Below are positions 1 through 24,322 of a DNA stretch of 24,322 nt, piece by piece. Below the pieces are notes generated by a model, which ran no database searches, was not told where the DNA came from, and saw only the letters and a program-made list of their open reading frames with translations. The translations under genes were made by a program, and so were the position numbers. The stretch lies in NCBI GenBank assembly GCA_964518225.1, contig CAZFEZ010000001.1, forward strand, positions 1-24,322. The letters are read 5' to 3'. Positions within the stretch are counted from its first letter, which is position 1. Each line of letters opens with the position of its first letter. Source of the stretch: an uncultured Methanosarcinales archaeon. Its GTDB lineage: Archaea; Nanobdellota; Nanobdellia; Woesearchaeales; GW2011-AR4.

Positions 1-472
1 AAAACAGCTGGAAAATCAGGATGAGCTGCATTTGGAAATAAAACCCGGTGCCTTTGAACTGCTCAGCAGGCGCTAAACCCCCAAGCATTACATATATTAT
101 GCTTTCAAATAGTATGAAGAATAATGAAAAGAATTTTTGGGTTCCCTGAAAACTCTTTTTGCCTTCCGGTGTTGCCAAGTCAAATTTCCATATCCCCGAG
201 CCGTTCAGGAGCTGCAAGACAATAGACGCTGTGACAATCGGGCCTATCCCCAACGATATCAATGAGCCGAATTCTGCCCCGAGGATTATAGACAGCGTCT
301 CGAACCTCTGCAGAGCATTAATTCCGAGCCCGAACAAAGGCATTAGCCCCAATACAAAGAATATGACTAAAACAATTGCCGTCCATTTCAGTTTCTCCCT
401 GAATGAAAGAGCCTTTTGGGTCGGTCCTTCTACTTCAGGAAGATTTGAGGTGATAGTTTGCCACAGAGACAT
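1..472 (-). CDS. secY: Preprotein translocase SecY, 5' part (runs off left window edge; not in ORF track)
   Basis: Manual translation from ATG at 472: MSLWQTITSNLPEVEGPTQKALSFREKLKWTAIVLVIFFVLG...LGIGPIVTASIVLQLLNGSG...; open to position 1; archaeal SecY motifs (LSFREKLKWT, LGIGPIVTASIVLQLL); canonical position after rpl15. Confidence 0.97.
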   Translation of the reverse strand, partial: MSLWQTITSNLPEVEGPTQKALSFREKLKWTAIVLVIFFVLGLMPLFGLGINALQRFETLSIILGAEFGSLISLGIGPIVTASIVLQLLNGSGIWKFDLATPEGKKSFQGTQKFFSLFFILFESIIYVMLGGLAPAEQFKGTGFYFQMQLILIFQLF

Positions 473-493
473 TTTGATAAAAAAATTTAATGA

Positions 494-501
494 TTTTTAA
501 A
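494..501 (-). promoter_or_regulatory. Possible internal TATA box (TTTAAAAA) for a leaderless secY transcript
   Basis: TTTAAAAA 21 nt upstream of the secY ATG in a 39-nt AT-rich spacer; the spacer is AT-rich throughout, so it may be chance. Confidence 0.3.
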
Positions 502-511
502 GCTATTCTGA

Positions 512-976
512 TTATCCCATTGCACTTGGTTCTGCCAATCCAATTACTTCCCCGCCAGCCGCCTTTACTTTTTCTATCGCCGATTTTGAGGCATACTGGG
601 CCTTTATCCTGAGCTTTGCAGATACTCTTCCGTCGCCAAGAAGCTTGTTATACCCGATTTTTTCCAGATCCACAACATAAACCCCATTTTCCTTGCTGAC
701 GAGTTTTTTCAGGACAAGATTGTCAATGTGCTGCCCGATATATCCGATATTGACTGGATTAATCTTGGCTTTTGGGGTCTTGCTCACGAAGCCATGCTTG
801 CCGAAATAATGCACATCCTTCCATATGCTTGGCTTTTTTGAGTCTGCCCTTTTTCCGGAGCCTGCCATTCCTGCCCCTCCCTGATGGCCCTTTCCGCGGT
901 GCTTTTTCTTTGCGCCCCATCCATGCGTTTTATGCCCGCGCTGCCTTTCGTTCTTCTTGCGCTTGTTGACTGTCAT
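512..976 (-). CDS. rpl15: 50S ribosomal protein uL15
   Basis: RGHKTHGWGAKKKHRGKGHQGGAGMAG, YFGKHGF, KLLGDG, ASKSAIEKVKAAGG motifs; synteny. Confidence 0.98.
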   Translation of the reverse strand: MTVNKRKKNERQRGHKTHGWGAKKKHRGKGHQGGAGMAGSGKRADSKKPSIWKDVHYFGKHGFVSKTPKAKINPVNIGYIGQHIDNLVLKKLVSKENGVYVVDLEKIGYNKLLGDGRVSAKLRIKAQYASKSAIEKVKAAGGEVIGLAEPSAMG

Positions 977-1434
977 TTCAAACCTCGAGCTTTTTCATAT
1001 TCTGAAACTAAGTACGATAAAACAGGTCTAGCCAGATCCAATGATTTAGCAAGTGTTTCGTCTGAAGATTCTACAACACTCTTGGATATTTTTTCCAATA
1101 TTGATAGATTATTAGATAGCCTACCTCTGCTTATACTAACTTCATCAAATTCTTGTATTAAATTATAATGTTCTAATTTTATGAACTGGGTAATTTCATC
1201 CGCACTCAAAATATTATTGATATATGATTTAAATAATTGATATTTTTGTTGTGATGGTTGCTCTTGATCATTGTAAACCATGGCAATTGAAGTTGATTCC
1301 ACATAATCTCTAAAATCTTTAATAATGATTCTTGCTAATCTACCGATAGTCATATTTCCTTGAGTATACCCAACAAATTCGCCTGCTAACTCGGAGATTG
1401 GCCTCCCACTAGGCTTTTTTTGAATGTTATACAT
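973..1434 (-). CDS. Hypothetical 153-aa protein inserted between rpl30 and rpl15
   Basis: Long ORF filling the whole gap; TGATG overlap with the rpl30 stop and ATGA overlap with the rpl15 start; hand-counted GC about 32%; no recognisable motif. Confidence 0.75.
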   Translation of the reverse strand: MYNIQKKPSGRPISELAGEFVGYTQGNMTIGRLARIIIKDFRDYVESTSIAMVYNDQEQPSQQKYQLFKSYINNILSADEITQFIKLEHYNLIQEFDEVSISRGRLSNNLSILEKISKSVVESSDETLAKSLDLARPVLSYLVSEYEKARGLK

Positions 1435-1880
1435 CAGACCATCCTCTTGATTAACTCGTTAATTTTATCTCCACGATAGCCCAAAGCGCCGCCCTGCTTG
1501 AATGAGTGCTTTATGCCTTTTCTTCCCAGTCCTTTTCTTGGGGCGTTTAACCTGAAATATTTTTTTATTTTCTTGTTGCTTACAAGAATGAAATCATTGT
1601 ATTTTATTTTCCCGCTTGAGTCTGCCTCTAAGCCCTTGAATTCCTCTCCTCTTTTTTCAACAAGAGTTTTAAATGTCTCATCGTCAATTTCTCCCCAGGT
1701 TATGTAATCTTTTGCTTTCTTGAGCATGCCCACGTAAACCGGATTGTTCGGCAAAACTGCGCAATAATTTGTTTTGAAAAGCCTCAGCATTTGAAGGGTG
1801 CTCTCTACCTTGCCATTTACGTTAATAAGCCCTCTCAGCCTTATCGCAGCGAGCCTTGAATTGTTTGATTCCATGTTCAT
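1434..1880 (-). CDS. rpl30: 50S ribosomal protein uL30 (archaeal long form)
   Basis: AAIRLRG...TLQMLRL...GMLKKAKDYITWGEID...FRLNAPRKG...GGALGYRGDKINELIKRM. Confidence 0.97.
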   Translation of the reverse strand: MNMESNNSRLAAIRLRGLINVNGKVESTLQMLRLFKTNYCAVLPNNPVYVGMLKKAKDYITWGEIDDETFKTLVEKRGEEFKGLEADSSGKIKYNDFILVSNKKIKKYFRLNAPRKGLGRKGIKHSFKQGGALGYRGDKINELIKRMV

Positions 1881-2770
1881 GCCTTGATCAATGCAGAGCC
1901 TTCCACAATGTGCAGCTTTTCAGCGTCTTTTTGGCTTATCTTAAACTGCATCAGTTCCCTTAAAGCGCCAAAGCATGCATACAGCAAGTTCAGCTTGCTC
2001 CTGCTCTGCCCTTCTGTCCTTGACCATACGTCTTTTATGCCTGCCATTTTCAAAACTTTCTGGCATTCTTTCTCAACTATGAGCCCAGTGCCTTTAGGAG
2101 CAGGCATCAATATTATTTCGACAGAGCCTGCTTTTCCGCTTACCTTGAACGGAACTGTATGCAGATCGCCGCATCCGCAGCGCCAGTTGCCACATCCCCT
2201 TCTGATTTTTATCATATTGAGCTTTGCCTGCCTTATTGCCTTCTCTCTTGCGGGGACTGTCTCTTTTGACTTTCCGTAACCCACCCCTACATATCCGTCT
2301 TCATTTCCAACAACTGCAAATGTTGCAAACTTCGGCTTGTTGCCTTCCTGGGTTTTCTTCTGGGTTTGCTTGAATATTCTTTTCTGGCCGCCTCCAAATT
2401 TTCCTTTTGCCTGGCCTACCATCAGTAAATCAGTTGCAAGATTAGGCATTAAAGCGTCAACAATCTCGGGCTCAAGTATTTTTATCCTCCTGTCCAGTAT
2501 GTAGTTTATGTCACTGATTTCGCCGTTCTTTATCTTCATGCCGAGCGACGTTTTTGGCTTCCACGCCTCTTTTTCAAAAGCTCCCTTCTTTTTGGCTTCC
2601 TCAACAATATGCTCCTCAAGCTCTTTAACCTCGCCAAGCTCGACGGCCAGCCCCTCTTTTGGCTTTTCTATTTCTATAACAGCCTCTTCTTCATGCAGCT
2701 CTTCCACTACACTTGCAATTTCTTCTTTTTCTTCCTTTTTTTCTGGTTCTGCTGTTTTTTTCTTAGGCAT
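1877..2770 (-). CDS. rps5: 30S ribosomal protein uS5 with long Glu/Lys-rich N-terminal extension
   Basis: WKPKTSLG, AVVGNEDGYVGVGYGK, RRGCGNWRCGCG, HTVPFKVSGKAGSV, PAPKGTGL motifs. Confidence 0.98.
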   Translation of the reverse strand: MPKKKTAEPEKKEEKEEIASVVEELHEEEAVIEIEKPKEGLAVELGEVKELEEHIVEEAKKKGAFEKEAWKPKTSLGMKIKNGEISDINYILDRRIKILEPEIVDALMPNLATDLLMVGQAKGKFGGGQKRIFKQTQKKTQEGNKPKFATFAVVGNEDGYVGVGYGKSKETVPAREKAIRQAKLNMIKIRRGCGNWRCGCGDLHTVPFKVSGKAGSVEIILMPAPKGTGLIVEKECQKVLKMAGIKDVWSRTEGQSRSKLNLLYACFGALRELMQFKISQKDAEKLHIVEGSALIKA

Positions 2771-3341
2771 TTATCTTGCTCCTTATTTCATTAAAGTGTT
2801 TTACAATATTCTCTGGGTTGATACCTTTTTTAAGATACGCGGAGAACTGCCTGCTGTATCTTTGGGCATCGCTCTTCAATGCACTTGCATGTTTGGCTAT
2901 ATGTTCTCCAGATATCCTGTCTTTTGACGGCAGTACCTCTGGATTAAGCGGGATTTTCAGCCCGGCGTCCACTGCTCCTGCAAGCGCGGCATACAGCCTT
3001 GAGCCTTTAGTTGACTGGCTAAATCCAACGTCAAGTATCGCTTCGCTGATGCCTTTCTCCAGCGCCTTTTTTCCGGCGGACATTCCAATCAGGTAAGCGC
3101 TTGGAACATTTCCATTGCCGCCTTTCCACCCTAATTTGTCCAATGTTTTTGCGCTGATTGTGAATATTGTCCTGTCACCTTTTGGGCTGTACTCGACTAT
3201 AGATGCCTGGAGATTTTTTAGCGACTTTCTTACAACAAGCCTGTGCTTGCTGGACATAAGTATCTTTAGCCTCTTCCTGTAATTAGTCCTTCCCTGCCGT
3301 TTTCTCCTGAACGGAATTGAAGAAATTTTAGCTTTTTTCAT
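2763..3341 (-). CDS. rpl18: 50S ribosomal protein uL18
   Basis: PFRRKRQGRTNYRKRLK, RLVVRKS, GNVPSAYLIG, LDVG, GSRLYAALAGAVDAGL. Confidence 0.98.
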   Translation of the reverse strand: MKKAKISSIPFRRKRQGRTNYRKRLKILMSSKHRLVVRKSLKNLQASIVEYSPKGDRTIFTISAKTLDKLGWKGGNGNVPSAYLIGMSAGKKALEKGISEAILDVGFSQSTKGSRLYAALAGAVDAGLKIPLNPEVLPSKDRISGEHIAKHASALKSDAQRYSRQFSAYLKKGINPENIVKHFNEIRSKINA

Positions 3342-3783
3342 TTTTTATTATGCCCTTCTCATTAGTGTAAAGTTTTAAGTGCCTGATGCTTCTGAAAAAT
3401 CCGCCTTTGCTTTTCATGTAAAGGTCATGGTAAGCGCCGCTTTCGATTGAGCCGCTGTCCCTCAGGGATTTTATATAGCTCCTCTGCAGCCTTATTTTGT
3501 TCATCCATGTCATTTTCGGGTTAAGCCTTGCTGTTTTCTTGCCCTTTCTTGAGCCGGATCCCTTCTGCCTGCCCCGGCTTTTTTGTTTTTTGTTCTTTCT
3601 GGCCCAGTACCTTGATGTATTCAGCAGTCTTTTTTTCGAAATTGCCCCTGAGTTTACCAGTGACCTTATGTCGCTATTTGTGATTGCCTCTTTTATTTCG
3701 TCGAGGCTGTCGGGGTCAAATTTAACCCTGTTCATGCCGCATTTCAGTATCTGCGCCGCTAATCTTCTTTGTACGCTGAACAT
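3328..3783 (-). CDS. rpl19e: 50S ribosomal protein eL19
   Basis: QRRLAAQILKCG.NRV, GSGSRKGKKTAR, WMNKIRLQR, LYMKSKGGFF. Confidence 0.98.
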   Translation of the reverse strand: MFSVQRRLAAQILKCGMNRVKFDPDSLDEIKEAITNSDIRSLVNSGAISKKRLLNTSRYWARKNKKQKSRGRQKGSGSRKGKKTARLNPKMTWMNKIRLQRSYIKSLRDSGSIESGAYHDLYMKSKGGFFRSIRHLKLYTNEKGIIKNEKS

Positions 3784-3784
3784 T

Positions 3785-4351
3785 TTAGACCCTTTTCATT
3801 AAAACCCTGTCCTTTTCTTTCTTTTCGGCCTCTTTTTTTGTTTCGCCGCCTGCGTCCTGTTGTTCCGCCTTTTTACCTTCAGTTTCCTTCGGCTTTTCCT
3901 TTGCTTCCTTCTTTGTTTCTTTTGCGGTTTTAGATTTTTTTAAGCTGAGCATATGCTCTATCTTCTTGATGTGCTCATCCGCATTTAAATTTAAGATGCT
4001 TATATTGAGCTCTTTTGCTTTCTTGAGCAGTCCGAGCCTTTTTTTAGACCCTACGCTTTTTGAGATTATAATCCCTTCTGCGCCGCTTTTTATTTTTGAT
4101 ATGTCCTCGAGGGAGGATACCCTGACAATTTTTAATCCTGAGGAATGAAGGCCCCTGACTTCCATTGGGGATTTGTAGCCCGGAGACGGCATTTTTCTTC
4201 TTCCCTTGAAATGATGCCTGATCTTGGAATGAATTCCTTTCGGCTTCCTCCACTTGTAGTTGAGCTTCATTCTTTTTGGATTGTCCTGCCTGATAAACTC
4301 CGGCTTTCTTTCCTTCAGGTCCTTTCTGATTTCCAAAAGCGTTTGGTTCAT
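3785..4351 (-). CDS. rpl32e: 50S ribosomal protein eL32 with charged C-terminal extension
   Basis: RKPEFIRQD, WRKPKGIHSK, MPSPGYKSP, RGLHSSG, VGSKKR. Confidence 0.96.
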   Translation of the reverse strand: MNQTLLEIRKDLKERKPEFIRQDNPKRMKLNYKWRKPKGIHSKIRHHFKGRRKMPSPGYKSPMEVRGLHSSGLKIVRVSSLEDISKIKSGAEGIIISKSVGSKKRLGLLKKAKELNISILNLNADEHIKKIEHMLSLKKSKTAKETKKEAKEKPKETEGKKAEQQDAGGETKKEAEKKEKDRVLMKRV

Positions 4352-4914
4352 TTTAATTCCCTGCCGTCTTTGTTTATTATGTAAATGCCGTCCTGAAAAA
4401 TGCGGTTATCATAGCCCGGCCTTCTCGTCAATTTTTCTATATCTGCGCTTACCTGGCCGGCAATTTCCTTGCTTGCGCTTGTAACATGGATTAAATCACC
4501 TTCAACCTTGATGACTGCGCCTTCCTTCAGCTGCAGAACCCTCGGCACTTTTTCCCCGAGAAGATTCTTAACAACGAGCTTGCCGCTGCTGACGCTTACA
4601 TTCATCGGGAAATGCCCTGAGCATATTTTTAGCGTGTAGTTATGATTCTGCAAGCTCCCGTTTATCATGTTCTTAAGGTGCGCCACCAGCGAGCCCGTGA
4701 TTTTTTTGTCTTCTTTTGTCTCTCTCTCCGACTCGAATGTGATTTTTTGGCCGTCAACCCTCACTGAAACATTGTGCTGCGTCAGTTCTCTTCTGGCTTC
4801 CCCTTTCGGGCCTTTGACCAGCAAAAATTTTCCGCTCACTGACGCGCTTACCCCGTCGGGCAAAGCTATCTCCTTTGTAATCTTCGCATTCCGCGCTGCT
4901 TTTGTTTTTTTCAT
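4348..4914 (-). CDS. rpl6: 50S ribosomal protein uL6
   Basis: VKGPKGE, HLKNMING, GHFPMNV, KNLLGEK, AGQVSADIE, DNRIFQDGIYI. Confidence 0.98.
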   Translation of the reverse strand: MKKTKAARNAKITKEIALPDGVSASVSGKFLLVKGPKGEARRELTQHNVSVRVDGQKITFESERETKEDKKITGSLVAHLKNMINGSLQNHNYTLKICSGHFPMNVSVSSGKLVVKNLLGEKVPRVLQLKEGAVIKVEGDLIHVTSASKEIAGQVSADIEKLTRRPGYDNRIFQDGIYIINKDGRELK

Positions 4915-5304
4915 TTAGTAGCAGTAAGCCAAAAGCCTTCCTCCTGTCTTTTTTGATTTGGCGTCATAATGGGTCATAATTCCGCCCGGCGTTGATACAA
5001 AAAGTATGCCAAGATCCTTTGCAGGAAGGTACCTTGCCTCAAATTTTTCAAAATCTGTGTTTTTAACGCTGTATCTTGGCTTTATGACTCCGCATTTGTT
5101 TATGCTTCCGAGCAGGCTGAGCTTTATGTAATTGCCCCTGCTATCCTCTATTTCCTTAAAATCCGCGATATACCCGTTTTCCTTCATAACTCTTAACAGC
5201 TCCTTGATTATCTTTGACACAGGCTTTATCAGGCATTCAGATCTTCCGATTGCCTCATTGTTCAATATCAAAGACATCATGTTTGCGAGTGGGTCGTTTA
5301 ACAT
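4915..5304 (-). CDS. rps8: 30S ribosomal protein uS8
   Basis: DPLAN, INKCGVIKPRY, FEARYLPAKDLGILFVSTPGGIMTH, GGRLLAYCY. Confidence 0.98.
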   Translation of the reverse strand: MLNDPLANMMSLILNNEAIGRSECLIKPVSKIIKELLRVMKENGYIADFKEIEDSRGNYIKLSLLGSINKCGVIKPRYSVKNTDFEKFEARYLPAKDLGILFVSTPGGIMTHYDAKSKKTGGRLLAYCY

Positions 5305-5312
5305 TTTTCACC

Positions 5313-5543
5313 TTAGCTGTATTTTTTAAATCCGAGACTTGTTGCTATTTCCCTAAAGCATGTCCTGCACAGCCCCAGGCTGTACTTGCTTATGTAGCCG
5401 CCGGGCCTGCCGCATCTTCTGCATTTTTTTGTTGCCCTGCCGTATTTTCTCTGCTTAGGGGCATTATGTTTTATGTATTTCTGCATCTTGACAGGCTTGC
5501 TTTTCAGCTGCTTGAATACTTTTCTGTAATTGCTGTATGTCAT
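5313..5543 (-). CDS. rps14: 30S ribosomal protein uS14 (Zn-finger type, N-terminally extended)
   Basis: CRRC...[19 protein letters not shown]; synteny between rpl5 and rps8. Confidence 0.96.
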
Positions 5544-5544
5544 A

Positions 5545-6057
5545 TCATTCTTCCTCTATGTTTATGCTGAAATTTTTTGCCATGAAGTCTATAGCCTCCT
5601 GTTTTGATATCCTGTGCCTCGGTGGCACTTTTCTCATCAGCAGCCTTCTTCTCTTGATTCTGAAGCCGGGCCTCTCAAGCGTGATGCATACCTCAAGGCC
5701 CATAATGCCTATCTTCGGGTCGTATTTTACGCCCGGAATGTCTATATATTCATGGATTCCGAATGCTATGTTTCCGTTATCATCAAACTGCCTCTGGCTC
5801 ATCTTCTTGTCTATTGCGTCCAGCAAGCGGGGGAGTATCTGTGCAGCTCTTCCTTTCCTTAATGTAATCTTGCACCCAATCGGCAGTCCGGGCCTCAGGC
5901 CCCATTCCTGTATCCTCTTGCTCGTTACTGTCCTTATTGGAGTTGCATTTCCTATTGCATTGAGCAGCACCAGGCTTTTTTCCAGTTTTGCCTGGTCTTT
6001 TCCCGCCCCTATGTTCAATGTGACTTTCTCGATTTTGATATCCTTCATTGAGCTCAT
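5545..6057 (-). CDS. rpl5: 50S ribosomal protein uL5
   Basis: [53 protein letters not shown]. Confidence 0.98.
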
Positions 6058-6059
6058 CT

Positions 6060-6749
6060 TTATTCGACTGTAATCATTGGCTTTTCGCTGCCTATAACAA
6101 ATGCATATTTCTTTGATGTTTCTATCAGATTACCGCCCTGATCCTTGTAGGTTATTTTATTTTGAGTGATGTCCTCTATACTGCCGGTCTCGCCTATGTG
6201 CCTTCCGCCTATAAGGAATATCACGGATTTTTTCTCCAGCTTCAAGTGCTTGGCTATTTTCTGCTCAGGCAATGACAAAATAAGGGTGTCTCCGACTTTG
6301 TAAGCGCCGTTATCAACCAAAAGGTTTTTGCCGTCGTATAAGTTTAACTGCATCCTGCCGCCAACCATTGTCTTGCCGGTAATTTTGCAGGGCTTTACCA
6401 CAGCTTCGTCTTTATTTATCTTAACAAGGATCAGCTTGCCTTTTTTGTCCAGCATTACCCTGAAATGCTCATTTATATCCGTAAATTCTATTGTGTCAAA
6501 AAATCCCACCGGAAATCTGAAATCTTTTCTTGTAGTGCAGTCAATTTTTATGCCGCCGAGATTGAGGATTTTTTTAGCTTCCCTTGTAGTGTTTGCATAC
6601 CCAAATACTTCCTTAAGCAGCACGCCAAGAGGAATCCCGCTGCCTAAGCCGTGCGGGCCTGATGCTGGCTTTGTTATAAATTTGCGCTTCTTCCTGACGA
6701 TCTGCCATTTTTTTGGCGCTGCAAGCCTCTTTAAGTGGTCTTTGCCCAT
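6060..6749 (-). CDS. rps4e: 30S ribosomal protein eS4
   Basis: HLKRLAAPKKW, GPHG..SGIPLG, FPVGFFD, QLNLYDGKN, GGRHIG. Confidence 0.98.
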   Translation of the reverse strand: MGKDHLKRLAAPKKWQIVRKKRKFITKPASGPHGLGSGIPLGVLLKEVFGYANTTREAKKILNLGGIKIDCTTRKDFRFPVGFFDTIEFTDINEHFRVMLDKKGKLILVKINKDEAVVKPCKITGKTMVGGRMQLNLYDGKNLLVDNGAYKVGDTLILSLPEQKIAKHLKLEKKSVIFLIGGRHIGETGSIEDITQNKITYKDQGGNLIETSKKYAFVIGSEKPMITVE

Positions 6750-6750
6750 T

Positions 6751-7128
6751 TTATTTCCTCTCCAAAATCTTCTGCCTTAGCTTGTCATCGAGGTTCATCT
6801 CGGTTATCATTAAGTTTGAAGGATGCAGCCTGAGCAATTTCTTGGTTCCGTCTTTTTTTGCCGATTCTACGCCGCTGACAAGCACTCTTGTTCCTTTGAT
6901 GTCTATGCCCTCCACTTTGCCCTCGTGCTTCCTGAACTGGCCGCGCATGACTTTCACCTTGTCTCCTTTTCTCAGCCCCGTGCTTCTTTTGCCGTATTTT
7001 TTCCTTAAATCCTTTGAAAGGTGTGAATGCGATAATTTTTGCTTGATGTGGAGGGGAGCGCTTGACCTATACTTTCTCTGCTTTCGCGGCTTCGCGCTGC
7101 TTTTCCAAACTCTTGAAAAATGCTTCAT
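6751..7128 (-). CDS. rpl24: 50S ribosomal protein uL24 (start re-called to ATG 7128)
   Basis: SAKPRKQRKY, APLHIKQK, LRKKYG, GDKVKVMRGQF, HPSNLMI; the ORF-track start at 7173 overlaps rpl14. Confidence 0.96.
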   Translation of the reverse strand: MKHFSRVWKSSAKPRKQRKYRSSAPLHIKQKLSHSHLSKDLRKKYGKRSTGLRKGDKVKVMRGQFRKHEGKVEGIDIKGTRVLVSGVESAKKDGTKKLLRLHPSNLMITEMNLDDKLRQKILERK

Positions 7129-7133
7129 TTTAA

Positions 7134-7535
7134 TTATACAACTATGCTGGCTATTTTGGCTATGCCTGGCCACCTTTCACACGCCTCTTTTGCAATTGCG
7201 CCCTTGAAGATAGTGCCTTTTGGATTGCCCTTGTCGTCCTTCAAAACCACGGCTGAATTGTCTTCAAATTTTATCCTCATGCCGTCAGCCCTTCTGTATT
7301 CCTTCCTCTGCCGCACTATGACGGCAAAAACCACCTGTTTTCTCATATCGGGCTTGCCCCTTACAACAGATGCCATAACCAAGTCTCCAACGCCGCAGCT
7401 CTGTATCCTTCCCTTGACGGTATTCATGCCCCTGACAGTAAACACCCTGATTGTCTTTGCGCCTGAATTGTCACAAGTGTCAATCTTGCACCCAACCGGC
7501 AATGCCCTTGTCACCCTGGCTTTTAAAGGCTGCAT
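7134..7535 (-). CDS. rpl14: 50S ribosomal protein uL14
   Basis: CDNSGAK, GVGDLV, AVIVRQRKEYRRADG.RIKFEDNSAV, GNPKGT.FKG. Confidence 0.99.
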   Translation of the reverse strand: MQPLKARVTRALPVGCKIDTCDNSGAKTIRVFTVRGMNTVKGRIQSCGVGDLVMASVVRGKPDMRKQVVFAVIVRQRKEYRRADGMRIKFEDNSAVVLKDDKGNPKGTIFKGAIAKEACERWPGIAKIASIVV

Positions 7536-7961
7536 TTACTCCGCCTCGGGCTTTGGTTCTTCTTCCTTCTTTGCTGTAATTTTTGCAGATTCCCTTGCTT
7601 CCATCTTTCCCTTGAATCCCTTTTCCTCGCCCAGTCTCTGCACTACTACAAAATTTTTTGTCTTGCTTAACGGCCTGCATTCCATAACTCCCACAACATC
7701 CCCCTCCTTCGTGCCGATGCAGTCTGGGCTGTGGACCTTCAGCTTTGTCCTTCGCTTTTCGTATCTTTCATATTTTTTCAAAAAGTTAAGCCTTTCAAAT
7801 TCTATGACGGCAGTTTTTCTCATCTTAGTTGACACAACTGTTCCGACAAAACGCCTTCCCCTGACGCTTAAATTGCCGTGGAAAGGGCATTTGGCGTCAT
7901 TGCATTTATTTTTCGGGGTTTCCAAAGCGATTCCGATATTCCTTGATTCTGTTTTTGCCAT
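7536..7961 (-). CDS. rps17: 30S ribosomal protein uS17
   Basis: CNDAKCPFHGNLSVRGR, KKYERYEKR, HSPDC, ECRPLSKTKNFVV; SD-like AGGTGA upstream. Confidence 0.98.
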   Translation of the reverse strand: MAKTESRNIGIALETPKNKCNDAKCPFHGNLSVRGRRFVGTVVSTKMRKTAVIEFERLNFLKKYERYEKRRTKLKVHSPDCIGTKEGDVVGVMECRPLSKTKNFVVVQRLGEEKGFKGKMEARESAKITAKKEEEPKPEAE

Positions 7962-7973
7962 TTTTTTTGTGAT

Positions 7974-8282
7974 TCACCTGATTTCTACGCTGCTTGGCGC
8001 AAATCCGTACTTGATTAAAATGCCTTTTACCCTTTGCTTGTGCTCTCCCTGCAGCTCGATTTTCCCCTTCTTTATAGTGCCGCCGCATGCAAGCTCTGAT
8101 TTGAGCTTCTTTGCGAGATCCTTTAGGCCTATCTCCTTTTCGTCAATGCCTTCGACAATAGTATAATACTTGTTGAATTTTTTCCTCTCAAGATAGACCA
8201 AAATCTTCTGGCTTTCTTTTGCTATTGTCTCACAGACACACAGCTCTTTCACCAAGCCGCAAGTATTGCATATTTCACTCAT
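7974..8282 (-). CDS. sui1: Translation initiation factor aIF1 (SUI1 family)
   Basis: ICNTCGL.KELCVCE N-terminus, LKSELACGGT, IELQGEH; canonical position after rpl29. Confidence 0.96.
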   Translation of the reverse strand: MSEICNTCGLVKELCVCETIAKESQKILVYLERKKFNKYYTIVEGIDEKEIGLKDLAKKLKSELACGGTIKKGKIELQGEHKQRVKGILIKYGFAPSSVEIR

Positions 8283-8482
8283 TCCTTTTTACTTGCCTCC
8301 TTCTGCCTTTTTATGGTAAGTATCTTTGCGATTGTTCTTTTTGCCTGGCTGATCCTGCCGGAGCTCTTTGGCGCCGTGCCTGTTGCTATTTGCGAGTTTG
8401 CCTTCATCAGCTCCTTCTTCAGCTCTGTGATTTTGCTTTCCAAATCCAGTTCATTCATTATTCTTAGTTCCTTGGCTTTCAT
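8279..8482 (-). CDS. rpl29: 50S ribosomal protein uL29
   Basis: MKAKELR.M...L...ELKKEL...GRI...KRTIAKILT. Confidence 0.95.
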   Translation of the reverse strand: MKAKELRIMNELDLESKITELKKELMKANSQIATGTAPKSSGRISQAKRTIAKILTIKRQKEASKKE

Positions 8483-9158
8483 CTTTCTTCTTCCGTCGCC
8501 TCTTTGGCTCTTCCTTGATAGCTTCTTCCTTTACTTCTTTTATCTCCTCCACTATTGTTTCTTTTTTATCCACCAGTTCTATGTCGTCGGGCAGCTTGAG
8601 GTCGGGCGGCATTATGCTGACCTTGATGCCAACTATGCCTGTCTTAAGATGCGCCTGCGCATCGGCTTTTCGTACATAATTTGCTATGTCGCCGCATTTT
8701 TTTAAATAGCCTGAATAAAAGCGCCATGATTTTGCCCTCGCGCTCGGAACTTTGCCGCTCACTACGATCTCTATTCCCAGGGCGCCTGCCCTCATCACAT
8801 CAGTCATTATCTTATGGCCTATGGCTTTGAATTTCTGCGAGCCGAATTTTTCCAGCGCATCCGTAATCTTTTCGACCACTATATGCGCATCCAGATTCGG
8901 ATTATCAACCTCGCTTATCTCTATCTGCGGGTTCTCGAGATCAAACCTTTTCTTCAGTGTTTTTGTAAGCTGTTTTATGTTCTGCCCCTTCCTTCCTACA
9001 ACCAATCCGGGCCTTGAGGCAAAAATTATAATTTTTTCCCCGAGGGGAGTTTTGACCATCTTTGTATGGCTGTGGCCAACATTTTCCAGGCTTTGGGTTA
9101 TGTATTCCTCTATCTGGAATTCCTTTATTTTCTGCGCCACAAATTTTCTTTCTATCAT
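8451..9158 (-). CDS. rps3: 30S ribosomal protein uS3
   Basis: KTPLG, RPGLVVGRKG KH motif, NPNLDA, GALGIEIVVSGK, RAKSWRFYSGYLKKCG, GIVGIKVSIM. Confidence 0.99.
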   Translation of the reverse strand: MIERKFVAQKIKEFQIEEYITQSLENVGHSHTKMVKTPLGEKIIIFASRPGLVVGRKGQNIKQLTKTLKKRFDLENPQIEISEVDNPNLDAHIVVEKITDALEKFGSQKFKAIGHKIMTDVMRAGALGIEIVVSGKVPSARAKSWRFYSGYLKKCGDIANYVRKADAQAHLKTGIVGIKVSIMPPDLKLPDDIELVDKKETIVEEIKEVKEEAIKEEPKRRRKKKDESQGTKNNE

Positions 9159-9628
9159 TTCTGCCTCACTTTTTTTGTTTTGGGCTCTTCCGCCTTTGCC
9201 TTTTCCTCGACGACAATCTCAACGTTGGTTCTTTTCATCCTTCTTCTTGATTTTCTTCCGTAATGCCATGCTTTTCCTGCTTTATGCGCCGTAACATGGG
9301 CTATAACTAAATTTGACGAGCTTAGTCCTTTGAACTGCGCATTTGACTCGACGCTTTCTATCAGCCTGATGAATTCCTTTGACGCGCTCATGGGATACCT
9401 GCCCGGCCCTATAGCTTTCTTGTGGCCCAGGTCCCAGTTATACCTTCTGAAAGGGACTGCAGCTTTCTTGTCTATGACATCCTGAAGCATTTTTTTTGCC
9501 TGAGTGATGTTTTTGTTTTTTATGAAATTGCAGATTTCAACGCTTTGCTTAAATGATATTGGCAATGCCATTCCGACAGCCCTAGCCATATGCTCCCTGT
9601 TGTAATCCCTGAATGTGTAGCCTTTCAT
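9155..9628 (-). CDS. rpl22: 50S ribosomal protein uL22
   Basis: ISFKQSVEIC, AVPFRRY, GPGRYP.SAS, NAQFKGL. Confidence 0.98.
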   Translation of the reverse strand: MKGYTFRDYNREHMARAVGMALPISFKQSVEICNFIKNKNITQAKKMLQDVIDKKAAVPFRRYNWDLGHKKAIGPGRYPMSASKEFIRLIESVESNAQFKGLSSSNLVIAHVTAHKAGKAWHYGRKSRRRMKRTNVEIVVEEKAKAEEPKTKKVRQK

Positions 9629-9720
9629 TCGTCAAAAATCCTCTTGAGTTTTATTTTTGTTTTATCCGCATTTTTCTTGCGGATTTTTGATCGTGCTCGA
9701 AAATGCCTCATTTTCGACAT
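9625..9720 (-). CDS. Putative 31-aa basic small ORF (MSKMRHFRARSKIRKKNADKTKIKLKRIFDE) between rps19 and rpl22
   Basis: Starts in a TAATG overlap with the rps19 stop and ends in an ATGA overlap with the rpl22 start; 13 of 31 residues are K/R. Confidence 0.5.
   Translation of the reverse strand: MSKMRHFRARSKIRKKNADKTKIKLKRIFDE
9632..9717 (-). promoter_or_regulatory. Structured RNA segment with competing stems upstream of rpl22
   Basis: 9-bp inverted repeat 9697-9705/9709-9717; 7-bp 9664-9670/9678-9684; 10-bp 9632-9641/9681-9690, which overlaps the 7-bp stem and the rpl22 RBS region. Confidence 0.5.
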
Positions 9721-10103
9721 TACTTCACGGACAAGCTTGCGCTTGATCTTGTAGCGCCTATTCCAGGAGCGCTGTGGGCAACTTTCCTTCTTGTCAGCGC
9801 AAATTCGCCAAGACAATGCCCTATCATGCCCTCTTCTATCATTACTGGGACAAACTCCTTGCCCTGGTGGACTTTTATTGACTTGCCTATCATTTCCGGC
9901 AAGACCACCATGTCCCTGCAATGAGTCTCGATATTTTTTTCATTTGCCCTTAATTTCTTGAGCAGTATTTTTTGCTGCTCTGTGAATCCCCTCTTTATCG
10001 TCCTTCTCTGCCTTGCAGTAAGCAGCTCTGCCAGCTCATTCAGGCTCAGTTTTTTCAATTCGTCAACCGACTTTCCCTTGAACGTGAATTCTTTCTTGGC
10101 CAT
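9720..10103 (-). CDS. rps19: 30S ribosomal protein uS19 (start re-called to ATG 10103)
   Basis: MAKKEFTFKGKS, RQRRTIKRG, THCRDMVVLPEMIG, MIGHCLGEFALTRR.V.HSAPGIGATRSS; SD GAGGT 4 nt upstream of ATG 10103. Confidence 0.97.
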   Translation of the reverse strand: MAKKEFTFKGKSVDELKKLSLNELAELLTARQRRTIKRGFTEQQKILLKKLRANEKNIETHCRDMVVLPEMIGKSIKVHQGKEFVPVMIEEGMIGHCLGEFALTRRKVAHSAPGIGATRSSASLSVK

Positions 10104-10105
10104 GT

Positions 10106-10825
10106 TTACCTCTTGCGCCTTCCCGTCCTTTTTGGAGCGATTTTTCCGACTTTTCTTCCTGGGGGCGAGTTTCTTGCCGATTGTGTCGGGCGCCCTTTTG
10201 CATGAGAGCTTGAGCCCCCGAATGGATGGTTGACTGAGTTCATTGACGTTCCGCTCACCATCGGCCATACCTTATTTTTGGCTGTCATTGCGTAAAATCT
10301 GGAGCCTGCTTTCAAAAACGGCTTTTCTGTCCTGCCGCCGCCTGCAACAACACCTATGACTGCCTTGCATTCCGGCAAAAATGTCCTTCTTTTGCTTGAT
10401 GGAAGCTCAACGATAATGCCGTCTTCAGCTTTTGTTATCACCCTTGCAAAAGCCCCGCTTGCCTTCACGAATTTGCCTCCGTCACCCGGGCTTGATTCTA
10501 TGTTATAAACTGAGGTTCCTTCAGGAATGCTTTTCAGCGGCAATATGTTTCCTGCTTTAAGCTCGACTTCCTTTCCCATCTCTATTCTGTCTCCCAACCT
10601 AACCCCTTCCGGGGCCTGCAGTAATCCAACTTCGCCATTGCTGTATTTCAGCTCCATTAATGGGGCGCTGTGGCCGCTGCTGTGCAGAATGTCAACAATC
10701 TGGGCGTTTATTGTCTTGCCCTCCTCATATCTGGCAAAATTTACCCTTCCCTTGTACCTAAAGCTTGGCGCCCTGTATCTTGGGCTTCCCTTGCCCCTTT
10801 TCTGCTGGATTAAGCTCTTTCCCAT
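10106..10825 (-). CDS. rpl2: 50S ribosomal protein uL2
   Basis: MGKSLIQQKRGKGSP, NIE..PGDGGKF..ASG, GGGRTEKPFLKAG, HPFGG, PPGRKVG.IAPKRTG. Confidence 0.99.
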   Translation of the reverse strand: MGKSLIQQKRGKGSPRYRAPSFRYKGRVNFARYEEGKTINAQIVDILHSSGHSAPLMELKYSNGEVGLLQAPEGVRLGDRIEMGKEVELKAGNILPLKSIPEGTSVYNIESSPGDGGKFVKASGAFARVITKAEDGIIVELPSSKRRTFLPECKAVIGVVAGGGRTEKPFLKAGSRFYAMTAKNKVWPMVSGTSMNSVNHPFGGSSSHAKGRPTQSARNSPPGRKVGKIAPKRTGRRKR

Positions 10826-10835
10826 TTTGATTGCC

Positions 10836-11096
10836 TCACATCAGCCCCATCTGAGTCGCTATGTCTATGGCTGGATTTTTTGAAGAAAACTTTACATATG
10901 CTCTCTTCTCGCCTTCTGGATTGACAAATGTATTGACGCTGACTACTTCCACTTTGAACATTTCCTCTATTGCTTTTTTTATCTCCTTTTTTGACGATTT
11001 ATTGTTGACAACGAAAATCAGCTTGTTGTCGGTTTCCATAAGCCGTATGGATTTTTCCGTCGACAGAGGATGCTTTATTATATTGTAAGGGTCCAT
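10836..11096 (-). CDS. rpl23: 50S ribosomal protein uL23 (start re-called to ATG 11096)
   Basis: IIKHPLSTEKS, NKLIFVV, K.EIKKAIE.MF.V.V..VNT, GEKRAYVK; the ORF-track start at 11150 overlaps rpl4. Confidence 0.97.
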   Translation of the reverse strand: MDPYNIIKHPLSTEKSIRLMETDNKLIFVVNNKSSKKEIKKAIEEMFKVEVVSVNTFVNPEGEKRAYVKFSSKNPAIDIATQMGLM

Positions 11097-11098
11097 TT

Positions 11099-11905
11099 TT
11101 ACCTGAACAAGTTTTCTTTTTCTAATATGCTTATGGCGGCTTTTGTCCATAATGTAAGCCTGCCTGCCTTAGCGCCGGGCGCAAGCAGCTCTGCATTCAG
11201 GCTCTTCACCTCGACAATATCAATGCCAGGTATATTTGCGACTGCCATGATCAGATTGCCTGTTTTTGAAACTACGATTAAAGGCCCTTTCTTTTTTTTG
11301 TATTTTCTGCCCCTTGATTTGCCTTTTCCGGCTCTCACGCTTTTTTCCTCAACTCTGGACAGCTCGTTTTCAAATCCCAGCGCCATTAATGTTGAAACTA
11401 CATCTTTTGTTTTTTGCATGGACTCAAATTTATCATCCAAGGCAAAAGGATAGTTATTCGGGATTAAGTGCCCTCTTTCAGCAACGATTTCCCTGATTAC
11501 GGTGGCTGAAATTGCGCTTCTTATGGCTTTAGACCTTTCCTTTGCGTCTATTTTTTTCCACCATGTTTTTTGGGATTTTGGCGGATGTGCCCTTCTCCCT
11601 CCGACAGTTCCGGGGGCAAACGCGCCTACCCAGTTCATTCTTGTGCCCCTTCTTGTCATTATTTTTCTCGGCACCCTTGAGATTCCAATGCCATACGAGC
11701 CCCGGTAATCCCTTCTTCTCCTTGATAATTTTGCTGACGATCTTTTTCCTGCTTCGCTGCCCGCGGCATATTTCTGCCTCTTGTGGCTTTGTATTGCCAA
11801 TACGCCCCTTTGTATAATATCGGGTCGGTACTCCTCTTCAAACTGCGGCGGCAGCTTGATTTCCCCGGTCTTGTTTTTTGATTGGTCGAAAATGTCCAGC
11901 TTCAT
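11099..11905 (-). CDS. rpl4: 50S ribosomal protein uL4
   Basis: EEYRPDII, ISRVPR, APGTVGGRRAHPPK, RAGKGKSRGR, NIPGID, LNAELLAPG..AGRLTLWT. Confidence 0.98.
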   Translation of the reverse strand: MKLDIFDQSKNKTGEIKLPPQFEEEYRPDIIQRGVLAIQSHKRQKYAAGSEAGKRSSAKLSRRRRDYRGSYGIGISRVPRKIMTRRGTRMNWVGAFAPGTVGGRRAHPPKSQKTWWKKIDAKERSKAIRSAISATVIREIVAERGHLIPNNYPFALDDKFESMQKTKDVVSTLMALGFENELSRVEEKSVRAGKGKSRGRKYKKKKGPLIVVSKTGNLIMAVANIPGIDIVEVKSLNAELLAPGAKAGRLTLWTKAAISILEKENLFR

Positions 11906-11906
11906 T

Positions 11907-12878
11907 TTATCTTCCCTGCTTTGACTCGATGCTTGTGTATGTTATTTGAGGCGCTTCCTGGGCGAATTTTTTGGGCCTTGAAGGCTCTGTAAACTTTATT
12001 AATTCCTTGTGCGGCCCGTTAATGGAGCCTTTGACGAGAATGTAAGTGCTTTTTACATTGCCATAACGGACAAAGCCGCCTTTTGCATTAATCTCCTCTG
12101 GCTTATTTCCGATTTTAACAAGCCACTTGTTGTATTCTGTCCTTAAATGATGCCCCATCTTGCCGGCATGCGCCACCCTCCACATTATATGGCCTTGGGA
12201 GTTCCATGCGCCCAGGCTTCCCGGATTCCTCCTGCTTTTTTCTGACTTGTGATGGCGCAGCTGCACTCCAAACCTCCTGACAGGTCCCTGAAATCCTTTC
12301 CCTTGGGTTATAGAATGCGTATCCAATAACTGGCCTTCGCTGAATACTTCGCTTACAGGTATTTCCTTGCCTAATTTTTCTTTTGCATAAGCCAGCTGCT
12401 GCTCTTTGGAGCCTCCTAAGGCTATTTCAAACATCTCAGGCTTTTTCTTCCCTATGTCTGTCAATTTTGGCTGAGTGTTGCACATCAATCTTATAAAATC
12501 GTAATCGTCTGAGTCTTTGCCTTTCTTTTTTGGAATTGTCATCTTTCTTTCCAGCTCTTTGTCAAGCGAGTCGGCGAAAAATTGAGAAACGAGTTTTGAG
12601 CCATCTTGCGTATTTTTGTAGAACATCATAGAAGAAGCCTTGAGCGGAGGGCACTCCACAATTGTGACCGGGCAGAAAATCTCTGAGCCTTTTGTAAGAG
12701 AGTGCTGGCGGTTGTCGTTAATGAGCAGATGAGTCATGCCGACTTTGTAGCCAGCAAAACCCAAAGGCTTGGCGTCTTTGCTTGGCTGCCAGTTTCTTAT
12801 CCTTGCATAACTGGATCTGGACCTGACCCTTGGCCAAAACTGCATGCTTCCTGCTCTTGGTTTTCTTGTCCTTGGCAT
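11907..12878 (-). CDS. rpl3: 50S ribosomal protein uL3 (start re-called to ATG 12878)
   Basis: PRAGSM.FWPR.R, GFAGYKVGMTH, PVTIVECPP, TQGKGFQGPVRRFG, AGKMGHH.RTEYNK, GGFVRYG. Confidence 0.98.
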   Translation of the reverse strand: MPRTRKPRAGSMQFWPRVRSRSSYARIRNWQPSKDAKPLGFAGYKVGMTHLLINDNRQHSLTKGSEIFCPVTIVECPPLKASSMMFYKNTQDGSKLVSQFFADSLDKELERKMTIPKKKGKDSDDYDFIRLMCNTQPKLTDIGKKKPEMFEIALGGSKEQQLAYAKEKLGKEIPVSEVFSEGQLLDTHSITQGKGFQGPVRRFGVQLRHHKSEKSRRNPGSLGAWNSQGHIMWRVAHAGKMGHHLRTEYNKWLVKIGNKPEEINAKGGFVRYGNVKSTYILVKGSINGPHKELIKFTEPSRPKKFAQEAPQITYTSIESKQGR

Positions 12879-13053
12879 TTTATTTTTATATGAATGCAAC
12901 ACAGACTGGTGTGCCTATGCTTTTTCCTGCAAAATAAGCCTTTTGCTGACAACCTTTTGTAGAAAACAGTTTAAATCAACTGTACTGAAAAGGCAATCTT
13001 TTCAGGCTTGTTTATGCCCCGTATTTACTTACAAATACGAATATTTACAGCCC
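12879..13053 (-). promoter_or_regulatory. Putative structured 5' leader (about 170 nt) of the ribosomal-protein operon
   Basis: Four perfect stems: 13020-13026/13033-13039, 12985-12992/12998-13005, 12966-12971/12978-12983, 12929-12934/12941-12946; lies between a TATA box and rpl3. Confidence 0.55.
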
Positions 13054-13070
13054 TGAGGAATAGTGGGAGA

Positions 13071-13086
13071 TTTATAAAGGTTGCGG
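13071..13086 (-). promoter_or_regulatory. Archaeal promoter (BRE-like CCGCAACC + TATA TTTATAAA) for the r-protein operon
   Basis: TTTATAAA at 13071-13078 with a BRE-like element upstream on the minus strand. Confidence 0.55.
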
Positions 13087-13116
13087 TATAAAAATTTGTT
13101 TTCCGGAAGGGTTAAA

Positions 13117-13124
13117 TTTATAAA
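13117..13124 (+). promoter_or_regulatory. TATA box for the sugar-nucleotide genes (near-leaderless)
   Basis: TTTATAAA 28 nt upstream of ATG 13153. Confidence 0.55.
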
Positions 13125-13152
13125 TCAACGGGCTAATTGGCATTCCTGTAAA

Positions 13153-13854
13153 ATGATTAAAACTGCGGTGGTGCTTGTTGGCGGAAGGGGCTTAAGGCTC
13201 ATGCCTTACACTCAGGACATACCGAAGCCAATGATAGAAGTTGGGGGGAAGCCTTTAGTGCACTGGATTGTGGACTGGCTGATAGAAAATAGAATCAAGA
13301 CTATTGTTTTCGGCGTTGACTACAAAAAAGAAGCCATCATTGGCTATTTGAAGCAGCAGCATTTCAGCGCTGAAATACTGTTTAATGACCACCATAATGC
13401 CAAAGGAACCGGAGATGCATTCAGGCTTGCGATAGAAAATAAGGGCATTAACGACAAGACATTTATTGCAATGAACGGCGATGAGCTTACAGACCTGTCA
13501 ATCAAGAATTTTTTGACGTTTCATAACGAGCACATGCCCATTGCGTCACTGATGGCTTACCCATTAAGAAGCCCTTATGGAGTTCTTGATATAGACCATG
13601 AATTCAACATAACAGCGTTCAGGGAAAAGCCGGTAATTGACAACTATTTTATCAACTCCGGGATTTACCTGTTTGACAAGCAGATAAAAAGCTATCTGCC
13701 CGAAAGCGGGTCTATAGAAGAAACAACCTTTGTGAAGCTCGCTGAAATTAAAAAAATAAAGGCTTTCAAGTACTTCGGATTTTGGCGCACGATAGACACG
13801 ATGAAGGACCTGGCAATTGTTGAGGAAAAGATAGGCGTTTTGAAAGAGGTGTAA
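13153..13854 (+). CDS. Sugar-1-phosphate nucleotidyltransferase (NTP_transferase family; start re-called to ATG 13153)
   Basis: VVLVGGRGLRLMPYT..IPKPMIEVGGKP signature, MNGD, FREKP, FW.TIDT; donor specificity not determinable. Confidence 0.92.
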   Translation: MIKTAVVLVGGRGLRLMPYTQDIPKPMIEVGGKPLVHWIVDWLIENRIKTIVFGVDYKKEAIIGYLKQQHFSAEILFNDHHNAKGTGDAFRLAIENKGINDKTFIAMNGDELTDLSIKNFLTFHNEHMPIASLMAYPLRSPYGVLDIDHEFNITAFREKPVIDNYFINSGIYLFDKQIKSYLPESGSIEETTFVKLAEIKKIKAFKYFGFWRTIDTMKDLAIVEEKIGVLKEV

Positions 13855-13855
13855 A

Positions 13856-14809
13856 ATGAAAATTCTTTTGACAGGGGTTACGGGGTTTATAGGAAGCGAG
13901 GTTGCAAGAAAGCTTGTTGAAGAAGGCGAGCATGAAGTGGCGGCTTTGGTGAGGGTCGGCTCAAATTTAAGCATGTTCGAGCCCATAAAAGACATCATAA
14001 GCAATCTGGATGTGAGGTATGGCAATTTATCAGATTTTCATTCAATCAAAAGAATTGTAAAGGATGTTTCTCCGCAATATATTCTGCACATCGGCGCGCA
14101 GACAAGCGTGAGGCATTCCTTTGAGCTGCCCCTCGAGTATAATGACACCAATTATCTCGGCACCATCAATTTGGTTCATGCTGCTTTGGAAGTGCCTTCA
14201 TTCAAGAAGCTAATTTTCGCCTCGACAATGGAAACTTATGGATGGCAGCCAAAGAAAATTCCGTTCAGGGAAGACCTGAGCTTAAATCCTGCAAGCCCCT
14301 ATGCAGCCTCAAAAGCAGCCTGTGAAATCTACATCAGGATGGCGCAGAAGGCATTCGGGCTGCCCTACATAATTTCGAGGGCGTGCAATACATTCGGAAG
14401 AAAGCACAATTCCGGGTTTGTGACAGAATATTTAATTACGACAATGCTCAAGAACCAGACAGTTTATCTTGGAACTCCGAATGCTGTCAGGGACATGATG
14501 TACGTCGACGACCATGTAAACGCGTATCTAAGAATGCTTAAGTCAAATGCTGTGAATGACACTTTTAATTTCGGCACAGGCTCAAGGACAAAGATGAAGG
14601 AGATAGCAGAAAAGATCAGGAAATTTACTGATTTCAAAGGCACGATTGCGTATACTTTCCCGCCGAATTACCCGTGGAGGCCTGTTGTTGAGGGTTTCCT
14701 TTCATTGAATTCAGGCAAAGCCAGAAAAAAACTGGGCTGGAAGCCAAAATACAGCCTTGACGAAGGCCTGAGAAAATCAGTTGGGTACTGGAAAGAGAAA
14801 TTAGCTTAG
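13856..14809 (+). CDS. NAD-dependent NDP-sugar epimerase/4,6-dehydratase (extended SDR, GMD/RmlB-like)
   Basis: GVTGFIG Rossmann motif, STMETYG, catalytic YAASK, NTFGR, RDMMYVDD, FNFGTG, LGWKPKYSLDEGL. Confidence 0.93.
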   Translation: MKILLTGVTGFIGSEVARKLVEEGEHEVAALVRVGSNLSMFEPIKDIISNLDVRYGNLSDFHSIKRIVKDVSPQYILHIGAQTSVRHSFELPLEYNDTNYLGTINLVHAALEVPSFKKLIFASTMETYGWQPKKIPFREDLSLNPASPYAASKAACEIYIRMAQKAFGLPYIISRACNTFGRKHNSGFVTEYLITTMLKNQTVYLGTPNAVRDMMYVDDHVNAYLRMLKSNAVNDTFNFGTGSRTKMKEIAEKIRKFTDFKGTIAYTFPPNYPWRPVVEGFLSLNSGKARKKLGWKPKYSLDEGLRKSVGYWKEKLA

Positions 14810-15516
14810 CCAAAATATTTTTCTTTCAAAGCTGAGAGAATCGGCTTTGTATACGAGAGAAATTGCTTCCTGTAGTTTAATGTTGACTTCTTGTCCGCCC
14901 TTTGGTAATGTATTGGCACTTCTATTGCTTTGTACCCTTTGTTAATTGCTTTCAGAAAAATCTCAACGTGCAATCCGAATCCAGTGCTTTCCAGATTCAG
15001 ATTTTCTAACACTTTCTTTTTGTAGAGCTTGAATCCGGTTGTTATGTCTTTGACATTTGTTCCAGCCAGAAGCCTTGTCATTAAATTGAATGACCTGCTT
15101 ATTATGGACCTCTTTAAGTTCATGTCCGCCCTGCCGCCTCTTGTGTATCTTGAGCCTATGATTATGTCAGCTTCGTTTTTGTGCTTCAGCAGATTGGGAA
15201 TTTCATCCGGAGAATGGGACAGATCGCAGTCCATTATGATAAGGTATTTTCCTTTTGAGTTTACAAAGCCTTCCCTCAAAGAGCTTCCAAGGTCTGTATT
15301 GGGCATGTTTCTTCTGTGGATAACCCTTACTCTTTTGTCTTTCTTTGCTACACTGTCTGCCAGAATTCCGGTATTGTCTGTGCTGTGGTTGTCCATGAAG
15401 ACTATTTCGCCGCTTATTTTGTGCTTGTCAAATACAGCCAGGACTTGCCTGAGAACGCTTTGAACTGTTTTCTGCTCGTTTAATGCCGAGATTACAACTG
15501 AGAGTTCCGTTGCCAT
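14806..15516 (-). CDS. Glycosyltransferase family 2, dolichol/polyprenol-phosphate mannosyltransferase-like (ATG 15516 preferred over TTG 15537)
   Basis: LSVVISALNE, DNHSTDNT, MDCDLSHSP (DxD), IIIGSRYTRGG, DITTGFKLY, EVPIHY. Confidence 0.9.
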   Translation of the reverse strand: MATELSVVISALNEQKTVQSVLRQVLAVFDKHKISGEIVFMDNHSTDNTGILADSVAKKDKRVRVIHRRNMPNTDLGSSLREGFVNSKGKYLIIMDCDLSHSPDEIPNLLKHKNEADIIIGSRYTRGGRADMNLKRSIISRSFNLMTRLLAGTNVKDITTGFKLYKKKVLENLNLESTGFGLHVEIFLKAINKGYKAIEVPIHYQRADKKSTLNYRKQFLSYTKPILSALKEKYFG

Positions 15517-15541
15517 TTTAACTCTTTTTGCAGTCAAGGTT

Positions 15542-16180
15542 TTATATTTTTCCTCTTTTTTTGTAAATATAGTATCCTGATCCTGCCAGAACTAATGCCG
15601 CCCCTATTGTGGTGAATTCCGGAACTTCATGCTCTTCCTGCCCGTAAGAATCATTTTCGTCTGTATACTCATTCTCATAATTATCTTCATTATCCCAATC
15701 ATTCTCTTCTGAATTTTCGTCATTTTGGCCCTCTTGCTCGCTGTTTTCTTCAGAATGATCATTAGTTGATTGGTTTGATTCATTATAATCTTCAGTATTT
15801 TCGTTGCTGTTCTCTTGGCCGTCAGGCTGGCTTTGGCTGTTACCTGAAGAGCCTGAACTGCCTCCAGACGAACCTCCACCGCCACCTCCTCTTAAGCGTA
15901 CGTAAGCATGGCCTCCTGGATAATTTACATTATAGCTGTGGCCGCTGCCATTTGTATAGTTAAGTGTGCCATTTAAGAATGAATTGTAAAGGTTGAATAG
16001 GGAACTGTTTGTATCATTCAAAGACTGGTTTATTGTTGTATTGAGGCTCTTGCCTGCAATGTCCAAAGTGGTGTTGCCGTCAAACTCTATGTGAACATTC
16101 TTGTTGGACGGGATATAGGCACATCCGCTAGCAAAGGCTAGCACGATTAGTATCCCCATTAAAAGTGTGTTTTTTCTCAT
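15542..16180 (-). CDS. Secreted lipoprotein-like surface protein with PEF-CTERM sorting tail
   Basis: N-terminal MRKN + hydrophobic + ASGC lipobox; 11 N-X-S/T sequons; Gly/Ser linker; acidic N/E/D tract; C-terminal VPEFTTIGAALVLAGSGYYIYKKRGKI. Confidence 0.85.
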   Translation of the reverse strand: MRKNTLLMGILIVLAFASGCAYIPSNKNVHIEFDGNTTLDIAGKSLNTTINQSLNDTNSSLFNLYNSFLNGTLNYTNGSGHSYNVNYPGGHAYVRLRGGGGGGSSGGSSGSSGNSQSQPDGQENSNENTEDYNESNQSTNDHSEENSEQEGQNDENSEENDWDNEDNYENEYTDENDSYGQEEHEVPEFTTIGAALVLAGSGYYIYKKRGKI

Positions 16181-16229
16181 AGCAATCCCAACATATTTTC
16201 ACTACTTATGAATAAGTATAAAGAGGTAG

Positions 16230-16237
16230 TATTTAAA
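16230..16237 (-). promoter_or_regulatory. TATA box (TTTAAATA) of the first PEF-CTERM gene
   Basis: GAAATC-TTTAAATA on the minus strand, about 50 nt upstream of ATG 16180. Confidence 0.4.
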
Positions 16238-16300
16238 GATTTCTGTTGTATAAACTTTATAGTAGTTACAAGATTATTTCAAATTCTAAAATTTAAGTTA

Positions 16301-16341
16301 ATAAAATAAAAATAAGAAATAAGAAATAAAAAAAGAAAAGT
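16301..16341 (-). terminator. Long U-rich archaeal intrinsic terminator after the second PEF-CTERM gene
   Basis: Minus strand ACTTTTCTTTTTTTATTTCTTATTTCTTATTTTTATTTT directly after the stop codon. Confidence 0.6.
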
Positions 16342-16821
16342 TTACTTTCTGCTTCTCTTCCTGTACATGTACAATCCTGCTCCTGCAAGTGCCAATCCTG
16401 CTCCTAGAGTTGTGAACTCTGGGATTAAGACCAATCCACTCTCGCTGGCAACTTCTACATTAGCAACTTCACCATTTACTTTGTAAACATATGTTCCTGG
16501 TGATGCTCCTGCTGTAGTCAATGTTACTTCGCCACATCCTGTTCCGTCTGTTGGTGATGAAGTCACAGTTGGTGTGAATTCTGCTGAAGGACCCTCAGCT
16601 CCATTACAGACTTGGTTGTTATCCAAATCCTGACAGTATGTGTCTATAACCAAATCAACTCCCACAAATGGGTCGTCAAATGCGTCTGTTATACAGGCGT
16701 CAACTGTTCTTACATCAGTTGTATCCATGGTTGTAACCTGCGGATCCAAATCCAAATCTGATGCCAGCACAGAACTAGCCATAAGCACAAAAAGTGCCAA
16801 TATACCAAATAATTTCTTCAT
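16342..16821 (-). CDS. Secreted acidic Thr/Asp-rich protein with PEF-CTERM sorting tail
   Basis: Signal peptide MKKLFGILALFVLMASSVLA; 4 Cys; C-terminal IPEFTTLGAGLALAGAGLYMYRKRSRK; strong SD GGGGGTG at 16829-16835. Confidence 0.9.
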   Translation of the reverse strand: MKKLFGILALFVLMASSVLASDLDLDPQVTTMDTTDVRTVDACITDAFDDPFVGVDLVIDTYCQDLDNNQVCNGAEGPSAEFTPTVTSSPTDGTGCGEVTLTTAGASPGTYVYKVNGEVANVEVASESGLVLIPEFTTLGAGLALAGAGLYMYRKRSRK

Positions 16822-16903
16822 TTTTTTACACCCCCAAGTGTATAAGTTTATTATTATTTATAGTAATGCGTGATTACTATTAAAGCGTGGAAAGCTAATT
16901 GGG

Positions 16904-16919
16904 TATTTAAATGTTTCGG
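16904..16919 (-). promoter_or_regulatory. Consensus archaeal promoter (BRE CCGAAAC + TATA TTTAAATA) of the second PEF-CTERM gene
   Basis: Minus strand CCGAAACATTTAAATACCC. Confidence 0.7.
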
Positions 16920-16975
16920 TTTGCCCAAAAAAATGTTAACTTAGGAGTGGTGGTGTTTTTGTGTGAGTTTAGCGT

Positions 16976-17554
16976 TTACCAGAAAAACCATGATTTTGTG
17001 TATATGATATAGATTGCCAATAATATGTTTGCTGTAAAGTGCGCCATAACAGCAGAGCCCATATCCTTTCTTAGATATATAGTGTAATTAAGAACAATGC
17101 CGGCTATAAGGCCTGGAAGCCACCTGTTGTGGGAAAACCCAAAAAACAAAGCTGTCAGAATAAAAGATGTTGCTGTAAATTTTCCAATTGGAACTTTTTG
17201 CCATTCGTTCTTTATCAAAATCCTCGCCAAGAAATTTCGTGTGAAGAACTCTTCTATAACGGGCGCTATTATTATGAATGAAAAAACCCTGAAGAAAAGT
17301 GAAATATTATTTTCAGGAACGTATGACGTTGCTCCCAGCTGGGGATAGAGCCCTTCCAGCAGAATCCACAGAAGGAAAATTGTTATACCGGCAAGAATTG
17401 AAAGAATATCGAGCTTTAATTTGAATTTGTAGGATTTCCTGAATAAGAGAAGAAAAAGAAATAAAATGGCAACCCTGATTATTGATCCGTGATTATAATT
17501 GATTAGCGGAATTGTAAGAATGTATGCCAAGAATGGTATTATGTAATAGTACAT
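16976..17554 (-). CDS. CPBP-family (CAAX protease-like) glutamic intramembrane protease, resembling PEP-CTERM-associated CAAX-related proteins
   Basis: Multi-TM protein with CPBP motifs EExxxR (IEEFFTR), FxxxH (FFGFSH), HxxxN (AHFTAN); VPIGKF segment and W..W C-terminus. Confidence 0.88.
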   Translation of the reverse strand: MYYYIIPFLAYILTIPLINYNHGSIIRVAILFLFLLLFRKSYKFKLKLDILSILAGITIFLLWILLEGLYPQLGATSYVPENNISLFFRVFSFIIIAPVIEEFFTRNFLARILIKNEWQKVPIGKFTATSFILTALFFGFSHNRWLPGLIAGIVLNYTIYLRKDMGSAVMAHFTANILLAIYIIYTKSWFFW

Positions 17555-17575
17555 ATTACCACTTAAAAACTGCCT

Positions 17576-17606
17576 GTTTATAATTTTTGTTAAAAACCTT
17601 TATAAA
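17576..17606. promoter_or_regulatory. Back-to-back TATA boxes for divergent leaderless transcripts (CPBP protease / ABC ATPase)
   Basis: Minus TTATAAAC at 17576-17583, 21 nt before ATG 17554; plus AAAAACC-TTTATAAA at 17599-17606, 23 nt before ATG 17630. Confidence 0.55.
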
Positions 17607-17629
17607 TTCTCATTTCTAAAACGTATAAA

Positions 17630-18595
17630 ATGAGAAAAGCTGACGATGATTTGCTCAGGATAGGCAATCTGACAATAATTTTAGGCGGCAGGACTATCTT
17701 GGAGGGCATTGATATTAATGTCAGGGAAGGCGAGATGCTCGGCCTTGTAGGCGTTTCCGGAGCCGGAAAAACAACACTGCTTAATTCAATAATTGGCTAT
17801 TATCCTGTTGCCAAGGGGGATATACTTTACAATTCTTCAAGGCAGAGGAGGTTTACCTCAATTCTTGACAAGTTCAGCAATTTCAAGGGTTTGTTCGGGT
17901 TTTCGGCGCAAAACCCCTCGTTTTACCCGGAGCTTTCGGCGATTGAAAACCTTGAGTATTTTGCAAGCCTGTACAACATACCGGATGGCATAAAGGCGCA
18001 GAACATCGAGAGGGCGCTGAAGCTTGTGAAAATGCACGAGCATAAAAATATGATAGCCAAGAATCTGTCAGGGGGAATGAAGAAGCGGCTTGACATAGCA
18101 TGCGCTATTGTGCATTTCCCGAAAGTGCTGCTACTTGACGAGCCCACTTCTGACATGGACCCGTGGCTCAGGATCCAGATTTGGGGGCTGATAGAGGACA
18201 TAAACAAGAACGGCACTACTGTAATTGTGGCTTCCCATTTTCTCTCGGAGATTGAGCACATATGCGACAGGATCGTGTTTATACACAACAAAAGGGTTGA
18301 ATTCGAGGGCTCTCCGCGCCATTTCAGGAATATACATGCAAAAACAAAAGAGATCCACATCATAACCAGGGACGGAAAATACAATATCATACTCAAAAAA
18401 ATTATGGATATGCCTTTCCTGAAGGTAAAGCAGGTGCTGAAAAAGAAGGGCAGGATAATACTTCATTCAAGAGAGAGCGAGAATGCAATAAACAGCGCAA
18501 TATCAAAATTAATGAAGGGGGAGGGCAATATTTCTGATGTTGAAATAACAAACCCGTCTTTGGACATGCTTTTCAAGATATTTGTGGAAAAATGA
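17630..18595 (+). CDS. ABC transporter ATP-binding protein (ABC-2/DrrA-like exporter)
   Basis: Walker A GVSGAGKT, signature LSGGMKKR, Walker B LLLDEP, H-loop SHFLSE, C-terminal PSLDMLF. Confidence 0.96.
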   Translation: MRKADDDLLRIGNLTIILGGRTILEGIDINVREGEMLGLVGVSGAGKTTLLNSIIGYYPVAKGDILYNSSRQRRFTSILDKFSNFKGLFGFSAQNPSFYPELSAIENLEYFASLYNIPDGIKAQNIERALKLVKMHEHKNMIAKNLSGGMKKRLDIACAIVHFPKVLLLDEPTSDMDPWLRIQIWGLIEDINKNGTTVIVASHFLSEIEHICDRIVFIHNKRVEFEGSPRHFRNIHAKTKEIHIITRDGKYNIILKKIMDMPFLKVKQVLKKKGRIILHSRESENAINSAISKLMKGEGNISDVEITNPSLDMLFKIFVEK

Positions 18596-20286
18596 ACAAA
18601 CTTGCGCTCATAATTAAGAAAAATTTCCTGATTTTGGTAAAATCAAGGTGGCTTTCGCTGGTTGTTGTGCTCGGGCCCCTGCTCATAATTTTTCTTACAG
18701 GAATAGCGTTCGACAACCTCAATGAGTACAAGATAAACATAGGAGTTTATTCAGGCATATACACGGAAGTTACAAACTCATTCATATCAAAGCTTAACAC
18801 AGACCAGTTCAGGACCATAAAATCAGGCTCTGAGGCAGGATGCATAGATGACGCAAAAATGGGATTTTCCCACACGTGCGTGATATTCCCTTCAAACCTC
18901 ACTCTTGGAGGCAGGAACAAGGATGTTATGATTTACATAGATTACTCAAAGCTGAATCTTGCGTGGATTGTGAGAGACAGGCTTTTTTCAAGGGTCGAGG
19001 AGCAGTCAGCTGAGATCACAAGGCAGCTGACTGAGAATATACTGTCAAAGCTGATTCTTACAAAGAATGAGATATCGGGCGATATAATCCTTCTTGAGGT
19101 TGCCCGGGACAACGAGCAGGGAATTTCCGACAAGATAAATGAGGCGTTTTTGCTGATTTCAGGCATAAATACAACAGCCGGCCTGAATGAAAGCGATATT
19201 GACAGGCTTGAATCAAAAATAAGCTCCGTGAAATCCGCGTTTGACATAACAATAGACAAGGCCACAGGAAACATAGAGTTCAGCGAAGATATTGTAAATT
19301 CAGGCGAATTTAGCGAGTCCAGCGAGGATGATTACCTTGATGAACTGGATGAGCTAAGAGACGATATAGAAGGCCAGAGGCGGTATGTTGAGGACCTTTT
19401 CAGCCCTTCATTTTCCGGCTCCATAAACAATACGCTCGGAAATATAAGGCTTAGAGTGGTAAAGCTGAACCTGAATGCTGACGCTGCTGATTTGCTGATA
19501 TCCGGCAGCAAAGCCAATCTATACAATGTGAGCCAGCTTCTCTCGCTTAACGGGAAGATAATCAATAAAATGGCTTTTTCAATGGACAATGTGAAAAATA
19601 ATCTTGAGAGCATAGACATGCTCAGCGCAGAGGACATAGCAGCCCCTGTTGTGGCAAACATAAAGCCTTTGACATCCTACAACTCTTACCTGAACTACAT
19701 TTTCCCGACTTTGATGGCCATGGCAATCATGTTTGCCTCGCTTCTTTTGTCGGCAATTGTTGTTGTCATGGAATTCAACACGCCAGCATATTTCAGGAAT
19801 TCCATTTCGCCGACCGGAAAGGTTGTTTTCTTTTTAGCCTCATATTTGACAAATTCATCTTTGGTTGGGGTGCAGATTTTAATAATGCTGCTTATATCGA
19901 TGCTTTTCTTTTTCTCCCAGGTAATGGGAAATATATTCACGACTTTGGCTGTGTGCTTTTTTATAGCGTCTTTTTTCATAGTGCTTGGAATGGGCATTGG
20001 CTACCTGTTCAGGACGGAGCAGATGTCGATCCTGGCAGCGACTTTTGCATCGAGCATTTTTTTGTTCCTTTCAAATGTGCTTACCCCGATAGAGAACATG
20101 CCGGAGTTTTTCATGAGGATAGTGCAGTTCAACCCTTTCATTATATCTGTTTCGCTGCTCAGGAAGTCTTTACTGTTCGGGCAGTCACTCATAGCAATAA
20201 ATGCTGAGATTCTGTATTTGGTAGTGTTCACTCTTTCGCTGCTGGTTGTTTATGCGGCAGTTTACTACAGGAATTTGAGAAAATAG
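18592..20286 (+). CDS. ABC-2 type permease with large extracellular coiled-coil loop (YhgE/Pip-like architecture)
   Basis: One N-terminal TM, about 330-aa helical loop, five C-terminal TM segments, P...MP...I..FNP motif; ATGA overlap with the ATPase. Confidence 0.85.
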   Translation: MNKLALIIKKNFLILVKSRWLSLVVVLGPLLIIFLTGIAFDNLNEYKINIGVYSGIYTEVTNSFISKLNTDQFRTIKSGSEAGCIDDAKMGFSHTCVIFPSNLTLGGRNKDVMIYIDYSKLNLAWIVRDRLFSRVEEQSAEITRQLTENILSKLILTKNEISGDIILLEVARDNEQGISDKINEAFLLISGINTTAGLNESDIDRLESKISSVKSAFDITIDKATGNIEFSEDIVNSGEFSESSEDDYLDELDELRDDIEGQRRYVEDLFSPSFSGSINNTLGNIRLRVVKLNLNADAADLLISGSKANLYNVSQLLSLNGKIINKMAFSMDNVKNNLESIDMLSAEDIAAPVVANIKPLTSYNSYLNYIFPTLMAMAIMFASLLLSAIVVVMEFNTPAYFRNSISPTGKVVFFLASYLTNSSLVGVQILIMLLISMLFFFSQVMGNIFTTLAVCFFIASFFIVLGMGIGYLFRTEQMSILAATFASSIFLFLSNVLTPIENMPEFFMRIVQFNPFIISVSLLRKSLLFGQSLIAINAEILYLVVFTLSLLVVYAAVYYRNLRK

Positions 20287-20305
20287 CATTAATTATATTT
20301 TCCAA

Positions 20306-20800
20306 TCAGAAAAACCTCTTGATGACTATCTCCATGTGATATGCATAGTGTTCCTCTTTGCCGGAATACGACTTTAAAACTTCATTAAACCTTTTTAGCA
20401 GTTCATCCTTATCAGCATACTTGGAAAGCGCTTCAATATCCTCTTCGTCCCTTGCATTGAATCTTGCCGCTTTCGTTATGATAATATCAATTGGGTCAAG
20501 GGCCTTCAAATCAATATTTTTCATCCTGATTATTTCCTTTGACTTTTCAGAATAATCAGCTGGCAGCTGCTCGGAAAAAATGTAGCCATCGGTAAAAATG
20601 TCTACTTTGAATTTCTTATCCGATGCTTTCGCAAAATCCTTCTTTTCCTCAGATTTCAGGCAAAAATCCACATCTCTTGTAGAGGATTTCAGGCCAAGTA
20701 GTGTCATTGCTGTGCCACCTACAGCTATCAAAGTGATCTTCCTGTGAAGCTTTCGGTCTACAGACTTTAGCCATCTGACTAATTTATTTCTGTCAATCAT
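20306..20800 (-). CDS. Nucleotidyltransferase, AbiEii/DUF6036-like (putative toxin)
   Basis: VGGTAMTLLGLKSSTRDVDF (GG...TxDxD) and K..RFNARDEEDI motifs. Confidence 0.8.
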   Translation of the reverse strand: MIDRNKLVRWLKSVDRKLHRKITLIAVGGTAMTLLGLKSSTRDVDFCLKSEEKKDFAKASDKKFKVDIFTDGYIFSEQLPADYSEKSKEIIRMKNIDLKALDPIDIIITKAARFNARDEEDIEALSKYADKDELLKRFNEVLKSYSGKEEHYAYHMEIVIKRFF

Positions 20801-21453
20801 AAGTACACCTTTGCATTATTTGCAAAATCTTCATCAAAAAACCTTCCAAGTAATTTCCATTTTTTGACCCGTGCCGGGGATTCTCTCGACAGAAATTCAT
20901 AATCCCCTTCAACTAGAAATGACACTTCCCTATTTTTGTTTGAGTCAAGGTATGAAAGCAGTTCTTTGAGATAGTCCACAGGTTTTATCATCATCGCCGT
21001 TTCCAAAAGATACCCTATTTTGTTGCTTATTCCGTAATTTGACGCAAGCTCAAGCAGCCTGAATTTGTCTATGCGGTTTTTTATAATTATAATTGGAATT
21101 GCCTCTATAAACCTTGCTTTCGGGAGCTTGAAAAGTATTGTTGCTATCAATTCTTCCACAGGGATTATCTTTCCTTTTTTCTTCTTGAGAGAAATCATCT
21201 CATAGCCATAATGGGAAAGATTGTATTCTATTGCGGGAGCGTCTTCCCTGTTGTCTTTGTTTACCTCATTTAATATATTTTCATGCGCCAGTATGTTTGC
21301 AGCTACCAGCTTTGGCCTGATTGACCTGTATAGATAATTCCTTTCTGTCTGCTTCAGCTTTCTGCCTTCCATTTTCTTAGCTATGGTTTCTATCTCGACT
21401 TTGCCGAATATCTTTCTTACAGCTTCGTGCCTCAGTGCCTGCAATTTAGTCAT
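20797..21453 (-). CDS. Hypothetical protein, possible AbiEi-like antitoxin/regulator
   Basis: ATGA-coupled upstream of the nucleotidyltransferase; basic helical N-terminus; C-terminal NKIGYLLE and W.L segments reminiscent of AbiEi C-domains (weak, by eye). Confidence 0.55.
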   Translation of the reverse strand: MTKLQALRHEAVRKIFGKVEIETIAKKMEGRKLKQTERNYLYRSIRPKLVAANILAHENILNEVNKDNREDAPAIEYNLSHYGYEMISLKKKKGKIIPVEELIATILFKLPKARFIEAIPIIIIKNRIDKFRLLELASNYGISNKIGYLLETAMMIKPVDYLKELLSYLDSNKNREVSFLVEGDYEFLSRESPARVKKWKLLGRFFDEDFANNAKVYL

Positions 21454-21455
21454 TG

Positions 21456-21486
21456 TAATCTTGATTAGGATTATGTTATATTTAAA
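21456..21486 (-). promoter_or_regulatory. Leaderless promoter (TTTAAATA at 21479-21486) with TAATC-N2-GATTA palindrome over the start site
   Basis: TATA 25 nt upstream of ATG 21453; inverted repeat 21456-21460/21463-21467 plus a third GATTA at 21469-21473. Confidence 0.5.
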
Positions 21487-21542
21487 GCTTTCTATTTTTA
21501 AGAAATTTGTATATAGCGGCTGCCCGAAACACTAAAGAACAC

Positions 21543-24322
21543 CTATTTCTTTGCCAGCCTGATTATCCTGTCTACAGTTTCCTCTTTCCAGCCTGCTTTC
21601 AGAAGATGTTGGCGTATCTTTTCTTTGGAATGGCCCTGCTGCAGAGCCTGGATCGTATATCTGTAAAGACGTTCCTCGTGCTTTGCCAGTTCTTTCGGAA
21701 TCTGCACTGATTCCAGAGTCCTGATGAAATGAAGTATTGGAATTACAGAAAATATCACCACAATCAATGCCAATAATGCCAGTGCTGTGTGGCTTTTTAT
21801 GAATACCAATCCGGGGTTTAATGCCGATGCAAAGCTTGTCGTGAACCTGCCGAATACTGACTTTGAGCGCTTAATCACAATGAATGCGCCGCTTGAAGAT
21901 GCAAATGTATTGCCGTGCTGAGCCTTTATTGCTGCAGTGTAATCGCCGGGCCCCATATCTGAAGCCAATTTGAATGTTTTTGTGAATTCTAATCTTTTAT
22001 CCAAGCTTAACGATTCTGTTTTCTGGTAGACTGCTTCGCCTTTTGAATTTTTTAATGTGTAAGCTGCTGTCAGGTCAACTTTGCCCGGGGCGAGGTTTTG
22101 GATTGTTATCTGGGCCTTTAAATCTGATCCCTGCTTTACTTTATTGTAGGAGTTTGGAATCTGAAGCTTGACAGTAAATAATGACGGGGGTTGGGCTGCT
22201 GCGCCTGTGCTTGTTTGCTGCGGGGTGGTGTTTGCTGTTGATGTGCAAGTTTGGCTTGTTGCAGGGCCATTGTCAGCTGAATCGCATGGTGCTTCCCGGG
22301 AATGCTGCGCAACCTTTGCGAAATCACACTGCCTTTTCTGCACCCCGTCCTTGCATTCCGACCAGCTCCTGCATTGCCATTCATAGCTGCAGACATAGGA
22401 TATGCCGCCTCCGCCGCCCCCACCTCCTCCGCCTGAACTTCCGCCGCCTGAGCTGCTTTCGGAGGAGCTGCTGGACGATGAGCTTGATGAAGAGCCAGTA
22501 TCTGCAGGTGTTTCCTCAACTGTGTAAGTGCTGAATCCTGTAACATTGAAAGTTATGGTCGAGCCTGTGGAATTTATGATCCTGCATACTGTATCCGGGC
22601 ACACGGCCCCGTCCCTCAATATCCTGGGGTTGGTGTAGCTCAGGTTGTAAAAATTAATAGTTGCAGGGACATTAAGCTCCGGAACGTTTGCAGTGTCGAC
22701 AAAAACGCTGTTGGAAGTTATGCTTGTGTAAGCGCCTATGTCTAATGCCCTTGTGAGGTTTATGGTCCTGATGAAATTTATCCTTCCGTATATTGCCTTC
22801 TCAATTGTCAGATTTGTTATGTTGTCTGCATCAACTTTCGATAAATCTGTAGTGGTGCCGTCAAATCTGGATATGTTTATCGCTATTGTTGTGAAGTTAA
22901 ACATTGCAGATGAACCGCAGCCGATGTCATTGCATGAAGTGACTTTAAAGTAATATGCTGAGCCCCGGGCCAGATTATTCAATGAAAGCTTATGGTCTTT
23001 GGTTTGCTTTGAATCTGCCAATGCTGCTCCAAGCGAAGGCGATGTTCCGTAATCGACTTTGCTGTCTGAAAGATGCGAGGTCTGCCAGTAAATGTCTGTG
23101 TTTAGCGACGGAGGCGAGAATCCTGTTTTCAGGATAGTTGGAGGAAATGCCTGCTGCGTATCGTTGATGGCAGTTACGAGCCAATGCTTTGACGTGTTTG
23201 AAGAGTTATCGCTTAAAACTGCAGTTATGCTGAATATTCCTATTTTGCTGAAGATATAAGTTAAGTTTTTGTTGGTGGTGTTTAACGTTTTGTTTACGTA
23301 CCACTGCAATGCCAATTTGTCATTTTCATTGTCGGAGCCTGTTATGTTGAAAATGACGGTTGTTGTGAAGTTGTATTCGGGATTTATGCTTGAAGGCTGG
23401 AATTCAGCTATTGTTGGAGGCAGGTTTGGAGGGATGTAAGTCTTTGCTGTCGTGAAGTTCAATGCTTTGCTTGAAGCGCAGTTTCCTAAAGAATCGCATA
23501 CTAATGCCCTGTAATAGACTATTGTGCCTGAAGCTAGGCCTGACAAAGTGACAACAGAGGTTGTGTGGAATTTTGAGTCGGCTGCGGTGTTTGCGAGAGC
23601 GTTGCTTTTGTAGCCCCATGAAACGCTTAAGTTTGCGCTTTCGTCAGTCTTAGCCTTGATATTAGAGCTTTGATTTGTCGTGCTATCATTTCCCAGAAAG
23701 GTTATTGCGGGAGGATCAACATCAGCCGGTATTGAACCCACTCCCCCTCCATTTATTGTGTAATAATCGCTGTTTTGGCCGGAAACTACATCAAAAGTTA
23801 CTTTTGTCCCTGATTCAGAGGCTTTTATGTTTTCATTTCCGTTTTTTGTGACTGCGAAATCCTTGTTTTTTTTCAATTCTTTCGCGTCTATTGTCACGCT
23901 TACTGTCTTCGGGTAGTCTATGTATTTGTTTCTCTGCATTGTGTTTACTGTCAATGTGATTTTATCTTCTGATCTTTGCAGATGGGCGGACAATGTGTCT
24001 GCTGCTGAAAGCAGATCAATCTTTCCGGCTTTTATCGAGGTTGTGTTGAAGGCTGCAATTTCCTTTGTGTCGTCGTTGTAAGCCAATGCCCATCCTGTTG
24101 CCTGCTTGTCGCTGTAAGCTGACGTGCCGTCATTGTTTGTGTCAAAAATAATTACGTTGCTGTTTTGCTGCAGGCCCTTGTCTATGCCATTAATTGCTAA
24201 GATAGTTTGCTTGTTTCCTGTTGTGTACCAGTGGTGCGCTAAAATGAAGTCGACATCATTGGCTGGAGTGTACAAGTAAGTTCTTCTGTAAGTTCCTGCA
24301 CCCCTGGCACTTCCTGAGCACG
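21543..24322 (-). CDS. Large modular membrane-anchored surface glycoprotein, 5'-truncated (frame open to window edge)
   Basis: The ORF-track start at 24275 is an internal TTG; the frame reads CSGSARGAGTYRRTYL to the edge. Two FN3-like repeats, PKD/Ig-like domains, Ser/Gly linker, Cys/Trp motif, TM helix, short tail; 22 sequons. Confidence 0.88.
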   Translation of the reverse strand, partial: CSGSARGAGTYRRTYLYTPANDVDFILAHHWYTTGNKQTILAINGIDKGLQQNSNVIIFDTNNDGTSAYSDKQATGWALAYNDDTKEIAAFNTTSIKAGKIDLLSAADTLSAHLQRSEDKITLTVNTMQRNKYIDYPKTVSVTIDAKELKKNKDFAVTKNGNENIKASESGTKVTFDVVSGQNSDYYTINGGGVGSIPADVDPPAITFLGNDSTTNQSSNIKAKTDESANLSVSWGYKSNALANTAADSKFHTTSVVTLSGLASGTIVYYRALVCDSLGNCASSKALNFTTAKTYIPPNLPPTIAEFQPSSINPEYNFTTTVIFNITGSDNENDKLALQWYVNKTLNTTNKNLTYIFSKIGIFSITAVLSDNSSNTSKHWLVTAINDTQQAFPPTILKTGFSPPSLNTDIYWQTSHLSDSKVDYGTSPSLGAALADSKQTKDHKLSLNNLARGSAYYFKVTSCNDIGCGSSAMFNFTTIAINISRFDGTTTDLSKVDADNITNLTIEKAIYGRINFIRTINLTRALDIGAYTSITSNSVFVDTANVPELNVPATINFYNLSYTNPRILRDGAVCPDTVCRIINSTGSTITFNVTGFSTYTVEETPADTGSSSSSSSSSSSESSSGGGSSGGGGGGGGGGISYVCSYEWQCRSWSECKDGVQKRQCDFAKVAQHSREAPCDSADNGPATSQTCTSTANTTPQQTSTGAAAQPPSLFTVKLQIPNSYNKVKQGSDLKAQITIQNLAPGKVDLTAAYTLKNSKGEAVYQKTESLSLDKRLEFTKTFKLASDMGPGDYTAAIKAQHGNTFASSSGAFIVIKRSKSVFGRFTTSFASALNPGLVFIKSHTALALLALIVVIFSVIPILHFIRTLESVQIPKELAKHEERLYRYTIQALQQGHSKEKIRQHLLKAGWKEETVDRIIRLAKK

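Follow-up and report, generated by a model that had tools for sequence, protein, structure and literature searches.

Introduction

The described systems closest to the DNA considered here are short palindromic repeats, on the one hand, and translationally coupled genes, on the other. For one Woesearchaeal genome, a census gave a MITE density of approximately 105 per Mb (PMC11602168). REP-like palindromes have been reported across bacteria and archaea (PMC12306157), and the Rickettsia palindromic elements (RPE) number 526 in R. bellii, where 53 of them lie inside protein-coding genes (PMC1458961). In archaea as in bacteria, genes whose stop and start codons overlap (ATGA, TAATG) are coupled by termination-reinitiation (PMC6728339, PMC10666635), and in experiments with Haloferax volcanii and E. 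coli such coupling is nearly abolished by a gap of approximately 20 nt (PMC10666635).

We analyzed a stretch of archaeal DNA of 24,322 nt, referred to below as the window, in which a 91-nt spacer separates the genes for the ribosomal proteins S19 and L22 and is bridged by a 31-codon open reading frame (ORF). The original prediction made for this spacer held that the ORF is either an unannotated small ribosomal protein or a coupling bridge. With moderate confidence, we interpret the spacer as a copy of a mobile palindromic (MITE/REP-like) element and the ORF as a translational relay, not a new ribosomal protein.

MITEs are the closest known kind of element. The spacer element resembles them in being less than 100 nt long, functionally non-coding, hairpin-forming and AT-rich with inverted-repeat-like ends, in its patchy presence among close relatives, and in a similarity between genomes that is far above that of host genes. 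It is best called MITE-like, with short (9 nt) and imperfect terminal repeats; it also differs from MITEs in that AATG alone stands at both edges, in its low visible copy number and in its exact stop-to-start placement, complete with an ATG, an open frame and a Shine-Dalgarno (SD) motif. With the REP and BIME sequences of Enterobacteria it shares short palindromic units, either single or arrayed (loci L043 and L004), a location within operons between co-transcribed genes, and the use of either orientation, whereas its sequence family is unrelated to theirs and no RAYT-type transposase was seen. We know of no REPs that are bridged by coupled mini-ORFs. Like RPE, the element is a selfish palindromic repeat of a reduced genome that is compatible with translation and leaves frames open, and the members found between L22 and S3 are inserted inside the first codons of S3. 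An RPE, however, joins the host protein, whereas here a separate mini-cistron with overlapping stop and start is found, and the host is an archaeon.

Both ends of the ORF are the canonical −1 and −4 overlaps of coupled gene pairs, but the middle cistron in this case is not a gene: an insert supplies it, as a frame of 31 codons that is not conserved. The ORF is also reminiscent of eL41 and eL39, being short, rich in Lys and Arg and set among ribosomal protein genes, yet it has no sequence similarity to them, is not conserved in relatives and shows no purifying selection. The element is ordinary as selfish DNA and unusual in the site and manner of its placement; the combination of stop-to-start placement, a separate mini-cistron and an SD motif carried by the element is undescribed in the literature that we searched.

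Results and Discussion

The S19-L22 spacer and its reading frame

An archaeal S10/spc-type ribosomal protein operon lies on the minus strand of the window. Its genes follow the order L3, L4, L23, L2, S19, L22, S3, L29, SUI1, S17, L14 onward, and they overlap or lie 0–12 nt apart with the sole exception of S19 and L22. Judged from the sequences of these two proteins, the window belongs to the Woesearchaeota/Nanoarchaeia (DPANN), and the public runs that match it are groundwater metagenomes. The upstream gene, rps19 (uS19, 127 aa; 9720..10103, minus strand), was taken from the ORF list and its translation, and it ends in a TAA codon at 9722-9720. Its product is 98% identical to P0121, a protein named 30S ribosomal protein S19 in its source and assigned to Pfam PF00203. 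The downstream gene, rpl22 (uL22, 157 aa; 9155..9628, minus strand), also comes from the ORF list, has homologues with PF00237 and starts at the ATG at 9628-9626; its N-terminal sequence MKGYTF is kept at the start among relatives. Exact look-ups of the S19 and L22 proteins of the window returned no record of either.

The spacer between them (91 nt; 9629..9719, minus strand) is a hairpin-rich repeat copy, as judged by its homology to other copies, and the block of homology spans 9626-9722, which includes the flanking TAA and ATG. The 31-codon ORF (9625..9720, minus strand, read from 9720 to 9625) translates as MSKMRHFRARSKIRKKNADKTKIKLKRIFDE followed by a stop. Its ATG overlaps the S19 stop codon as TAATG (9722-9718) and its TGA overlaps the L22 start codon as ATGA (9628-9625). 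The exact bridging of the 91-nt spacer, the TAATG and ATGA ends and the content of 13 Lys or Arg among 31 residues (8 Lys and 5 Arg), all of which had been pointed out in the original prediction, were confirmed from the sequence. The number of basic residues compares with 7.3 expected from composition (P ~0.005), an excess that we attribute to a putative effect of A-runs. When the spacer was shuffled with its flanks fixed, a bridging ORF arose in 5.9% of the shuffles, which is a moderate chance level.

Direct reading places an SD-like GAGGA at 9639..9643 (minus strand), 10 nt 5' of the L22 ATG; GAGG, GGTGA and GGAGG motifs stand ahead of most other genes of the operon. The ORF contains an internal in-frame ATG (Met4; 9709..9711, minus strand), which becomes the ORF start in a strain variant with a 1-nt deletion in an A-run. 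In that variant, found in a contig from run X8 that lacks one nucleotide at 9710, the frame initiated at TAATG stops after three codons (MSK), and the stop of this S19-proximal mini-ORF overlaps the Met4 ATG as ATGA. A chain of overlaps still runs from TAATG through the ATGA at Met4 to the final ATGA at L22. A tRNA search of the sequence found none, and the sole match in a scan for bacterial promoters and terminators was a terminator-like sequence on the antisense strand at hairpin 2 (described below), at chance level.

The S19-L22 junction in relatives

The genes rps19 and rpl22 had been taken to be normally adjacent, and this holds among related species: the gap between the two measures −4 to 14 nt, and contains no ORF, in 27 of the 29 species-level relatives. 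The two exceptions, L028 and L029, carry an unrelated insert of 313–392 nt at this junction. In L001, which matches the window at 92% of amino acids and approximately 84% of DNA positions over L2, S19 and L22, the gap is 8 nt and the spacer is absent. Three additional contigs (L034-L036) were reached via the two S19 proteins closest to that of the window, at 98% and 95% identity. The gap is 1 nt in L034 and L035, which share the 98% identical S19 (P0121), and L034 is 93% identical to the window over L2, S19 and L22; in L036, with the 95% identical S19, it is 8 nt. In L037 it is 2 nt.

The public sequencing runs contain both states of the junction. In runs X1-X3, abundant related strains (depth 32–457) skip the insert, with position 9629 joined to 9720, and the window's own strain is present at a depth of 2–20 with the insert in place. 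The insert is identical in X1-X3 and occurs as variants in X4, X5, X8 and X9. An assembly artefact is ruled out by this presence in independent public runs. A search for RNA-seq or ribosome-profiling runs from this organism found none. The absence of the spacer from the closest relatives, taken together with the insert-bearing strain in X1-X3 and the variants, therefore shows that the insert is real and that the S19-L22 spacer is a lineage-specific insertion.

Copies at other junctions

A 702-nt contig from run X3 matched the window only over 9626-9722, and its loose ends encode the C-terminus of L4 and the N-terminus of L23. When genome and metagenome contigs were searched with the exact 21-nt pattern of hairpin 2, chance matches in bacteria only were returned; with two positions allowed to vary, the pattern led to a full copy in L038, a deposited Woesearchaeal genome (JACPMS010000071.1), located between the L4 stop and the L23 start. 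This copy, a block of approximately 95 nt, differs from that of the window by nine substitutions and a 2-nt deletion (~90% identity), compared with a DNA identity of 75% between the L4, L23, L2 and S19 genes of the two genomes and of 41% at their 4-fold degenerate sites. The S19-L22 junction of L038 is without the element, as are the L4-L23 junctions of its sister genomes (L065, L068 and L069).

A diverged copy of 85 nt lies at the L4-L23 junction of L007. On the same contig, at locus L043, the first 38 nt of the element recur between two transketolase subunit genes, in an intergenic region that consists of a 260-nt array of at least seven hairpins; a single contig thus holds a copy at L4-L23 and hairpin units at the transketolase junction. 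In L004, one unit lies in reverse orientation within a 157-nt L22-S3 insert. L002 and L009 have a 59-nt L22-S3 insert in common that is 95% identical between them, against 80% identity for their ribosomal proteins. A covariance model based on three copies recovered L038, the window and L007, matched L043 with E = 1.6e-7, and gave weaker matches to L004 (minus strand) and L009. The window contains one copy in its 24 kb. Units of the form AAAAT-S-N3-5-S-ATTTT numbered 17 in 226 kb against 0.6 expected; approximately six of these belong to a conserved part of the S3 coding sequence and not to the element. Palindromic units are arrayed in L043 and L004.

These homology searches show that the putative element recurs at other junctions of distant genomes, with an identity far above that of host genes. 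The varied sites, the patchy presence on the tree, the occurrence in both orientations and an identity far in excess of that at neutral host sites therefore argue for a mobile element, and the same evidence argues against a vertically inherited gene and against a conserved regulatory site. Against mobility stand terminal inverted repeats that appear short and imperfect, the lack of a clear target-site duplication around the copy in the window, and a copy number per genome that seems low in the 24 kb visible. Viral contigs yielded no copy of either element end, and no transposase-like gene was recognized by reading among the translated large ORFs of the window.

Hairpins and alternative pairings

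Hairpin 1 (TCGAAAATG-AGG-CATTTTCGA; 9697..9717, minus strand) has a 9-bp stem and is the longest perfect hairpin in the window. Across six copies, three of its nine pairs show compensatory changes (G-C to A-U, A-U to G-C, and G-C to C-G), 98% of the cells are paired, and its covariation score was reached by none of 500 shuffles; G-U pairs are present on the sense strand. Hairpin 2 (ATCCGCA-AGAAAAA-TGCGGAT; 9664..9684, minus strand) has a 7-bp stem with two compensatory pairs in the alignment of the window, L038 and L007. In addition, a perfect long-range inverted repeat of 10 nt has its 5' arm, TCAAAAATCC, at 9681..9690 and its 3' arm, GGATTTTTGA, at 9632..9641 (both minus strand), where it covers part of the GAGGA motif. 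The long-range pairing and hairpin 2 would be mutually exclusive because the 5' arm overlaps hairpin 2 by 4 nt, and in the L038 copy the minimum-free-energy fold is the long-range pairing. The fold of the element is more stable than that of shuffled sequences (z = −2.2 to −2.8).

The predicted hairpins are shown by these alignments to have been maintained via compensatory changes. A palindromic mobile element would be expected to show such covariation just as well, and the covariation does not discriminate between that and a reading as functional RNA. No Rfam family matched at its gathering threshold, permissive E-values brought up only chance matches far below threshold, and none of the known ribosomal leaders fits the element.

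Conservation of the peptide

The window and L038 share 22 codons of the ORF, over which four replacements and one synonymous change were counted (pN/pS 0.98); pooled over four pairs, and with small counts, pN/pS was 0.73. The 2-nt deletion in L038 rewrites the last 8–9 residues although the underlying nucleotides are identical: the last 21 nt, AAGAGGATTTTTGACGAATG, are the same in both genomes, are read in different frames and encode LKRIFDE with a stop in one and MEEDF with a stop in the other. The L007 peptide (MSRIKDSRVVRDKVSAIFEH...) is unrelated to that of the window, with the hairpins kept. Strain variants of the ORF carry the replacements S2L and H6N. On this comparison of predicted translations, the peptide is shown not to be conserved among the copies.

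Protein searches are of limited sensitivity here because the query is short; an exact-sequence look-up of the 31-aa ORF gave no record, comparison with 1.84 billion representatives gave no match, comparison with Pfam, NCBIfam and PDB at E<=10 gave none either, and a 40-residue query containing the ORF gave no candidates when 5.8 billion protein clusters were searched by a word index. A longer gene whose N-terminus would be encoded by the first 38 nt of the element (MSKMRHFRARPKIAK...) was also considered and was discarded, as L043 has the stretch in an intergenic hairpin array, where it ends in a frame of 29 codons.

An unannotated small ribosomal protein, the first of the two possibilities in the original prediction, is contradicted by a spacer that neither the closest relatives nor 27 of 29 related species possess, by the unconserved peptide and by the lack of any homologue in the searches above. 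The conservation and selection analysis pointed the same way, with largely non-synonymous substitutions, pN/pS of approximately 0.7–1 and indels of 2 nt and 1 nt that change the frame. The original prediction had named absence of the spacer, or an ORF not conserved in close relatives, among the grounds for abandoning this reading; the spacer is absent and the ORF is unconserved, and the small-ribosomal-protein reading is refuted by that criterion.

Bridging frames in the junction survey

We surveyed 297 ribosomal-operon junctions from 41 related loci, at which the median gap was 2 nt. The analysis of bridging covered 20 of the junctions that bear inserts, with non-genic inserts of 55–263 nt, and a frame was counted as bridging if it started a few nucleotides from the upstream stop and ended at or near the downstream start. 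Bridging ORFs were found in 9 of the 20 inserts, against 2.2 expected by shuffling; the inserts of the AAAAT-hairpin family were bridged in all eight cases, and other families contributed the remaining one. This enrichment overstates the independence of the observations because the bridged cases are partly related by descent. A related L3-L4 insert in L004 has no bridging frame, and the ORF of L038 stops 5 nt short of the L23 ATG without overlapping it.

The inserts between L22 and S3, the most telling of the set, sit within a duplicated S3 start (ATGATAGTA ... TTGATAGAA). Their frame opens with ATGA at the L22 stop, closes with TTTTGA at the new TTG start, and crosses a 10-bp hairpin in which the S3 TTG start and a GGTGA motif are contained. 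The lengths of these inserts are 59, 59, 59, 113 and 161 nt, so that they differ by 54 and 102 nt, both multiples of 3, and frame 0 alone is stop-free in every one of them. In shuffled versions of the short L22-S3 inserts, a bridging ORF arose in up to 34%.

A proposed relay between S19 and L22

The element family would consist of copies of approximately 85–91 nt, probably non-autonomous and belonging to Woesearchaeal archaea, that are built from AAAAT-core hairpin units and comprise hairpin 1, hairpin 2 and the long-range repeat overlapping the SD-like motif. [quoted passage not shown] Since a gap of approximately 20 nt nearly abolishes re-initiation, an unbridged insert of 91 nt would uncouple L22 from S19. 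We infer that ribosomes which have completed S19 start again at the ATG overlapping its stop, melt the hairpins as they translate the element, halt at the TGA overlapping the start codon of L22 and begin L22 from there. In such a scheme the 31-codon ORF would probably do no more than hand ribosomes on to L22, keeping S19-to-L22 coupling across an insert that would otherwise break it, and A-rich sequence would yield the basic peptide as a side product. To judge from the reading frames and overlaps, this relay would be the best-supported mechanism. The part of the original prediction that saw the ORF as a coupling bridge thus survives as a plausible and likely role, given that the frames of related inserts overlap both neighbors far more often than in shuffled sequence; its ribosomal protein does not survive, and it had not recognized the spacer itself as one copy of a mobile hairpin element.

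With the GAGGA that the element carries, L22 could start de novo and need no relay. The spacer would then be a mobile hairpin insert that is merely tolerated, L22 would be initiated at the GAGGA-ATG of the element, and the ORF would be incidental, open only because A-rich hairpin units hold few stop triplets. The 5.9% of spacer shuffles that are bridged, the figure of up to 34% for short L22-S3 inserts and the spacing of 10 nt between GAGGA and the L22 ATG are consistent with this account, and so are the L3-L4 insert of L004 and the other palindrome families, which are without bridging frames apart from the one bridged insert outside the family, as well as the L038 ORF that ends ahead of the L23 start. 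It does not sit well with eight of eight family inserts bridged, or with nine of 20 overall against 2.2 expected; nor would it predict that L22-S3 inserts differing in length by 54 and 102 nt stay in frame with only frame 0 free of stops, or that variants with a 1-nt deletion still chain overlapping mini-ORFs. We consider an incidental ORF rather unlikely. The hairpins could, on another account, be an adopted cis-acting RNA element that tunes relative expression within the operon, as an mRNA stabilizer or processing site, an attenuator (a T5 run precedes L22) or a ribosomal protein binding site. Compensatory changes that keep hairpins 1 and 2, G-U pairs on the sense strand, two mutually exclusive pairings that involve part of the SD motif and a fold stabler than shuffles (z = −2.2 to −2.8) would all suit such a role. 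We nevertheless judge it quite improbable: the position varies among S19-L22, L4-L23, L22-S3 and the spacer between the transketolase subunit genes, one unit runs against the direction of transcription, sister genomes are without the element, no Rfam family was matched at threshold, and a palindromic mobile element predicts the hairpin covariation equally well.

That the ORF is a genuine small basic protein, lineage-specific and ribosomal or some other micro-protein, with its gene as the mobile unit, seems to us very improbable indeed. Its placement in a ribosomal protein operon with overlapping start and stop, the Lys and Arg content above composition expectation (P = 0.005) and the open frames kept by the L038 and L007 copies would fit a protein. 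The closest relatives, however, are without the spacer, pN/pS between the window and L038 is approximately 1, a 2-nt deletion rewrites the last 8–9 residues over identical nucleotides, the L007 peptide is unrelated despite the kept hairpins, the inverted unit gives a different peptide and protein searches found no homologue.

Returning to the relay, we tentatively suggest, as a possibility that goes beyond it, that DPANN archaea harbor selfish hairpin cassettes that are translationally transparent (equipped with an ATG overlapping the stop upstream, a phased open frame, an SD motif and either a stop overlapping the downstream gene or a start codon for it) and adapted to essential, coupled operons. 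If this were true, ribosome flow and subunit stoichiometry would survive the insertion, and the hairpins might also act as a conditional gate for initiation downstream. If the relay role is true, the elements are ready-made intercistronic coupling modules. For annotation, bridging frames of this kind should not be called new ribosomal proteins. Woesearchaeal ribosomal protein operons are usually held to be invariant markers, yet lineage-specific palindromic inserts occur at approximately 20 of 297 junctions. Such junctions provide natural test cases for the reach of termination-reinitiation coupling relayed through an unrelated mini-cistron, and they bear on the persistence of mobile DNA in the most constrained operons of very small genomes.

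Ends of the element

The 5' end of the element, GTCGAAAAT, matches the reverse complement of its 3' end, GTCAAAAAT, at eight of nine positions, and the sole sequence common to both edges of the window and L038 copies is AATG. A relative with a TGTCGAA spacer was considered as an empty site with an 8-nt target duplication and was rejected as such, since three independent contexts share AATGTCGAAAAT; from its sequence, this allele is better read as a putative deletion between short direct repeats at the element ends. A putative origin of the element in the L24 start region (AAAATGAAGCATTTT, 7117-7137) was also considered; the match extends over approximately 16 nt only. TGATAG, which duplicates the S3 start region, flanks the related L22-S3 inserts.

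Variation at the S19–L22 junction

At the junction between the S19 and L22 genes, where the window carries the 91-nt hairpin-forming element (9629-9719, minus strand), a relative that is about 92–93% identical has TGTCGAA as its entire spacer (TAATGTCGAAATGAAAGG), in which position 9624 is joined to 9708, as found in the groundwater metagenome runs X3, X4 and X8. This short spacer gives a 3-codon mini-ORF, MSK*, that still overlaps both S19 and L22. This allele is probably a deletion derivative of the element in which the first 7 nt were retained. Two other Woesearchaeal genomes carry S19–L22 inserts of 313–392 nt that are unrelated to the element (L028:1972-2284 and L029:2016-2407). These inserts contain an acidic ORF that starts just past the S19 stop codon; the L028 version reads MTNYDNIARLVIDTFSYELG....

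On the plus strand, hairpin 2 of the element is followed by TTTTTGAT (9664-9694), an arrangement that appeared terminator-like in the scan with a score at chance level. T-runs are abundant on the antisense strand across the whole element.

Palindromes at other junctions

A 6-bp palindrome, AAAATG-AAG-CATTTT, lies at the L14–L24 junction of the window (7117-7137, minus strand), with the L24 start codon at its center. This palindrome is similar to the hairpin 1 core (9697-9717), and the L24 N-terminus, MKHF..., resembles the MKHF/MRHF of the element.

Palindromes of other types were observed in related genomes. In L020, a different hairpin repeat, GTGCAATC-NNN-GATTGCAC TTGAAGTCG ... GAAACCGTT, occurs at both L23–L2 and L2–S19 of the same operon, and looks like a second junction-colonizing family unrelated to the element. 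The L006 locus has long A6TTTC...GAAAT6 palindromes directly 5' of the start codons of S19, L14 and S3, together with inserts of 800 nt at L2–S19 and 612 nt at S17–L14, both of which apparently contain ORFs. Inserts of a further, GAGCGAG/CTCGCTC-rich palindrome type are present at S3–L29 in L004, at L22–S3 in L009 and L066, and at L23–L2 in L013.

Gene content and overlaps

The L034 locus belongs to one of the nearest relatives, whose S19 is 98% identical; an additional 120-aa ORF lies there between L23 and L2 (L034:406-768). In the window, this junction is a gap of only 10 nt. A Pfam search with the 120-aa ORF returned no match. The SUI1–S17 gap in the window is only 12 nt (7962-7973) and holds no gene for an RNase P protein (Rpp29-like); in the more distant relatives L021, L022 and L024–L026 this stretch spans 208–291 nt and contains an ORF whose sequence resembles Rpp29, making it a candidate for that protein. 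The L29 start apparently lies 32 nt within the 3' end of S3 (8451-8482), an unusually long overlap for the operon.

Elsewhere in the window, two predicted secreted proteins (15542-16180 and 16342-16821, minus strand) have the C-terminal ends ...PEFTT(I/L)GA(A/G)L(V/A)LAG(S/A)G.Y.Y(K/R)KR..., which look like a PEF-CTERM-type archaeosortase sorting signal.

What the first reader, a model, noticed from the sequence alone, without database searches (positions are those of the whole stretch)
15542..17554. Two PEF-CTERM cargo genes next to a CPBP intramembrane protease with no archaeosortase: candidate new protein-sorting system
Seen: two unrelated secreted proteins end in equal-length 27-aa tails, 16/27 identical (PEFTTxGAxLxLAGxGxYxY[KR]KR; motif-TM-basic cluster; 15542-15625 and 16342-16425). 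Directly upstream on the same strand is an intact CPBP protease (EExxxR, FxxxH, HxxxN). No exosortase/archaeosortase-type gene is in the window. Known: PEF-CTERM (TIGR03024) is paired with archaeosortase C in Euryarchaeota; CAAX-related proteins (TIGR03008) co-occur with PEP-CTERM/exosortase; CPBP-family myxosortases process MYXO-CTERM tails. Inference: here a CPBP enzyme may itself cleave or re-anchor PEF-CTERM proteins, a sortase-like pairing I do not know of in DPANN-like archaea.
Basis: partly seen in the sequence, partly recalled or inferred. Interest (0 to 1): 0.78.

Follow-up and report, generated by a model that had tools for sequence, protein, structure and literature searches.

The report
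DPANN PEF-tail sorting module with CPBP protease
Two surface proteins in this Woesearchaeota-like archaeon carry a conserved C-terminal "PEF" sorting tail next to a membrane protease. The pairing recurs across related archaea, but relatives also carry an archaeosortase beside the same protease, so this looks like a split version of a known two-enzyme sorting system rather than a sortase-free one.

Summary
Two otherwise unrelated secreted proteins (15542-16180 and 16342-16821, minus strand) end in 27-residue tails that are 16/27 identical. An intact 192-aa CPBP protease (16976-17554) lies directly upstream, and the window holds no exosortase or archaeosortase gene.

The link between protease and tail is conserved. 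Of 43 DPANN loci carrying this CPBP clade, 29 have [IV]PEF tails within 10 kb, up to 12 in tandem, mostly directly downstream.

The "no archaeosortase" inference does not hold for the clade:
- In 6-7 of the 43 loci an exosortase/archaeosortase-family gene sits beside the CPBP, and in two it abuts or overlaps it.
- Both enzymes score best against the two halves of the bacterial fusion protein exosortase E/protease.
- In 12 of 46 metagenome loci the same type of archaeosortase lies next to identical PEF tails with no CPBP nearby.

The most likely reading is a three-part system of archaeosortase, CPBP and PEF-tailed cargo, with the archaeosortase encoded elsewhere in this genome. I could not check the whole genome.

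The tails do not match TIGR03024 (PEF-CTERM). They lack the invariant cysteine of myxosortase signals and have no curated model.

Verdict: a new variant of a known kind, of moderate interest.

The parts
16976..17554 (-). CPBP (Rce1-like) glutamic-type intramembrane protease, 192 aa, about 7 TM helices, a member of TIGR03008
   Evidence: PF02517 45 bits. TIGR03008 113 bits against 81, and TIGR04162 positions 349-513 at 71 bits. EExxxR, FxxxH and HxxxN are invariant in 27 homologues. The AF2 model has pLDDT 94.9 and is all-helical.
16342..16821 (-). Cargo B: 159 aa, with a Sec-type signal peptide, an all-beta domain with 4 conserved Cys, and a PEF tail. It is the conserved first gene downstream of the CPBP.
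   Evidence: Orthologues lie directly downstream of the CPBP in at least 14 loci. Ig-like hits are weak only. The single-sequence model is low-confidence but all-beta.
16342..16425 (-). Tail of B: IPEFTTLGAGLALAGAGLYMYRKRSRK plus the stop codon (motif, Gly/Ala-rich TM, basic cluster)
15542..16180 (-). Cargo A: 212 aa, with a lipobox-like signal peptide (Cys20), 11 N-x-S/T sequons, a Gly/Ser run, an acidic low-complexity region and a PEF tail. Lineage-specific cargo.
   Evidence: In the closest relative this position holds a VWA-domain PEF protein instead.
15542..15625 (-). Tail of A: VPEFTTIGAALVLAGSGYYIYKKRGKI plus the stop codon
14806..15537 (-). Context: GT2 glycosyltransferase resembling dolichyl-phosphate hexose transferase / AglJ, 4 nt downstream of cargo A. 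Likely surface-glycoprotein glycosylation.
   Evidence: PF00535. NF041391 and TIGR04182 are the best hits but fall below their cut-offs. GT2 and epimerase genes recur near the CPBP in 9-11 loci.
17630..20286 (+). Context: divergently transcribed ABC-2 exporter (ATPase 17630-18595, 564-aa permease 18592-20286). Syntenic in the window's subclade only.
   Evidence: Conserved in 8 loci.

Best explanation
The three genes are the substrate-plus-protease part of a DPANN-wide C-terminal protein-sorting system that works like a split exosortase E/protease (XrtE) system.

Shown:
- Cargo proteins are Sec-exported (signal peptides) and carry a tripartite tail: an [ED][IV]PEF[TSG] motif, a Gly/Ala-rich TM helix and a Lys/Arg cluster.
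- A TIGR03008-type CPBP protease with intact catalytic residues is genetically coupled to genes that encode this tail.
- In relatives, the same CPBP clade and the same tails are each coupled to an exosortase/archaeosortase-family enzyme.

Inferred:
- An archaeosortase encoded outside this 24-kb window recognises the PEF motif at the outer membrane face. It cleaves there and transfers the mature protein to a lipid or another surface acceptor, as ArtA does for PGF-CTERM.
- The CPBP acts on the same tails as a second enzyme. By the positive-inside rule, its catalytic residues (the EE motif and the HxxxN motif) sit in the cytoplasmic half of the membrane. It therefore most plausibly cuts within or at the inner end of the Gly/Ala-rich helix, for example to clear the membrane-embedded remnant or to trim the stop-transfer end. 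It is unlikely to cut at PEF itself.
- Cargo B is the conserved core substrate. Cargo A and the other array members are variable, probably glycosylated, surface proteins.
For: - CPBP family membership and intact active-site motifs.
- Tails are found in 29 of 43 CPBP loci and in 27 of the 34 loci with at least 8 kb of flank. In 20 of 36 loci a tail-bearing gene starts within 1 kb downstream of the CPBP. Density is 0.51/kb in the 0-3 kb downstream, against 0.035-0.09/kb upstream and 0 in 525 kb of bacterial control loci.
- Archaeosortase-family genes lie next to the CPBP in L021, L025, L027, L028, L031 and L047, with a weak extra hit in L030. They score 43-50 bits on TIGR04178 (cut-off 23) and 39-47 bits on PF09721 (cut-off 25.7).
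- These archaeosortases and the CPBP match the N-terminal and C-terminal halves of TIGR04162. EpsH-CAAX protease fusions were already noted as a Rosetta stone (PMC1569441).
- CPBPs with an adjacent archaeosortase are scattered over the archaeal CPBP tree.
- Archaeosortase-centred metagenome loci carry the same tails in 12 of 46 cases, including 7 in tandem in L119, with no CPBP nearby. Unlinked arrangements are therefore normal.
- The tail consensus is the same in the CPBP-linked (n=97) and archaeosortase-linked (n=18) sets.
- A bacterial XrtE fusion locus carries a tail GVPEINADSGATALTLVAGAMLWIRQARRH, which resembles the VPEF/Gly-Ala tails found here.
- This archaeosortase family is large: 238 clusters at 50% identity with E<=1e-30.
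Against: - No archaeosortase was found within about 10 kb of the CPBP in the window or in any of the six loci of its closest subclade (L002, L003, L004, L010, L011, L013). The rest of those genomes could not be searched, so loss of the archaeosortase in this lineage is not excluded.
- The CPBP is linked to substrates much more tightly than to the archaeosortase, which is also what a CPBP-only model predicts.
- The proposed job of the CPBP (inner-leaflet cut or remnant clearance) is inference only. No TIGR03008-type protein has a demonstrated function.
- Structural support for the fold is weak. The Foldseek top hit is SpdC (6u0o_A) at E=0.36, and there is no PDB sequence hit.
Confidence: 0.6

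Rival explanations
1. One reading: in this lineage the CPBP protease alone is the sorting enzyme for PEF tails. It cleaves them, and releases or re-anchors the cargo, with no archaeosortase in the genome.
For: - No archaeosortase lies within about 10 kb in the window or in its six closest related loci.
- The CPBP is more tightly linked to tail-bearing genes (29 of 43 loci) than to archaeosortases (6-7 of 43).
- CPBP enzymes are accepted stand-alone sorting proteases for MYXO-CTERM, JDVT-CTERM, Synerg-CTERM and CGP-CTERM (bioRxiv 10.1101/2023.06.07.544157; PMC11980579).
Against: - All known CPBP sorting signals have an invariant Cys that is thought to be lipidated first. Only 5 of 97 tails here have a Cys near the motif.
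- The CPBP does not reach the cut-off of any myxosortase model (MrtJ 30 bits against 75). It is instead a member of the exosortase-associated family TIGR03008.
- Identical tails are found next to archaeosortases with no CPBP nearby.
- Archaeosortase adjacency is scattered across the CPBP tree.
- By topology, the active site is predicted in the inner leaflet, far from the external PEF motif (inference).
Confidence: 0.2
2. The tails are ordinary, unprocessed C-terminal membrane anchors, and the CPBP is a housekeeping or immunity-type Abi protein whose adjacency has no mechanistic meaning.
For: The function of TIGR03008-type CPBPs is unproven. About 8 CPBP loci with long flanks have no PEF tail nearby. 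Each of the three window genes appears to have its own AT-rich upstream region, and a T-rich stretch follows B, so they may not form one operon (read by eye).
Against: - The motif and the small-residue pattern in the TM helix are conserved among otherwise unrelated proteins.
- Adjacency is directional and close-range, and it survives across CPBPs as little as 38-45% identical.
- The tails are independently linked to archaeosortases.
- There are no such tails in 525 kb of bacterial control sequence.
Confidence: 0.08
3. The CPBP works with the divergently transcribed ABC-2 exporter, as a bacteriocin-type export and immunity module. The PEF genes are bystanders.
For: The ABC-2 ATPase and permease are syntenic with the CPBP in 8 loci. 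NCBIfam holds a permease/CPBP fusion family, NF041647, which the CPBP hits weakly (13.9 bits).
Against: ABC synteny is confined largely to the window's subclade, whereas PEF linkage spans the whole archaeal clade. The window permease does not hit NF041647 and looks like a generic DrrB-type permease. There is no bacteriocin-like small gene nearby.
Confidence: 0.04

Closest known systems
Exosortase E/protease with VPEID-CTERM (XrtE; TIGR04162; bacterial fusion of an exosortase and a CPBP domain)
   Same: - The window CPBP's best subfamily-specific hit, after TIGR03008, is the protease half of this model (positions 349-513, 71 bits). The archaeosortases next to the CPBP in relatives hit the exosortase half (positions about 49-299).
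- The gene order archaeosortase then CPBP in L021 and L031 mirrors the domain order of the fusion.
- The cognate tails look alike: VPE plus a hydrophobic residue, a Gly/Ala-rich helix, then basic residues.
   Different: - Here the two enzymes are separate genes and are usually unlinked.
- All scores are below the TIGR04162 cut-off of 150.
- The motif is [IV]PEF, not VPEID.
- The hosts are DPANN archaea.
- No exosortase domain is present in this window.
TIGR03008 (pepcterm_CAAX), the CAAX prenyl protease-related protein of PEP-CTERM/exosortase systems
   Same: The window protein passes the curated cut-off (113 bits against 81). NCBI already names its homologues this way. In 6-7 related loci it sits beside an exosortase-family gene.
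   Different: - The family was defined on bacteria with PEP-CTERM and EpsH.
- Here it is archaeal and lies primarily next to substrates rather than next to the sortase.
- The substrates carry PEF tails, not PEP tails.
PEF-CTERM / archaeosortase C (TIGR03024 / TIGR03762) of Euryarchaeota
   Same: It has a PEF motif, a TM helix and a basic cluster at the C terminus of secreted proteins, with an exosortase-family enzyme in related genomes. One CPBP locus (L046) carries classical TIGR03024 tails.
   Different: - The window tails do not hit TIGR03024 at all. Their helix is Gly/Ala-rich rather than Ile/Leu/Phe-rich.
- One of the four DPANN archaeosortases scanned reaches only 35.6 bits on the ArtC model (cut-off 100); the other three do not hit it.
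Myxosortases (MrtX, MrtC, MrtJ, MrtS, MrtA, MrtP): CPBP proteases for MYXO-, JDVT-, Synerg- and CGP-CTERM
   Same: A CPBP-family intramembrane protease is genetically tied to proteins that carry a tripartite C-terminal signal.
   Different: - All myxosortase signals contain an invariant Cys. The tails here do not (5 of 97).
- The model scores are below cut-off (MrtJ 30 bits against 75).
- Myxosortase systems have no exosortase partner.

Membership tests
CPBP / Rce1-like intramembrane proteases (PF02517) | HMM score above the Pfam gathering threshold | tested here: met
   45 bits against 22.4
CPBP / Rce1-like intramembrane proteases (PF02517) | The three catalytic motifs EExxxR, FxxxH and HxxxN | tested here: met
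   E101, E102, R106, F138, H142, H172 and N176 are invariant in 27 homologues
CPBP / Rce1-like intramembrane proteases (PF02517) | Fold like MmRce1 or another solved CPBP protein | tested here: inconclusive
   The model is confident (pLDDT 94.9). The Foldseek top hit is the CPBP-family protein SpdC (6u0o_A), but only at E=0.36 and TM 0.41. No PDB sequence hit.
TIGR03008 (exosortase-associated CAAX protease-related protein) | HMM score above the curated cut-off | tested here: met
   113 bits against 81.05
TIGR03008 (exosortase-associated CAAX protease-related protein) | Exosortase-family enzyme in the same genome or neighbourhood | not testable with these tools
   None in the window or within about 10 kb in the six closest loci. 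Present beside the CPBP in 6-7 of 43 related loci.
PEF-CTERM sorting domain (TIGR03024) | HMM score of at least 23 bits | tested here: not met
   No hit even at E<=10 for either window tail. The positive control, the L046 tail, scores 28.4 bits.
PEF-CTERM sorting domain (TIGR03024) | Tripartite C-terminal architecture with a Pro-Glu-Phe motif | tested here: met
PEF-CTERM sorting domain (TIGR03024) | Co-occurrence with archaeosortase C (TIGR03762) | tested here: not met
   The archaeosortases in related loci reach at most 35.6 bits on TIGR03762 (cut-off 100). They fit the generic model TIGR04178 and the XrtE model better.
Myxosortase systems (CPBP with a Cys-containing CTERM signal) | Invariant Cys in the signature motif of the signal | tested here: not met
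   Neither window tail contains Cys. Only 5 of 97 related tails have a Cys within 4 residues of PEF.
Myxosortase systems (CPBP with a Cys-containing CTERM signal) | CPBP reaches the cut-off of an Mrt model | tested here: not met
   NF033192 (MrtJ) scores 30.2 bits against 75. No other Mrt model is listed.
Exosortase E/protease, VPEID-CTERM system (TIGR04162) | Single polypeptide with an exosortase domain and a CPBP domain, scoring at least 150 bits | tested here: not met
   The protein is 192 aa and covers only the CPBP half, at 71 bits. In relatives the exosortase half is a separate gene.
Exosortase E/protease, VPEID-CTERM system (TIGR04162) | VPEID-type cognate tail | tested here: inconclusive
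   The tails read [IV]PEF[TSG], compared with GVPEINAD in an XrtE locus. Neither type is detected by Pfam or NCBIfam tail models in this scan.
LPXTG / sortase | LPXTG motif and a sortase gene | tested here: not met
   TIGR01167 matches only the TM and basic part of the tails (16.9 and 19.4 bits). There is no LPXTG motif, and nothing in the CPBP neighbourhoods resembles a sortase.

The most novel reading that the evidence does not exclude
The lineage of this window has lost, or never had, an archaeosortase. Its TIGR03008-type CPBP would then be the sole processing enzyme for a cysteine-free [IV]PEF sorting signal. That would be the first CPBP sorting protease acting on a signal without Cys, and the first assigned function for the exosortase-associated CAAX-protease family.
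Probability: 0.17. Interest if true: 0.75.

Novelty: new variant of a known kind. Interest (0 to 1): 0.5.

Why it matters
DPANN archaea are mostly uncultured and many live attached to host cells, so their surface proteins are central to their biology. This [IV]PEF tail marks arrays of up to 12 surface-protein genes per locus. It would allow a DPANN surface proteome to be predicted from sequence, yet no curated model recognises it. Taken alone, the tails even score above the cut-off of the LPXTG model, so they risk being misannotated.

The finding also bears on a question open since 2006: what the CAAX-protease-like partner of exosortases does. In DPANN this protease is linked more tightly to the substrates than to the sortase. 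That argues it acts directly on the sorting tails, and it provides small, simple gene sets in which to test this, for example the three-gene cassette in L031.

Tried and rejected
- Two searches of the 5.8-billion-protein database with DPANN archaeosortase alignments returned only 7 and 20 hits, and not even all of the queries themselves. They say nothing about an archaeosortase in this lineage.
- The exhaustive representative search found a large family (238 clusters at E<=1e-30). The hits carry no genome context, and a cluster look-up gave no accession numbers, so none could be mapped to this genome.
- Look-ups of NCBI and Logan archaeosortase hits landed in unrelated assemblies or samples.
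- Bacterial relatives of the CPBP showed no adjacent exosortase that could serve as a seed.
The single-sequence model is too poor for a fold search.
- The fold search and the PDB sequence search for the CPBP gave weak or no matches.
- No tRNA or Rfam family is present in the window.
- Literature searches found nothing on archaeosortases, PEF tails or XrtE in Woesearchaeota or DPANN. Haft et al. 2012 was not available to read.
- Rejected readings: LPXTG/sortase (no motif), membership of classical PEF-CTERM (HMM test failed), and membership of the myxosortases (no Cys, HMM below cut-off).
Full report
**What is in the window**

On the minus strand lie three consecutive genes:
- a 192-aa membrane protein (16976-17554);
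- a 159-aa protein, B (16342-16821);
- a 212-aa protein, A (15542-16180).

A GT2 glycosyltransferase follows 4 nt later (14806-15537). An ABC-2 exporter is transcribed divergently upstream (17630-20286).

A and B both start with signal peptides. A's ends in a lipobox-like LAFASG|C. Both end in 27-residue tails, VPEFTTIGAALVLAGSGYYIYKKRGKI and IPEFTTLGAGLALAGAGLYMYRKRSRK, which are 16/27 identical. BLASTP finds no other similarity between the two proteins. The tail DNAs differ at many synonymous sites.

The 192-aa protein is a CPBP/Rce1-like protease. It scores 45 bits on PF02517 (cut-off 22.4). EExxxR, FxxxH and HxxxN are invariant in 27 homologues.

Two HMMs built from DPANN archaeosortases find nothing in the window. 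The tails do not match the curated PEF-CTERM model TIGR03024 even at E<=10, although the model is in the library and hits a classical tail from L046 at 28.4 bits.

**Who it is**

All 76 close homologues of the CPBP that carry a name are labelled Woesearchaeota, Nanoarchaeota or simply archaeon. The nearest is 79% identical, from GCA_016187465.1, a groundwater Woesearchaeota MAG. It shares the same arrangement of ABC exporter, CPBP and two PEF-tailed genes. The rest of the window is a ribosomal-protein operon plus sugar-nucleotide genes.

**Is the CPBP-tail link real?**

A scan of one genome per GTDB species with the CPBP alignment gave 43 archaeal loci, essentially all DPANN, plus bacterial outliers.
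- 29 of the 43 archaeal loci have at least one [IV]PEF tail within 10 kb. Among loci with at least 8 kb of flank, the figure is 27 of 34.
- Arrays reach 12 genes in L017.
- In 20 of 36 loci a tail-bearing gene starts within 1 kb downstream of the CPBP.
- Tail density is 0.51/kb in the first 3 kb downstream, against 0.035-0.09/kb upstream. 66 of the 97 tails are on the same strand and downstream.
- The same scan finds none in 525 kb of bacterial control loci.

The link holds down to 38-45% CPBP identity.

Clustering of all neighbourhood proteins shows that B belongs to the second most recurrent family, after the CPBP itself. It is a protein of about 160 aa with four conserved cysteines and an all-beta core, and it is the first gene downstream of the CPBP in at least 14 loci. 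A is lineage-specific; the closest relative has a VWA-domain PEF protein in its place.

The tail consensus is [ED]-[IV]-P-E-F-[TSG]-x-[IL]-[GA]-A-[GA]-L-A-L-x-G-A-G-x4-[KR]3-5.

**The archaeosortase**

The same clustering turned up a polytopic membrane protein next to the CPBP in six loci (L021, L025, L027, L028, L031 and L047).
- The four members scanned pass TIGR04178, the exosortase/archaeosortase family model (43-50 bits, cut-off 23). The three also scanned against Pfam pass PF09721 (39-47 bits, cut-off 25.7). The other two are assigned to the family by homology.
- It carries the conserved Cys/Ser-Gly, Arg and His positions of the family.
- Its best or near-best specific model is TIGR04162, exosortase E/protease, matching the N-terminal half.
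- A broader HMM adds a weak seventh case in L030.

In L021 the archaeosortase gene overlaps the CPBP start by 4 nt. L031 has a compact cassette of archaeosortase (5053-6492), CPBP (6494-7090) and a PEF protein (7177-7422).

The window's CPBP, for its part, matches the C-terminal protease half of TIGR04162 (71 bits) and passes TIGR03008, the exosortase-associated CAAX protease-related family (113 bits against 81). Fusions of EpsH and CAAX-protease domains were already pointed out as a Rosetta stone in 2006 (PMC1569441).

On a neighbour-joining tree, the CPBPs with an adjacent archaeosortase are scattered through the archaeal clade.

**The reverse view**

A scan of metagenome contigs with the archaeosortase catalytic domain gave 46 loci. 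None has the CPBP in its flanks. Twelve carry the same PEF tails, including seven in tandem in L119 and two directly downstream in L110. The tail consensus matches that of the CPBP-linked set.

An exhaustive profile search shows that this archaeosortase family is large: 238 clusters at 50% identity with E<=1e-30, and 1660 with E<=1e-10.

PEF-tail genes therefore sit next to the CPBP, next to the archaeosortase, or next to both. Unlinked arrangements are the norm.

**Interpretation**

The most economical reading is a three-part system of archaeosortase, CPBP and tailed cargo. It is an archaeal, split counterpart of the bacterial XrtE/VPEID-CTERM system.

A bacterial XrtE fusion locus fetched for comparison encodes a small protein ending in GVPEINADSGATALTLVAGAMLWIRQARRH. 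This is visibly similar to the VPEF/Gly-Ala tails found here.

In this window only the CPBP and two substrates are visible. The archaeosortase would be encoded elsewhere.

The steps are supported to different degrees:
- Shown: the family memberships, the tail architecture and the three pairwise gene linkages.
- Inferred from established knowledge of ArtA and PGF-CTERM: the archaeosortase cuts at the external PEF motif and transfers the protein to a lipid.
- My own inference: the role of the CPBP. Its basic loops place the EE and HxxxN motifs in the cytoplasmic half of the membrane (sequence; positive-inside rule), as in Rce1. That is a full helix away from PEF. It therefore more plausibly cuts within or at the inner end of the conserved Gly/Ala-rich helix, to clear the remnant or trim the anchor, than at PEF.

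Neither the window nor the six loci of its closest subclade has an archaeosortase within about 10 kb. I could not search the rest of those genomes.

The CPBP is also linked to substrates more tightly than to the sortase.

Against the CPBP-only model:
- Every known CPBP sorting signal has an invariant Cys (bioRxiv 10.1101/2023.06.07.544157; PMC11980579). Only 5 of 97 tails here have one.
- The CPBP falls below the cut-off of all myxosortase models.
- Identical tails occur with archaeosortases alone.

I put the three-part model at about 0.6 and the CPBP-only model at about 0.2.

**Comparison with what is known, and novelty**

| Family or system | Result for the window |
|---|---|
| PF02517 (CPBP) | Member |
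| TIGR03008 | Member |
| TIGR03024 (PEF-CTERM) | Not a member |
| Myxosortase systems | Not a member |
| TIGR04162 (XrtE) | Not a member: separate genes, below cut-off |
| LPXTG | Not a member; the isolated tails spuriously exceed the TIGR01167 cut-off through their TM and basic part |

NCBI already names the enzymes generically. No curated model recognises the tail. The searchable literature contains nothing on archaeosortases or PEF tails in Woesearchaeota or DPANN.

I class this as a new variant of a known kind. It is a DPANN-wide, un-modelled PEF-type sorting signal served by a split XrtE-like enzyme pair. Interest is moderate (0.5). The system is not new in kind. It does give a handle on the DPANN surface proteome, and it is the clearest genomic hint so far that the exosortase-associated CAAX-type protease acts directly on sorting tails.

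Noticed in passing
window 15542-16180 (-): Cargo A combines several features: a lipobox-like signal peptide (LAFASG|C, Cys20), 11 N-x-S/T sequons, a Gly/Ser run, a long acidic low-complexity stretch, and the PEF tail. It could be anchored at both ends and heavily glycosylated.
   Followed up: partly
window 13081-15537: An NDP-sugar transferase, an epimerase/dehydratase and a GT2 enzyme lie directly beside the cargo genes. The GT2 resembles AglJ / dolichyl-phosphate hexose transferase, but scores below the cut-offs. GT2 and epimerase genes recur near the CPBP in 9-11 related loci, echoing the link between exosortases and polysaccharide loci.
   Followed up: partly
window 17630-20286 (+): A DrrAB-like ABC-2 exporter with an unusually large 564-aa permease is transcribed divergently from the CPBP. 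It is syntenic in 8 loci, mainly the window's subclade. Its role is unknown.
   Followed up: partly
window 20306-21453 (-): A DUF6036 nucleotidyltransferase and an overlapping 218-aa gene with no family hit occur as the same pair in L003. This may be a toxin-antitoxin-like module.
   Followed up: no
window 21543-24275 (-): This is the C-terminal part of a giant surface protein that runs towards the window end. It has poly-Ser/Gly linkers, 22 sequons, and a C-terminal TM helix followed by a cytoplasmic tail, but no PEF motif. Homologues of 1400-1900 aa with Laminin_G_3/CARDB domains hold the same position in L002-L004.
   Followed up: partly
L021:8571-10004, L027:564-1940, L031:5053-6492 (also P0079): The long-form DPANN archaeosortases carry an extracytoplasmic insert of about 200 aa. 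They read SSG where the family has its catalytic CSG, with a Cys four residues upstream. The short forms (L025, L028, L047) keep CSG. The nucleophile may be shifted or altered.
   Followed up: no
L046 (contig CAYUEX010000010.1): A CPBP of the same clade (41% identical) is surrounded by four proteins with classical TIGR03024 PEF-CTERM tails (PEFATIAIPAVAILGLF...). The CPBP partnership may therefore extend to the euryarchaeal-type PEF-CTERM system.
   Followed up: partly
L047:10710-10991: A 93-aa ORF matching the C-terminal ~85 residues of the archaeosortase at L047:6441-7955 lies directly downstream of the CPBP. It is either a local duplication or an assembly repeat.
   Followed up: no
window tails 15542-15625 and 16342-16425: Scanned as isolated peptides, the tails exceed the curated cut-off of the LPXTG anchor model TIGR01167 (16.9 and 19.4 bits against 15.9). 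This happens purely through the TM and basic segment, so automatic annotation may call such proteins LPXTG-anchored.
   Followed up: yes
L010-L012, L017, L021 and other loci: Several MAGs titled 'uncultured Methanosarcinales archaeon' (binchicken assemblies) carry gene content and CPBP sequences typical of Woesearchaeota/DPANN. The titles look like placeholder taxonomy.
   Followed up: no
L022:10727-11221 and L033:10748-11242: Orthologues of cargo B in these two loci have PEM instead of PEF in the tail motif (YIPEMTVLGS and YIPEMGVIGA). The third motif position therefore tolerates Met.
   Followed up: no
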